DNA from: Phoronis australis
Taxonomy: Eukaryota; Animalia; Phoronida
Direction: 5' to 3'
Assembly: GCA_002633005.1 (NCBI GenBank)
Contig: NMRA01000157.1
Location: 122,331-186,330 of the forward strand
Length of the DNA stretch: 64,000 nt
Part shown: positions 1 to 64,000 of the stretch, in pieces
Layout of the letters: every line of letters starts with the position of its first letter
Position numbering within the stretch: the first letter of the stretch is position 1
Notes under the pieces: model-generated
Database searches by the model: none
Told to the model about the DNA's origin: nothing
What the model saw: the letters and a program-made list of their open reading frames with translations, nothing else
Made by a program: the position numbers and the translations under genes

Positions 1-334
1 AATGGTGGCCAACCACATTGGTGCTATGGTTGACCAAGTCAATAGTTGCTATTCCAGCACTAGTGCTGACAAAGTCGGTTATTGACCCAAACCTAACGTC
101 CCAAAATATTTGGTAACGGGCTACGCTATCCTTAACACCAATTTTGTCCCTTCATCAGTACCCTTTAGACATTAACTTTTGGTACAGCCCATCTGACACA
201 GCGCAAGATGATCGGTGTCAAGTGGCTGTTTACACATACAAAATTCAGAAACGGTGGCAAGACGGAAGTTGCAGGCAGGAGTGTGGAGAGCTTAAGCGCA
301 AAGTTGCAAACTGCACGACTCAGTTCATTTATTA

Positions 335-387
335 TTGTTGTTCTTGTTGTTGCTCTTGTTGTTTCTGTTGTTGTTGTTGTTGTTGTT
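335..387. repeat. (GTT)n microsatellite
   Basis: Degenerate GTT run, pure at 367-387. It explains the poly-Cys, poly-Val and poly-Thr ORFs at 144-486. Confidence 0.9.
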
Positions 388-3300
388 CTCATGCGAATTC
401 TAGCTCCAAAAATGTACAGCACTCCCTCATTTTTGAGTAACAAACAGCCAGAGCGTTCACAGCGCCTTGCCCTATCCATGTGCTAAAAGTGTGCTCACCT
501 ACAATATGCAAAGATCCTGTGCAAATGAAGTTCCCTGAAGTACCGGGTATTTACCCAAACTGATCGATTTCCGACTGCCCAGTTTAAGCCCCCTTGTACC
601 CAGGTGAGTGCAAAAACTATAGCAATGTTCTTGGTCGTTATTGGTACTGCTATTTTTCAGTTTTCAAATATGACACAGGAGGTGCGGTATCAACTTCAGT
701 CTCATCAAAGTTATCACCAGGGGTCACTGCTATCGTCAATAAATAAAGAACAGTGTCGTCTATAATTAATGAACAGTGTCGTCACTAATAGTTGCTTTAT
801 ATTTTACTCGAATAATCACCAATCGAATTAGCAATAAGTTTTATGTCAATTAGCAGACGTAAATTTTCCCAAGTTGTCCTAAAACCTTAGGATGCATCAG
901 CGCTACCGTGCGATTACTTTGATGACGACAGTGTCACCTACCATTTACTTCGATGCTATTCGCTACCAAAGCTGGTATGATATGAACCATTCAATTAACT
1001 TCGCAGTTTACATGGACACTCTGCCATACTGGAGTTAAGTTAGTATGAAAGGGCCTTATGCCTAAGTGCTCAGACAAGGTTCTTAACACTGGCAAATTTT
1101 GTTACCTTCCACTTGACAATGGCAGCACCACAGTCTACAGTAATCTTATCTCTCATTACATCCCACCAGAATAGATAACGATCATATACCAGTCAATGGA
1201 GGACCCTCTGGCCTAAGCAGGCCTTCTCCAACTCTTTCAATCACACTCTGAATAGTCATGAAGAGTCCTCGACCAGTCAGAGCTTAGCGCTTTTACATGT
1301 CCAGCATACAGTTAATCTTGTAGTATTGAACTATTATTCTTTCAAAAGATTTAGTATTATGATAATTGTCCACTTATTTCATACAAAACAACTCAAATAT
1401 TTAAATCAAATGTATTATCCAAATCAACGGATTACGCAGACTTTGCAGATGACAGTTGTGTGAAATTAACTGAGTAACCAAGCAACGTCAATTGTCCGTT
1501 TGCAAAATTAATGAAATGCGACCTACGGGGTGGCCAACTTGATCCAATTCACAACAATTAAGTTACTTTATCTTGTTCTAACATACTTTTTCCAACCATA
1601 GAACATGACCACTCAGTCAGGTGACACTCATTTAGGTCAACACTTTCGCAGCATGAGATATCTGGTGTAAACAGATGAATGGTGTATATACAGTATTCAT
1701 AACTTAGTAACACAGTCAGAGGTTTGGATTATTGTCCTTAAATATTAGGGCTTTGCATTGATGTGCAAAACTGATTGTAGGCTAACTAGGTGAGGCAAGA
1801 AATTACCACAAAGAAGCCACATGCAAAATAAGTGAGACAAAATATTACTTTTACAAATAATTTTGAGTGTGAAATGAAGTGAATTTGTGAAATACGAGAA
1901 TAATTACCGTAGTACCTATCCTAGTAGTGGAAAATCTTCAGTTTCGCACAATAACAGTCAAATTTGTTGTTTTTCTCATGCTGAGTACCTTACTACCAAT
2001 AATGGAAATTTTGCCTAACATGATTGTACAACATCTACTCAGTATAACTCAAGCTAATACAAGATAAACATTTTCTTAATCTGTTTTTCTGTGAAAAAAA
2101 TGACATAAAAATTCCTTGTCAATCATATAGTGTGCTTTAGGTAAAGAATTACCTGAATACTTTTGATTTTATTGAGAAACTTTTTTCAGAAATCGGGAGT
2201 TCATTTTATGCTCTACAGACCTGGCCTAAATCTGAGACGGCCGTTTTTCAGAGACCTGCCGTTTATTACTTACCCCAATACTATGACACTACAAAGAGGC
2301 ACGATGTTTATTGATTTCAGCGAATCTTTGGAAAACTGGATTCTATAAGTAGTTTCAATCTCGTCGAGGTAAACTTGAACACTTGAACTGGTAACTCCAC
2401 ATTGATTTTTTGTATCCATTCCATATAGGTCACTTAATTATTATACATTTTCAACATTTTACATTAGTTGTTAATGAGACCATGAAAGAACAGACGCCCA
2501 GACTTGACTTTCAAACTATGATATTCATTTATTACACAATGAATGAACTTTGGTGCCTGGTGCCTACTATTTGAATCTTTCGTTCAACTGTTTGGCCCCA
2601 AAGTTCCTATTCCTGGTTGCATGAAACAGTCAAAACTAGGGATTCAACTAAGTTCCCTAAATCTACTGTGTATTTGTATCTTTTTTGCTCACAGATGAAA
2701 TCTATTTCTACCATTTCATCTTCATTATGAGCTCCTCTTTGATTACTGACATTTGCTAATAATACAACTAAAACCAGAGTCCCGAGTTCAGTGAAAATAA
2801 ATTGGGACTTAGTTCTTAAATAAGGGGCGTTGCATTATTTATTTTTGATGACATCGAGAATTCAGAGTTCACTCTCGATTCATACCCAAAGTAACATCAG
2901 ATACGAACGATAGACGGCCTGCGCACAAAGTGGAGGCAGCCGTTACAATGCTGTACTTAGCACCATTTTCGTACATCTCATGAATATTAATGATATCTTT
3001 TTATAAACATCACATTTACAACGTGCCCTATGGCAAATGCAAACAGGAAAGTACAACCACATATGAATTACTGATGTGAAAGGACAGATCATTCAGTGCA
3101 TATAAATTATAGTAATCAATACTTACTAAGTACAGTAAAATCTCACCAGTTTTGAACAAAAATAATACCCAGAATTCCCTTTTGCAGTTATAAAGATCTT
3201 CTAACATTCTTGTGAATGCTCACAATTTTGGAAAAATTTTGTCTGATCTTAGCTAAGGTAATAGAACTTGAACACAGAATTTGTTTCTACGTTAATTTTA

Positions 3301-6300
3301 CAAAACACCGAGAATATAAATTTCATTTGTCCCCCATATCCTGTCCTAAATAGGTAAAAAATTACCAAAAAAGCTTAGTTTTGCTTTCTGTAGAAACGCC
3401 TCAACCACTCATCCCATTATTCTAGTTTTTGTGCTTTTGATAATGCTGCCATGGTAACTATTCCCCCATTCAGCACATAAAATGGCAGACGAGGGACTTT
3501 TTCTGCAAAATTTGTGATTGTCCTCAATCCGAAAATTGTCAAGAGATAAAAATCGTAATTCTGTGTATTGGCAATAGTCACGTACACAGGTCCCACATTT
3601 CAAGGAAAAGTTTTCTCCACTGAATAACGGCCACCAAACTCAGGTTCTCAAAATCCGGGACCCACTGTAAGTGACTATTTCCCAAAATTCAATAGAATCA
3701 GGAAAGTACCACTCGACTTAGCTTGACATTTCCAGCCCTGCCCTGAAGTATGACTGCAGTAAAACCCACTGGTGTATACCACTTGGGATACAGTTCAGCA
3801 AATGTCAACAAGTCCATAAATCACCATAATAACTAAACCTACCCAAACATGGTAGTAGCTGAAGCACTGGCTACAGCAAATACTTCGCAATAGTGCAATA
3901 GTGCAGCGATAGCGAACTGAAAACGGCTACGAATGTTGCCAAGAATTCACTGTTTAAATTACATAGATACTTCATTTTCCAATGATGAAACAAAATATTC
4001 ATACAGCAATCGTGTTTAGTCCTGGCAAGGACACCTTTAAAAGCCTCCACGCTGCTCATTTGGAGTCACTTTTGAAGAAAAAGGGCGGCTGGTCATGCTA
4101 CAATAGACTTGAAGATTTGTGCAAATTTCCAACATTTAGCACTCACTAGTGGAATTTATGTACAAATCACAATGACAGGTATCAAAAATAAAACGAGGTA
4201 GTGTTCCCTACAACAGAAAATTCAAACTCGCCTGGAATGACAAAATTTGTGTGTGTTCGAAAGTTCACGTCCATATTGTGGGGATTTTGTATGTTAAGTC
4301 TTGGAATAAATGCAGTGAACAGGTATTAAAAGTCCGAAATCTCCGAATTTGCTCAAGATATGGCTAACTTACCAATTCTTCAAACTCACAGCATACGTTT
4401 TCAAACTTTTCGCAAGTAAGCCAAACTCGTCATGGCAAAATTCAAACTCGATGCAGTGACGAGTCAAGACCACTGTAAGGCTACTAGGAAAAATTAAGAT
4501 TTAGAAAGTCTCTCATTTTGCAAAATGTTTTCTACATTTTTAAATGGCCTAATTACCCTAACTGAAATTCACAATAATGCCTGATATCACAAAATGTCCT
4601 GTGTTACTTTTGTAGTGGGAATAATATTTAATAAGATTAGGCAGTGAACATTCAAAAGTTTAGAAAACCAATCAGCTGATCAACACTGCATGTCCACTGT
4701 TGTACTTCACAGATCCAAACTGAAGCTCAATTTATTTTACTGAATTATCATCAAAACATCTTATCCCTTTGATAGCAATTGACACCAAGATCTGAAGACA
4801 TCAGATGAAAAGGGAAGACAAACACCAAAATCTGGAATTAGTTGGTAACCAAGCTGCAACTTAACTTTGACCAGTAAGAACCCAGTTGGCAATTTACAAG
4901 ATCCACCACCATCTAGCCTTGATGGGGCAATTCCACACATAGCTAATAAAAATACAAGATCAGAGAGGGCCAGATGGATAGCGCCTAACCTCACACAGCA
5001 CCACTAAACTGCACTAGTGCCTGAGAAAATGTCTTTGATATGTGTTCAGTAGACATGGCTCTAAACCCTGAGTTATGAGACTGATGCTCAAAACGCCATT
5101 CAATCATACCTCCTTGAAAGCTGAACCAGTAACCACGCATCAGGAGCACCTCGATGGAAGATATCTGACAACTTCAATCAGCGTAGATGATTAAATGTAG
5201 CCATGTGGTGGCGTGGGAGAGTTCTGGTCCAACTTTCCACGATATGCCATACAAAAGGACACCTTAATTGATCTCTTGTCAAAAACAAAACTTTTGACAA
5301 GATAATCTCCAGCATCCATTCCGATCACTTAGAACAACAGACAGTGCAAAACTCCCTTTTTACGGCTTCCACCAAATAATCAAACAAGGATGGAGGAAAA
5401 AATGCAATTCAACAGATGGTGAGAGTAAACAATCACCTGGCTCAGCAATTAAATAGGCTACTATTAGATATTCAAAACCTATCCTTACCTGACTAGTAAA
5501 ACTTTGAAGAAATTTTGTTTAATGTTAGAGTGAACCCGTGCAGTTTACTCTGCTATACATCACGTTAACAACACCGAGCTTGTCCAAATGCCAAAAGACC
5601 CCTACGGACTAGCTCAATTATACAGCACGAGCGATAACTATTGATTGCTGATGCCCAGCAGCAGAAATGGCTGGCAAGACTTCCGCAAATGCATTTGCAG
5701 TTGAGCATACACTTCATGGGAGCTTAAGAGGAGTCCAGGAACAAATTAAGCAGCACTCTAATCACGGATAACCCAACCGTGTGCACACAGGTTGAAGTCT
5801 AGCAAATCTGGCCTAAGTGTAAACAGCTACGGACTCACTGGATGATCCACTTGAAAGCCTTGTGGAGGTGAAAATAAATCGACCATAGACATTGATGTGT
5901 GCATTTAAGCCTCTATGATATTTATATTCTGCATTCTTATGTATTTCAAGAACATCATTGCAGGCTTCCAAACGGCTCTAAGGAATAACAAGTCTTATCA
6001 TAGCACGCACTTAAAAGTGAAATTACAGGGTTCAGCGTTTTGATGCGTTGGTGAAGTTGCGAAAAATTGCCTGAAGATAATAAGGGCTGACTGGCTGACA
6101 TTTTTGAACAGCAAACCTTGCAAAGCAACAATAGTACCCCTCATGTCATCAGAACTTCTGAGGGTCATTACACCGACAGCACCACCTGCTGAGTTACTCA
6201 ATCTCTTAAGATCACTGACCACATTCAATAAAGTGCACGAAATGAGATGACTGGCGGCAGTGCTTTTACAGAATAGTCGCTTTCAAGATACTGGTAACGA

Positions 6301-6577
6301 GATCTCCCCCCTCTCCCTCATTTTTCTTTGGGGAGCCATTTTGTTTTGCCACCCTAGCTTCGATAAGCTCAGCCATACATCATATCAAGACACTACAAGG
6401 CTGCACAAATTGCAGGATTTTGAATCAAAAAACTAAGTGGATCATGAAACTTACATGAAATATATCCAATTGCCATCTTGATCTTGCGAACTATTGCTTT
6501 CCAAATCATTAAGACATCATTCCTGGAGTCTAGACTCGTGGGCATTTTTGTTTTTGCATGGAGTCCTCGTGGACTTG

Positions 6578-6950
6578 TTTGGACACACACATTGTAATGA
6601 TTACTAGCAAGCCTAGGAAGACTCACAGTGGTGGCTCTTTTTTCAAAGCAGGAAGAAATATACAATGTATATACAAAGTATATACAATGTTGTTATGCTC
6701 ACACTTGGTTGATACCATTGTAAAAGTCTTGGTCTACACTGTTTTTTTTTAGTAAAAATGCTCACTACAGAAGGCGGTTTTGTAAACTTAGATGTAAAAA
6801 CCTTGGTCTATGCATTTTTTTGTAAAAAAAATCTGTGTGCTTGGGTGGATTGCTGGGGGTGGAGGGTTACGTGTCGGAATCATGGACGCCCTGGAATATT
6901 GGGAACCCCATTTTGGACACCCTATTTTCGAAATCCTGGATAAAGGCTTG
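6578..6950 (+). mobile_element. hAT-like MITE family A, 5'-truncated copy
   Basis: Matches the 3' part of the copies at 9442-9881 and 17768-18233 and ends in ...GGATAAAGGCTTG. Confidence 0.75.
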
Positions 6951-8253
6951 GATGTCAGGTAGTAAAGTTCTCATGAAAGCCAGCTTTAGTGATTGTATGG
7001 AATAGCGAAGTTTCAAGGAATACCACAAATGGGAATAAGTGCGTAATATATGCACCATGGCTTGAAATGACCAAAGAAAAAAAAAGAGGAAAAATTTACA
7101 GTTGATACATCATATAATAAATAAACTTGTATGATAGAAATATTTTTGTGATGTAAAATTTTACTGAAATAAACATTTGTGCATGAATAAAATCAAAATA
7201 GTGATAAAAGGTGACGGAAAAAGAGGAAACTGGAACTCAAAACCAAAAAAGAGGAAATCCATTTAAAAGAGGAAAATTCCAAGCCCTAGTGCACTCAGTG
7301 AGGAAGAATTCTCGATTGTCTATGCATACGCCTGTTGTTTGCTTGTTCTATGCAGACGCTAATGGGGACTACGTTTCAACAGTGAGAACATACCTATGTG
7401 TCTAACTAAATGTGATCAGCTTATGTGAAGAACAAATAACAAATAACAAATAACATTTTCTGCTCACTTGCCTAAACAGGAGTGAGATCTTGACACTCAG
7501 GTGTCATCTTGAATAGTCTTCCCTACTATTGCCAACACCTGTAACTGTGCCTGGGGCTGTTTTCACAGAAATCTGGGTAACGGGGAACAGATGGGCACTT
7601 ATAGGGCAATTACAATGGATAACTCTACAAAAACTGAAAAACTGTGCTTCAGCACAATGACAACAACCTACCACGAGGTGACCCCAATTGTCCTGTTATG
7701 ATGACTTTAAACCATAAAAATTGTTTTCTTATCAAATTTCACTCCATATCTTGTCTTGAAGTATTGGCACCAGCAGGGTTCTGTTTTATTAGGGTACTGC
7801 ACACTCTTTTGATTTCAGCTGATGACGCAAGTCTCCTCCTCTGTTTGATGCCCTCTTAGAACTTGTTCACTCGGCCAATGCTTTCACTTTGCATTGTGCA
7901 AACCTGCTCTAACTTACCCTTTATTCTAGCCATAGTGGAAAAATAATACAAATGCAGGAAATGAGTTAATATCCAAAATATTCTCGAGGTGGTTCCCAAA
8001 CTCCTTAATGGAACTGGGGCGCTCTACACATCACCACAACCACACGGTTTTTGGTCCTCTGCTCGTGGACTCAAATATATTTCCGCCTCTTAATTTTCAG
8101 AAGTGAAAAACCCTGTAACAAGTAGGTCAAGCTTTCTGAGAAAAATGGGTGCCTCTTAGAGGGCTAGTTATGGAAATTCTTTGGAAAAGTTTCATTGAAT
8201 GCTCAGATTTGAAAGTGAAAAAGTTTCTTCCAAAATTTGCATTCAATAGTATT

Positions 8254-8705
8254 CAAGGTACCTAAATTACACAGTTAATAGACTCATAAACACGGTCACA
8301 GACGCATGAACACGACTCACGTACCAGTGAAAACACCATTCACTGACTCACAAACACGGGAACAGACTCACAAAACATCATCCATTCACCCAAATACATG
8401 GGACACGGACTAACATTCACAAAGAAAGACGGTTAACGGACTGCTAAACACTGTTTACGGACAAAATGTAGATGTCAGCTGACCCAGGTAGCCGATGAGT
8501 CCCTGACCTGTGTTTGGCGGTACATTAACCGCGTTTCTTTGTGAATGTGAATCCGTGTCCCATGTTTTGGGGTGAATGGATCGTGTTTTGTGAGTCTGTT
8601 CCCGTGTTTGTGAGTCAGTGAACGGTGTTTGCAGGTACGTGAGTCGTGTTCATGCGTCCGTGACCGTGTTTATGAGTCCGTTAACCGTGTAGTTTAGGTA
8701 CCTTG
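8254..8705. mobile_element. Palindromic (fold-back) MITE
   Basis: About 200-bp imperfect inverted arms, CAAGGTACCTAAATTACAC... / ...GTGTAGTTTAGGTACCTTG, around a short spacer. Confidence 0.8.
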
Positions 8706-9441
8706 GTATCTGGGTCTTGCATCTTGCTTTTATAACAAAATAGGCATAGTTCTAGCCAGGTCCCACTGGTTGGAATTCGTGGAATAATGGACTCGGGGGC
8801 AAAATTCACTTACTACCAGGCAGACGTCATCAGAACATTATTAATCAAAGGAAACCTCAACGGAGCACATGAGATCAGAAAATAGCAAGAATTTTCATTA
8901 TTTAGAGATTAGCACCGGTGGCAATGTTTTTCAGTGAAGATGAGACAAAGAGCTCTTCTTTCTCTTACCGACGGGCAATACATAATCCAAAAACAAAGCA
9001 AATTTCAGCAACATTTCATGGCAAAAGGAACGCAACATGAATATTTTTCATTCTTCCACGGCAGCTTGCCGCAACACGGTTGGACACGACTGCAATTCAA
9101 CGGTACAAACAGTACAAACCAAAAGAAAATACGATGAATGTTTTTAGTCATCCAGTTGGGTCAGTATAAGAAACAATAAATAAATCTACTACTGGACTTA
9201 CGGTATGTAGAGATGGCTACATTGCGTCCTCCTCTCGAGGACTTCATCAGGCCAAAAGAAAACGAGTGAAATACTGTTTGCACGTCATGACGGTAATTTC
9301 GGCCAGGATGGCCGGGCACGGAGTGTGGCAGAAACATTTGTACTCTGGCTGCGCTCAGCCAGGCCACCTGGGTAGCCACAGGGTTAGCTACTGCGATGCT
9401 GGAAACCAGTTCTCCAGTCGCACGCAGAGCCACCTTTGAAC

Positions 9442-9881
9442 CAGGCCTTTATACAAGGTACATCCTGGGCATCCAAATGGACGCCCTAGCACTAATCTGG
9501 ACGCCCTGGCAAGGACGCCCAACGTATCATTTGGACGCCCACTGTCAATAGGAACCTTTCAAGTTTGGACTCACACATTGTAATGAATACTAGGAAGCCT
9601 ATAAAGGCTCACAGTGGGGGCTCTTTTTTCAAAGCTCACACTTGGTTGATAACATTGTAAAAGTCTTGGTCTACATTTTTTTATGTTAAAATGCTCCCTA
9701 CAGAAGGCTGTTTTGTACACTTAGATGTAAAAACCTTGCTCTAATATTTTTTTGTAAAAAATCTGTATGTTTGGGGAGATTGCTGGGGGTGGGGGGGTTA
9801 CGCGTCGGAATCACGGACGCCCTGGAATATTGGGAACCCCATTTTGGACACCCTATTTTCGAAATCCTGGATTAAGGCCTG
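9442..9881 (+). mobile_element. hAT-like MITE family A, full copy
   Basis: TIRs CAGGCCTT / AAGGCCTG. Flanks CTTTGAAC and CTTTGAAT match at 7 of 8 positions, consistent with an 8-bp TSD. Confidence 0.85.
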
Positions 9882-11242
9882 CTTTGAATACCGTAGTTCT
9901 TTTGATTCACACATGATAAGACTGTGGACTTAATGATGTTCATAAACTTTGTCAACAAGAAGATTCACTGGAATGCTAAGTTGACTTATTACACTTTGAA
10001 GTTAGTGAATTTGGCCAGATTTTAATAGCGTTGCCTTATACTTAAGTAAGTCCACAGCTATGGATAAAGGGTGGGATTCATTTACACTGTGATTGTATTG
10101 CCAAGGTAAACAAAAGCTAAGGATGCAAACATGAAATGTCATACAAATTACATTTGTGTAGTCGTCTCCCAACTCATTAATTATGAAGAATGTCAAAGAC
10201 GCCAGAAGCTCTCTTGAGAAACAGCGTAATAATGACAATTATAAATAGATGTTTGTCTATGTCACAGCTGATGCTGTCGTGATCCGACATGAATATTCAC
10301 ACAGTTAAACATGAGAGTACGACTTCCAAGGGCTTTAAAGAAAGGCTAATAATGGTTTAGTTCGTTACAAGCTGACATACACACTGATGTACCTGATAAA
10401 CCCAGTCCACAGTGTATGTAAAACAAAGCTGCCACGGGACGACGGAACGTCACTTCTGCATTGACGCATGCATAATTAATTAGAACCCAGGAGACAATCA
10501 GAAAATCATAATTTAACCAAAAATGACATTAAAACCAGTTGCCTTCTCCTTTAAATATCAGTGTCTAATAGAATACAGCGGAGTCAAGTTGCAAACCATT
10601 AACCATCGAACACTATGAAACACCACTCACTTTCAATAGTCAAGTTCAGATGTAAGTCACGTCACTTAGTGTACAGCTGGCTTTAGACCTTAAAGTGGAA
10701 CTTTGTAGGCTAATTCCTTATCTTTGTGATCGCTTGGCCAAATTCGTTGGAAACACAACTTATAGCATGATGTGAACATGCAGTAGGTTGAAAATTACCA
10801 AAATGTACTTAAGAACGAGTTTTGTGGCGAAAATGATCTGCCGCAAAACACCGAACCATGTCCAGTAAGTATCGTGACGTGGTGCTACGGAATAACATTG
10901 CATGACTTGGGCTACGTGAGCCCGCGAGGTATGTCATCAGTGCAAAGGTCACCTATTTGCAGAACTTTTTGTTTTCACATTTACAAGTTGTCAATGAATA
11001 CGACTGCGCTTTGTTTAGCATAGATTATGTTAAAATAGCATTATCGTTTAGTTCCTGCAATATATTAGTATAGTTGCAAGCATGCCAATACATCTTTCAA
11101 TAAAACATTGCTTTCAAAACTGTATTTTTGTGAAGATTTACAGCCATGCTGAGCTGATGCTATTGTCAGAATTCTTTGTGAAAGTAAAACCTAATTATAA
11201 TGGCTAATTATAATGATGAATGGTTATCATTTTTTTACATGG

Positions 11243-12480
11243 CAGGGATATACCCAGGTTTCAAAACCCTGCTCGCCAGCTGGGCGAGTGAGCCAGAAAA
11301 TCCACTCGCCCAGCCCAAAGTTCAGTCGCCCGGCCGTTTGCGTCTGTCACCACAAACTTGCTACCAGTGTGAATAAAAATCATTGTTTCATGCGTGTTCG
11401 CCCTAATAAGCGCCCAGGTTGCTTAGAAAAAATCCTTTCGGAAGTGGGGGGTGGGCGCTTGTTGCAGCCTAAGACGGTTGCAACCCGGGCCCGGTCTCCA
11501 ATCTCCGTGCTCAGACTCATACTCATACTCAAAATCGTGCTCACTGGAGTCGTACTCAAAAAAGCGTATCTAATGTCGTATTTCGAGTAGACTCCAAACG
11601 TACTCAAATCTGACACTCATACTCGAGTTGCTATGGAACTCTTTATGATGTGAAATGCAAAATCACGCAAAGCCGCGCTGATTCATCGCTCCCTATTGGA
11701 ATAGACCACAACTAGGCCTACATTATCGTCTGCTGTCGCTACAACTACAAGAGTATGTCTATAACGTGGAATTCTGAGTGTTCTGTAACTGTTATTCATT
11801 TTTTAGTTTCAATAAATATTCTTATGCCATTTCTTTGATACATTTGGCAATTATTAAGCTTTACTTCTTGAGTTCCTCACCCAGTCCCGAAAATGTCTTA
11901 AGAAATATGTAACAGCTTATCACATCACATCTCTGTTGCTAATTTAGTATTGACATAAAACCCATTGCTGTGTAGGCCTACGCTGATGTCAAACTTTGAC
12001 GGCGAATGCTATTATTTATAAAATAATTTTGGCTAAGATGACATCGTATGTTAAAATAAGAAATCAGTTCCAAGAAATATATTTCACTTGCTGTGAGCAC
12101 ACGGATCGGTCTTCCGCCTTTCCCCCCATTTTCTTCATTTCGGACTAGTCCACAAATTCCTTTGTGCACGACCACACACTGTGATCTTTTGTCTAGACAA
12201 ATCGTGTAATGGGTGACGTCTACTGAATCGGTAAGATCGCACTGCGCCGATGTTTTTTACTGCCGGAGCATCGACACACTGGCCAAACTGAACCTTAAAT
12301 TCATGATAAAAAACAGCACAAGGATGAGAAAATTTATTCATGTTCATCCGGGAAACGATATAGTGCTTTCGTGCTCTGAAAATTCGCTCGCCACCTGGGC
12401 GACCGACAAGTCAACTTCTACTGGCCCAGCACCATTTTTACTCGCATTGGCGACTGGGCGAGTGGCTAAGTATATCCCTG
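11243..12480. mobile_element. Non-autonomous hAT-like DNA transposon with 5-bp TSD
   Basis: TIRs CAGGGATATAC / GTATATCCCTG, subterminal CTCGCCCAG/CTGGGCGAG motifs, and CATGG on both flanks. Confidence 0.75.
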
Positions 12481-14173
12481 CATGGTCGTCGTTACTCTCA
12501 TTTATGGTTGCTTTTTGTGTAAAAAATACTGTAGATTGATATAAAGAGGATTGAGCTCATGTTGTATTCACTATACAAAGTCATGTAGAAAAATATTTTG
12601 GTCAAGTGTACATTAAATCATTCTCGTTATCCTACTAAGGTTAAAAAATGAAATCAATCACATCCATTTTGTCAAGGAGAGGTAAAACTGCATCATCGGG
12701 GCTTTCAATTTTTTAATAATGCTTATTCGTATTGAAACCAGTTCAGCAAAGCCTCCATGATACTCCCACTAACCAGTACAATGATTCTGAGCCTCGCAAA
12801 TATCACAGATCTGCTGCACACAATAATGAGACCAACTCACCAGTTCAAAGCTTGTTGTCATGGTGACGGAAGAAGAAGCACCTCTCACAGGTTACCAGGC
12901 AACATCACTGCACAATCAGCCTAATCTACAAGAAATCAGAAACTAAACAGTTAACGACAGAGGTTTGCAAGCTACCTGGCACAAATCACAGAGACTGAAT
13001 GACGTAAACAAGCATCCATGTTTTTCCAAATGTTACAAACGACCAAGCGTAAACAAGGCACAGCCAGCTCAAGCTTAACGATGAATTTCTAGTGACCCTC
13101 ATTAACACACTTGAATGACATCAGGACTGATGCTAGTCCCCGGACACTTAACATGACGGCAGGTCACATAACATGAAAATTAAGGACTCTCGCTAATTGC
13201 AAGAGTACAGGAAAATAAAAGGTACTGAGACAAGCATGATGCTCCGCAGGGCAACACAGCCGACAGTTTCTTGCCAAAATATGAAGCAGCTTGCCTTAAC
13301 GAATGCTCTAATCAAATTATGTCAAAATGTTCTCATTTTAGAGGTAGAACACGGCACCGATTCTGATTTGTATAAAAATTTCAAACGTGTAGCATGACAT
13401 TGGCAATGACTAGAACCATTAGACGTCAAAATTAAGGCATCAATCAACACCATGTCAGCCGATGGGGTGAGTACAAAATGATACCCAAGTATAATAAACA
13501 ATATCAAATGTATTCACCGCCGCCGTGTACTCTAATCCCAGGGTATATTTTAGAAAACCGAAGCTGAGGATCAATTAAGCCAGCGACCCTCAAATCTACG
13601 AGCCAATTTGGGGGATCTATGGGTCACGTCAGTATCTTCAGCTCTTTTCTGTTTGACTTTGGGGGCATTTTAACCTGTGTGACTTTCTCTGCTACTTCCA
13701 TAAAACAGCGAGTATATGCAATCGCAAAACAAAAACAGCTAATCGCAAACCAAACACATCAATCTGCTGTTAGGATTTGCGTGCAATGTACTTTCATGCA
13801 CAAATGCTTGACCCCAGCGCTAACATTGTTGTTTTGGTCACTGAAATTGTTTGGATCAGCTGCATTGTCCTTGTATTGGGTGTTAATCAAGACAAAGCAA
13901 GGCGTGACTGCAAACTCACGTTTTATGTGCGCTTTCACCCAAGCACAGAGTGCCAATGAAACTTTTATGCAACAATGATATGGCCATAATACTAAAATTA
14001 TCCTTGTAATCCAGAAACTTTTTGAAACATTTTGCGAATAAAATAATGCTTAAAGAACACAACATATGTTTATAGTCAATCAAATCTCTTGAAAAAAAGG
14101 AACGATGATCATCTAGATTTTTTGAAAAAATATTGAAAGCAAAAACGCGTTTCTTTTACTTCCAATGAAAAAA

Positions 14174-16147
14174 TATAACCTAGCAACAAACTGCACTTGA
14201 AAAGTTAAATATGGATCATATCAATTAATTGCAAAACAAGACTTAACTATTTCTTATAACCTAATACACAGTCCAAACATGACACCCCACTATTCTAAAT
14301 ACAATAAATGTGCATTGCTTTTTTGTTGGATTTGGTAAGCAACTTCCAATTCCACAAAAATAACAAATACATGCAGTAGAAGTGGACTGCGGTTGATGAG
14401 AAAGAAACTACAGTAACAGCTCATAAGAATTGCGTTAATGTGAAAAGAACACTGTTAATAAGAACACCCGTGCTGTAAGACTGACAGCCCTGAATGAGGG
14501 CTCGATAGGTGAAAAACAATTTTCAAAGATATAATTAGCATTTCATCATCAAACATAACCTGCAGCCTGTTTTTGGTACCTTTTTGCTAACAAAAAATGA
14601 TATGAAGTATTTTGCCAGTTAACAAAGAAAGATATGTGCTGAATTCAGCATTTTTATTTCACGTCCTGCTTTTCCAAGTCTGTAAAATCATTAAAAATCA
14701 TATTTGAATCATACATATAGAAGAGGGAAGAACAAAAGAAGTTTCAAATAATGCATTTGATTTTCAAAATCAAAATCAACCTTTCAGTGGTCTCAATATC
14801 AGTCTCATAATATTCCTTACCGTGATAGAATGCTACTTCTATTACTAACAAGAACATCGAAACAATTAGCAACTCAAGAAAATGCTTCATAATTTATTGA
14901 ACAACCCTAAAGTTGCGTACCTATTGCTGGTAACTAGAGCTGCCAACATTGTATGAGTGTAGAGTTTAAAAACCCCAAAGCGTTTCAGTTAAGAATTCGA
15001 CACTGACAAGCTGAACATTAGCAAATGCCCCTTTGCATATCAAGAACATTTTAGTTATTTTGTTAACTTGAATTCTACTGTGTAGATGTTGTAAATTTGT
15101 ATGTGTAAAGTTTCACTTATTTCTAGCGCAGCAGTTTTGGCAATTATTTTTGTGCGAACAAAGAAAAGAATTACCGTTAACATGGCACCAAAGAAAATAT
15201 GTAATTTACGAAAAGAGTTAAACAAGTGGTACTCGTACATACTCTCGTGAGGATCCACAAGTTGATGCTCTTCGAGAATGCTTAACTTGCCGCTATTGTC
15301 CTTTTTACGGATGCCAAAAATAGACGGGAATCTCAAAGCATCAATTTGAGGGATACAAGTCCCTTCGTCCAGAATGCCAAGTGCCAGGCAGACGACCATA
15401 AGCCGACACTTCTTTTTGGATCTAAGCTACTCGGTACAGTACCCGTTTACTTGCAACTATGATACACTGAAACCTGGCTGCTTGAAATACTATCAAAATG
15501 ACGCCACCTCCACAGATAATATAACTACCCGGTACGTCTGCTAGCTGTACTACTCGAATGACCAATATCCCACAATCCTTTGAGTATATAATGTCTCTTG
15601 CTAATCGTAAGAATGTCAATTGTAGTACTTTTCCACTTAATCCACACAAAAATTGACACAATGGTCGTTTTTTCATTTTTCAATGGTTGGTTATCTTTTC
15701 TCAAATAATGAGAACTTTAGCTAAAGTTGTTTTATGAAATCTACACACTTCAAGCCATGCTTGTAATTGATAAAATTCATTCTTTACTTTTGTGAAGAAA
15801 TTCAGCGAAGCAGAATTTCACTTGATGGCCATATCGTGTCGAAAACAGGTGAAGAATTAACGCACTAAATGAAGTTGTTGGCTGTAGGTAGAGAATGCTG
15901 TGATATTTTCTGTTTCAACAGAAAAGTCAGTAAATGATATGAAGAATTATTGCTTTAAAACCGACTCTTAGAAAGGGAAAGCAATTTGAGTTTACAAGGA
16001 GAAATTGTTCTGAAGTAGCAATTCCAACCAAGAATTTTAAACTTAATCTGCTATGACTCACACCATGTTCTCACACAACCAGAATGTCAACTGACATGGT
16101 TGGATTTTCTGGCGTGTAGACACTGCCAGGTAGGGCTTGTGAACATA
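14174..16147 (+). repeat. About 2-kb direct duplication, copy 1
   Basis: Nearly identical to 16823-19268 apart from scattered substitutions, small indels and the MITE inserted in copy 2. Confidence 0.95.
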
Positions 16148-16564
16148 CCGTAATCGTTCGGGTTAACGCCCATGCTCAGTTAACCGCCCACCCCCTACTT
16201 TAGGTGAATTTCGATTTAACCGCCCACTGCTCGGTTAACCGCCCCCCTGCTATTTTTGAAGATTTCCAATTAACCGCCCACTGCTCGGTTAACCGCCCAT
16301 CCCCTACTTTTGACGATTGGTGATTACCGCCCTGTGCTAATAGGAAACGCGAATCCCCGACCTTTTAGATTAAGATCGATGATAACATTGAGTGCAACGA
16401 CGGCCTCAGAGACCGCGGTTTAGCAATGTGAATTATGATACCAGTAACAAATTATTGTAACGGGTCATCGATTAACTTCAAAATGTAATACTTGAACACT
16501 TTGTCACTTTCTTTTCTTCTCATGTTCGCAAACTTTAGGAACCGCGCTGGCGTCTACACCTCCA
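16148..16564 (+). mobile_element. Left end of a TA-inserted (Tc1/mariner/pogo-like) element, truncated by the gap
   Basis: Begins TA|CCGTAATCGTTCGGG, with repeated TTAACCGCCC subterminal motifs. It is absent at the matching TA in duplicate copy 2 (19267-19268). Confidence 0.6.
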
Positions 16565-16822
16565 NNNNNNNNNNNNNNNNNNNNNNNNNNNNNNNNNNNN
16601 NNNNNNNNNNNNNNNNNNNNNNNNNNNNNNNNNNNNNNNNNNNNNNNNNNNNNNNNNNNNNNNNNNNNNNNNNNNNNNNNNNNNNNNNNNNNNNNNNNNN
16701 NNNNNNNNNNNNNNNNNNNNNNNNNNNNNNNNNNNNNNNNNNNNNNNNNNNNNNNNNNNNNNNNNNNNNNNNNNNNNNNNNNNNNNNNNNNNNNNNNNNN
16801 NNNNNNNNNNNNNNNNNNNNNN
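16565..16822. other. Assembly gap
   Basis: Run of N. Confidence 1.
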
Positions 16823-19268
16823 TATAACCTAGCAACAAACTGCACTTGAAAAGTTAAATATGGATTATCTCAATTAATTGCAAAACAAGACTTAACTATT
16901 TCTTATAACCTAATACACAGTCCAAACATGACACCCCACTATTCTAAATACAATAAATGTGCATTGCTTTTTTGGTGGATTTGGTAAGCAACTTCCAATT
17001 CCACAAAAATAACAAATACATGCAGTAGAAGTGCACTGCGGTTGATGAGAAAGAAACTACAGTAACAGCTCATAAGAATTGCGTTAATGTGAAAAGAACA
17101 CTGTTAATAAGAACACCCATGCTGTAAGACTGGCAGCCCTGAATGAGGGCTCGACAGGTGAAAAACAATTTTCAAAGATACAATTAGCATTTCATCATCA
17201 AATGTAACCTGCAGCCTGTTTTTGGTACCTTTTTGCTGACAAAAAATGATATGAAGTATTTTGCCAGTTAACAAAGAAAGATATGTGCTGAATTCAGCAT
17301 TTTTATTTCACGTCCTGCTTTTCCAAGTCTGTAAAATCATTAAAAATCATATTTGAATCATACATATTGAAGAGGAAAGAACAAAAGAAGTTTCAAATAA
17401 TGCATTTGATTTTCAAAATCAAAATCAACCTTTCAGTGGTCTCAATATCAGTCTCATAATATTCCTTACCGTGATAGAATGCTACTTCTACTACTAACAA
17501 GAACATCGAAACAATTAGCAACTCAAGAAAATGCTTCATAATTTATTGAACAACCCTAAAGTTGCGTACCTATTGCTGGTGACTAGTGTTGCCAACATTG
17601 TAGGAGTGTAGAGCTTAAAAACCCCGAAGCGTTTCAGTTAAGAATTCGACACTGACAAGCTGAACAGAAGCAAATGCCCCTTTGCATATCAAGAACATTT
17701 TAGTTATTTTGTTAACTTGTATTCTGCTGTGTAGATGTTGTAAATTTGTATGTGTAAAGTTTCTCTTCAGGCCTTTATGCAGCCTATGTCCTAGAACTAA
17801 TCTGGACACCCTGGCAAGGACGCCCAATGTATCATTTGGACGTCCATTGTCAATAGGAACCTTTCAAGTTTGGACTCACACATTGTAATGAACACTAGGA
17901 AGCCTCTGAAGGCTCACATTGGGGGCTTTTTTTCAAAGCAGGAAGAAATATACAATGTATATACAAAGTATATACATTGTTGCTATTTTGACACTTGATT
18001 GACAGCATTGCAAAAGTCTTGGTCTACACATTTTTTTTAGTAAAAACGCTCACCATAGAAGGCTGTTTAATAACCTTAGATGTAAAAACCTTGATCTATG
18101 CATTTTTTGTAAAAAATCTGTGTTTGGGGGTATTGCTGGGGGTGGGGGGTTACGCGTCAGAATCATGGACGCCCTGGAATATTGGGAACCCCATTTTGGA
18201 CACCCTATTTTCAAAATCATGGATAAAGGCCTGTTTCTCTTATTTCTAGCACAGCAGTTTTGGCAATTATTTTTGAGCGAACAAAGAAAAGAATTACCGT
18301 TAACACGGCACCAAGGAAAATATTATGTAATTTACGAAGAGTTTAACAAGTGGTATTCATACATACTCTCGCAAGGATCCACAAGTTGATGCTCTTTGAG
18401 AATGCTTAACTTGCCACTATTGTCCTTTTTACGGATACCAAAAATTGACGGGAATCTCAAAGCATCAATTTGAGGGATACAAGTCCCTTCATCCAGAATG
18501 CCAAGTGCCAGGCAGACGACCATAAGCCGACACTTCTTTTTGGATCTAAGCTACTCGGTAGTCGGTACAGTACCCGTTTTCTAGCAACTATGATACACTG
18601 AATATCTGGCTGCTTGAAATACTATCAAAATGACGCCACCTCCACAGATAATATAACTACGTCTGCTAGCTGTACTACTCAGATGACCAATATCCCACAA
18701 TCCTTTGAGTATATCATGTCTCTCGCTAATCGTAAGAATGTCAATTGTAGTACTTTTCCACTTAATGCACACAAAAACTGACAAAATGGTCCTTTTTTCA
18801 TATTTCAGTGGTTGGTTACCTTTTCTCAAATAATGAGAACTTAAGCTAAAGTTGTTTAATGAAATCTACACACTTCAAGCCATGCTTGTAATTGATAAAA
18901 TTCATTCTTTACTTTTGTGAAGAAATTCAGCAAAGCAGAATTTCACTTGATGGCCATATTGTGTCGTAAACAGGTGAAGAATTAACACACTAAATGAAGT
19001 TGTTGGCTGTAGGTAGAGAATGCTGTGATATTTTCTCTTTCAACAGAAAAGTCAGTAAATGATATGAAGAATTATTGCTTTAAAAACGACTCTTAGAAAG
19101 GGAAAGCAATTTGAGTTTACAAGGAAAAATTGTTCTGAAGTAGCAATTCTAACCAAGAATTTTAAACCTAATCTGCCATGACTCAGTGTTCTCACACAAC
19201 CAGAATGTCAACTGATATGGTTGGATTTTCTGGCGTGTTGACACTGCCAGGTAGGGCTTGTGAACATA
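16823..19268 (+). repeat. About 2-kb direct duplication, copy 2 (possibly the alternative haplotype)
   Basis: Starts right after the gap and repeats 14174-16147. Confidence 0.95.
17768..18233 (+). mobile_element. hAT-like MITE family A, full copy
   Basis: TIRs CAGGCCTTTAT / ATAAAGGCCTG, perfect 8-bp TSD TTTCTCTT. The empty site (TTTCACTT) is present in duplicate copy 1 near 15111. Confidence 0.92.
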
Positions 19269-20009
19269 ATAGATTGTCAGGTGTGGAGAACACTGCTACA
19301 CATTGCTTGTGAATAAACGACAGCCAGGCATGGAGAACACTATAAAATCAGGTTTTCTCACATGACCTGGAATGTGTTACGACACCACTGGTTAATAACA
19401 CCGAGTACGTAACTTTTTGATATTACATGGGCGAATCACAAAGTAGTGCAAAGTAGAAATCCATACACCTTACATTTTATTGTCTGCAAAACACTAAAAC
19501 AACCAAACGCGCGCCAACCTAACAATGCCTGAATTCCGAGAAGGTGACAAGGTTATGATTGACAAATCGGTTGTCGCAACTGTACGTACTCCCAGTCGGA
19601 AGGACATGCAAACAATTTCTTAAACAGACCCAACTTCGGTGGCGAATTCCATATCCACGTTCATTCAAACGGAGACGAGCCCCAACTCAAGAAAGGTGGG
19701 AGACTGTCTAGCTGTGCCGTCTCAAGGTCAATTCAGTGCTCACACATGGGGAAATCTTGCGGACTATTATTATAAATATTTTTTAAGTTTTAATATTACA
19801 AATTCAAAGACTATTTATTAGGTTCTATCTTGAATATTTGTTACAAAAACTGAATGCAATTTAAATTAAACCTATTAACAAAAAGTAACTGAATTACTTT
19901 ACGTAGTGCAAGCGTGTTTTTACAAAAGTTGCATCGTGTGGTTTGAAAGTTTTAGACACATCAAGTTTTCCACCAAAAAAGATCGTTTTTATGGTTCATG
20001 TGAGAAAAT

Positions 20010-20139
20010 GAATTCTACACTCGTCTCAGCTATATGACATGGGCAAAACTTCTCGGAAATTTCGTCAAAATCCCAAGATTTTGACAAAAATTCCAAGAGG
20101 TTTTGCCCAAGTCATCAACCTGAGACTCGTGTAGGATTC
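20010..20139. repeat. Hairpin-forming palindromic MITE
   Basis: About 60-bp imperfect inverted arms around ATCCCAAGAT. Confidence 0.7.
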
Positions 20140-23100
20140 TCTATTAATCAGCAAGTGTTGAAAATACATGTAGCCAAAAACTGAGAGGAAACAGATCTTA
20201 CAAACAGCAACCCTCTCAACGAAATGCGAACTCTACGTCAATACCAAATACAAAAATCAATAGAGGATGATGTACATAATGATATATGTTTCTTATCAAA
20301 GGAAATCGACCACTGGACAGATACAGTAAATTTTCTCCCGTTTGGGACAGTCTCTAAAATTTCGAACACAGCAATTCAGTTCAAAATTGAATTCTTGATT
20401 CTGAAGATTGGAACAGATGCAATTTTGGCATTCCTTATATTTCTCAGACACTGCATTTTGCAGATCGACAGTTTGAACAATCGTTCCTTGAATCTGGGGC
20501 AGTCAACATAGCCTATCTAAAATTTGGCACAAGCAAAATAATTAATTTTCACTGTCCCAAATGGAGAATTTTTACATACCTACTTTCTCCTTTAAGGTTA
20601 TGCCTGAACATGTCTCAGAAATGACCGATTGATTTCATACCGAAGTGTCAGATACAATGTTTTTTATCTACCGTTCTCCGAAACGTTTTTTAGAGATTGT
20701 TATTATAACGTTCCACTTTTGCAAGAGGGGCTACCAAAATATAAGTCATTTACGATTATCACGAAAAAACAAAAGTAGCACAACACAAAAACAGAATACC
20801 ACAGTAAAGTTTCCAAAAAATTTGAACAAAATAATGGTTGAAATTGTCACTTTGCTATTTTTCAAATGCTTGCTGTATAGCCAAAAATGTTGAGTTTCAT
20901 TGTGTGCTTGTTGATGACAGTCGCACTACATATAGTTTTCAATAACTATTCATTTTAATGAAATAAAATTTTATTTAAAGTTTCGCCATATTGTGTTCTA
21001 ATTCAAAAAAACTTTACAGTAACTTAAATAGCTGTAACAGCGATTTTGAGATTTCACCTTAGACAATCAAATGAAACTTGGTGATGTTATTGATGAGGTT
21101 GGTTTGCTATGAATATACACTTTCAAGATTCAATACATAGCCATTTTCCGATAAGATAAAAGCAATAAAAGCGGCATGATGATGAAAGATGCCTCCTCTC
21201 TAGAATGCAGTTACATAAGTTGGTGGACATCCATCTTATAGGGGATTAACAGCACTTGGCATTTTCCAGTGACTGTATAAATTCTGTGTAAATATCATGC
21301 AGTCAAACTGGCACTGATGAACGGCAGGATATCAAAAAAATTACAAAAAAGTCTGTCTCAAAATATTCATGAAGAAATTGCCACATGTCCCTCTTAACAC
21401 AGCCCATCCTGCACACTAGAATTTGAGACGCTTTTCTGCTCATACACAACCAAATAGTTTTGTACTTCCAACTGAAGTTATAGTAGCGTGACTAATTTTT
21501 ACGAAAATACAATGATAGGGGAGACACTGTAGGGTATGCAGAATAATCGTTAGTTGAACGCAACCCCCTCCCCACCCACCTAAAACTGTAATGAGCAGAA
21601 GGTTGAATAAATGACAGAGTTAATCCTTACTCAGACAAATCTTTGGAACATAACTAGTCATGATAGCAGATTAAAACAATCCTTCATAATAAGAGGATTG
21701 TACGGATAACATAGATTTTTATCAAAGCTAGAAGCTCAAGCTAAAACTTGTATCAAAGCATGCATGACATAGCACCACTCAATGTCCAAACTATTCCACC
21801 TCTGTGAGACAAATCGTGTTGTCACACTGTCTCTGGAACATAACCATTGGCTATTATGTTACTAGACTGAATTTGAAAGATATTTTTGGTCATCGAAAGA
21901 GTGAGAACTGAGAAGTCGCATGTACTATGACAGCCTCACAACAGGACACGCGATAATGTGTAGTAATTTTTCATTTGAAGGGAAAAGAAACAGCCCTGGC
22001 AATCCAAAATGTCATGATGAGCATTGACACGTAATCCTGCATAGTAACACACTTGCATGGATGACACCTCTCACTGTTCTCGTCTCGGGACCACCAGAAT
22101 TATAGAATACAGTGGATGTACCCAAAAACAGGTAGAATAAAAATTGCAGGTAGCCAATGGTACTCGCGATAACGCATTTTCAAATCAACCCTGGAACATC
22201 CAATCATGGAGTACAGATGCTAAAGAGATATTCACCAAACGCTTTGGTCGTATAAAGTTTCCGATAAAAATCAGACAAGTTTTTGGCAAAAAATTGACAT
22301 ATTGAGCGATTATCAAAAGGCGAGTGCAGACACGAAGCCGTCATCAAAAATCCCAATTGAACCTATAAAAATCGCCCCATCACGCAAGGTATTAGAATTG
22401 AAACTCAATCAGATCATTCAAGCACTGACACCGCGATATGTGACAAAGGTATTAATGTCACCCAAAAATTGTTCTTTAATGTTTCACGGCTATAACGACT
22501 AAGATGAAAATTACCCTGCAAAGGTTTAATGTCCAAGCAATTCTCAGTTCTTAACAGAAACTAGTGCTTACAACCAGGACAAGGTGCCTAGCTGAGACTA
22601 TACAGTAAGTTTGTATGCCATCACAGTGGCTTCTGTCTGAGACAGACCCAAGGGTGAAGAATGGACGTATTGTAAACATTGTCTGAGGTTTTCCACAAAA
22701 CCTACCACTGACCAACTACCTCATGAACTTTTTGACTGAAACAGTTATCTTAATAATCAAACAAAGGGCAACCAACAAAGGTGGAGTGAATATCTCGCGC
22801 TACATTTAATCTGAAGAAAGCCACACACTCTAATCTACCTGACCATAAGAAATCAGGAAGGGCCCCTAAAAATGGGTTCATCCTGGAATTCAGGGCATCC
22901 AAATTGAGATTCCCAATATCTCATGGCATCAGTTGAGAAGCTGAAGCTTCATCAAACATCCAATTTATTATTCACAAATAAATGTTTCCATGCATCGTCT
23001 TATAGGTCCAATCAAATGGACAAAATCCGTTGAGCATTCCCATCACAGAGCCAAATTGCATTGTGGCATCCACAGGTGCCATACTGCCTAGCCAGTCCCT

Positions 23101-24229
23101 ACCCCAATCTTAAATGCTTTCCAGTGATGTGTTCCTGCAAAGCCCATCAATCATGGATTCATATTGTAGCTGGGTGCCAGTAGCCAGTGTTCATATTTGG
23201 GGTATTTCCATCGTCAGCACATTAAGTGAATCTTACACGCTACCAGTTACACAGTACCCTACCCTTGATACAAAATTAAATATACAGCTTTGTAACGATG
23301 GTCATTAGCTCTAAAATGACGAATTAGGTTTTCTGATGAGGTGATAAGCAGAACTACCCAGGAGGTGTGTGATACACGCATCACTCCCTAGCACATTTGA
23401 CACTGGTCTTCATACATCTAACTCACCTGCTCAAAAGTCTTCCACCTTAATTTAACTACTCAGACAGCAGAATCAAGCGAGTACATTACATTTAACCAAA
23501 GAAAAGTCACACACGCACACGCACACACACTCTCAAAGATTTTCCATAGACGGGTAATCAGGCCTCGATTTGGAGACCTGCAGGGCAATATTAGTACTAG
23601 TAGTCGCATACACGGATACCGTACTTTGAGAGGCAGTTCGATGTCTGTTATTAAATGGAGGTTCTCAAAATGCAGGATCTGTACAAGTGGCTATTATCTA
23701 TTATTATGAAGCTTGTCAATGTGACCTCAGATTTTGTTTGACAACTTGCTGATAATTCCTAGTGGCCACGAAGTCGCCAGAATTGTGCACACATCTGAGC
23801 ACACGCTCAAAATGATACAGGAAACAAACAGACAGGAGTCAAAATTGTCAGAATAAAACTGGAAAGGTCGTTCAAGACGATTACACAGACGTGTCCTCGT
23901 GGTGTGCCTCTCCTTGAGGTAGAACCACAGCCTGAAACCCTAGGATGGTATAATGATAGGGAAACCTACCATTACTCGAAGTAGACAATATACTCTCAGT
24001 TTTCTGTTTTTAAACTAAAAACCCAACCAAAGTGTTTTTGGGTGTTGCAGCAGACATTTGCCTGTTGCCCTGCTTTTCAACTCAGATCACTCCAAACCAA
24101 GAGTGCTTTGAGGTGGGGTTTCATTGTTTTGATGAAATCAATTCCTATGTGGTGACCAGGGAATTTCGTCAAACCACATTTGCTGAATGTTCGTCAAGGT
24201 CAAGCCCCAGGCCGAGCTATACTAGGGCA

Positions 24230-24348
24230 CTGGTCGGATATAGTGGTCCTTGATTTAGGGTACCAGGCAATCACTGAACAACGGGCCCGTGACTTAGTGA
24301 ATGAAACTGGTTCTCTAAATCAGGGACCATGCACTAATATCTGACCAG
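24230..24348. repeat. Imperfect palindrome, with a partial second copy at about 24500-24595
   Basis: Inverted arms centred on ACGGGCCCGT. Confidence 0.55.
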
Positions 24349-27300
24349 GTCATTGGCAGTGCTCGATATTAGTGATAGCATAGGAAAGTTTAGTGACCAG
24401 GCTGCCAGGATGTAGAAATGAAATTGATTCGTAGGCACTGGCCGGACACAAATGTTGTATTACTGCACAGGTTCACTAGTTATGCGGATTACAACATAAA
24501 GAACCAGACAATCACTGAATAACGGCCCTATCGTTCAGAGGACGAAACTGGTTCGTGGTTCTCTAAACCAGGGACCGCTGGTTCTGTATCCGATCGGAAA
24601 CTCAGCCTCAGGAAACTGGGTTGGAAATGTTGGACGTCATCTATAACGCACATTTAATCACAGAAAAATATCAAAATGCTCACTGAAATTCAACTAAAAC
24701 AAAACAAAACATGTCACACTCCATGTAATATGGAGCTTTTTCAGGACACATACCTAAATGGTGGAATATCAAGTGAAACAAGTGACAGATTTCGCCATCC
24801 GAGATGTAAATATTTGTTCTTACATTACATGGTGGGCATGCGCAAACAGAAATTTGAACTTCGTTACCAAAAGAGCACAATTGATTGCTACTGACACCTA
24901 TTGAATGAAAGGAACCGGTTTGGCAAGAACCAGAAACCGAGCGGTCGCGTTCATCATAATGCCGTAGGAAGCAGGGTGCCTCCCAATAATTTGCTAAGTA
25001 ACGGTGATGCCCATGTAACTTCATTTTTTGCCATACTTCTGAAAAAAGTTCGCAGAAAATTTTCATTCGCGCATAACCCACTCCTGACTGGCCTGGCGAC
25101 AAACTACTATCAGACCTGTAGGGGTCTAATGCAAAGCTCCTTTCCCCGGTCCAGGGACTTCTTTGTGACAAAAGAAACAGATGTAACTCTTTTCCCGTTT
25201 CTTGAAACTATACATTGTCATTGTGTCAGAATCGGAGAGTGACCCTCTAACAATTCCGTCAGATCGTTTCATAAACTAAGATCCCGGCTTCAGTCGATCG
25301 CGGGTGGCATCCATATGGCCACTCTAGGACGGCCCTTAGATGAAACCAATTGTCACCCTCCTCCTATACAGCATGGAGGACCCCCCACTGGTAATTAGCC
25401 CGGCGTTGCCACCGCCTGTCAACTGTTCACGCAGGGTTCCGTTGGCTAAAAAAACACATAAAGTACATCGTCCATGCAAAGCACCGCATTATCACTGTAA
25501 ACTAGCATCACAAAACAATAAAAAATGTACTATTTCAAAGCTAATGCAATTGACCGGAATGATGGAAATGTTCAGTTTGACACTGAAGCACTCCTTTACA
25601 GTGGCATTTTGCCAGGTATGTTTAGGTGGCTGAGAACAACATCCTAACATGTTAACAACAGAATTCCGTTCACAAAAACGTAACCAAAACCATAAGCGAC
25701 TTAAAAAACGTCTCAGAGAGCGTTTTATTGGGATGGCATGACAACCTAAAATTCATCCGTGCCGGAAATTCGAAACTGGCGCATGTGCGCTGTGCCTGTG
25801 ACTTGAGTTGGTAGCCGGGAAAAAATCCTCTCGCGAAAAGGAATATCATGAGATCGATGTTATGAGAATAAAAAGCCGAATTCTATTCTCGTTTTATATC
25901 CAATTGAACAAGGCGAAATGCAGCTCTAAGTAAAAGTGAAAGTCTTACTTTTAAACTGTAACACCTGCTGCTGGAATGGAACAGAATTCCCGTCAGCTCC
26001 TATAATTTCTAAAAAAAACGTTTGAGCAGACCTCCCTTTGGACAACTCTGTCTCCCCATGCTCTCCCGGTGCCCTTCCTATACTGGAAACACGCCACGCG
26101 CCTTCTAGATAGGCTTGCCTAAAATTTTTACCTGTGGAACCCCGAATGCACCGACATATGTGTCTTTATTTTGTAAACCACACAGCTCAATGTGTCTTTT
26201 AGTTTTCTGCAACTAATTCCCAATTAATTTAGATAATTAACAGAATTCATGTAATCTGATATTTGATAGCACGTTTTCCTTGAGACATATTTTAGAAACA
26301 AAGACAGACCATTAAGGCTGCTTTAAGCCAGTGGAATTTGATTTTAGGAAGAAATTTTTTGTTGACATTTATATACAGTGTATATATTATGAAATTTTTG
26401 TACTACAGGAGAGAATAAATGGTTTTAAGGTAAAGAATATTTGTAAAACGAAACCAAAAATTGATGGTGCAAAGTTTCAGAAAGATGATTGAGTATTTCA
26501 TTCAATTTTAACTCTTACACGTAGAAATCAAAAAGTTCGCCCCACTAATTTGTCTCAAACTTTCACTTGCCATGATACCAGTTGGTTTCTACTGTCATTT
26601 TTTTACGGTCAAACTGGCTTGAAGGGTCACCTACGATTGAATTAGATATGCTACGGTTACCCTACCTCGCAAATTTGCAAGCTTTTTGGCTCTCTCTTTA
26701 CTTGCTGATGCGTGGTAAGTTTAGCGATGGCAATCATCTTTATCATGCGTGTGGAAAGGTTTGAGATATCGTTTGCGTTACTGAATCCGTAATTTTAGGG
26801 TCGGCGAACCTTAATAAACTCTGAAGTGTTTTCTTGAGTCGCTGATAGTTTGCCGGCTGTGTTCTGGCTAGTAACGGAAATAGAATCCTATCACGATGCT
26901 GCAGCGTTTTGTTAGAGAGCACGGAACAATGTTACCTGCATAATAATTTGTTAATACTGTATCGCACCTTTAAGTAAACGCTATTTTTGTCACTTCTTGA
27001 ATCGAGTTTTTCCAAAAACTCATCCAGCTGACTTTAACAAATAACAATGAACAGTCCTAACGAGTACCAACAGGGCAAACAAGAGATTTGTTGAAACATC
27101 ACACGGTTAAACACATGATTTTAGCCTGCTATACTTTGATCGTTAAGTTGCTAACATGCTACGATATACTTTAATTTGCATAAGTCTTTGAGAAAGTAAA
27201 TTATGGGGTTCTAGATCGTAATCTTTTGAAAAGCCAATAAAGACACAATAAAACCTAGCACCCAACTTACTTAAATGTTCTTGGCATAACGCCTAAAACG

Positions 27301-29933
27301 TAAATATCTGGTCCACTGTATCGTAGATTTTGTGGGAGCCTGATTGGGATTCAAACGTTGACCATTATTTTCGGCTTAAGCATACAATGAATTATTTAGA
27401 TTTTTAGTGAATATCTTTCCAATGGTTTACAAAAGAAACTGCCTGTAAAGTTATTTCCGTCTTATACATTTCCATGTGTAAACAAGGGAATTGTCATCGC
27501 AATTACACTCTAATCTTTGGGGAAATAAGCTGACTGGAAAATTACATTAAGCAATTTGTTCACAATTGGTAGGCTGAATGTTTTGGTGCACTTCGGCGCT
27601 TCAGAAATAAGACCGGCTTTGCCACGCGGGAGCTTTTCAATGTTCTGGATAATTCCACAACAAGAGAAGTCCACATTCAAATCACGTGGGAGGTTTAGGG
27701 TTCATTTGTCGCAACATGCATCATAACTAGATTGATAATCAACAACAACATTCGAGAGCAAATTGGTATTAACCAGGCACTTCTTGATTTAATAACATCT
27801 AAAATAACCAGTAAGTAATGCATATGCATGGCCTCTTCAAGGGTTATTTACTAAACTTTATCATTTTCCAAAACTCGTTGGGGGTAGTTCCTGCCCTAAA
27901 AAATGTTTTCTAGCAACTGTAGGGATGGATGAGTGAGAAAGCGACTGAGAGACTATTTTTAACACTTTTGGAAAATTCTAATTCTTCATCCGATCATACA
28001 AGTTGACGTGGTTTCTTTCCTTTAAATTTACAAGTAACATTGGGACATTCCATTTGGTTGGAGAATACCGTGCAAACATTCCGTTACCTTTGTGACTGGT
28101 GGAGTTTACTGTGTAAGCCAACACTGCGTGCCAGCCGACTAGAACGACATCTTTCGCGAAAATGGGCTGGTGGTTGCTGAAACCACAAGCACTGGCTAAA
28201 TCAATGTATTCCACACAAGTTCGTATTTTTGACACCTGCAAGATCATAAGGCGATAAAAAAAACAACAAAACGAATCGCTATACTTACTCGACTTATTCC
28301 AGTATCATAGGTATACGACAAATGTCCGAGCCAAAGCATGCGCACTTATGCCCACACACGGATTTCTGCATGTCCTTCGTCATTTCACAGGGTCCCTTTT
28401 CCATTTAGGTTACGTTGTTACAGAGAGTAGGGCAGTCTGGGAGAACCAGTCTCGATACAGAAATATGTTGCAATATAAAATGTACATTTTCGTTGAGTGA
28501 GTTATTGCAAACGCACAGAAAGAAATAATAGACTAGACACATTTAGATAATCTAACAGTTCCAGTGTTGCAATTAGCCAATTGCGAGGCATGCGCTGATG
28601 ATAGTTTACAGTGAAGAGGCTTCGTGGCAACACAAACGTAGACGGGAACGCCAACACAATGATGACGATGTCGTGGCAGGACAGGGCCGCAGTTATTGTG
28701 AGGACAGACTAGAAAACACGAATACAGTATCGCCATCAAAGACGAAGAATGTATCCTTACAAATTACTACAAACGAAAACACTTTACCTTCTTTGATCGT
28801 CAAAAAACTAAATTTTGATTCCGGCCTCTTTATGCTATTCTCAATTTGCTCCTACATAGACGAGGACTTGGCTTCTGGTAGAACTGATAGTCGATACCAT
28901 GCTTGACAAATAAAATGATATATACGTCGTAACAAGTCAAATTATCGAGGCTGCTAGCAAATAGTAAATAACGATGTGTCAGTTCACAGTTCAAGACCAT
29001 GCACGGATCGTCTATAATCCGAGTACGGAACAAGTTAAGACCGGATTCAAAGCAGTAAGTTTTCCTAAAAGAAGCAATTTTTACAGAATGTGGAATTTAT
29101 AGCCGCTTTGACATCAATGCACTGTTGCATGGAACAGTCCAAAATAGGGACTCGACTAAGTCCCCTAAATCTACTGCGTATTTGGGTGGGCCCGTGAAAA
29201 CCCCGATTGTCCTTCCTTATGATGTTTGAGTGTCATTACTAAGTGCGTTTTTTTTTAGTACAAACTGAAAGTCAAGTCTACGTTGAATTATCATTATTAT
29301 TGATCTGTTGGTTAAAAGTATAATATCATGCAGAGGACAGAAGATGAATCCTTTACAAGGTCAACATATTCTCGAAGTTTATCACTTCTTCACCACAAAA
29401 CATGTCTCACGGAGTGCATCGTTTGTGGCTGTAAAATCCGTGATATCGAAATCGATTTCATTAATTGTTTCTTACCGTACTGCAAGTAAGAATCAAAGCC
29501 ACGAGTTCTTTGAATGTGAAGTTTGCCACTTCGGCACTGGCAAATTAAGGTTATATAAAAATTAGCATAACCCTCTGACCAAGAGTTGTTTCAGTCAACT
29601 GGTTGTATTCAAGAGAAGGAGATGAAGTCGAGGTCTTCAGTATTGGACACGGGCATTGGATTTTGTTGGTAAGTAACAAACCATATTTTTATAAAACCTG
29701 TCTTTGGTCTAAGGAATATCGAAACAATCCTCCACTGACTGCTATAACTTATAGTTTTAAGTGAAGTGTTACCGTGCTTAGCGTGAAAGTGAAAGTATCT
29801 TCACATTGTTTTGTTAAGTTTCTAAGGTTGTCTAAGAAGTTGAGTTATTCACTTGTAGCAGACCAACAGATTTATTCTTCAACCTGTGGTTAAAGCTTGT
29901 AGACTGAATATAAACAACTCAACAAAAGTGAGA

Positions 29934-30748
29934 AAATTTGCGTTTAATGAAATCATACTGCATACCAATGAAAAGCCCAGTTATTCCCCTTTCCAACGAC
30001 ACCACATTCTTTCAACAAATGTTTATTGTATTTAGAAACTTTGCTGCCGAAGAGGATTTGGTCTCAAAGTGAATGTTGCAAATTCGGTTGAAAATAAGTG
30101 TGTATTCAAGTTTAAGCATTCAGCTTTTTCAATAGCAATTACAGTGCTGGTTCCGTGGTAATAAAAACTTGTGACAATTTGACAACACTTAAACACGCTA
30201 TTCATTGAACAACTGACTGATAGACAACAGATTTTCTCGGTGTCGGGTTGACGAACCATTCGCAGTCACTGCAGCTGTTTGTTAGAATTTGTGTTTCAGT
30301 TTGGAGATAGCACGAGGACTCGCACTGAGTCGTGCTGCTGCCACATTCTGGGAAAGACCAGCATCAATTTGTTCATCCCTTCTCTGTATTAAACAAACGT
30401 GGCATACATGGAGCCAGAACACCAGATTTTCACATTTGAAGAAAGCTGCAAACTGGGCATTCCAAACACAGTTTGCATAATTGCGATTCATATTGAGTCT
30501 GCTAACAGCGGGAGTTCCATGCTATCAATCAGTGTCTCACAAATTTGGTGTTTACCCTCGGTGTTAATCACCAGCACATCACAGGTGGTGACACCGCTTG
30601 ACAAATTTGCAACATTCACTTGAGACCAAGCCCTCTTTGACAGCAAAGTTGAGCAGATCGAAAATCTATTGACAAAATGTGGTATTGTTGAAAAGGGGAA
30701 TGACTGAGGTTTCTATTGGTATGCATCATGATTTAAATAAACCAAATA
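29934..30748. mobile_element. MITE with long (about 150-bp) diverged inverted arms
   Basis: 29934-30085 is the imperfect reverse complement of 30602-30748. Confidence 0.65.
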
Positions 30749-31567
30749 AAATGAAAACACGAACGAGTGAACATAAATTTCCAAGTTCTGTTGACAGACG
30801 TGTTTATATCAATAGTATGTAATTGCACACCTTTTATTGAAGATAAGCGTGTTTTGTTTTCCTTTGAAATAAGAAATAAAACGGACGAATTTCTAAATAA
30901 TCTCGTTCTCAACTTTCAACTGTAGAAGACTGAGATTCAGCGAGGTTCTACATCTGTAGGTTATGTGGGACCCTTAAAAATCAAGTTAACAAATTTGGTG
31001 GCAAACTTCGGAAAACCAACTTTCAAAAATGGCTGATCGCATTCGTATGAAACTTTAAGGTACCAGAACTTATGCTCTGTTCTCCAAAACACTGTTAGGA
31101 ATTGCTTTTGAAGTGCTCCATTTTTGCAGGATGGCTATCAAAATATAGGACTCCTATGATTTCATGAAAAAAAGTTTTAAAATATATCAAACGAAAATAT
31201 GTAATTTACAAAACCGTGACAGTTTTGTTTAGGAAATCTCGTAAAAATTTTGACCAGTGGAATTTGGTCATGTTGCTATGGATGTACCTTTCGTTTTGCC
31301 AAATTTTACTAAGAAGAGACAGTCACGTGGCCCTGTTTAAATAGCAGTTCGGTGTAAAGTCAAACATCAAGTTCTACAGACTTTTTACTTTCAGAAAATA
31401 ACATACTTTTGCTGTGTTAAAATTTATAGTTTAGCATCTGGCTAAATACACAGACTGGTGAATGAAGCTCTTCACTTGTTTCAAAATGTGTTGTCAATGA
31501 GGAATGTATACGCCAGAAAGTCCAAATAAATAACTCCAAATTTAATAAAAAGGTGAATTCAAACATA

Positions 31568-32200
31568 ACAGACAAGGTTTCTGTCTCCACGCCAAAAATG
31601 AGTGCCCTGAGCGGCATAAGGTCGCCGTTGGGGTCAACTTCCTAAAGAGGGCGTATTCGGTGTCGTCCAACTGGCTATTCAGTGTTCAATCAAGAGGTAG
31701 ATCGCATAAGACAAACACTGGTGAATAATGGGTATACCAATGCTTTTGTGGATTTCCATATTAAGTGATTTGTGTCCAGAATTAGCCATGAAGTCCCTGT
31801 TCGTCGGACTGGTGTCACCAAAAAGATATTTTACAAAAATGTCATGTCTAATAATTACCTCCAGGACGAACACGCCATTAAGAAAATTATAAGGGACATT
31901 GTTAAAGTTTGTAAGCCTGATGATCACCTCGCTGTTATTATTTATTATCGGAATAGGAAGTCCTCCAACTTGGTCATGAAAAATAACATTTCTAAAGCGA
32001 AAGTCCGCCCCGTTGCGCAGTGTAGTGTTGTTTATGAGTTTGTATGCCCTATGAACGAATGTCTTCGTTCAAACGTCAAACAATGTTACATTGGTCAAAC
32101 GGTTTGCAGTCTTTTCCGTCGGTTATCCATGCATCTTCAAAATGGCGCCATTCAAGATCATTTTCTGCAATGCCACGCACGTAAAATCACCCCTCGGGCG
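31568..32200 (+). pseudogene. Penelope-like retroelement fragment (RT thumb plus GIY-YIG endonuclease)
   Basis: GFCLHAKNECPERHK...FLKRAYSVSSNW...EVDRIRQTLVNNGY, followed by VVYEFVCP...YIGQT...LFRRLSMH (ORF 31772-32230). Contains a frameshift and a stop. Confidence 0.85.
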
Positions 32201-32487
32201 ATAATTCTCCAAAATCCACTCGGGTTCTAGATAACGGGGGATAACGACTTCGCCATGTAATAATCTATATTTATATTTATGTTTAATCCACTGGGTTCAA
32301 ATAAGTTAAGCTTAACTATCCAAAGTTGTTCTCTTTTGAGTCTGTGAGGGTTACTGGGGGTATTGGAGTTTTTCTGTTATTTGGACAGAAAGATCTTGTA
32401 GATTATGATTTTTGGAATTGAAATGATGTTTTGAGGACCGACGATAACATGTAAGGCGTATGGATTTCTACTTTGCACTACTTCGTG

Positions 32488-34560
32488 GTTATTTTAATGT
32501 TAAGAGAGGCCTTCGTCAAGAGGACCCCTTAACAGCGCAGTAGTGGGGCTAGGCGCACGTAGGTGCAACCAACCACCTTTTGGCATTTGAACGTAGCTCC
32601 TACGCACCGTAAGTTAGGTTCAGTGCTCAAGGTGATACGGTGGGCTTTGGGCGCCTACTTACCACTACAGCACTGCCCCTTAAGTAGTCAACTGTTAATA
32701 CTATGTGGAGCTCATGAGTCATTACATTAGAAATAACCCCTTAATGAAAGGATTGTGTATTGATAGACATGAAGTCAAAATAGCCCAGTATGCTGATGAT
32801 ACAATTTTATTTATTCAGGATGAAATGTTCGGAACAGAATGCTTTAAATTTCTCACAAGATTTGGTGACGTGTCTGGTCTTAAATTAATTAGAAAATGCG
32901 AAGGAATGTTTTTAGGCCACCAGTCTGAACTTAAAAGAAAATGTATGATATAAATTGGCCAAAAAGAAACAATAAATGTCTGGGCGTTTACTTCGGTAAA
33001 TATGAAAAAGAAAAAAATAGACAAAATTTTGAAGAAAAATTTTTGTAACTTAGGAGAAAAAGAAAATTAACAATTAAGGGAAGAATTGTCATAAGTAAAG
33101 CTTTTGCGCTATCCAAATTGATTCATGTTATATCTGTCCTTGGATTGGCAAGGGATTTGTGCAAACGAATACACAAAATTTTAAATGATTTTACTTAGGT
33201 AGGGAAACAACCTAAAATAAAGAAAAGCGTTGCAATAGCCTCTTATAAAGATGGTGGTTTAAAAGTCCCTGACATGACCCTTATAAAGGAAGGTCTTTTA
33301 GTCAACCGGGTTAAAAAACTCAAGTCTCCTGAAAGTGGAAGTTGGGAGTTTTATACACAATATATCCTCAAGAGTTATGGTGGTGAGCTGTTGTGGTTAT
33401 GTAATTTTAAAGTAAGCAAACCGTTTACAACGGTAAATGATGTTTTTTATAGAGAGGTTTTGTAGGAGTATGAGCAGTTGAATCATAATGCTTTTAAAGA
33501 TGTGCATGTTTGTGATCAGATTTTATGGCATAACAGAGATATTAACACTTAATAATAAGTCGCTATATTGTAAAGAGTTCTCTAGGAATGGGCTATGTTT
33601 CATCAATGACTTACTTGATGCTGAAAATAAGCTTTTATCGTGGGAGGTGCTCAAGGCAAAATAAAACTTGAAAGATTTTCAAATTCTGAGTTTTAATTCA
33701 ATATGTATTATTTTATCTAGAAAAATTGATCAAGGTCATCAGCGATTGGTTGGTTGCAGCAATAAAATTTGCTTAGATTACAATAAAATTGCAAAAGAAA
33801 AAATCAAGAATATTTTGCAATAAAAGTATTACAAAAAAAACACAGAAAATTATGAAAAATTGTTGCAGCATTACTCAAAACAAGATATTCAAAAAATTAT
33901 TCCTTGCCTTTTACACTTCCCCTAGATCCATTCATTAAATCTTTTAAGTATATGTTGTTACATAACAGAGTGTATACTAACTCTTTGTTATATAAGATGA
34001 AGATTGTTACTTCAGATAAATGTCCCTACTGTAATCTAGAATACTGAACACATGATTTCCATTGTGACGTAGTGCAAAGATTGTTGATTAAAGTTCAGGA
34101 TATTTTGATGTCTTCCCTTAAGGAAGATATCACAATAACCAAGAATGAATTCATGTTTTGCCATTTAAGTTCTGAATTCTCTATGTTGATTAATTATGGT
34201 ATCACTGTCGCCTAATATTTGATTAATTTACATAGCCAAAAGCAGTTGCATCCCGATTGGTCTGCCTTTAAGTTATTCATGTGAAAATATGTAAAATTAC
34301 AACATTTAATTTTCAAAAACAAAAGAACCGGACAACATTAATATTAGAATATGGGAAAGCCTCAGTGCTGCCATGCAATGGATCTGTAATATATTAAATT
34401 CATATATTGTTTCATGATATTATTATTAAATGATGAAGTGTGTGAATGAGTGTACGAGTGTGCGTGTGTGAGTGAAAGTCCTTACCCCTTTTCCTTGTTA
34501 ACCCTTTAAAAATTATAAAAAATATAAGTGTATACTGTTGAAGAATAAAATTATGAAAAA
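32488..34560 (+). pseudogene. 5'-truncated, decayed L1/Tx1-clade LINE ORF2 (RT plus C-terminal zinc finger)
   Basis: GYFNVKRGLRQEDPLS, IAQYADDT, GGLKVPD and SDKCPYC motifs, many stops and frameshifts, A-rich 3' end. Confidence 0.85.
32533..32675. mobile_element. 143-bp hAT-like MITE inserted in the LINE RT
   Basis: Perfect 8-bp TSD CCCCTTAA and imperfect TIRs CAGCGCAGTAGTGG / CCACTACAGCACTG. Removing it restores DPLSSQL. Confidence 0.85.
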
Positions 34561-34625
34561 TGTAATTTCCTCCTGTAATATCAAAAAAAATTACGTACTC
34601 GATGTAATGAACCACTCGTGTCGTA

Positions 34626-34946
34626 CACATAGTGTACCTAATTATCGGACGGAACCTAAATATCGGACATTTCAAAAAATCTTACTTGAAGCATAATCTG
34701 AGAATCAAAGGACACCAATTGTTGTTCCGTTGTAATGCATTCAATGTCCGGCACCGTCTCCTTTTTTACAGAGTTGCCTCGTTTTGATTTCACCGAGAGA
34801 GGGTGTAATTTAGACCTCCAAGTCGGCCTAAAATGGACAATCGCATAAATCGGTTATAAAAGTTGAAAATAAAATCTTTTTCCACAATGAAACTTTCTCA
34901 TTGAACTGACAATATGTTACTGTTCCATTTTTTCATTTGTTTTTAA
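34626..34946 (+). mobile_element. Partial copy of the TA-flanked MITE at 41795-42619
   Basis: Near-identical to 41795-42116 and interrupted at an internal TTAA by the Kolobok-type element. Confidence 0.85.
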
Positions 34947-35613
34947 AGTCCTTCTTGCAAACTGCCCATGTGGTTCCAGTATCCGAAAATACTTACTACA
35001 TAAATTCTTATTTTCGACACCCTTTCTTTATATTCTTTTCGCCTTTCTTGCCAAAAGCGATTTTTTAACAATATTTGACCCTTCTCTCTGAGCGTATGAT
35101 TACCGGTTGTCATCGGTTATTTCCGTACCCACAATTCCGGCTCATCAGTTCAGGAACTTGTCCTGAACGCCGCCATTTTTTCCTTGTAACTGAATGTGCT
35201 ATGGCTTGCTCGAAAAGTCTTCATTATTTTGTTTTATTAGTAATATATCGTGANCCGCGGCAGTGTGACACAGGACTAACCAGCCCGTAATTTCATGCAG
35301 GTGTCTGAAACTACCCTTGAATATATGCAGCATTTATGATTTGACCATTTTACTTCGACAAAGCAGCTTGCAACCGCATGCATTTACCGTTCGCCAGTGT
35401 CGGCTGGTCTCGATCCGCACCGGGTCCGATAGGCTGCGGTCCCGAGTCTGGCAAAATAATTTCTGTCAAAATTTATTCGCCACATTTCTTCATCAAATTC
35501 GATAAAATTGTCCGTAGTTTGATTTTATTAAAATTAAGGCGCGCTGTCGATTATTTTATCCCCGTTTGCAAGCTGGTAACAGGCACTAGTCCATCCACAC
35601 TGACGGCGTTTTC
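34947..35613 (+). mobile_element. Kolobok-type non-autonomous element, partial copy
   Basis: Starts TTAA|AGTCCTTCT and matches 52134-52439 and 53239-53599. About 800 bp is missing exactly at the single N (35254). Confidence 0.8.
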
Positions 35614-36530
35614 TTAGCGTCTAGCCTGCCTCCCGTTCAGTAACGCTAGGACCTCGCTAAAAAGCAAGACTTCGCGAAATTACGTGAGATATTTTCGTAA
35701 TAATGTCAAACTATAAAATGTGAAATAAAGTTCAAAACATTACTAATCATCATTATAACAAAAAACGCATTTTAATTAGAACTCACCCTAAGGATATAAT
35801 AGAAACTTGTTCTCCGGTTGATGGTTCTGATGCATGCCCATGTAAATAATAAAGGTGATGTTTTAAAAGTATTAGTAACATGACTTCAGTGGCCATTTGC
35901 ATAAAACATTACCAAGTGTATATTTAATCCCCAGAGCACCTTAGGAATTCTTTAATATGAGTATTTTTGCGTCTTGAATTTTCCAAAGGCTAAGCATTTC
36001 TTTACAAACACGGGGCAGCAACAAGAAATAATATCATTCTATTTTACATTTACATTTTGTTTTATTCACATTTTACATTGTGGTTCAACTGTCTGATTTT
36101 AAAAAGTTGAATTCTATTAACAATAACTAGGTGACATTGTAAACTATAACTTTTTGCAAATACTTTTGAAATTGCAAAAACCCAGTGCATCTAGTTTAAA
36201 TCTGTAGCAACTACTTTACTTAATTTTAAAGCCATCTTTGTAATATTTAATCAAGGTTCTTAGTTGTGAGATACATTTTATCTCCTGCACGTTTAAAAAG
36301 TAAAAATAAGATCTAAGGTTATTTTTATTGACTGAAAAATTGTTATTTCATATGTGTGACGGACGTACGTGACGGATGTACGTGACGGACGTACAAATTT
36401 GCCGTACGTCTGTTACGCAATTTCTAAATAATCCCTGGGATCTAAAATTTTGGTCAATAGTATTGAATAACAAGTTAAAAGAGAATCTGAAATTATTGTA
36501 ATTTTGAATGACAACTTTCAACGTAACTAA

Positions 36531-36763
36531 TAATAAAAAATAATTGCAGGCGGTCTGGTACACGTTGTACCATGTCCGCATGTGGGCCCATTGCACTGAT
36601 CACCTGGAAATATTTTTTTTTGCTTTATTAATATATAGTTAAAACCGAGCTGAGGAGCTAGAAACCTGACTCACGGGTCTAGCAGTGTGGCCCAGTGGGA
36701 CTCGAACCCACGATCTCGAGTAAAGAAGGCGGGCACCATCACACTAAGCCACACTGCCTCTTC
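36531..36763 (-). mobile_element. tRNA-derived SINE
   Basis: Minus-strand head with A box (TGGCTTAGTG) and B box (GGTTCGAGTCC), a T/TTA-rich tail, and a 13-bp TSD TCAACGTAACTAA (36518-36530, 36764-36776). Confidence 0.85.
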
Positions 36764-37849
36764 TCAACGTAACTAAACTTTTTAGCACTTTTTGTGACAG
36801 ACGTATGGCGCAATGATATCCAGGAGTTGGCCTTTGACCCCAAGAGGTCGAGGATGTGCCGAAGTTGAAATGTAATTTTTTATAAAGTTTGGACTTCATG
36901 TGATTGCACAAATTTGATAATATAATGAAATACCCACAATTGGCTTATTTATGACAATATCTAGCAACACACATAAAAATCGAGCTAATTTTTTAGGGTC
37001 AAGCGACCCCCAAAATGAGTCCATTTAGGCAAAAAATTGAAAGTTATAGGACAGTCAAACATGGGTCCTGAAACTAGAGAGAATGGGCTTTCAGATGAGA
37101 CCAGTTATGTTTGTATAGTCACAATTTAAATTTTTTTGTCTCCAAGTTGACCTTTTCACGGAATTGCTCTACTACGTAAATTGTAAAGATTTTGAATTAT
37201 TTGTTTGTTTAGTAGGATGTCATTTTGACGCTTTAGAGCCCAAGGAAATAAAACTAAAATGTCAGAATTAAAAACAGCAATAACAATATTACTCCATATC
37301 TACATAGTGCAGTAAATTACCAAGAATTTCAAAAATTGTGTCCTGGTTATGGATTCGGTCAATCTTAATCCTTTTCAACTCCCCGCCGAGAGCATACGAT
37401 CGGTGCAACCGTTGTCGGACCACACTTATTAATTCAAACACATAAATTTGTAAAAAATCAAGTGCTAAATGGTTTCCCTAGTTACCTGAATAAAAAATTC
37501 AAGGGCTGCAAAATTTTCGAAAATGCAGCGTGTCTGTACATTTTTATTCCTATCTGTGGGTCCAAATCGCGTCATAGTAGTCATCACAAAACATGCGAAT
37601 TGGGATCAAATGTACAAAAACAATTCCTCCATAGATGTCAATATTTTTAGAATTAGTGTAATCGTTACCAGCCACTTTCATGAAAATTTGTGTACCCGAC
37701 ATGCACAAGACTTGGGACACCATCAAATCGCTTCCCAATTCTTACCCACGCCACTCATTCTAACCACGCGCCACGTTGCTGTTGCTGAACAATGCACCTG
37801 ACAGCATGCAACAATCAAACTTTTCCAGCGGATAATTTTGACGTGTTAT

Positions 37850-39240
37850 GCAACCCAACCCAGGAGTAGAAGCAATGGTATATTCGACAACACAAAAGAA
37901 ACAGCAGATATATTTAATACAACATCAGCATTGGTCCAGCACCTCCTTCTGCATATGTCTAATATCATCAGTTCATCCTACCTTTTCCAAGGAGCCATCA
38001 AAGTAGATATATCATCATTATGAGAAAAAATTATTGACAGCAACTTAATTAATCCCTGCCTTAGTGTTTCCAACCCAGTTAAAAAGTAAAAGAATAAAGC
38101 AGTCATTATATACGTGACTCATCGAAAACATTAACAACTATACCTGTATACAGTGGCGGATTTGGGGGGGGGGCAAGGGGGCCACGGCCCCCCTAAAATT
38201 CTCCCAGATACCATTTTGGGAGGAGTTCGAATGCACAATGCATAGGCCTTGAACAAACCCCGTTTACCATTTTCTTTTTTTTAGTAATGAGGTCCCAAAC
38301 CCAAATATTCGACACCCCTGCAACCTTACATTTTTGGGTGTGTGCGCGCATGTGGCAAAATCGTGGTTATTCCTGTGCCCTGGACCCCCCTAACTCAAAA
38401 TCCTGGATCCACCCCTGGTATATAAAAACAACGACTTAAAGATATAAGACCTAATTAGTTACAGACCTGTCTCCGTGTTGCTGTTTTCTCCAGAAGTCGT
38501 CTGTAACCATTTTTGTTCTCTTACTTAACAAACAGACACCTTCTTTACCATTCGTTTATGACTTTAGACAAAACTACTCCAAAAACTTTGAGGAACATAA
38601 ACTTTACCTACTATATCGACTCAAACAGGTACCAAAACTATTTTCAAAATGGGAAACAGTCTGTCTCTAACGAAAACTGATTTCAAATTTTCATCACTAT
38701 GTATTACAAACGATGTGCCTCAGGTTCTATCCTTGACCTTCTTCTTTTGTTCCTTTGCGTTAATTATTTTTGTTTTTGTACAAACCATGACCTTCTTGTT
38801 TATGCTGCTGATACTTGCACCATCTCTCCTTTCAAATTTTCCAAGAACCTACGCGACGACAACATCAATGCCAAGTTCTCTGAAGTTAACGACTGGTTCA
38901 TAGTAAACAGACTATCACACGTGATTGTCCAGTATCCTCAGACAGATATAAAACTAACCCTGTCAAATTTCAACAAGCAAAATGATGAACAACGCTCTGA
39001 TCTACTAGTCCACATTTGACTTTTAAAAGTAACCATACATCAATGATATGGAATACACACGTTCAAGAAATAGGAAATAAAATATCAAAATTGGTGAGGT
39101 TAAATAAAAAATGTCCCTTTTACCAGAGTACACTGTAAACTTGCTTTATAAAACGTCGACTGTTCCCTACATATTCTAAGTTATCTCATCCCGTGGTTGC
39201 AATAATGCTTCTTACAATATTGATCTTCCATTGGCAAACG
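37850..39240 (+). pseudogene. Heavily decayed CR1/L2-type LINE RT relic
   Basis: Remnants of the motifs A-x-x-FN, YRPVSVL, VPQG-SIL, LVYAADT (degenerate YADD) and DWFIVNRLS, spread over shifting frames. Confidence 0.6.
38151..38417. mobile_element. Short GC-rich-ended MITE (CAGTGGCGGAT...ATCCACCCCTG)
   Basis: Imperfect TIRs, GTATA on both flanks, and a related partial copy at about 42960-43080. Confidence 0.7.
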
Positions 39241-39589
39241 AATTAGCAGATTGGGATTGGTTGTATTCTCTTTCCCTTTCCTTCCCTTTATCCGCTCCTT
39301 CCCATACGAACATATGGANTCCCTCTTTCCCTCCCCTTCTCCCTCCTTCCCTCCCTCCTTCTCCTTCAACGTTTAATGGTTTCATAGGAAAATTTATCAT
39401 CGATCAGTCAATTTGTACCTGTCGTGTTGTATTTTAAGAAGGTCGCAAGTGATTTTTCTTGGAAAAGCGCATAATTTCATACATATGGGTAAATAAAAGG
39501 AAAATTTGCAATCAAATTCCGCACCATGCATCATACATGGCGTACATGGCTTTCAGTCTGTAGAAGATCACATGCAAAAATCCTTTCCT

Positions 39590-40288
39590 TTAAAACAGCA
39601 ACAATGCTTCTTCCATGCTGTCGAAGTACTTTGAATGAACAAGAAATCGACATAATTTATTAATAGCCCCACATCTTGATTCGTCTGACGTCATAGCAAG
39701 GAGAACCGGGTGTAGATATGTAGGTTTTTCATACAGCATTTCTGTCGTAGTTTTCGGTCCTAGGGTCACCATCCCGACATCGTAGCCTTTAGCATTTGAT
39801 AACATATGACCGTATGCTGTTTTCAACTTGTCTGTGCGCCTAATCAAATCGAAGTAATAGGCAGCCACGTGTGCTTTGGGCTCAATCTTTAACTCATCGG
39901 AAGAAAGATTTATGCCACAGTGGAGCTTTGCATTTATGACACCAGCATCATTGCCGTACGCTTCTTCAAGTAATGTACCCATTTTAGTACCTGAAGGACG
40001 TGGATTGATTTCGATTAACCTTGGCCAGGCGTTACCTTTGTCACGGATAAGTTCGACGTTGTACACCCCGTGGCGAAGACCGACGGCTAGAGAGCACTGA
40101 TACGAAGCTTCAACCAATTTCTCGTTCATCTTTTCTGAATCGCCACCAGGAATGGTGACAGAAGTGTTCCAAAAATCCGGTAGTGGGGGAGGGCCTCTCT
40201 TAACAATGAAGCCGCCAACAAGTTTTCCGCGGGAAATCACCACGTCAACTGAATATTTGACACCTTTCAGGTATTCCATCACAAGCAC
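39590..40288 (-). CDS. ATP-grasp ligase (carnosine synthase 1-like), last coding exon
   Basis: Acceptor ttttcag|GTG. Encodes VLVMEYLKG, GVYNVEL and PRLIEINPR (ATP-grasp C-domain) and ends in a TAA stop. Confidence 0.9.
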   Translation of the reverse strand: MLVMEYLKGVKYSVDVVISRGKLVGGFIVKRGPPPLPDFWNTSVTIPGGDSEKMNEKLVEASYQCSLAVGLRHGVYNVELIRDKGNAWPRLIEINPRPSGTKMGTLLEEAYGNDAGVINAKLHCGINLSSDELKIEPKAHVAAYYFDLIRRTDKLKTAYGHMLSNAKGYDVGMVTLGPKTTTEMLYEKPTYLHPVLLAMTSDESRCGAINKLCRFLVHSKYFDSMEEALLLF

Positions 40289-40775
40289 CTGAAAAATAAA
40301 GAGTACCTTTGGTGAGCGACTCGATATTCGCTAAGTAGTACCAATGAAGAAAGGTACCTCGGTTAACATCCGGACAGTTTAGGGCAAAAGCATGAGAGCT
40401 TTTGTGTTGCCGTGTCTCGTGCGATTATCAGAATACTTGTATTTCTATGGGCATGACTCTTTCCTCGAATAGGACCATCTAGCGAATTTCGACTTTCCCA
40501 TTTTGAGCTCATTGAGCTGCATAAAAATTGCTTTTGCCGCAAACTGAGGTTAATTACGCAAAAATTTCTCAACAAAAATTTTCCAAATTTTGAAACCACC
40601 AGGAAGTTCGTTTGTGACTTATTAGCTGAGTGCCTGGAGTTTGAGAGGTATGAATGCCTATGAAAACAGTGAGAAACAAAACGTGTTTACACGGAATTAC
40701 CTTTCTGCTGTTGCTACAGAGAGTTTGCTTATAATACCTTCTGTCCACCCTAAAGCACTAAAAATCAAATCTTAC

Positions 40776-40994
40776 CGAATGAGTGTGTGTCAGTTTTTCA
40801 AGCACAGGTGTCCCAGATTGCATACCAGTGACAAGTTCACCAAAGTAATTTAAACAGCTGTCCATGTCGTAGAGAACCTTGCAGCCATTAGAACCTCTTC
40901 CACAAAGAGGCTTCATGACAACAGGAAACGTTAATTTGGCTAACGCTACCACTAGTTCTTTCTCGGTGCTAACAGAGTAGCTAGGCACGCCATA
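40776..40994 (-). CDS. ATP-grasp ligase, internal exon
   Basis: ttttacag|TAT ... TCG|gtaag, 219 nt, phase 0/0. Encodes FPVVMKPLCGRGSNGCK (ATP-grasp B-domain loop). Confidence 0.88.
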
Positions 40995-41794
40995 CTGTAA
41001 AATAATCAGAATGGAAACCCGAGATATGAAAAAAAAAATTGGAAAGAGACAGTTATGCTCATCCAAACCGGGCCTGTTAAAGGAAATTGTGCTGGGATTG
41101 GTGGCTGTTTAGACACAGCTTGTGGCTAAGACCAATCTCAACTTTTCACCAAATTGTAGTCACCTTATAGTCCAGTAACCAGAAACGGATATTGCCTAGA
41201 AATTCTTGGTAGTACCAGGTTTTTTGGTTGATTCATGTCTAGGTGCCTCCCTCAAATATTTTAGCTGGGCTATTATCTTGACAGAATTAAACAGGTTTTC
41301 TAATATGCAAATTAAGGCCGCTATTATGCAAAAAACGTGATTTTGCTGATGACTACCTCAGTAAGCACTACAGGTAGAATAGTTTGATGCTTTCACCCAT
41401 GTAACTATGACCAGTTTATTTAATGGGGGTACTTTGGAGATGGATAATTCGAGAATTTGCATACAATACGCAAATTAGGGCAATATGATTAAAGAAATTC
41501 TTTCTCGCGCTTATAGCTGTGGTATCAGTCACCACAGGTCAAAGTATTGATGTTTGGACCCATGATTAGGTGGACAGTAGGCCCGTTACCGTACCGAAAC
41601 TCGGCTATTATTGAAGCTTCCATGTAACTGTGATAAACCGCGAAGTTAAGCGCTAGTGTTCCCATCAGCTTCGGAGTTACTCAGAAAATTATTTCAGCAA
41701 AACTATGCCTTCTTTTCTTGACCTTGCAATCAAAAATGGTTAAAACCTCTCCCTCTCCATAAATGATAACTAGAACGTTAACGATGACGATATA

Positions 41795-42619
41795 CACATA
41801 GTGTACCTAATTATCGGACGGAACCTAAATATCGGACATTTCAAAAAATCTTACTTGAAGCATAATCTGAGAATTAAATGACACCAATTGTTGTTCCGTT
41901 GTAATGCATTCAATGTCCGCCACCGTCTCGTTTTTTACAGCGTTGCCTCGTTTTGATTTCACCGAGAGAGGGTGCAATTTAGACCCCCAAGTCGGCCTAA
42001 AATGGACGATCGCATAAATCGGTTATAAAAGTTGAAAATGTAATCTTTTTCTACAATGAAACTTTCTCATTGAACTGACAATATGTTACTGGTCCATTTT
42101 TTCATTTGTTTTTAAACTCAAGTCAAACCCCGACCGCGCACGTGCGGGTGTCATATCAAGAAGCCAAAGTGATAATAAAAACTGCAGTGAGTTTGCACGT
42201 GCTTTAGTCGTCTGCACTAATTCATCGAAATGACTTGACGCACGCTGTCATCAGATTTCATTTTATGGATAATTTTATTGCGAATGGATATGTGTTCTAG
42301 CAGCATATATGTCAAAACACTCGAGCTGAAATTTGGCTACAAGGTGCCCGCGGCCATTACGTGGTTAGTCAGTTTTCCGCGGTGTGGCGTATGGGGAAAC
42401 ATGGTGTCCGATATTTAGGTTCTCCAAAGGTTTGCTTGTTGTGTTTTTTAAAGTTCAGTCGGAACATAAATGTGGCTTTCGGTGACAAGATATAGTAACA
42501 CAACAATTCTATAAAGGTAATTCTTTATTTCAGCAAAGAATTTACAACAATCCGTAGTATTTTCAATTAAATATAATGCAAAATGTGCCAAAACGTCCGA
42601 TAATTAGGTCACTTGACTG
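41795..42619. mobile_element. TA-flanked MITE (Tc1/mariner/pogo-like) in an intron
   Basis: TA on both sides. Imperfect TIRs share the core ACCTAATTATCGGACG. Confidence 0.8.
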
Positions 42620-42899
42620 TAGCAAAATATATCATATTGAAAGAAACTTGATTCTTGAGTAGGTTAACAGCTGAATCGAACAAAATCGGTATGGCGTATG
42701 GCGGGAACTCGTTTTGCGTACACTATACGTTAATTTTTTTAAAATAACGAATCCAAGAATAAATGGATTAATCGAAACAGAATGCTGATACTGCCGAAAC
42801 AATAAATATTAAAGGAAAATATTAACAATTAACCACCGCTGTTGTCAAACTCAGCGACCTCTGCCGATAACTCCGATGGCATCGAAGTTATGCGTCCCC

Positions 42900-44120
42900 A
42901 TAGACTCTATTCACGCGGCGGACATTAAAATCCAAAGCGAGGCTCACTGCGATAAGCAAAGCCCCCCCCCTAAAATTCTCCCAGATTCCATTTGGCAGTT
43001 CAGGAGCGCGAATTTCTGACGGGCAAAATCCTGGCTAATACACTGCCTTCCCCCCAACTCTAAGTCCTGGATCCCCCCTGGAACAAGCATAGTTATCATG
43101 TTTCTTCAGAGGCCTCGTTCATATCCAAGGGAAAAGGTGCCTCATGTGTGTGCGGCCTTCGTTGAGAGGGGAACGTTTCGCCGAGTGACGTGTCAGTGAA
43201 AACTCTACTGACCTCCCGATCATCATCAATAGCACCCCACCCTGTTGCAAGCTCCCATAGCTCTGTCTCAAGTAGCATTTTCAGTGGCTGATCTAGGATA
43301 CCACTGAGGGGGGGGGCGACTCCTCGGAGAAGCGTGCAAAGCGCGATTGTATGCACGCAGGCGGCCCGGAAGTTGCGGGCGCCGAGGATGTATACCTTCT
43401 GCTCAGGAAATCTGTCGTTGGACTATAAAAAAACGGAACGTGTTTTTCTCCCTCGTCCGCTACCGGTCCTAGCTCGAACTTAGTATTTCCTCCCGTTTCA
43501 TGTTTTGCTGGTTTATCATTTGCTTGCGGCAGTCAAGGGGGGAGGGCGGGCCCCTAGGCCCCCACTAAATCCGCCTACGATTTTCTACTTTTTCAAATTC
43601 TCACCTCTGTGGTCACAGGTGATTTGAACCGTTGGAGAGAAATTTTCAATCACTAAGGGAATTTTTAGGCTTCGTGGGGCCGGGAATTTCGCGTGATTTT
43701 TCAATACTTTTGAGAGGGGAACAGAGCCGATATTTGGCCCCAAAATTGAGGGATTGAGGGCCCTGTCCTTTTTGTAAAGAACGGCATCGCGCTTCATCCC
43801 ATAGTCATGAAAACACAGCCTGGTTGGCCGAAGATTCTCCAGTCCTCGTTGCTATGGCGGCAACCGAGATGCGACAAATTATGATTCGAAAACAGTTATA
43901 AATTTTACACGGACATGTTTTCCTTCGTCGCGGCGTATGGCAAGCACCCAACGCTTCCGAATCCCAACGTCCTTAGGGATTGTAAAACAGACAGTTGAGT
44001 GTCCGTATTTTTTCTAGCTGTTCGAGCAACGCAGAGTACAACTGTGCGGATAAGCCACCAGAGCTATCGTAGCGAGCCTCGTTTTGGAACGCGCCGCCTG
44101 TCGGCGTGAATAGGGTCTAT
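42900..44120. mobile_element. Intronic TIR element containing smaller MITE fragments
   Basis: ATAGACTCTATTCACG ... CGTGAATAGGGTCTAT inverted termini. Confidence 0.5.
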
Positions 44121-44891
44121 TGTAGTGAAGTCGACGCTTCGCTGTTACATCCAACTCTTTTTTACTCGGGCGTGAACTTGCGCTGTTAACGTCAATTCAA
44201 AACCGAATTTAAGTGTTCCCAATGGGAAAAGCCTTAGTGAATTTAATGAAATAAGTGTACAGGTATAATAATTTATGCAAATCAAAGGCGTCTTTTATTT
44301 AAAATTTTCTTTCTGCTCATATCTTCCTCTGGGGGCACTACATGTAGATTATTCTTATTATTGCACCTGTCTTTTTATGGTCAACAAATATAATGAGGTC
44401 AGTTTGCGGGTCATTACATCATTAATTTTCATATTTCATGGAAATTGTGACGACCAAATATAGTTTGGCTTATCGTCTTGATACACGACTCTGGCTGATT
44501 TGATTAAGATTTACAGACTGTTGTCGAAACAACGTTCCTTTTGAGACACAGGACCACGGTGGGAACTCTTTAAAGAAGGCGTGTGCGATGGGGTTCATTT
44601 TTGTGCGCACACGTGCTATAAGAACCCTGCTCAACCGCGTCGTAAATGTATGGACGTAGCAAGTACAAAGCAGTCCAATAAACAGCACGTATCTACAGAC
44701 GGGTCTCCCTGAACGTCGGGAAGGTGAACGCAAAAGAACAGGAGAAAGCTATAAACCTATCGATTTGTCTTTTAAGAAGGCAAAAGTGGAGTCCAAAGGT
44801 TTCGAGGCTGTGGTGGTCGTTACTTTCCCCTACTGGCATATTAATGGATGACAATCACCAAACCAACAAAAAACTCTTCAACATCACCCAC

Positions 44892-45050
44892 CTTTGCGGC
44901 TTCCGGGGTTCTAAGCACGTATTCCTGTGTGAGATTCTTCAGTAAACACACCTTTTTACTCTCGTAGCTGTCTCCAGGAATGCCGAGTTGTTCACAAACG
45001 TAACTTCCAACCATATTCAGGAAGTCACCAAAAAAGTAACCGGCGTTTGC
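44892..45050 (-). CDS. ATP-grasp ligase, internal exon
   Basis: ttgcag|GCA ... AAG|gtgggt, 159 nt, phase 0/0. ANAGYFFGD...VCEQLGIPGDSYES...K resembles the segment that precedes the ATP-grasp fold. Confidence 0.8.
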
Positions 45051-46123
45051 CTGCAAAGTGCGATAGCATATATTACGTAAACCATACAAATGTGGCGTTT
45101 GGTTTGATAGAGGCATGACGTAGGACTGCAGGGTTTCCGCAAGGTATTTGAAATCCGGCTATGCAAACTGATGCTCAGACTTAAGGCTTCCAACAACCGA
45201 ACAGTTTTAAAAATAGGCCTATATTCAAAGAAGTTCGCGTTTTCAAGTCATCCCATTTTCGTAGAAAGGAAAATCATTCGGGGCACAGACATCAGGCCCG
45301 TGCGGGATTTTGTTCGAATTTCTCGAACGGTGGACTTTGATATTTTGCAAACGTCGACACTGGGGAGTTTCCAGTAAGGCCTTCAGTTTGTGCACCTTAA
45401 TTAGGGAGAAGGGAAATCTGTATATACAACGATGACTCTCAGCTCTACGTTTCTAAGATGAGGCAGCTAAATACCAGAAATGAGGATGTCCTGACCGTTC
45501 ATTACGGCGTTTTCCCGTTGCTCCCAACTTGTTCGATTCTATAGCCCAACAATAAGTTGGGAAGATGACCCCTGTAGCCAATATCTTACACGACTGGCAT
45601 TTATGGTTGGAGGGCCAGCTCTCTTTTGTTCGATTGTTGCTCTAATCTCCAATAAAATCATATCTAGCCTGACTGGGCTGTGCTGTTAAAAATAAAAGTT
45701 AAGTTATAACATGTTTGAACATTTCTGAAATCCTCGTCAAATGATGATCATGTTTAGTTTTTGAATCGTCAAAATCGCCCAACTACAACCGAAGTTACGG
45801 CAATCTATTCTTTCCGAACGTACCTATTCGTTTTGGGTTTGAATGTGTTCACACCTGGTCTGTAATAAGCCTGGTATATAATTGGGTGCCTGTTGTCATA
45901 CTAGACAAAAGACTGTACATGTCAGTTAACAAAGAAGCTAGATGTTATCACACGCTCACAACCTTCTACGTTTGGTAAAGTCACTGAACGGGAAAACGCC
46001 GTCATGTAATCGCATTGAACGGGACTCAAATTCGGATGTCATGTGGTCTAGAACGTTCTCGCGTCACCTCCTGCCAAACTTTCAAATCAGAGGTGCTTAA
46101 ATGAGTGATTACATTAACTGGCA

Positions 46124-46268
46124 GAGTTACGGTTTCGGATTTATGAACATTCGAAGTAGTGAAGTTTCGAAGTTGGCGAACTTTCGGAGTAGTGAACCTT
46201 CGGAGTAGTGGACCTTCGGAGTAGTGGATCTTCAGAGTAGTGAATCATCGGAATAGTGACATGTAACC
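46124..46268 (+). repeat. 16-bp minisatellite (TTCGGAGTAGTGAACC-like) bounded by GTTAC/GTAAC
   Basis: About 7 degenerate tandem units with no unique spacers. Confidence 0.8.
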
Positions 46269-46919
46269 TTGGAAATCTCTTCCATCAAGTTAGTTGCTCG
46301 TATGAAGTCTGTGAGGCTATGCACCATTGACACTATTGATATGAAGAGTCTTTCTTCGTTGACCAATATATTTTATTAGGTCCAGAGCTACTTTTCCCCA
46401 AAAATGTGAACATGCTCGTCGGAGTTTTTCAATGCAAGAAAACATGGTTATAGTTTTAATTACATTTAAAAATGTCCGATTTTTGAGCAACAACGGAGGG
46501 CTGCCTTGTACTGAAGCTGGCCGGGTACGTCCGACGATTACATGAAGCGCTTTGAATCAAAAGCAAATGCAAAATTATTACTAACTTAGCTATCATTGTA
46601 GTTAGTTGTATCAGTAGCTCCGACAATTTTATTGTTGCCCATCTGTATCATATCTTTAACGGACAGGCTGGGGCTGGACCTTTTGCGCGGGTGTCGGATC
46701 CAACCCCCGAACCCCCTCTGGACATTCCAATTTTGTCGTCCTCCAGCTTTCACCGTTGCTTTGGCAAATGTGAAGAATATCTGATAAGACTAACAAGGAA
46801 TCGCATATTTTGTAAAGTATATGCACACAATTATCTAATAGTAAAACGGTTAATGGGATACTATCCGTTTCAGTTACAGCAACTGAAGACTTAGTTATTT
46901 GTAATATTCAGTCACTCAC

Positions 46920-47238
46920 ATTGATGTTTTTCTGCTTCAGCCAGCTAATTATTCCGGCGCCGATTTCTTCAACAGTGCGGCCATCCTCGGTCTCGTGGAT
47001 CAAGCCGTCAACATTAAACTCATCAATGATTCCGCAAGACTTCATCTTTTCACACCAGAACCGGTTCACTTCGGTCTTGTGAAGTATCACGCAAAGCTTG
47101 TTTAGCCCCATTCTCTTCATTTCAGCCCATAAAGTGGTTTGTATCTCTTCATCTGTAGTTACGATAATTTGGCTTTGAATACAGAGAAGCGTTTTCTCAG
47201 CGAGAGGCCCAAACGGTTTGTACTCAGTGGCTGGATTC
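46920..47238 (-). CDS. ATP-grasp ligase, most 5' exon identified
   Basis: atttcag|G AAT ... AAT|gtgagt, 319 nt, open and in phase with the next exon. It needs an upstream phase-2 donor that I did not identify. Confidence 0.7.
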
Positions 47239-49460
47239 CTGAAATAAATCATATTCTACTTACAGTAACACCAAAAATAAAAATAAAAATAAAAATAACG
47301 ATGCATTTATTTGAGCTCAAATCCACATAAAGTACTTTAGTGGATCTAGGTATAAGTACACTGGTTAATGGTCGACAAGAAAATTGATGTTACGTGAACA
47401 CCAATACAGGCTTAGGTTACAAGTTCCTCACAAAGAATAGATTCGCCACGTTAAAGGCCAACAAAATCTCTTTTAAGTCACATGATCACGGTGTAATCCA
47501 TATTACTACGTTGTTTGCACAAAAAATAACGACTAGTCGACAAACGGAACCCATTTTCTTTGAAAAACGCATTGATGACCATGATGTGAAGGGCTCAATT
47601 GATATACAACTTCCGTCGATACCACAGGCGCATTTGAGTATTCCAAGTTGATGAAACAACAAGAATGGATCAACTACGTTATTTACCAAGTTGATGAGTA
47701 ATTCTCGAGCAGCATCATATCACGGTAATTGGATGTGGCTGTGGCAATTTTACGTATGCATTTTGTTTAAGGTGAAATGGTGAAGTGTTCAGTCAGACTG
47801 CCAGAATCAACAGTTTTAAGCTTGCTAAATCCATGTTAGCAGCAGGCAAAGGCATTCTCGAAAGTCAGGGTGGGTGGTGGTTGCAAGCTGAAATATGCAC
47901 TGTTGCTATTGTAATCAGGTATTCGTCAGCCAACTTCAAGTTTGAATGTAAATTAGAAAAAAAAACTTGCCAGAAGTACTTGGGTTGACTCATTGTTGGA
48001 GCTAAATTGGGTGTTGTTAGCATGGTGACCAGGTATTTTCACAAACAAGATCACCGATTTTAAGCTTGATGGCAGTCATGGTAAGACAGGTGACCACGGT
48101 CAAATAATTTTACTGACCCTCGTGCAGTTGCCACGCTTGAACCTACACTGTTGCCATGGTAACCAGGTATTTTGGAATTACAATAGTATACTGAGTTACG
48201 CGTCAGAATACAAATAGCCTATAGTAAAAACTGATTGTTCTACCAAGTATATTCCAAGACACTTATGTCAAGGCAACCCCCGTATCCAAACTTGGAAACA
48301 CCTTCGTTAAAAATCCACAAAAGCTGCGTAAATCTAATGTATGTATTCATTAGACAATCTAAAACTGAAGACTAGTATCTCAAACCAGTAGTACTTTTTG
48401 AAAGTAGAAAAATAGTTGCCATGACCACCACTGCAATAAATCCTAGCAAGTGCTTTTTCAGCATAGAATGAAACGAATAAAGGATATACTGGTACCTGTA
48501 GCATAATTTTACAAATCCAGTCAATATATTAAAACGCTAACTTGAGACCCGGATGTTGAGTGGGCAACTCATTGCCATCGGACAGAAACTTCTCGAAAGT
48601 GGCCACGAGAACACCCGCCCCTGCCCGACGCCTCTTTCCCAATTATTCCCGCGACGGAAAAGCGCCGGTATCTGTGGCCGCAAATCCCCAATGTGTTTTT
48701 TCTTTGTCTTACTGAGTCGTGGACTGGGTCGATCCGGCGTACGCGCTACTTTCTCGAAGCCAAACACTATTCGGGGGTATTCGTCTGCGGCCTGTGTTTA
48801 CCGTTTACACCTGCTAGGTCGCGTGCTCAATATGTCAACGCTGAATAATTTTTTGAAATTCGAATAAACCGGAGGGGTGGCCTCGTTTTTTTATGCGCAC
48901 CCGTTCGCTGCAGCGTAGGCGTAATCTGTGTCCAGCGATCGCGGGCTTCATACAGAGAGACCTACTAAGAGTCCACGATAACGAGGTGATAAATCCTCAC
49001 TTATCATTCTTTCCGTTAAAAGTACTTTCAAATTATAGGTAAGTGGCCAAGATCTTTATACCAGTCTTTAGCGCAGTGCCATAGATACATGTAAATCCAT
49101 TTTTGTCCATGTTTTGTAAAAAGCGAACCGAGCCCCATGCAGTCGCGCCGAGGTCTTCTTTTGTCTCCAGCGTAGGCTTACAACTACAGAGTCATCTATT
49201 CAAAAGTTTCGCGCTTCCCGTTTTAATCATTCATTTCGGCTGATGTGGAATCAGTCCTGCTACGGAATATTATGGTCATAAACAGTAGACAATCACCACA
49301 TTTTTACATTTTGACAGTTTCAAGCGTTCGGGGTTTCTCGCATCAGGTCAGGTGTTAATGTTTATTTGGGTCAACCTTTCGCCACATTGGATTGGTACAG
49401 AATGACACAATCCCGCTGGGCACTTTCTTTTAATGGTTAAAATTTTCAAGTTACTAAAAT

Positions 49461-49576
49461 AAGATTAAAAACCGGACGATCGCCGCACAAATGAAGAAGT
49501 TCATGTTAAACCAAAGTTTCGTCTATTCGTTAGACATCAGCAGGATATAAACATAGGACAGCAAGTGCCAACATAC
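49461..49576 (+). repeat. Left arm of an old MITE split by the LINE
   Basis: Imperfect reverse complement of 61713-61828 (AAGATTAAAAACCGGACGAT...). Confidence 0.75.
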
Positions 49577-52133
49577 AGCTCAGGTGAGATCCATGAAGTG
49601 AAGTGTGAGATATAGAGTAGTCAGCAGCTGGTCATCACCATAGTTGCAGGGTCACTGAGCTCTGCAGCTCTCAGTATTTATTACTATTATTTATTTATTA
49701 TAGTGACATAAGGGTGCCAGTAAATACAATCTCAAAGACAGAATATTCACCACACCCCCCAGCCTCAAGGGGCTTATTCAGTCACCTAATAATAATTAAA
49801 CCATTACATAATATGTTGCACACGCTCAAATATGACCACTTCAGACTAGTTTATAAACAAATACTTACTTCTACCCTGCAAAGCGTCTTGAATGAATTTC
49901 GCTAAACCTTTCAAGTTATTTTGGAATATTTGAGGTAGGGCAGAATTCCGTATAAAAATGTTCGAATGTGAGTATATTTTTCACAATTATCAAAAATGAA
50001 ATGAACATAATCTTCGATTCCGTTTTAAAAAACACGACAAATCCGTTCATTCACAGGAATTCCGAAGTACCGCCCCATCTCAACCTCTAATGGTAGAATA
50101 CTTGCTCTCAGTCCAGCTATGACGGACCTCTGAGACAACACCGGCAGACGTAAATACTCTTCCATACAATAGTCATTCTTAACAGACCTACATAAGCACA
50201 GTTTTGGTTTCTCAATGATTATTTTAACCAGTTTAACTCTTGTAACTGGAACTTGAATGTTTTGAAGTTTTCGAGAGACACAATTTGTTCCTGAAGTTTT
50301 CTAAAAAATCGCATTTCTCCATAATTTTAAATATTGAACTTGACCAATTGCAGGAGTTCCGATGTTTAAGGTCCCATAAAAATACTTTTTGAATTAAACG
50401 ATTCCAGAGCCTTAGCCTATTTTCATGTTGTTTGTAGTGTGAATTTGGCCAACCTGAGTCGCCATAAAGTACTGCATTGGCAGCATACTTGTGGACCCCT
50501 AAGAATATACGTAGTGTTCTCGTTCTGATCATTTCGCATTTGGAGTATTGAGAGTATCCCCAAATTCCAGAACCATATTCTAGAACTGAAGCTACTGACA
50601 TTTCAAAACATTTACTGTAACTGCTGAAACCCATGTTATCAATATGTTTGTACTTGCTCACCAGAGCTCCCAACCCTCTAGACGCGGAGTCTGCCAGTAT
50701 CTCAGCTATCAAACTGAAATCCATAAACTCGTTCAGAGTTACACCCAGATATTTATAACATTCTCTTAAATTCACAATGCGATCGCACAAAATGAATTCA
50801 AAACTCGTTCTTACATGTCCCCTCTTGCGAAAATGAACCACATCAGTCTTAGAAAAAATTTACAGATATTTGCCACATTGCACACCAATTACTCAATACG
50901 CCCAGCAAATCCTGTAAATAGGTTTCATTACCAGAAAAAAAAAACACAATGTCATCGGCATACAAGAAACAGAATAAATAACATCCATCAAAACTGACAC
51001 CTTTGCTAGAACTGTTCAAATCATCAATCAAATCATTTATGAAAGCTGAAAACAATGTAGGCGACAATGGATCTCCCTGCCTAACTCCTCTTCGTACTGG
51101 GAACCAGTTGGTATAATCTGACTGATTTAATTGTACACAGGCTTCTGTCTGCGCATGCAACGATTTTGCTGAGTGATAAAATTATCCAACCACTCCTAAA
51201 TTAATTAATTTTTTCAATAAAAAGTTTCTATCTAAATTGTCAAAAGCCCGTTCTATATCAACGAATATCGCAAACGTTGGTCTATTTCAAGCTATTCTAT
51301 TTCTAACAATAGACATGAGTGTGAACACGTGGGTCAAGACAAGACCGCCCTTGTCGAAAACCATTTTGTTCTTCATTCAGTCTGTGTTCGATATTCAGAA
51401 ACTCGGTTAATCTCCTGTTTAGTACATTACAATACACTTTGCTCACGGTGGAGAGCAAGCGTATGCCTCAATAGTTGTTCGGTAAATTCAAATCTCTATC
51501 TGATCCTTTAGGTATAGGGGTGATAATCGCTTTGTACCATAATAATGATATAAATCCAGTGTCAAAGAACTTCTGAAGGAGCGAGACCAGAATGTCAATC
51601 ATCTCTGAGGATCTCAGCGCTTCGTATGGGATCCCGTCTATACCAGTGGCCTTACCCGATTTTAATTTGCGAACAGAATAAAATTCAAAAAACGAAAAAC
51701 TTTTTTCCAGTATTTCTTTTACATGACCCGAAAGTTCAGAATATTGCATTGCTTTCTCCAAATCCTCTACGTTTTGACTTTCAGCCATTGGAATTTTCGC
51801 AAATAAATCTCTAAAACTGGCCTCCCATCTTTCTGAAGGAATAGTATTTTCATGTCTCTTCTTGAGCTGAGGTCCTAAGTTTTTGAGTTCCTTCCAAAAA
51901 AACATTGGGGTCATTTTCACATGATTCTTCAATCAGTGTTAATTTACTTTTCAAATATTGCCTTTTTAAAAACCTGAATCATTTGTCAAAGCAATATCTA
52001 GAGTTCTTGTATTCATACAGTCGCTCCCTTCGTCGTTTAGTATTTTTTTCTTTGAGAAATACTTTTTCTTTTTTGGACACGTTTTTCCAAAGTTGCGTTA
52101 ATTCGTCATTCCAAAAGGGCTTGTATGCCTTAA

Positions 52134-53808
52134 AGTCCTTCTCTCAAACTGCCTATGTGGTTCCAGTATCCGAAAATACTTACTACATAAAATGTTATTT
52201 TCGACACCCTTTCTTTATATTCTTTTCGCCTTTCTTGCCAAAAGCGATTTTTAACAGTATTTGACCCTTCTCTGTGAGCGTATAATTACCGGCTGTCATC
52301 GGTTATTTCCGTACCCACATTTCCGGCTCATCAGTTCAGGAACTTGTCCTGAACGCCGCCATTTTTTCCTTGTAACTGAATGCGCTATGGCTTGCTCGAA
52401 AAGTCTTCATTATTTTGTTTTATTAGCAATATCTCGTGATTCGTTTGCATATGTAGTGTATTTATAGTTTGTAGTAAGTGGTCGTTGAATTTTTTTGAAA
52501 TGTTACGCGTACTTAGTATGTTAAAATAGCACTGGTGTTTAGTTCCTTACGTAGGCCGGTCGAACCTAGGAACCAATATGGGTCGAACCAATTTTTTTCG
52601 GTTTTATTTTTTTCCTCGTTTTGAAAAAGTACTTTGCTATCATCGGAAAGGTAGTACATTCTACTCAGTAAAAATCGAAAAAGTATCAAAATCGGGGCAA
52701 GCACTGTAAAGTTATTGCAAGTTTTGTGGCGAAATTTGGGTCACTTTGTTTGGATCGCGTCGGCCATATTGGAGGACAGCGGGATGAGTTACGAGTTTAA
52801 AACTTTGTGTAAATTGTTTTCGCCAACAAATTACGGTGAAATTTAGTTAGACATATCTTTACTTACTATTCTGCACGATTTAGCAGTGTTCACCAAATTT
52901 CAGCCTCGCAGTTGTTACTCATTAAGTGATAAATGTGCTCACAATTCCCGTTGGACTTCGTCTCATTTCTGGCGGCACCTACAATGTCGACTTTTGCTGA
53001 ACTGAAAGGCATGTTCAATCGGCTACTTTGTAATTTGTGAAGATTTAACGTTGATACATTTTGACAAACGTTGCTACAAAAAAGAAACTTTGTTCAATTT
53101 TCGTGTTTTTTGTGTTTGTGGCCAGCGACCAGTTAGGCCTAAGGGTAGTCTTGGCGCAAAGCTGTCTAGGCCTACTAACAAGCTGTATTTTGACTATAGT
53201 CTTCACTGGTAGCTGGTGACTGAGGCTAACTAGGGTCTGCCGCGGCAGTGTGACACAGGACTAACCAGCCCGTAATTTCATGCAAGTGTCTGAAACTACC
53301 CTTGAATATATGCAGCATTTATCATTTGACCATTTTACTTCGACAAAACAGCTTGCAACCGCATGCATTTACCGTTCGCCAGTGTCTGGTCTCGATCCGC
53401 ACCGGGTCCGATAGGCTGCGGTCCCGAGTCTGGCAAAATAATTTCTGTCAAAATTTATTCGCCACATTTCTTCAGCAAATTCCATAAAATTGTCCGTAGT
53501 TTGATTTTATCAAAATTAAGGCGCGCTGTCGATTTTTTATCCCCGTTTGCTGGCTGGTAACAGTACAGGCACTGCTCCAGTCGCACTGACGGCGTTTTCT
53601 CGGCCTGGGTTCCTGAATGAATTGTACTTCCGGGTTCGCGGCAAGTTCAAAATGGCGGTGTTTCTTCGGGTGCGAATCGTGAGTGGCGCGTTCATTTAAA
53701 CTTTTTTCGAGTACGGATCTTGTATTAGTTATGGGGTAAGTACTTCTTGGATCCTTATAACATCCTCTAACCATGTAATAAGGGTTAACAACGCGTGAGA
53801 GAAGGACT
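52134..53808 (+). mobile_element. Kolobok-type non-autonomous DNA transposon, full copy
   Basis: TTAA TSD (52130-52133, 53809-53812) and TIRs AGTCCTTCTCTC / GAGAGAAGGACT. Excision restores LINE ORF2 RKRFK-AYKPFWN. Confidence 0.9.
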
Positions 53809-54679
53809 TTAAATCTTTTTCTCAGATTTTTATTACAACTTTGAGTACATCTTAAATGCAATTCTGTTTCTGTTTTATAATTTCGCAGAAGGAGTTATAA
53901 ATCTCAACGACTTTATAGTGTCTTCGACACTCATTTTCTAATATTAAAAGCAACTCTCCAATCGCCCTTTTAAAAATCTCATTATCCATGAATTCACCAG
54001 GGATAGAATTTAATTTAAACCGTTTTCTAAATCGCATATCAAAGGAGTTATCTGTACCGTGATCTTTAAGAGTTTCGTCACTGATATTTACTGGAACGTG
54101 TAGCATAATTTCTACTAACAATACATTGTGATCAGGCAGTTTTGACTTTTCCGATAATAGACCCCGGCTGTAAAAGATGTTTGTCAACTACCTCTGTACA
54201 AACATAAACCTCAAATATAGGACAAGATTGAAGCCACTAATGGGGGACAATAAAGTAATCTACAACCGCTCTTCCTCTATGACTTATTGAGGTGAAGTTA
54301 TCTTTACTTATCTCTTTCCTACCATTGACTATGCAAGTTTTAGAACCGAGGTAAAAGTCAATCAAACTTCCACAATGACTATTTAAAACTTTATCGTTAA
54401 TTTACTTGACAATCAACATGTGGAATGTAATCATTCAAGTTACCCACTCTCGAGTTAAAATCTCCACATATAAAAACGTCATCTGCTATATCTGCATGTA
54501 AATATAACTGGCATAATAGATGGCTATAGAAACTATCTGGATTACAACTCCTTGAAGAATTCTCAGGTGGTAAATAGCAACAAAATACAACTATACAATA
54601 GTCTGAGCGTATATGAGTTAGTCTTAAAGCTAATATACCATCACACGACTTGTCAACAATATCTATTATATAAAATGCA

Positions 54680-55639
54680 TCGTTTGCACAAACTCCGTCT
54701 CCCCTGCTCCACTACAGATCTTCGTTGCGCCCGTTTCGGCACTGCCTTGGTCCCAGGTATTGCACCGGCCCCCTATTAGAATTTGAGCTGTCTTATATTT
54801 TTTCTCGCGGGCCGTTTTTTGCGGACGCGGAGGGAGGGTGGCCAGCTTCGTACTGGCCCTGGTGACGTCAGTCGGTCGGCTTAATTTCGCTCCCTCCGGT
54901 ATATAATTCATCGGGCCTGTCGCTGCCCAAATTAATGATGCCTTATTAAAAATGTTTACTCTTCCTTGGGTAAACTAAAGTATTTACCCGGGTGTTGGAA
55001 CACTGGCGTTCTTCAGTTATTCTGCTGCTAAAATTGCCATGCGCTCTTTGGGCGCCATTGCGTCACCTATTGGCCAATTTCCATGTTCTTCAATCAACTG
55101 CGAGGTTGCGTACAGATCATAACAATTGGAAGTGGTTTCGTTTCGTTACTGGTTTTTACTTCTTCAATCAACTGCGAGGTTGCGTACAGATCATAACAAT
55201 CGGAAGTGGTTTCGTTTCGTTACAAGTTTTTACTCTTTTAATACCAGAACTCAATTTCAGATCAAACTCTCGAAAGATATCGCAAAGTTTTAGGAAATGG
55301 CGCGTAGGCCTACGTGCACCTGTCACGAGTATGCACTGTTTTCAAAACGACGACAGATTTTCCTTTGTTAACGTTTAATAGATTTTTACTTCAATAAACG
55401 GCTGTAACGGGCAAGGTGAATGTTCTAGAAAGAAATTTGTACGTACTGCCTGCGGAAAGAATCCCGCAGCCGCACACCTTGCTTACTAATATCTGACAGT
55501 GTCTGAAACTCTGCTTGAAGCTTTGAACACGGTCTCTTTAGTAATATTCCTGTCTCTTGCGATGAACACTCGGTTCACTCTTAGGTGTAGCTATTTCCAG
55601 TCAGTGTTTCCCACTAGCTGCTACCCGGGTAATGGCTAG
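54680..55639 (+). mobile_element. Non-autonomous Helitron-like insertion
   Basis: A|TC ... CTAG|T junctions with no TSD and a subterminal palindrome TACCCGGGTA. Removal rejoins the LINE APE domain (SKIDAFYIIDIVDK). Internal 64-bp duplication at 55086-55149 and 55160-55223. Confidence 0.65.
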
Positions 55640-56357
55640 TCAATTTTACTATATGCTTTACACAAATCATATTCCCACCCCACCCGAACCTCTTGGGGCC
55701 CGCTTGTTTATAAGCTGCCTATTGTGTCCGTACCAACAATAACCGGGCAAAGTAATAGATTTATTTGCATGTAAATGAGTTTCTACCACCCTTATGATGT
55801 GGGCGTTGAATGTAGACAGCAGTTGTTCACGGAGCAATGAATTGTTGCTAATCCAACCACAGACATTGGCCTCGCAAATCCTCAAAACGCTGTCCTATTC
55901 TGCATCACGAATTGTTTTATTCCCCGAGTGAGCCTCCTCACCTGTGGTCACTCTCACAATTCAACCATTTGAAGGGATCTTGAATTCCTTGTTGTTCGGC
56001 AAAGTTTCAATAATTGTTTTGAAATTAATTTCAATTAACCTGCCAGTGAGAGATTTGCTTCCACGAAGAAAAACTCGTTGAAATAAAAGCGTGCCCTTTA
56101 AATTTTGCTTGTTCCGCAGCACTAAAAGTTTTTGAGCCAGTAACTCAACAGCATCAGTATCCCACTGTCGAGGGTTCAGACGGGTGCAATCCAGTTTGGT
56201 CACATCTGAAGACAGGCCCATACTACATAACAGTTCTTCAATCACTTCGCGTAAAGGTCGGGTTCCGTTGACTATGCCTGATGCGATAATACACAAGTCA
56301 TTGTTTTTCAAAGGGTCGTTCTGAATGACTAAATCTGAACCATGCGTGTAATGCTTC

Positions 56358-56662
56358 TGTAGTAAATGTCGACGTCAGTCTCGGCTGTGGCGTCTCTATG
56401 TTGTGATGTCCTTTTCGTTAACAATGTTGGTCTTGGCCTTGTGCGACATCTGACGCCAGAAGATCCCAGCCGAGGTCACCCTGATATCATGTGACCCGTC
56501 ACCTTTCAAGACCACGTGACAAGATAGTCTGGGCCTTCTGGAGTTCGCTGCCGTCCTGGGCGGACGTAATGTAAGTATACTCCGGACTTTTCTCTTGCAT
56601 CGCGTTAATAGGCCGAACCTGTGTGTCTGCTTGGCCAGCCGACCCCTATTACTAAGACAACA
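56358..56662 (+). repeat. 5' LTR (305 bp)
   Basis: TGTAGT...ACAACA, a direct repeat of 60975-61277. Confidence 0.95.
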
Positions 56663-56664
56663 TT

Positions 56665-56678
56665 TGGCGTAGTTGGCA
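56665..56678 (+). promoter_or_regulatory. Primer-binding site, tRNA-Ser type
   Basis: TGGCGTAGTTGGCA, 2 nt after the LTR. It is complementary to the tRNA-Ser 3' end (...UGCCGACUACGCCA) with one G:U pair. Confidence 0.85.
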
Positions 56679-56994
56679 CCTATTTCACGGTGTTGGAGCG
56701 GCGTGCGTGTCTTTCGGTGGTGGCGGGAAATAAGTTTTCATAACTTGTTTTCTCGTGCCCATTTTGACAGCCACGTGCGTCACTTCTTTTGCAGTGCCCG
56801 AGTTCAGGTTTACTAGAATTTCAAGCGTTTGTCGTAGGAATTATAGGTTTATGTAAATAGTTGGTATAATTGTATATAGTATAGTTTGTATTTATTATTT
56901 TGTATATTAGTTAGAGTTTAGAACCTTTCTAGGAATTCTAGAATAGGTCACGTGACCACGTGGTTTTCCTAAGACAAAGCCCCGTGTGTTTAGT

Positions 56995-58416
56995 ATGTCT
57001 TTTCAAGACAGGGTTCCGGTAAACTTCTGTCTTTCCCAAGAGTTATTCAAGCTCTCGGGCATGACGGAAGATACTGCTCAAACCATTCTGGCGTTTCGGC
57101 AAACTCAGCCGATAACTCCAGAAAATATTAACCACATCCATTCCGCATGGAGGTTGACGAGGAGTGCTATTTCTGGCATTGATTTCACCCAGTATGGTGA
57201 TGTTCAGTCCCGAGTTACCTCTCCTCTGGGTAGTCCTGTACGTACCCGTTTGCCCCAGGACTTAAGTGGCATTGCCCAGGCCTGTGACAGGTTAAACAAA
57301 TCCCCTGTTACAGTAAGAAGGAAGTATTCTACTAAGCAGGATTCTCCTTCGTCTGTGCCTGCCCCGAGTTCTGGTAGCCGAACGGTTGGTCCGTCTACCC
57401 ACACCCGTCCCTATAGTTTAAGGCCAAATGCCCCGTCTAAGTTAGTTTTTCAATGGGAAAAAGGCAAATGGGAGGACTTTTTTGGAAATTTCAGCGCTTA
57501 GCCAAGGACAACTTATGGTCCGAAGACAAGTGCGTCTCTGAGTTAAGAATGTGTTTGGACGATGTGGCCTTGCATTTCTTCCTTAACTTCATGAGAACGA
57601 ACCCAGACTCTGGTTTCGATGACGTGGTTGCACACATGTCAGAACATTTTTCTTCGACTGTCTGCACCCAGGTCTTACGCCTTGAATTCCAATACGTCGA
57701 GCAAAAGCCGGGGGAATCTATTGAGAACTGGGCGTGTAGGTTAAACAGGTTGTTTTTAAAAGCCTTCCCGAACCCGTCGGAGCAAGAAAAAGTAGATCTT
57801 GTATTCCGTTTCTCCCTTGGGTTACGAGATAAGGTTGTAGGTACGCAGGTGATGAACTCATCCCCTGTGACCCTAGCTGAGGCAGAGTCTAAAGCTGCAT
57901 GGTTCGCAACGACCCAGCGATTGATGGCAAATCAAAACCGTCGGTCTGTTTGGTTCGAGGGCCCACCATCGCGCAATGACGAAGCTTCTATCAACCTGCA
58001 CTTAAATTCTGTCCAATAGCATCCTCTGCTTCAAACTCTGCGGTTGAGTCTAGGCTGCATGCTTTAGAGTCTCAGATGGCTAAGGTCAACTCTGAAATAG
58101 GAGGTCTTAAAGAAGACAATGCCCTTATACATCGAGAACTTAAGAGTATATCCCAGACTATGAGTTCGAATTTTAGGGGCATTACCCCAGATTTGTCGAG
58201 GGTATTAAAATTGTTGGATTCTAATCCAAAACCATCTAGATCCCCTCCACTATCTAGGTCCCCCAAACTTCCCCACAGAGACCTTCAGTAATGTGTGGTA
58301 AGTTTGGTCACTACCAGTCTGCGTGCCGTAGCCCGCAGCCTGCTAGAATTCTTCGTACATCCTTTGGGGATAAGTCCGATGATTTAAACGAGTTGGGGCT
58401 GGACGATCAGGTCTAA
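56995..58416 (+). pseudogene. Gag (HhH-like N-terminus, capsid domain, coiled coil, degenerate zinc knuckle), three frameshifts
   Basis: WEDFFWKFQRLA..WS...L...A, EFQYVEQKPGESIENWACRL and FSLGLRD capsid motifs, and CGKFGHYQSAC at 58294-58326. The pieces are ORFs 56986-57501, 57453-58019 and 58076-58291. Confidence 0.85.
58383..58389 (+). promoter_or_regulatory. -1 ribosomal frameshift slippery site T TTA AAC
   Basis: In X XXY YYZ phase with the gag zinc-knuckle frame, 9 codons before the gag stop. The -1 frame opens here, right after a TGA, and runs into ORF 58428-58895. Confidence 0.75.
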
Positions 58417-60086
58417 CTCCATCCCAATTGCAATCTCGTGGTGCCAATAGTAGGGTATCCTCAGACCGCCCCACTAAAAGATTCAGTCCCATGGATGGTC
58501 TATTAGGTTCATTAAATAAAAACATCAAACGCCTGTCGACTAACCTGTTAGACTGTTTTAAAGTACGGAGTTTGTCCACTTCTTCTCGAGGTATTTCTGT
58601 GCACGATGCGTGTCGGGGGAGAGGTCGACCTGTCTTGGCTAGATCTTGTGATGTAGTTAATGATTTGGTTGACTTGTCGACTGATATTCTTTGTGCTCGG
58701 AATTCCCTGGGGGATATGGAGTGTCCGGCCTCCCAAAGTTCCGTGCTCACTCAGAATAGTCCGATTGAATTACCCATTACTGATGCTGATGTGATTAATA
58801 CCCCAATATTGGTTCAGGTTAATTCGATAGATAAGTCTGAGTTGAGTGGTAAAGCTGTTTCTAGTACCCAGGTTGTGGCTAATTCTAATTCATAAGATAT
58901 TGTGCATACCCTGGTTCCGGATTCCATTTCAGAGGGGTCAAAGGTGCCCCACAACCCTGTCGTTTTGCGGGATCCACCTCCTGAGTTTGTAGATGCCCCT
59001 ATGGACACTATTAATATTCAGGAGGCGTCTTCTGGTAACACCCTACACCAACAGGCTGGCCGTCTGCTTCACTGGAGGCAGAAGGTCACTCTTCCACAAA
59101 GGGTGAGGGATGCTGGTTCGCCATACCCTCGGATGTCGTGTGTGGAAAAGCCGCCAGCCACCTGGCCTGCCCCTAAAGGGTCGACGTTCATCTGGGGCTT
59201 CGCCGTCCGCATCCAAAGTTAAATCAGGACCGGCCCCTGATTTGGCTATAGATGCCCACTTCCATTTGGATCGCTTGTCGGTATCCTTGGCTCAGCGTCA
59301 TATCACTGAGAGTAGGATGCTGACGATTGACCAGATGCTCAGCGCCCAGCTGCCACGGGTTTCTCAAAAACCTGTACGGTTGGTCGGTGGGATTGCAGTT
59401 TTCTGCGATGTGGAAAACTGGAAGTACATTGAGGCTTCCCGTTTCCCACATGGCTGGAAGGCTGTGGTGGGCATCCACCCCAAACTGGTTGGAACAACAA
59501 ATCCCGGTGTTCTAGAGCGTCTCCCTCAGCTACTAAAGGAGCCCTTTGTAGCTGGCCTAGGCGAGGTCGGTCTGGAGGCCCGGGAGGACTTGGCCAAACA
59601 AAAAGAAGCTTTGGAGGAGATGGTGCGAATCTTTGCGGAGGTTCGGGCCAGCTCCCCCAGCTTCAAAAACAAAGTCGTGGTGATCCACCTTCGTGGTTCC
59701 CCCGACAATCCACGCTTCTTGGAGGGACAAGACTTTGTCTTTGATCTCCTGAAGACTGTGATGCAGACTTGGGTTTGCATCTCCATTGTTTTGGAGGTGC
59801 GCCCGAGGATGTACTCCGATGGACGTGGTTCTTTAAAAACTGCCACTTCGGCTTTGCCGGTCATGTGAGGCAGTTTCTAAAGTTCCAAAATAAGGGGTTA
59901 CAAGAGGTTCCGCTGAATCGACTCCTCCTGGAGTCTGATTCACCGCACCTCGCCATTGGGCAATCCCCAATGGCCCCCAGATACCTGGGGGAAGTAGCTA
60001 TGGAGGTGGCGCAGCGTTCTCGTCGTCCGCTGCGTGACATCCTGGCTGTTTCCACCAGGAATGCCAGGCGGCTTTACCATCTCTAA
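58383..60086 (+). pseudogene. tatD: Second ORF in the pol position: S/P-rich linker plus TatD-family nuclease (domain about 59242-60086)
   Basis: DAHFHLD, GIHPK, GLGEVGL, VIHLR, HLHCF, LLLESDSP and NARRLY motifs. One premature TAA (58893) and two frame changes (about 59100-59220 and about 59768). Confidence 0.92.
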
Positions 60087-60960
60087 CAAATTGTTAGAAG
60101 TGGTTTAGCATCCTGGTGTGCTTGGGTCATAACTTATGCCCCAGGTTGTCGCCTAGTCTCCGGGGTAACTGCCCGTTATTGTAAATTATGAGGCGGACGT
60201 CAGTCTCTGGGTTTGTGCCTTGCCCTTGGTCCTAAGAGAATTGTGGTGTCCACTAAAGTAGAATAAGTAGTTAAGTAGCGTACTGGTCCAATATTTTGTA
60301 TAGTAGTGCTTGTTCATTAAAACTATATAGTATAATTATTTTTGTTATAAGTTATGTTTCCATACTACATATATGGTCTATTTATATATTCAAGACTGTT
60401 TTTTCTATAGTATTATGTATTAGTTGATGCTATATAGTTTATTTTTGTATATTAAGTTAAGTTTTCCATATAGTCTACGTATGTTATGAAAGGCTATATC
60501 ATTTTATATTTCACTGTATCACTACTAAAGTATAATGAATACTCATTTTATGGCCAGTATGCTTTTCATTGTTCAGTTTTTTTTAAAAAAAAATGTATAT
60601 ATTCTCTCGCCAGGTCATCACCAACAATCAGAGTGTTGTCATAGCATAGTCCAGAAATTCCATGCTCCCTGGTACTTGTATTAGTGGGGCATATTTTTCT
60701 TTTTTTCTTTTTTTAGTATGTTCGACTACTCTAGTGGATATATGCTATGACTGTGTGTCTCGTTAGTGTTTGTTTTTTTGGTAGGGGGGAGAATAGTTGG
60801 ATTTAATTTTAACCAGTAATTGGTACTTTACAAGGTCACTCCACATCATGTTAGTTATAGGGTTTAAGGTCTTGTCACTGTTATCTTAGGTCAAGGGTTT
60901 ATGTTTAGATGTTGGGAATGACGTTCGCCATTTTCTATAAGGGCTGCACTCCTTTTCTTT

Positions 60961-60974
60961 AAGGAAGGGAGGAA
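60961..60974 (+). promoter_or_regulatory. Polypurine tract
   Basis: AAGGAAGGGAGGAA immediately before the 3' LTR. Confidence 0.9.
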
Positions 60975-61277
60975 TGTAGTAAATGTCGACGTCAGTCTCG
61001 GCTGTGGCGTCTCTATGTTGTGATGTCCTTTTCGTTAACAATGTTGGTCTTGGCCTGGTGCGACATCTGACGCCAGAAGAGCCCAGCCGAGGTCACCCTG
61101 CTATCATGTGACCCGTCACCTTTCAAGACCACGTGACAAGATCGTCTGGGCCTTCTGGAGTTCGCTGCCGTCCTGTGCGGACGTAACGTGAGTATACTCC
61201 GGACTTTTCTCTTGCACCGCGTTAATAGGCCGAACTTGTGTGTCTGCTTGGCCAGCCGACCCCATAACCAATACACA
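60975..61277 (+). repeat. 3' LTR (303 bp)
   Basis: TGTAGT...ATACACA. I count 9 substitutions against the 5' LTR, plus a divergent last 15 or so nt. Confidence 0.95.
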
Positions 61278-61680
61278 CTTCTCCAACGCGCTGACACGGT
61301 TTTCGAGACATGCAAAATCCATGTCAATATCCGCCTTGAAGGATTTTAGTTTGATATCAGTAGAATTTGTAATCTCATGGCGTATTTTATCTATTTTGGA
61401 TTCAAACGTTTTTCTAAGCCCATCTTGTGCCGACTTTAGATCTTGAATTTCTTTCAACATGAGTTCAGATATCTCACCTTGATGATCACGTGGAGCTGGA
61501 GAGGTCGGCATGCTTGATATAGCTTCACTAATTGTAGGTTGAGAATTAAACTTTTTGTTACTTTTATCACCTGTACGGTTCATGGTTGTCCTTAACTCGC
61601 TACTGTCCTTGCTTGGTTTACGTTAACGTACAATTTGCCACTCAGAATCATCCATTGAATTGGAGCAAATTTAAAAATCA

Positions 61681-61704
61681 GCCGCCATTTTTCGAGCATG
61701 CGCA
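61681..61704 (-). promoter_or_regulatory. Candidate internal promoter motifs at the LINE 5' end (NRF1-like and YY1-like)
   Basis: Minus strand reads TGCGCATGC...AAAATGGCGGC within about 30 nt of the inferred 5' end. Confidence 0.45.
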
Positions 61705-61712
61705 GTCCAGCA

Positions 61713-61828
61713 GTATTTTGGCACTTGCTGTGCTATGTTTATACCTTGATGATGTCTAACAAATAGACGAAAGGTTAATTTAACATTATCTTCTTCATTT
61801 GTGCGGCTATCGTCCGGTTTTTAATCTT
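61713..61828 (-). repeat. Right arm of the MITE split by the LINE
   Basis: Inverted copy of 49461-49576. Confidence 0.75.
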
Positions 61829-62014
61829 GCTGTGGCCAAGAACTGATTTAATTAAATTAAGATTGTTATTGGGTGTGTCATGCCAAATAATAGTCAGTGA
61901 TAATCCTCACCTGTCAGAAAGACCTAACTGGACTCTACCTGGCAGGCATTCTTTGTTGTGGGCCCGTATGTTGCCGGTTACTCAAACCTGATGGAGCACC
62001 AGCAGACCTGCCCT

Positions 62015-62135
62015 GAGTTCAGTAACGCTAGGACTTCGTTGAAATGCAAGACTTCGCAAGATTACGTGAGATGTTGCCAAATGAGAACGCATGATTTTGG
62101 TTAGATTTTTGCGAGGACCTATCATTACTGAACTC
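62015..62135. repeat. Short palindromic MITE
   Basis: GAGTTCAGTAA...TTACTGAACTC ends. The left half recurs at about 35635-35695. Confidence 0.6.
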
Positions 62136-62329
62136 TACCCTCTTGAAGCGACATGTTAAACCTGGCGGTGGAGAACACTGATGTATCAAAATGGCTCCCA
62201 AGTATATTTGTTGTTTTTTCTTTTCTCTGTTACAGGTTCCGGTTACTACGAAAAAGTCTTTTTGTAAATAATTATTTAAAAATCTCGATTATTGGTTGAA
62301 AACTTCATCATGATGTTCATAAATGGAAA

Positions 62330-62640
62330 AGAGGGAGCGAAGAATTTTATTGTGCGAAGGTCTTTACTGCCTACGAACAATAATCCTCCATGAACCCTAT
62401 CGAACATTAATTGAGTACCTGCATGCAACACAGGGCCAGGTACTGGATACGTTGAAAGAGATGTGTGGTTAGACTCCATTTGCTGGAAGACAACGCAGTG
62501 CGAGACATGTGTTCCGCAGAAGCTGCTGTATTCTATATTCCAATGCCACTGCGCTTCACTTTGCAACATTACTGTATGTTCCCACAACAATCGGACACCT
62601 TGCTCTACTGTGATAGGGAACAGCACCAAGCTAATTTGAT
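62330..62640 (+). pseudogene. Decayed Helitron Rep/helicase fragment
   Basis: Across frames: TQGQVLDTLKEMC / LHLLED...CSAEAA...PMPLR / FATLL. This resembles the TF.EAC..LGLLEDD...EAA...P..LR.LFA segment between the Rep and helicase domains. Confidence 0.55.
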
Positions 62641-62889
62641 TGAGGTCTTTGTTCAGTACAGCTAAACATGTGAAACATACATTCACAAATAGATCTGTGC
62701 ATGTGAATTTGACGTATGGTAATAAAGACACATTGTGTGTATATACTTCGTCGTATTACCACCATCACATTTGTGTGCGGGTGAAATAACTATAAAAATG
62801 GACGATCGAAAAAGAATGAAATGCGATCAACATAGGTGGCAATAGAAAATAATGTAAAGGACGGAACGGTAACTTTTTTCTCTGTGGTG

Positions 62890-63180
62890 AACTCTATCGA
62901 TAGACTTATTAACTTTATCAATATACATATTAACTCTATCGACAGACTTATTATCTCTATCGATAGATTTCATTTCTCTATCGATAGACTTACTATCTCT
63001 ATCGATTGACTTATTAACTCTATCGATAAACTTACTATCTCTATCGATAGACTTATTGATTCTATCGATAGACTTATTAATTCTATCAATAGACTTACTA
63101 TCTCTATTGATAGACTTATTAACTCTAGTGATAGACTTACAATCTCTATCGACAGACCTACTATCTCTATCGATAGACTT
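62890..63180. repeat. 21-bp minisatellite with palindromic core CTATCGATAG
   Basis: About 14 tandem units of TCTATCGATAGACTTA(TTAAC/CTATC). Confidence 0.92.
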
Positions 63181-63386
63181 TGTACTCCACCAAAGCAGCA
63201 GACGAAACCGAGGTCGGTTCCTCGCTTGTATGATTGTTTCATTAAGCTTCTGGGTAGGAATCGCACATGTTTATGTCTACGCTACATGGTGAGTGTTGCT
63301 GAACTGCTTACTGTTGATCAATTAACGGGCGGGGAACGAGCACGTAGATCGTAATCTGCTTCATTTCGTGGGTTTGTGCCTGTTAA

Positions 63387-64000
63387 AGTCCTTCTCTCAC
63401 GCGTTGTTAACCCTTATTACATGGTTAGAAGATGTTATAAGGATCCAAGAAGTACCTACCCTATAACTAATACACGATCCGTACTCGAAAAAAGTTTAAA
63501 TGAACGCGCCACTCACGATTCGCACCTGAAGAACCACCGCCATTTTGAACTTGCCGCGAACCCGGAAGTACAATTCATTCAGGAACCCAGGCCGAGAAAA
63601 CGCCGTCAGTGCGACTGGAGCAGTGCCTGTACTGTTACCAGCCAGCAAACGGGGATAAAATAATCTACAGCACGCCTTAATTTTAATAAAATCAAAATAC
63701 GGACAATGTCATCGAATTTGCTGAAGAAATGCGGCGAATAAATTTTGACAGAAATTATTTTGCCAGACTCGGGACCGTAGCCTATCGGACCCGGTGCGGA
63801 TCGAGACCAGACACTGGCGAACGGTAAATGCATGCGGTTGCAAGCTGTTTTGTCGAAGTAAAATAGTCAAATCATAAATGCTGCATATATTCAAGGGTAG
63901 TTTCAGACACTTGCATGAAATTACGGGCTGGTTAGTCCTGTGTCACACTGCCGCGGCAGACCTTAGTTAGCCTCAGTCACCAGCTACCAGTGAAGACTAT
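63387..64000 (-). mobile_element. Kolobok-type element, third copy, inverted and running off the window
   Basis: TTAA|AGTCCTTCTCTCACGCG, the reverse complement of about 53195-53808. Confidence 0.9.

Follow-up and report, generated by a model that had tools for sequence, protein, structure and literature searches.

Insertion site and structure of the element

Positions 56358 to 61277 of the window, the whole 64-kb stretch of Phoronis australis DNA that we analysed, hold a Ty3/gypsy-derived LTR retrotransposon that integrated as one unit. Its two LTRs, identified by comparison with each other (5' LTR, 56358..56662; 3' LTR, 60975..61277; both on the plus strand), have TG...CA ends and are 96% alike, with 12 substitutions and 2 gap columns in an alignment of 305 columns; 5 of these 14 differences fall in the last 16 columns. 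They are flanked by the target-site duplication CTTC (left copy, 56354..56357; right copy, 61278..61281). A PBS-like motif, TGGCGTAGTTGGCA (56665..56678, plus strand), starts 2 bases past the 5' LTR and is presumably a match to tRNA-Ser; no tRNA gene lies within the 64-kb window. Towards the other end, an AT-rich 3' non-coding region (60087..60960, plus strand) is followed by a polypurine tract (PPT) of 14 purines (60961..60974, plus strand), GGGAGGAA, which together with the LTR start TGTAGT is identical in the related element L034. There is no ambiguous base N inside the element. The paired LTRs, duplication, PBS-like motif and PPT make up the gypsy-type cis architecture that an earlier note on this DNA had described, and all of its parts were located.

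The insertion interrupts a minus-strand ORF of a host repeat, leaving its N-terminal piece at 61282..61622 and its distal piece at 55961..56357. When the flanks are joined, an open frame of 245 codons results on the minus strand. The corresponding empty-site joint, 56353->61278, reaches a depth of 691 in one DNA run and 104 in the other, is also present in RNA reads (6 and 7), and skips 4924 bases, that is 4920 plus 4. Independent reads and the duplication therefore agree with the earlier note that excision is clean and restores the host frame, and that the gag-TatD unit integrated as a whole. From its position, the interrupted ORF is probably LINE ORF1-like. Endonuclease-like (weak Pfam match) and RT-like frames occur further along the minus strand.

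Gag, slip site and spacer

The gag region (56995..58416, plus strand) encodes an HhH domain, a PNMA-like capsid, a coiled coil and a damaged CCHC knuckle. The Pfam matches, HHH_3 and PNMA, were both below cut-off; HMMs specific for the clade of relatives described below gave iE values of 5.6e-7 for HhH, 4.4e-30 for the capsid and 0.003 for the knuckle. The capsid is 22-33% identical to those of the relatives, and this gag is homologous to that of elements with the gypsy order PR-RT-RH-IN. In the window copy it is broken near 57477, 57992 and 58259, and in the knuckle near 58292.

A predicted -1 frameshift signal (58383..58425, plus strand) lies at the end of gag. It consists of the slippery heptamer TTTAAAC in the gag phase, with the potential for a GGG-initiated stem downstream, and the next ORF is in the -1 frame. 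An in-phase TTTAAAC is likewise present at the junction of gag and the next ORF in 9 of 11 relatives. The RNA fold after the window heptamer did not exceed that of shuffles (z of -0.68), compared with +0.4 to -1.8 in relatives, as computed by a folder without pseudoknots.

Stop counts and domain searches delimit a spacer of about 285 codons (58383..59241, plus strand) whose open -1 frame starts exactly at the heptamer. Over 58383-59144 the spacer frame contains 1 stop and the other two contain 10 and 28; 13 would be expected in 286 codons. In the window copy this stop is at 58893-58895, and the frame breaks near 59145-59150. The spacer has few aromatic residues and no known domain: no match was found in Pfam or among the proteins and loci compared, and none in the ESM Atlas, from which neither novelty nor absence can be concluded. 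Clade-specific HMMs found no degenerate protease in it. A methionine occurs near the beginning of the spacer frame.

The TatD domain

The spacer leads into a TatD domain (59242..60086, plus strand) recognised by Pfam, motifs, clade HMMs and a tree. It is broken near 59754 and so lies in two frames, which matched TatD_DNase with E-values of 7e-11 and 2e-13 (42 and 51 bits, cut-off 27). Membership of the TatD family, PF01026, was judged by the motifs HxH, GExG, xHxR, HCF and E[TS]D together with a Pfam score above cut-off. All five catalytic motifs are present on the plus strand (DAHFH at 59251, GEVGL at 59560, IHLR at 59683, HCF at 59784 and LESD at 59928), and by these motifs the domain is predicted to be catalytically intact and to have nuclease activity. 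The second ORF that the earlier note placed at 58383-60960 does end in a clear TatD domain, as it stated; it is not a single ORF, since TatD is split over two frames, and coding ends at 60086 rather than 60960.

In the tree, which was rooted at midpoint and left out 4 of 71 chosen rows for want of a usable HxH start, the window TatD falls within a 40-row retroelement-type clade (branch support 100/99). It is at most 40% identical to every row and sits on a long terminal branch (1.54). The nearest group outside this clade is TATDN2; the label 'cell' on rows of the tree reflects their length and score and not their names. Because of the long branch, the midpoint root and the absence of named TATDN1 and TATDN3, TATDN2 can provisionally be taken as the sister group of the retroelement TatD clade. 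Human TATDN2 shares with the window domain the TatD fold motifs and the spacing of both metal-binding glutamates, E593 and E705, which according to the portion of PMC10711561 considered here are required for degradation of R-loop RNA. It differs in being a cellular gene, with about 25% identity to the retroelement clade.

Absence of pol and the ORF3 N-domain

The earlier note had claimed that protease, RT, RNase H and integrase motifs were lacking. Motifs, clade-specific HMMs and tblastn in six frames bore this out for all four and for PHD, including the region 58383-60960; the best PHD score in the element was an iE of 0.19. Relatives carry TatD in a third ORF, ORF3, with an N-terminal Cys/His-plus-helical domain that was recognised in 53 of 54 long relatives and in 56 of 63 loci. 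In the window the HMM for this domain matched only LLHWR at 59064 (iE 4.5), which was rejected as a tail of the domain, being a hint below significance (iE 0.9-4.5). In the relative L056 the domain has a confidently predicted fold (pLDDT 87.5) without a clear match in BFVD or against 48,161 PDB representatives (best Z 3.7), which does not show that the fold is new. On these comparisons, the window element is a derivative that has evidently lost pol and the ORF3 N-domain and kept gag and TatD.

Autonomous gypsy elements with TatD

The relatives form an autonomous gypsy clade with the layout gag / PR-RT-RH-IN-PHD / ORF3-TatD, in which gag matches that of the window and ORF3 is a separate frame past the pol stop. 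The complete relatives scanned (L013, L015, L026, L052, L054, L057 and L060) have PR, RT, RNase H, integrase and PHD in pol in 7/7 cases. Among 63 related loci, integrase lies upstream of the TatD ORF in 25 and a pol-terminal PHD in 7 more; gag or protease without RT or integrase was found in 3, and 28 had no gag or pol domain within the contig. RT and integrase are lost and ORF3 kept in L006, L008 and L034, with the ORF3 of L006 broken. Intact TatD occurs in autonomous relatives across molluscs, echinoderms and one hemichordate. Mya arenaria has 13 ORF3 proteins more than 90% alike, and ORF3 proteins of the clade have been deposited as host 'tatD' or 'TATDN2' genes or as bacterial MAG genes.

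The window element shares with this clade its gag architecture, the TTTAAAC slip site, the PPT with LTR start, and a TatD with the motif D[SA]HFHLDR. It differs in having neither pol nor the ORF3 N-domain, and its TatD follows the slip site in the pol frame instead of forming a third ORF of its own. The gag HMM matches and the position of TatD in the tree place the element in this clade. Its TatD is inherited from the third ORF of an ancestor and was not captured instead of pol, so that the earlier proposal of TatD as novel cargo swapped in for pol is not supported.

No gag was found among the longer proteins (0/227 candidates), and 0/28 pattern matches in viral contigs were confirmed. Three proteins considered as Gag-TatD fusions were rejected: P0178, which has a gag-HMM match and TatD, is a TATDN2 from a coral that carries CCHC knuckles, and P0116 and P0070 are ORF3s carrying a CCHC motif. 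P0055 and P0126, also with a gag-HMM match and TatD, are no more than candidate gene models. Among the papers listed for TatD in LTR/gypsy retrotransposons none appeared relevant, and PMC6431247 does not mention TatD; subscription journals or Repbase Reports may catalogue the clade.

Sister copies and expression

In DNA run X1, a contig of depth 644 covers 58293-58552 across the slip site, and others cover 58523-59036 at depth 485 and 59414-59835 at depth 797; minor contigs reach 28-64 by comparison. Among the contigs listed, no single one crosses 59036-59414 or runs the length of the element, with loose ends at 58293, 59037, 59096, 59663, 59809 and 60147. The pol-less path from gag through the spacer to TatD is taken both by these independent DNA contigs and by RNA reads of a separate study. 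Read depth is not copy number, and the pol-less family is apparently multi-copy, judging from the depth across the junction and several alleles, in line with the non-autonomous family that the earlier note had inferred. TatD is common to sister-copy contigs rather than absent from them; some contigs of low depth have deletions inside TatD.

The breaks of the window copy are not shared by most of the sister-copy depth. The stop at 58893-58895 is missing from all listed DNA depth (X1, 518/518; X2, 105/105) and RNA depth (14/14, 29/29 and 7/7), and at the TatD break another allele has 826/979 in X1 and 243/254 in X2. In the listed sister alleles, frame offsets sum to two open frames. Among the differences listed, which are mostly private to the window copy, those in TatD (21/422) and the spacer (38/514) did not differ significantly (p 0.14), and neither did the proportions at third codon positions (7/15 vs 11/27, p 0.75).

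About 6 of 78 X1 contigs run on into unlike DNA. None of the listed X1 contigs of at least 80% likeness turns into other DNA at the end of gag, and a close parent is thus not evident; nor is an autonomous helper evident among the read contigs. RNA depth was low. Run X7 gave sense-only reads over 57850-59389, and hence across the pol-less junction, at a depth of only 3-15, with no splice joint or transcript start among the joints listed, and in runs X5 and X6 opposite-strand reads over TatD were as many or more.

Discussion

Accessory nucleases have precedents in LTR retrotransposons. Juno and Vesta of bdelloid rotifers carry a DEDDy exonuclease as ORF3, and the non-autonomous TelKA2n keeps ORF3 without most of pol (PMC5408684). 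In the portion of that source considered here, these ORF3s are DEDDy or env-like and TatD is mentioned 0 times, no frameshift fusion is described, and TelKA2n, unlike the window element, also lacks the gag C-terminus; the accessory nuclease ORFs are given no demonstrated role. TR-GAG elements, described as non-autonomous LTR elements with only gag or gag plus protease (PMC6022998, in part), resemble the window element in having LTRs and gag and no RT or integrase, and lack its additional TatD frame behind a slip site. What is new is the layout: the element has neither pol nor the ORF3 N-domain, and its TatD follows the slip site of gag in the -1 frame.

The account that we favour, and to which we would give an even chance, is that the window holds a decayed copy of a multi-copy pol-less gypsy family with TatD in a minor Gag-spacer-TatD fusion that acts in particles, Pol being borrowed. 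One or more internal deletions would have joined the N-terminal spacer of pol to the stretch before TatD. A -1 frameshift at the gag TTTAAAC would then yield Gag plus minor Gag-spacer-TatD; since TatD follows this site in the -1 frame, it would likely be a Gag fusion. The fusion would be packaged and act on reverse-transcription intermediates, and RT, integrase and protease would presumably come from a helper by co-assembly with its Gag-Pol. In the least certain step, TatD would trim or remove RNA in RNA:DNA hybrids like TATDN2, and selection would keep it. Against this account, a join by chance falls in frame one time in three, and if the deletion is young, the frames may be open simply by inheritance. 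Only tentatively, and with some doubt, do we extend it to a satellite retroelement whose gag-pol frameshift was rewired under selection to load an intact TATDN2-related nuclease at Gag-Pol stoichiometry.

Possible, but in our view rather doubtful, is that TatD is a neutral passenger, left in frame by chance when an internal deletion occurred, spread on cis signals and perhaps Gag, and now decaying unselected. Pol loss with ORF3 left behind in 3/63 loci, one of them with a broken ORF3, fits this, as do the precedent of TelKA2n and the ORF3s reported in the same part of PMC5408684 to show no significant departure from neutrality. The lack of a codon-position signal among the listed differences, the low-depth TatD deletions and the loss of the ORF3 N-domain, which may have disabled the normal role of TatD, also point that way. 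Yet the spacer is stop-free in the sister depth and every catalytic motif is kept where no close parent is evident. A role in conflict seems improbable: here a selected Gag-TatD would degrade the RNA of the helper inside mixed particles, or else stray hybrids of RNA and DNA that the host senses, favouring the pol-less family. The family appears abundant, no close helper is visible, and a Gag fusion would bring the enzyme into shared particles; however, the same intact TatD in autonomous relatives across molluscs, echinoderms and a hemichordate suggests that the element itself benefits from the enzyme.

We consider it very unlikely that TatD is made alone, by internal initiation or from a subgenomic RNA, with the slip site a relic. 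ORF3 is probably made in such a way in relatives, where it is a separate frame after the pol stop, and the early methionine and weak slip-site fold would suit it; but the heptamer is exactly where the open -1 frame starts, no ORF3 N-terminal homology is left in the window, and the shallow X7 reads (depth 3-15) gave no splice joint or transcript start among the joints listed. An assembly artefact or single-copy deletion is largely refuted, and we give it almost no weight: depth is not copy number, but the independent high-depth DNA contigs and the RNA of another study follow gag-spacer-TatD, and the element contains no N.

Should TatD be no more than a passenger, the element would be a deletion derivative of the ordinary kind, from a clade that is interesting in itself. 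That parent clade matters for annotation, since its ORF3 proteins are deposited under host or bacterial gene names. If a pol-less family keeps a Gag-fused TatD, the site of action of the enzyme would be the particle, and the element would offer a compact test system. If it is a satellite as proposed, an accessory nuclease would be worth more to a retrotransposon parasite than its own polymerase.

Element boundaries and integration

The earlier note had placed a gypsy-type LTR retroelement at 56358-61277, and this position was borne out. The 4,920-bp element carries a 5' LTR (56358-56662) and a 3' LTR (60975-61277), together with CTTC at either flank, a PBS-like motif starting at 56665 and a tract of 14 purines ending at 60974. 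The LTRs differed over 305 columns by 12 substitutions and 2 gap columns. These differences were clustered, with 5 of the 14 within the last 16 columns (56647-56662 versus 61263-61277; binomial p about 0.0006 for a 16-column stretch picked after the fact), possibly through gene conversion or an assembly error.

Excision was confirmed to restore the host frame: once the flanks are joined, the minus strand reads open for 245 codons. The empty site was also read directly: the joint from 56353 to 61278 was present at depths of 691 and 104 in a pair of DNA runs from a single sample, and in 6 and 7 reads of two RNA runs. Based on this joint, the element ends and the restored flank frame, we conclude that the element inserted as one unit into a host repeat present in many copies.

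Elsewhere in the window, an ATP-grasp domain frame (39590-40330, minus strand; Pfam ATPgrasp_Ter, E 4e-12) is probably a host-gene exon. A short repeat of very high copy number (62017-62078) adjoins a region strongly expressed from one strand (62168-62735, depth 90-224), and a tandem array of 21-nt near-palindromic units at 62850-63222 has open frames on both strands.

Coding content

Pfam matched gag only weakly (HHH_3 and PNMA), and TatD_DNase exceeded the cut-off in two frames. The second-frame region was reported to lack pol, and this held: no pol motifs were found in the element, HMMs built from seven relatives detected no significant protease, RT, RNase H, integrase or PHD in six frames, and tblastn with the pol proteins of the same seven relatives gave no match. 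The gag and TatD content was likewise as described, but neither frame is intact: gag is disrupted near 57477, 57992, 58259 and 58292, and the second ORF is interrupted by a stop (58893-58895) and by breaks near 59145-59150 and near 59754. The window copy is dead, and its TatD keeps all five catalytic motifs.

Origin of the TatD domain

Searching the representatives of clusters at 50% identity gave 237 relatives with an E-value of 0.001 or lower, 150 of which were listed; the named ones come from Mya, Mercenaria, Mytilus, Pinctada, Diadema, Strongylocentrotus, Lytechinus and Ptychodera. One Mya cluster had 13 members over several long contigs. We fetched 63 loci, comprising 48 of 138 metagenome pattern matches and, from MAG contigs, 15 of 37; we infer that the latter are host DNA inside symbiont bins. 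These fifteen bacterial-symbiont contigs (L049-L063), several with full elements, probably represent host contamination, and one protein of this type has a database entry as a bacterial TatD hydrolase.

Upstream of the TatD ORF, integrase was present in 25/63 loci, the pol-terminal PHD alone in 7/63, gag or protease but neither RT nor integrase in 3/63, and no gag or pol domain in 28/63, mostly short contigs. All seven complete relatives scanned have gag (HhH, PNMA-like capsid, CCHC), then pol (PR, RT, RNase H, integrase, PHD), then TatD in a separate frame, ORF3. The window gag matched these gags with clade HMMs (capsid iE 4e-30, HhH 6e-7). In a midpoint-rooted tree (67 rows, 4 dropped), the window TatD lay inside the relatives' clade with 100/99 support, on a long branch and with at most 40% identity to any row; with this root, the nearest group outside the retroelement clade was three eukaryotic TATDN2-like rows. 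Because gag matches and TatD sits within a gag-pol-ORF3 clade, the domain is an inherited ORF3, and the proposal that it was new cargo in place of pol is not upheld. CCHC knuckles occur in some ORF3 proteins (P0116, P0070) and in one coral TATDN2 (P0178), which might connect TATDN2 with the captured gene.

In relatives, a conserved Cys/His-plus-helical domain precedes TatD in 56/63 loci and in 53 of the 54 proteins whose upstream part is 250 residues or longer. Its alignment (L056:2710-3201 and 35 aligned loci) has invariant C, H, H, P and W, and its predicted fold is confident. It had no clear match in Pfam, BFVD or PDB and is an unnamed domain of the gypsy-TatD clade.

This domain was not found in the window element, where about 285 aromatic-poor spacer codons precede TatD in its place. 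The spacer opens in the -1 frame exactly at a TTTAAAC heptamer (58383), and its frame has 1 stop versus 10 and 28 in the others. Of 11 relatives, 9 have TTTAAAC in phase at the post-gag junction, and the two exceptions contain an N run and a broken frame, respectively. The stem downstream was no stronger than in shuffles. Since the spacers before the protease in relatives span 66 to 410 residues, a deletion joining a pol spacer to the pre-TatD stretch would be the simplest origin; the spacer itself gave no hit against the fetched proteins and loci.

Three other loci kept ORF3 and lost RT and integrase. L034 (1-6604), a 6.5-kb unit with a 127-nt terminal overlap, has gag, protease and ORF3 all open and resembles a circularised unit of high copy number. 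ORF3 and its N-terminal domain share one frame there and in L008 (1-3372); ORF3 is broken in L006 (1-2975). None of the three has TatD in the pol frame, and they are apparently independent derivatives.

Sister copies in DNA and RNA reads

Contigs from DNA run X1 followed the window path at depths of 688 (58070-58264), 644 (58293-58552, over the slip site), 485 (58523-59036, gapless) and 797 (59414-59835); 59036-59414 was bridged by no contig among those listed. As minor contigs were only 28-64 deep, the family may number from ten to a few tens of copies, although depth is not copy number. The stop at 58893-58895 was absent from all listed depth (518/518 in X1, 105/105 in the second DNA run, X2, and 14/14, 29/29 and 7/7 in RNA). 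At the TatD break, another allele accounted for 826/979 (X1) and 243/254 (X2) of the DNA depth, compared with 15/33, 1/6 and 2/9 RNA reads. Summed, the frame offsets of the listed sister alleles leave both gag and the second frame open.

About 6 of 78 X1 contigs continued into unlike DNA, and none among the loose ends listed did so just past gag; thus a close pol-bearing parent is not apparent. Four X1 contigs entered the element at 59037 or 59096 from different upstream DNA, marking a candidate parent lineage or candidate breakpoints; the one listed (depth 45) may be a pol-bearing relative or a truncated copy.

In RNA, run X7 covered 57850-59389 at depth 3-15 on a single strand, which we took to be sense; no joint was listed there. 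Runs X5 and X6 covered both strands, and over TatD the opposite-strand reads equalled or outnumbered the others. Twelve X7 reads joined a PBS-like motif and another LTR-like end directly to the short TatD stretch 59395-59427 on the opposite strand, which may reflect a far shorter derivative or a coincidental match.

Proposed mechanism and related systems

A non-autonomous family with TatD made by slippage is most likely. Family RNA would yield Gag and, by predicted -1 slippage, a little Gag-spacer-TatD; helper Gag-Pol would be mixed into the particles, and the substrates of the nuclease would be intermediates of reverse transcription, either RNA:DNA or single-stranded. This putative activity is suggested by analogy, because TATDN2 is reported to break down the RNA strand of R-loops, for which E593 and E705 are required (PMC10711561). 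The glutamates of gibbon TATDN2 are 112 residues apart, in GEMGLD and ETD motifs, and both motif types are kept in the window TatD. A strong rival is that the deletion left TatD in frame as an unselected, neutral passenger, since a young in-frame deletion would look identical; the difference tables examined showed no selection signal.

Nuclease ORF3s and a pol-less family retaining ORF3 are already described in bdelloid rotifers (PMC5408684). Plant TR-GAG elements (PMC6022998) have gag alone, whereas the window element adds TatD. Among the titles listed from mostly open-access literature, none on TatD and retrotransposons looked relevant. The element is real, and the nuclease in the pol slot is its one unusual, testable feature.

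Follow-up and report, generated by a model that had tools for sequence, protein, structure and literature searches.

The window, that is, the whole 64-kb stretch of DNA that was analyzed, contains at 56358..61277 an old, broken copy of a Gypsy LTR element without pol, approximately 4.9 kb in length and with all of its features on the + strand. The 5' LTR (56358..56662, with TG...CA ends) and the 3' LTR (60975..61277) are ~96-97% identical (97% over 289 nt; 12 mismatches and 1 gap over ~302 columns), and the pair is flanked by a 4-bp target-site duplication, CTTC (56354..56357 and 61278-61281). Two nucleotides past the 5' LTR is a primer-binding-site-like stretch that starts with TGGCG (56665..56682), putatively of the tRNA-Ser type; no tRNA gene to compare with it was found within the window. 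A clear polypurine tract lies at 60961..60974. The gag gene (56995..58416, ~474 codons) was recognized from weak Pfam matches below cut-off (HHH_3, E 0.006; PNMA, E 0.0015) and from tblastn matches to the gag of Gypsy relatives (E 2e-22). It is laid out as a helix-hairpin-helix N-terminus, a PNMA-type capsid, a coiled coil and a CCHC knuckle, and in this copy it is broken near 57477, 57992, 58259 and 58292, with the CCHC knuckle broken as well. In the -1 frame relative to gag are a linker of ~289 codons (58383..59250) and then a TatD nuclease domain of the HxH (group II) type (59251..60086). Protease and pol profiles gave no matches in the 134 frame pieces of the element, and the pol of the relatives had no tblastn match anywhere in the window. 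Because the PR-RT-RH-IN pol is absent, the element counts as a non-autonomous derivative of Ty3/Gypsy rather than one of its autonomous members. Its target-site duplication and polypurine tract suggest that it integrated in the normal way, by means of enzymes provided in trans.

The gag frame ends GAT TTA AAC GAG ... GTC TAA, so that the heptamer T TTA AAC (58383..58389) is in the canonical phase for a -1 slip and is followed by the gag stop at 58414-58416. The -1 frame is shut upstream by TGA at 58380-58382, and its first ATG downstream is only at 58491. These features agree with the first-pass annotation, which had predicted a Gag-linker-TatD fusion made by frameshifting here. The heptamer by itself means little, because the + strand of the window holds 338 canonical slippery sites; the probability of an in-phase site by chance within the 34-nt overlap is 0.028 for any canonical heptamer and 0.00065 for TTTAAAC. 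The bases downstream had also been said to pair, in one of two ways, and folding of this copy alone was unexceptional (z -0.68 to -1.50 across four folds). The first pairing, GAGTTGGG with TCTAACTC, is a hairpin with no spacer and is the minimum free energy fold; since it is the other pairing that is conserved in the relatives, this one was rejected as the stimulator. The second, the GGG..TGGA stem, is the conserved one: stem 1 (58396..58425, 58396-58403 with 58418-58425) begins 6 nt past the heptamer, encloses a 14-nt loop and forms 7 of its 8 pairs in this copy.

Both parts of the signal were compared with the ends of related Gypsy gag genes. In-phase TTTAAAC was found at 12 of the 17 gag ends, and 15 of the 17 had the 8-bp stem in an identical register, again with a 6-nt spacer. 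Across the stem 1 alignment 94.6% of 56 cells were paired, three pairs showed two-sided change, and neither the paired fraction nor the covariation score was reached by any of 500 shuffles; RNAalifold recovered the same stem. Relatives also match across the site in both frames (DLN..G in gag, FKR.VG in the -1 frame). Judged by this conservation, T TTA AAC at 58383 is a genuine gag-pol -1 junction, inherited by the element. A second pseudoknot stem, GGCC/GGCC, is present in 14 of the 17 relatives. Taken as a whole, the signal of the clade (heptamer, 6 nt, 8-bp stem, 14-nt loop, GGCC/GGCC) has the look of a pseudoknot family yet to be described; no Rfam match was obtained over the element. In the relatives the stem 2 partner lies 11-17 nt past stem 1, whereas here there is only a 5-bp partner 37 nt away (58409..58467, loop 58409-58413 with 58463-58467), an uncertain and possibly displaced stem at chance level. 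Since no partner is found at the usual distance, frameshift efficiency may be low. As a separate observation, the junction signal of this clade is very regular across related Gypsy elements.

The first-pass annotation had expected the -1 frame to be open from 58383 to 60086, which does not hold in this copy, where there is a stop at 58893 and there are breaks near 59145-59150 and 59754; as judged from its frames, this copy is dead and unable to make a Gag-TatD fusion. In other copies, represented by contigs and RNA reads of the species, the expectation fared better. The stop at 58893 was missing from all covering depth in four of four runs (517.9 of 517.9 and 109.8 of 109.8 in contig depth, 16/16 and 29/29 in RNA reads), which speaks against the idea that the family consensus retains it. 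Nor does a frame change before TatD appear to be general, since at every frame break the greater part of contig depth departs from the window: at those of ORF2, 83-94% of contig depth carries length differences, which by simple arithmetic fit the frame offsets, with that at 59754 less well backed by RNA reads (15/39 and 1/9). The ATG at 58491 is private to this copy, being missing from all covering depth in four of four runs. Between the stem and 59036 the sole length difference among those listed keeps the frame, and a further one near 59099 occurs in ~20% of contig depth. A gap-free contig of depth 485 covers 58523-59036, and the bulk of copies are thus pol-less too.

These differences could nevertheless give too favorable a picture, if stops are hidden among the unlisted ones and frameshifting in the young copies yields only a short extension of Gag. 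The differences listed are a part only (346 substitutions and 5 length differences lie beyond them, and 7 of 38 are listed for the main linker contig), the contigs cover the -1 frame piecewise with no single record spanning the stretch, and RNA reads are few (381 and 237 aligned in the two runs). One old contig of low depth (32.6), which departs from the window after ~58534 and rejoins it at 58857, seems by eye to carry an early stop. Against this, every checkable break of this copy is missing from most contig depth, and no listed linker difference makes a stop, again by eye. A closed frame in the young copies is therefore considered highly improbable, and in these copies the -1 frame likely runs for ~567 codons into TatD.

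The nuclease at the end of this frame is well identified. PF01026 matched both TatD halves, which are separated in this copy by the frame break near 59754, with 42.4 and 51 bits against a cut-off of 27 (E 7e-11 and 2e-13), and an Atlas search with the N-half returned TatD. TIGR00010 scored 31 and 40 bits, far under its cut-off of 206. In a PDB sequence search the C-half matched only YcfH (E 0.003) and the N-half had no match. In a phylogenetic tree that included no host TATDN, the TatD of the element, on a long branch (1.63), joined TatDs encoded by ORF3 of Gypsy relatives, apart from bacterial TatDs (100/100). Autonomous members of this clade (L083, L084, L086, L088, L089 and L093) are organized as gag, a -1 pol (PR-RT-RH-IN-PHD) and ORF3-TatD. 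Their ORF3 proteins are ~500-970 aa long, with TatD at the end and a conserved zinc-finger/HWR middle domain. Fresh capture of TatD is thus not the simplest history, on a tree without a host TATDN sequence. Instead, TatD likely reached the position of Pol by deletion of pol and of the front of ORF3. The earlier interpretation was thus partly supported and partly corrected: the site is a genuine gag-pol junction, but TatD is the clade's own ORF3 and not a fresh capture, and functional integration is not proved by the in-frame join, which alone has a chance of ~1/3.

In all ten relatives examined, ORF3 follows pol in a frame of its own and has its own ATG. This raises the question of whether TatD is still made in this way, initiated at a downstream ATG (58716 or 59001) of a spliced or subgenomic RNA, the slip site being a relic or serving only to extend Gag. 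The linker contains ATGs at 58491, 58716, 59001 and 59133; that at 58716 stands directly before an eroded zinc-finger-like motif, and there is an AG a few bases 5' of that at 59001. On the other hand, no splice-type joint was found among those listed for 56900-60200 in the two RNA runs, which were of low depth and covered to 18-19% each, and where donors upstream of 56900 would appear only as loose ends, of which there were 57 beyond those listed. Moreover, the 111 codons from the slip site to 58716 are free of stops in the same frame, and a profile of the ORF3 N-terminus finds nothing in the element, with 461 of 500 shuffles scoring as well. Separate expression of TatD is for these reasons regarded as quite unlikely.

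The linker has 1 stop in 254 codons where 12.7 were expected (0/5000 shuffles), compared with 10 and 28 stops in the two remaining frames. A protease or other pol remnant was ruled out, there being no PR, RT, RH or IN match. The start of the linker resembles a pol leader, and the rest is likely an eroded ORF3 middle domain (CP at 58722, LHWR near 59067). Its likeness to that domain was equaled by 1 of 500 shuffles in a post hoc comparison, and although the middle-domain profile finds the domain in 39 of 41 held-out long relatives, here it is eroded to the point of being almost undetectable. The linker shows no sign of amino-acid constraint in its sequence: of the listed differences between this copy and the rest, third positions account for 1 of 8 in the linker, compared with 12 of 25 for gag and 3 of 6 for TatD.

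This lack of synonymous bias is what would be expected if the fusion were a by-product, that is, if the frame were open, and perhaps translated, only through a fairly recent chance in-frame deletion, in a family that spread as a passenger on its LTRs, primer-binding site, polypurine tract and perhaps Gag while TatD did nothing for the element. An in-frame join at a chance near one in three would allow this, as would the weakened stem 2. A decayed relative, L157, exists in which internal deletion with a decaying TatD has arisen in the clade without function. Invariance of the junction adds little weight; no variants were listed over 58378-58421 in four runs, which is weakly significant (p 0.02-0.03), and part of the junction lies within gag. 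Other features argue for maintenance. Despite erosion of the ORF3 middle domain, the frame has remained open, and the distance from Cys to HWR is 115, within the 105-120 of relatives. All six TatD metal-site residues (HxH, E, H, H, D) are kept, near 59257, 59263, 59563, 59686, 59784 and 59937. Among other copies, sites that vary in 58300-58520 fall at third codon positions in 5 of 6 cases in gag and 3 of 4 in the -1 frame (pooled p 0.003). A mere by-product is accordingly thought unlikely.

The explanation that we favor, and consider probable on balance, is that this is a pol-less Gypsy element whose younger copies translate Gag-linker-TatD by -1 frameshifting at an inherited gag-pol signal, a deletion having probably put the ORF3 nuclease of the clade in the place of Pol. 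Counting against it, first mates of RNA reads over TatD were more numerous on the + than on the - strand, and gag differed. The deletion would have taken PR-RT-RH-IN-PHD together with the start codon and N-terminal part of ORF3, joining the pol leader in frame to what remained of ORF3. Most ribosomes would then end at 58414 and make a Gag of ~474 aa, a minority slipping to make a protein of ~1030 aa in which the linker may act as a stop-free spacer rather than a folded domain. Two further steps are the weakest of the scheme: the fusion might enter particles by co-assembly of its capsid domain, with protease, RT and integrase coming from an autonomous helper, and the most likely task of TatD in those particles would be that of a 3'-5' exonuclease or hybrid-trimming nuclease working on intermediates of reverse transcription. 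More tentatively, and with doubt, it may be proposed that a helper-dependent element rewired the accessory nuclease of its clade into the Pol slot and that selection keeps the nuclease there. Gag-TatD at Pol-like levels would bring an active nuclease into mixed particles, where it could edit or destroy reverse-transcription intermediates and so tilt replication toward the element itself or against its helper.

A second pol-less Gag-TatD family was not found among the TatD matches, the gag matches and L157, which had been considered as a candidate and was rejected as a decayed copy in which Gag and protease share one frame. The capsid domain was found in none of the 57 Pfam-scanned proteins from 150 TatD matches, one of which had a CCHC knuckle, BLAST of the gag and linker pieces of the window against the 150 gave nothing, and PF01026 was on record for none of 73 gag matches. 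A frameshift product is not expected in protein predictions of this kind. Two word-indexed searches for longer proteins, which are weak evidence, gave no match with either the TatD half or the capsid as query, viral contigs held no relative, and a metagenome scan (2 of 64 parts) gave mostly weak, bacterial-looking matches. In the literature searched, which left Repbase, most subscription journals and supplements outside and does not establish absence from print, no paper was found on TatD in LTR elements, a TatD-ORF3 Gypsy clade or a Gag-TatD fusion.

If the favored explanation is correct, a family that shed all of pol and kept TatD with its metal-site residues, controlled by the dosage switch of Gag-Pol, would bring this enzyme into the particle, and a frameshift signal could, once a deletion has occurred, come to control the dose of a different gene. 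One short signal and one nuclease domain would make a compact, testable system. If TatD is instead a by-product, the element is merely internally deleted and of modest importance.

The element shares with the autonomous TatD-ORF3 Gypsy relatives a homologous HhH-capsid-CCHC Gag, the frameshift signal and the TatD clade, but it has lost pol and the front part of ORF3, shows erosion of the middle domain and carries TatD in the -1 frame relative to gag. Defective acutely transforming retroviruses carry gag-onc genes, in-frame fusions of captured host genes to Gag, and depend on helpers. The element similarly appears helper-dependent, with Gag joined to a different coding sequence where pol would be; it differs in that the cargo is the accessory gene of its own clade and would be reached by frameshifting. 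Gag-Pol frameshifting in Ty3/Gypsy elements and retroviruses is described as combining X XXY YYZ with a structure 5-9 nt to its 3' side, and U UUA AAC ranks among the most shift-prone heptamers (PMC5009743). The heptamer class, phase, 6-nt spacer, stem and gag/-1 overlap are all alike here, whereas the -1 frame lacks protease, RT, RNase H and integrase and leads to TatD, and stem 2 is weak or displaced. In the Juno and Vesta LTR elements of bdelloid rotifers, ORF3 is a DEDDy 3'-5' exonuclease with intact catalytic residues, and the role of enzyme-type ORF3s in LTR elements is described as open (PMC5408684). These too are LTR retrotransposons carrying a nuclease with intact catalytic residues, but the enzyme family is another one, and ORF3 is separate, with its own start after an intact pol, in autonomous elements (PMC5408684), a layout found in the ten relatives and absent from this element. 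PEG10, PNMA3 and PNMA5 are domesticated metaviral gag genes that retain -1 frameshifting, so that a gag-derived protein is likewise lengthened without a full pol; these are single host genes, in which the extension is the gene's own protease for PEG10 and no known domain for PNMA3/5 (PMC10516033), whereas the present element has LTRs, a target-site duplication, many copies and a predicted extension into a nuclease. Finally, the group II TatD nucleases YcfH, YjjV, TATDN2 and TATDN3 have the same HxH with Glu, His, His and Asp metal ligands and belong to PF01026 (PMC10085689). The TatD of the element, known from its sequence, differs from these in being below the TIGR00010 cut-off, element-borne and predicted to be fused to Gag.

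The slip site lies within an LTR element 4.9 kb in length, with a 5' LTR at 56358-56662 and a 3' LTR at 60975-61277. The two LTRs are 97% alike over 289 nt; their alignment of about 302 columns contains 12 mismatches and one gap. A PBS-like TGGCG begins two bases 3' of the 5' LTR end, a polypurine tract is at 60961-60974, and the element has a 4-bp target duplication, so enzymes of the protease, RT and integrase type were available to it. It encodes gag (56995-58416; named relatives in Mytilus) and a second, -1 frame ending in TatD (named relatives in Ptychodera), both halves of which scored above the cut-off for PF01026. These relatives point to an animal, and probably a marine-invertebrate, host. 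None of its 134 frame pieces matched the protease or whole-pol profiles of its relatives, and tblastn found no such pol anywhere in the 64-kb window. Without the pol of an autonomous member, it ranks among non-autonomous derivatives of Gypsy. The copy in the window is dead, with gag disrupted near 57477, 57992, 58259 and 58292; its second frame has a stop at 58893 and breaks at 59145-59150 and 59754. The element is flanked by an inverted pair of a dispersed repeat (53196-53812 and 63383-64000, about 620 nt, 94-98% identity; also at 35255-35582). At 62850-63222, 21-bp units with a palindromic core are repeated in tandem, and several frames are open across the array. Also in the window are a 246-codon frame that we take to resemble an ATP-grasp enzyme exon (39590-40330, minus strand) and fragments presumably akin to LINE reverse transcriptase and endonuclease, plus a GIY-YIG-like piece (50233-51932 and 54397-54711, minus strand; 31769-32230, plus strand).

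The first-pass annotation had described a -1 frameshift signal here, and that observation was confirmed: T TTA AAC lies in the gag phase at 58383-58389, 24 nt upstream of the gag stop, and the -1 frame is closed by a TGA immediately 5' of it. Canonical heptamers are common (338 on the plus strand of the window); the chance of one in phase within the 34-nt overlap is 0.028. Heptamer class and spacer agree with the general description of -1 signals excerpted from PMC5009743, and the site is predicted to work like any Gag-Pol frameshift. Of the two downstream pairings also noted from the sequence, one was borne out among relatives, where the stem is conserved; the fold of the window copy alone was unremarkable (z -0.68 to -1.50). 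This copy pairs 7 of the 8 positions of the first stem, and the letters of other copies at 58422-58423, read by eye, would complete the pairing. The second stem differs in a way that matters: at the 11-17 nt typical of relatives no partner is present, and the only one, at 37 nt, is at chance level.

A scan of prokaryote genome bins yielded 16 loci, which are animal retrotransposon DNA within symbiont bins. Six contain gag followed by pol and a distinct accessory ORF (ORF3) with a terminal TatD, and the two pols scanned read PR-RT-RH-IN-PHD. Twelve further contigs were picked among the highest-ranking of 89 gag matches from those bins, and the decayed relative L157 was left out of the gag ends, giving 17 for comparison, two of them missed or poorly called by the scan. 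TTTAAAC was in phase at 12 of the 17; 15 had a stem in matching register with 6 or more of its 8 pairs formed, and 14 had a GGCC/GGCC second stem. These ends come from two bins, with many families and few host species, and TatD is on the same element in only six. When the window and six relatives were aligned without gaps, the stem was paired in 94.6% of cells and three pairs were altered on both sides. None of 500 shuffles reached the paired fraction or covariation score and 33 reached the two-sided count, while sliding reduced pairing to 22-63%; kinship of the sequences overstates the significance of such tests, and these sequences also served to derive the structure. These comparisons indicate that the slip site is an inherited gag-pol junction.

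The pseudoknot of the relatives is highly regular, with a 6-nt spacer, 8-bp stem, 14-nt loop and GGCC/GGCC second stem (L083:1208-1272, L084:1309-1372, L086:1961-2030, L088:1354-1420, L089:1183-1246, L093:691-754 and L158-L168), and heptamer variants C CCA AAC, G GAA AAC and G TTA AAC occur. The clade has a helix-hairpin-helix domain at the Gag N-terminus and a PHD finger at the integrase C-terminal end (L086:12-1985, L084:1309-5583). TatD ORFs of 500-590 codons in G001:C1247, C1189, C535 and C889 (L151-L154) form a second group at greater distance; one of them lies 6 kb downstream of a gag match, so the group may represent a further clade with TatD. Many animal retrotransposon contigs sit in bins whose titles name bacterial symbionts (Sedimenticola, Ca. 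Thiodiazotropha), with 76 gag-profile matches in bin G001 alone, and the ORF3 and Gag proteins of these contigs carry bacterial names in NCBI.

Four runs were compared with 56900-60200 at 80% likeness: two DNA contig sets from one sample, which may be the source of the window, and two RNA runs from another study. The stop at 58893 was absent from all covering depth in all four runs. In 83-94% of contig depth, length differences from the window occur at 59145, 59150 and 59754, in agreement by our arithmetic with the frame offsets; RNA support is thinner (4/7 and 3/5, 3/6 and 2/3, and 15/39 and 1/9, respectively). High-depth contigs likewise lack the gag breaks, and about 20% of contig depth has a further length difference near 59099. 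The proposed opening of the -1 frame from 58383 to 60086 fails in the window copy but holds for most contig depth as regards its stop and breaks. Young copies are likely open across all 567 codons, and likely at most, because 346 substitution rows (with 5 length rows and 57 loose ends) fall outside the differences listed and no single record covers the whole stretch; hidden stops in such copies seem very improbable. A gap-free contig of depth 485 spans 58523-59036 and overlaps a depth-644 contig across the slip site, so most copies are without pol. Contig depth of 485-797, against 28-67 for divergent pieces, suggests ten or more similar copies in the species, although depth is not a copy number. 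One low-depth contig diverges after about 58534 and seems to have its own stop. Others match the TatD side and differ upstream of 59037 and 59096; these may belong to a helper element or to other families.

None of the 17 variants listed over 58300-58520 in the four runs falls within 58378-58421 (p 0.02-0.03), and variable sites there are at third positions in 5 of 6 cases for gag and 3 of 4 for the -1 frame. First mates lie on a single strand across the junction in one run, which fits sense RNA provided that the library is of the usual stranded type; those over TatD are mostly on the opposite strand from gag ones, at low depth throughout. None of the covering depth has the ATG at 58491, and the next candidate start is therefore 111 codons into the -1 frame. 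A separate start for TatD is improbable, with no splice joint among those listed over 56900-60200.

Over 254 codons the -1 frame contains a single stop, compared with 10 and 28 in the other two frames and 12.7 expected (0 of 5000 shuffles as low). In relatives, 95-341 residues separate the slip site from the protease, and a pol leader can therefore provide the first part of the linker. In 38 sequences of relatives the ORF3 middle domain has a Cys-x-Cys-His-His motif followed 105-120 residues on by HWR; in the window CP and LHWR, motifs chosen after inspection, are 115 residues apart in the -1 frame. The window scores 3.6 bits on the middle-domain profile (reached by 1 of 500 shuffles) and only E 0.25 on a broader profile. 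We have moderate confidence that the linker holds an eroded remnant of this domain, with its zinc ligands mostly lost. Third positions account for 1 of 8 listed differences in the linker, 12 of 25 in gag and 3 of 6 in TatD, in a sample biased towards changes private to the window copy; the lack of bias in the linker would suit a spacer and a neutral stretch equally. TatD retains HxH, Glu, His, His and Asp, the metal ligands described in the part of PMC10085689 consulted, and grouped on a long branch with ORF3 TatDs apart from eight bacterial ones (100/100) in a tree without a host TATDN sequence.

Probably, a deletion took the pol enzymes and the front of ORF3, and TatD came to lie in the frame that the old -1 slip leads into. 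Translation would yield mainly Gag, with Gag-linker-TatD (about 1030 aa) as a minor product, whose capsid domain would let it enter particles supplied by a helper with protease, RT and integrase. TatD enzymes act as 3'-5' exonucleases and as AP endonucleases (PMC10085689), and degradation of R-loop RNA is reported for TATDN2 (review, PMC12754012, in part); because of these activities, our best guess is that TatD would trim or clear reverse-transcription intermediates. Selection for a nuclease delivered into helper particles is a tentative proposal. The fusion frame could instead be neutral, left behind by a deletion that kept the frame by chance, an explanation that we consider unlikely; L157 (G001:C1280), in which Gag and protease share a frame, RT to integrase is gone and TatD is broken, shows that such deletions occur. 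The original reading of a functionally integrated frameshift fusion is supported in part.

A literature search, with Repbase, most subscription journals and supplements outside its scope, turned up no publication that describes TatD in LTR elements or a fusion of Gag with TatD, and a term search of a mollusc LTR survey (PMC6238403) found no passage with 'nuclease' or 'ORF'; the layout of gag, pol and TatD-bearing ORF3 was confirmed in the relatives' loci. Nuclease ORF3s are already known from the rotifer elements Juno and Vesta (PMC5408684, in part), and PEG10 and PNMA3/5, as described in sections of PMC10516033, retain a frameshift without a full pol.
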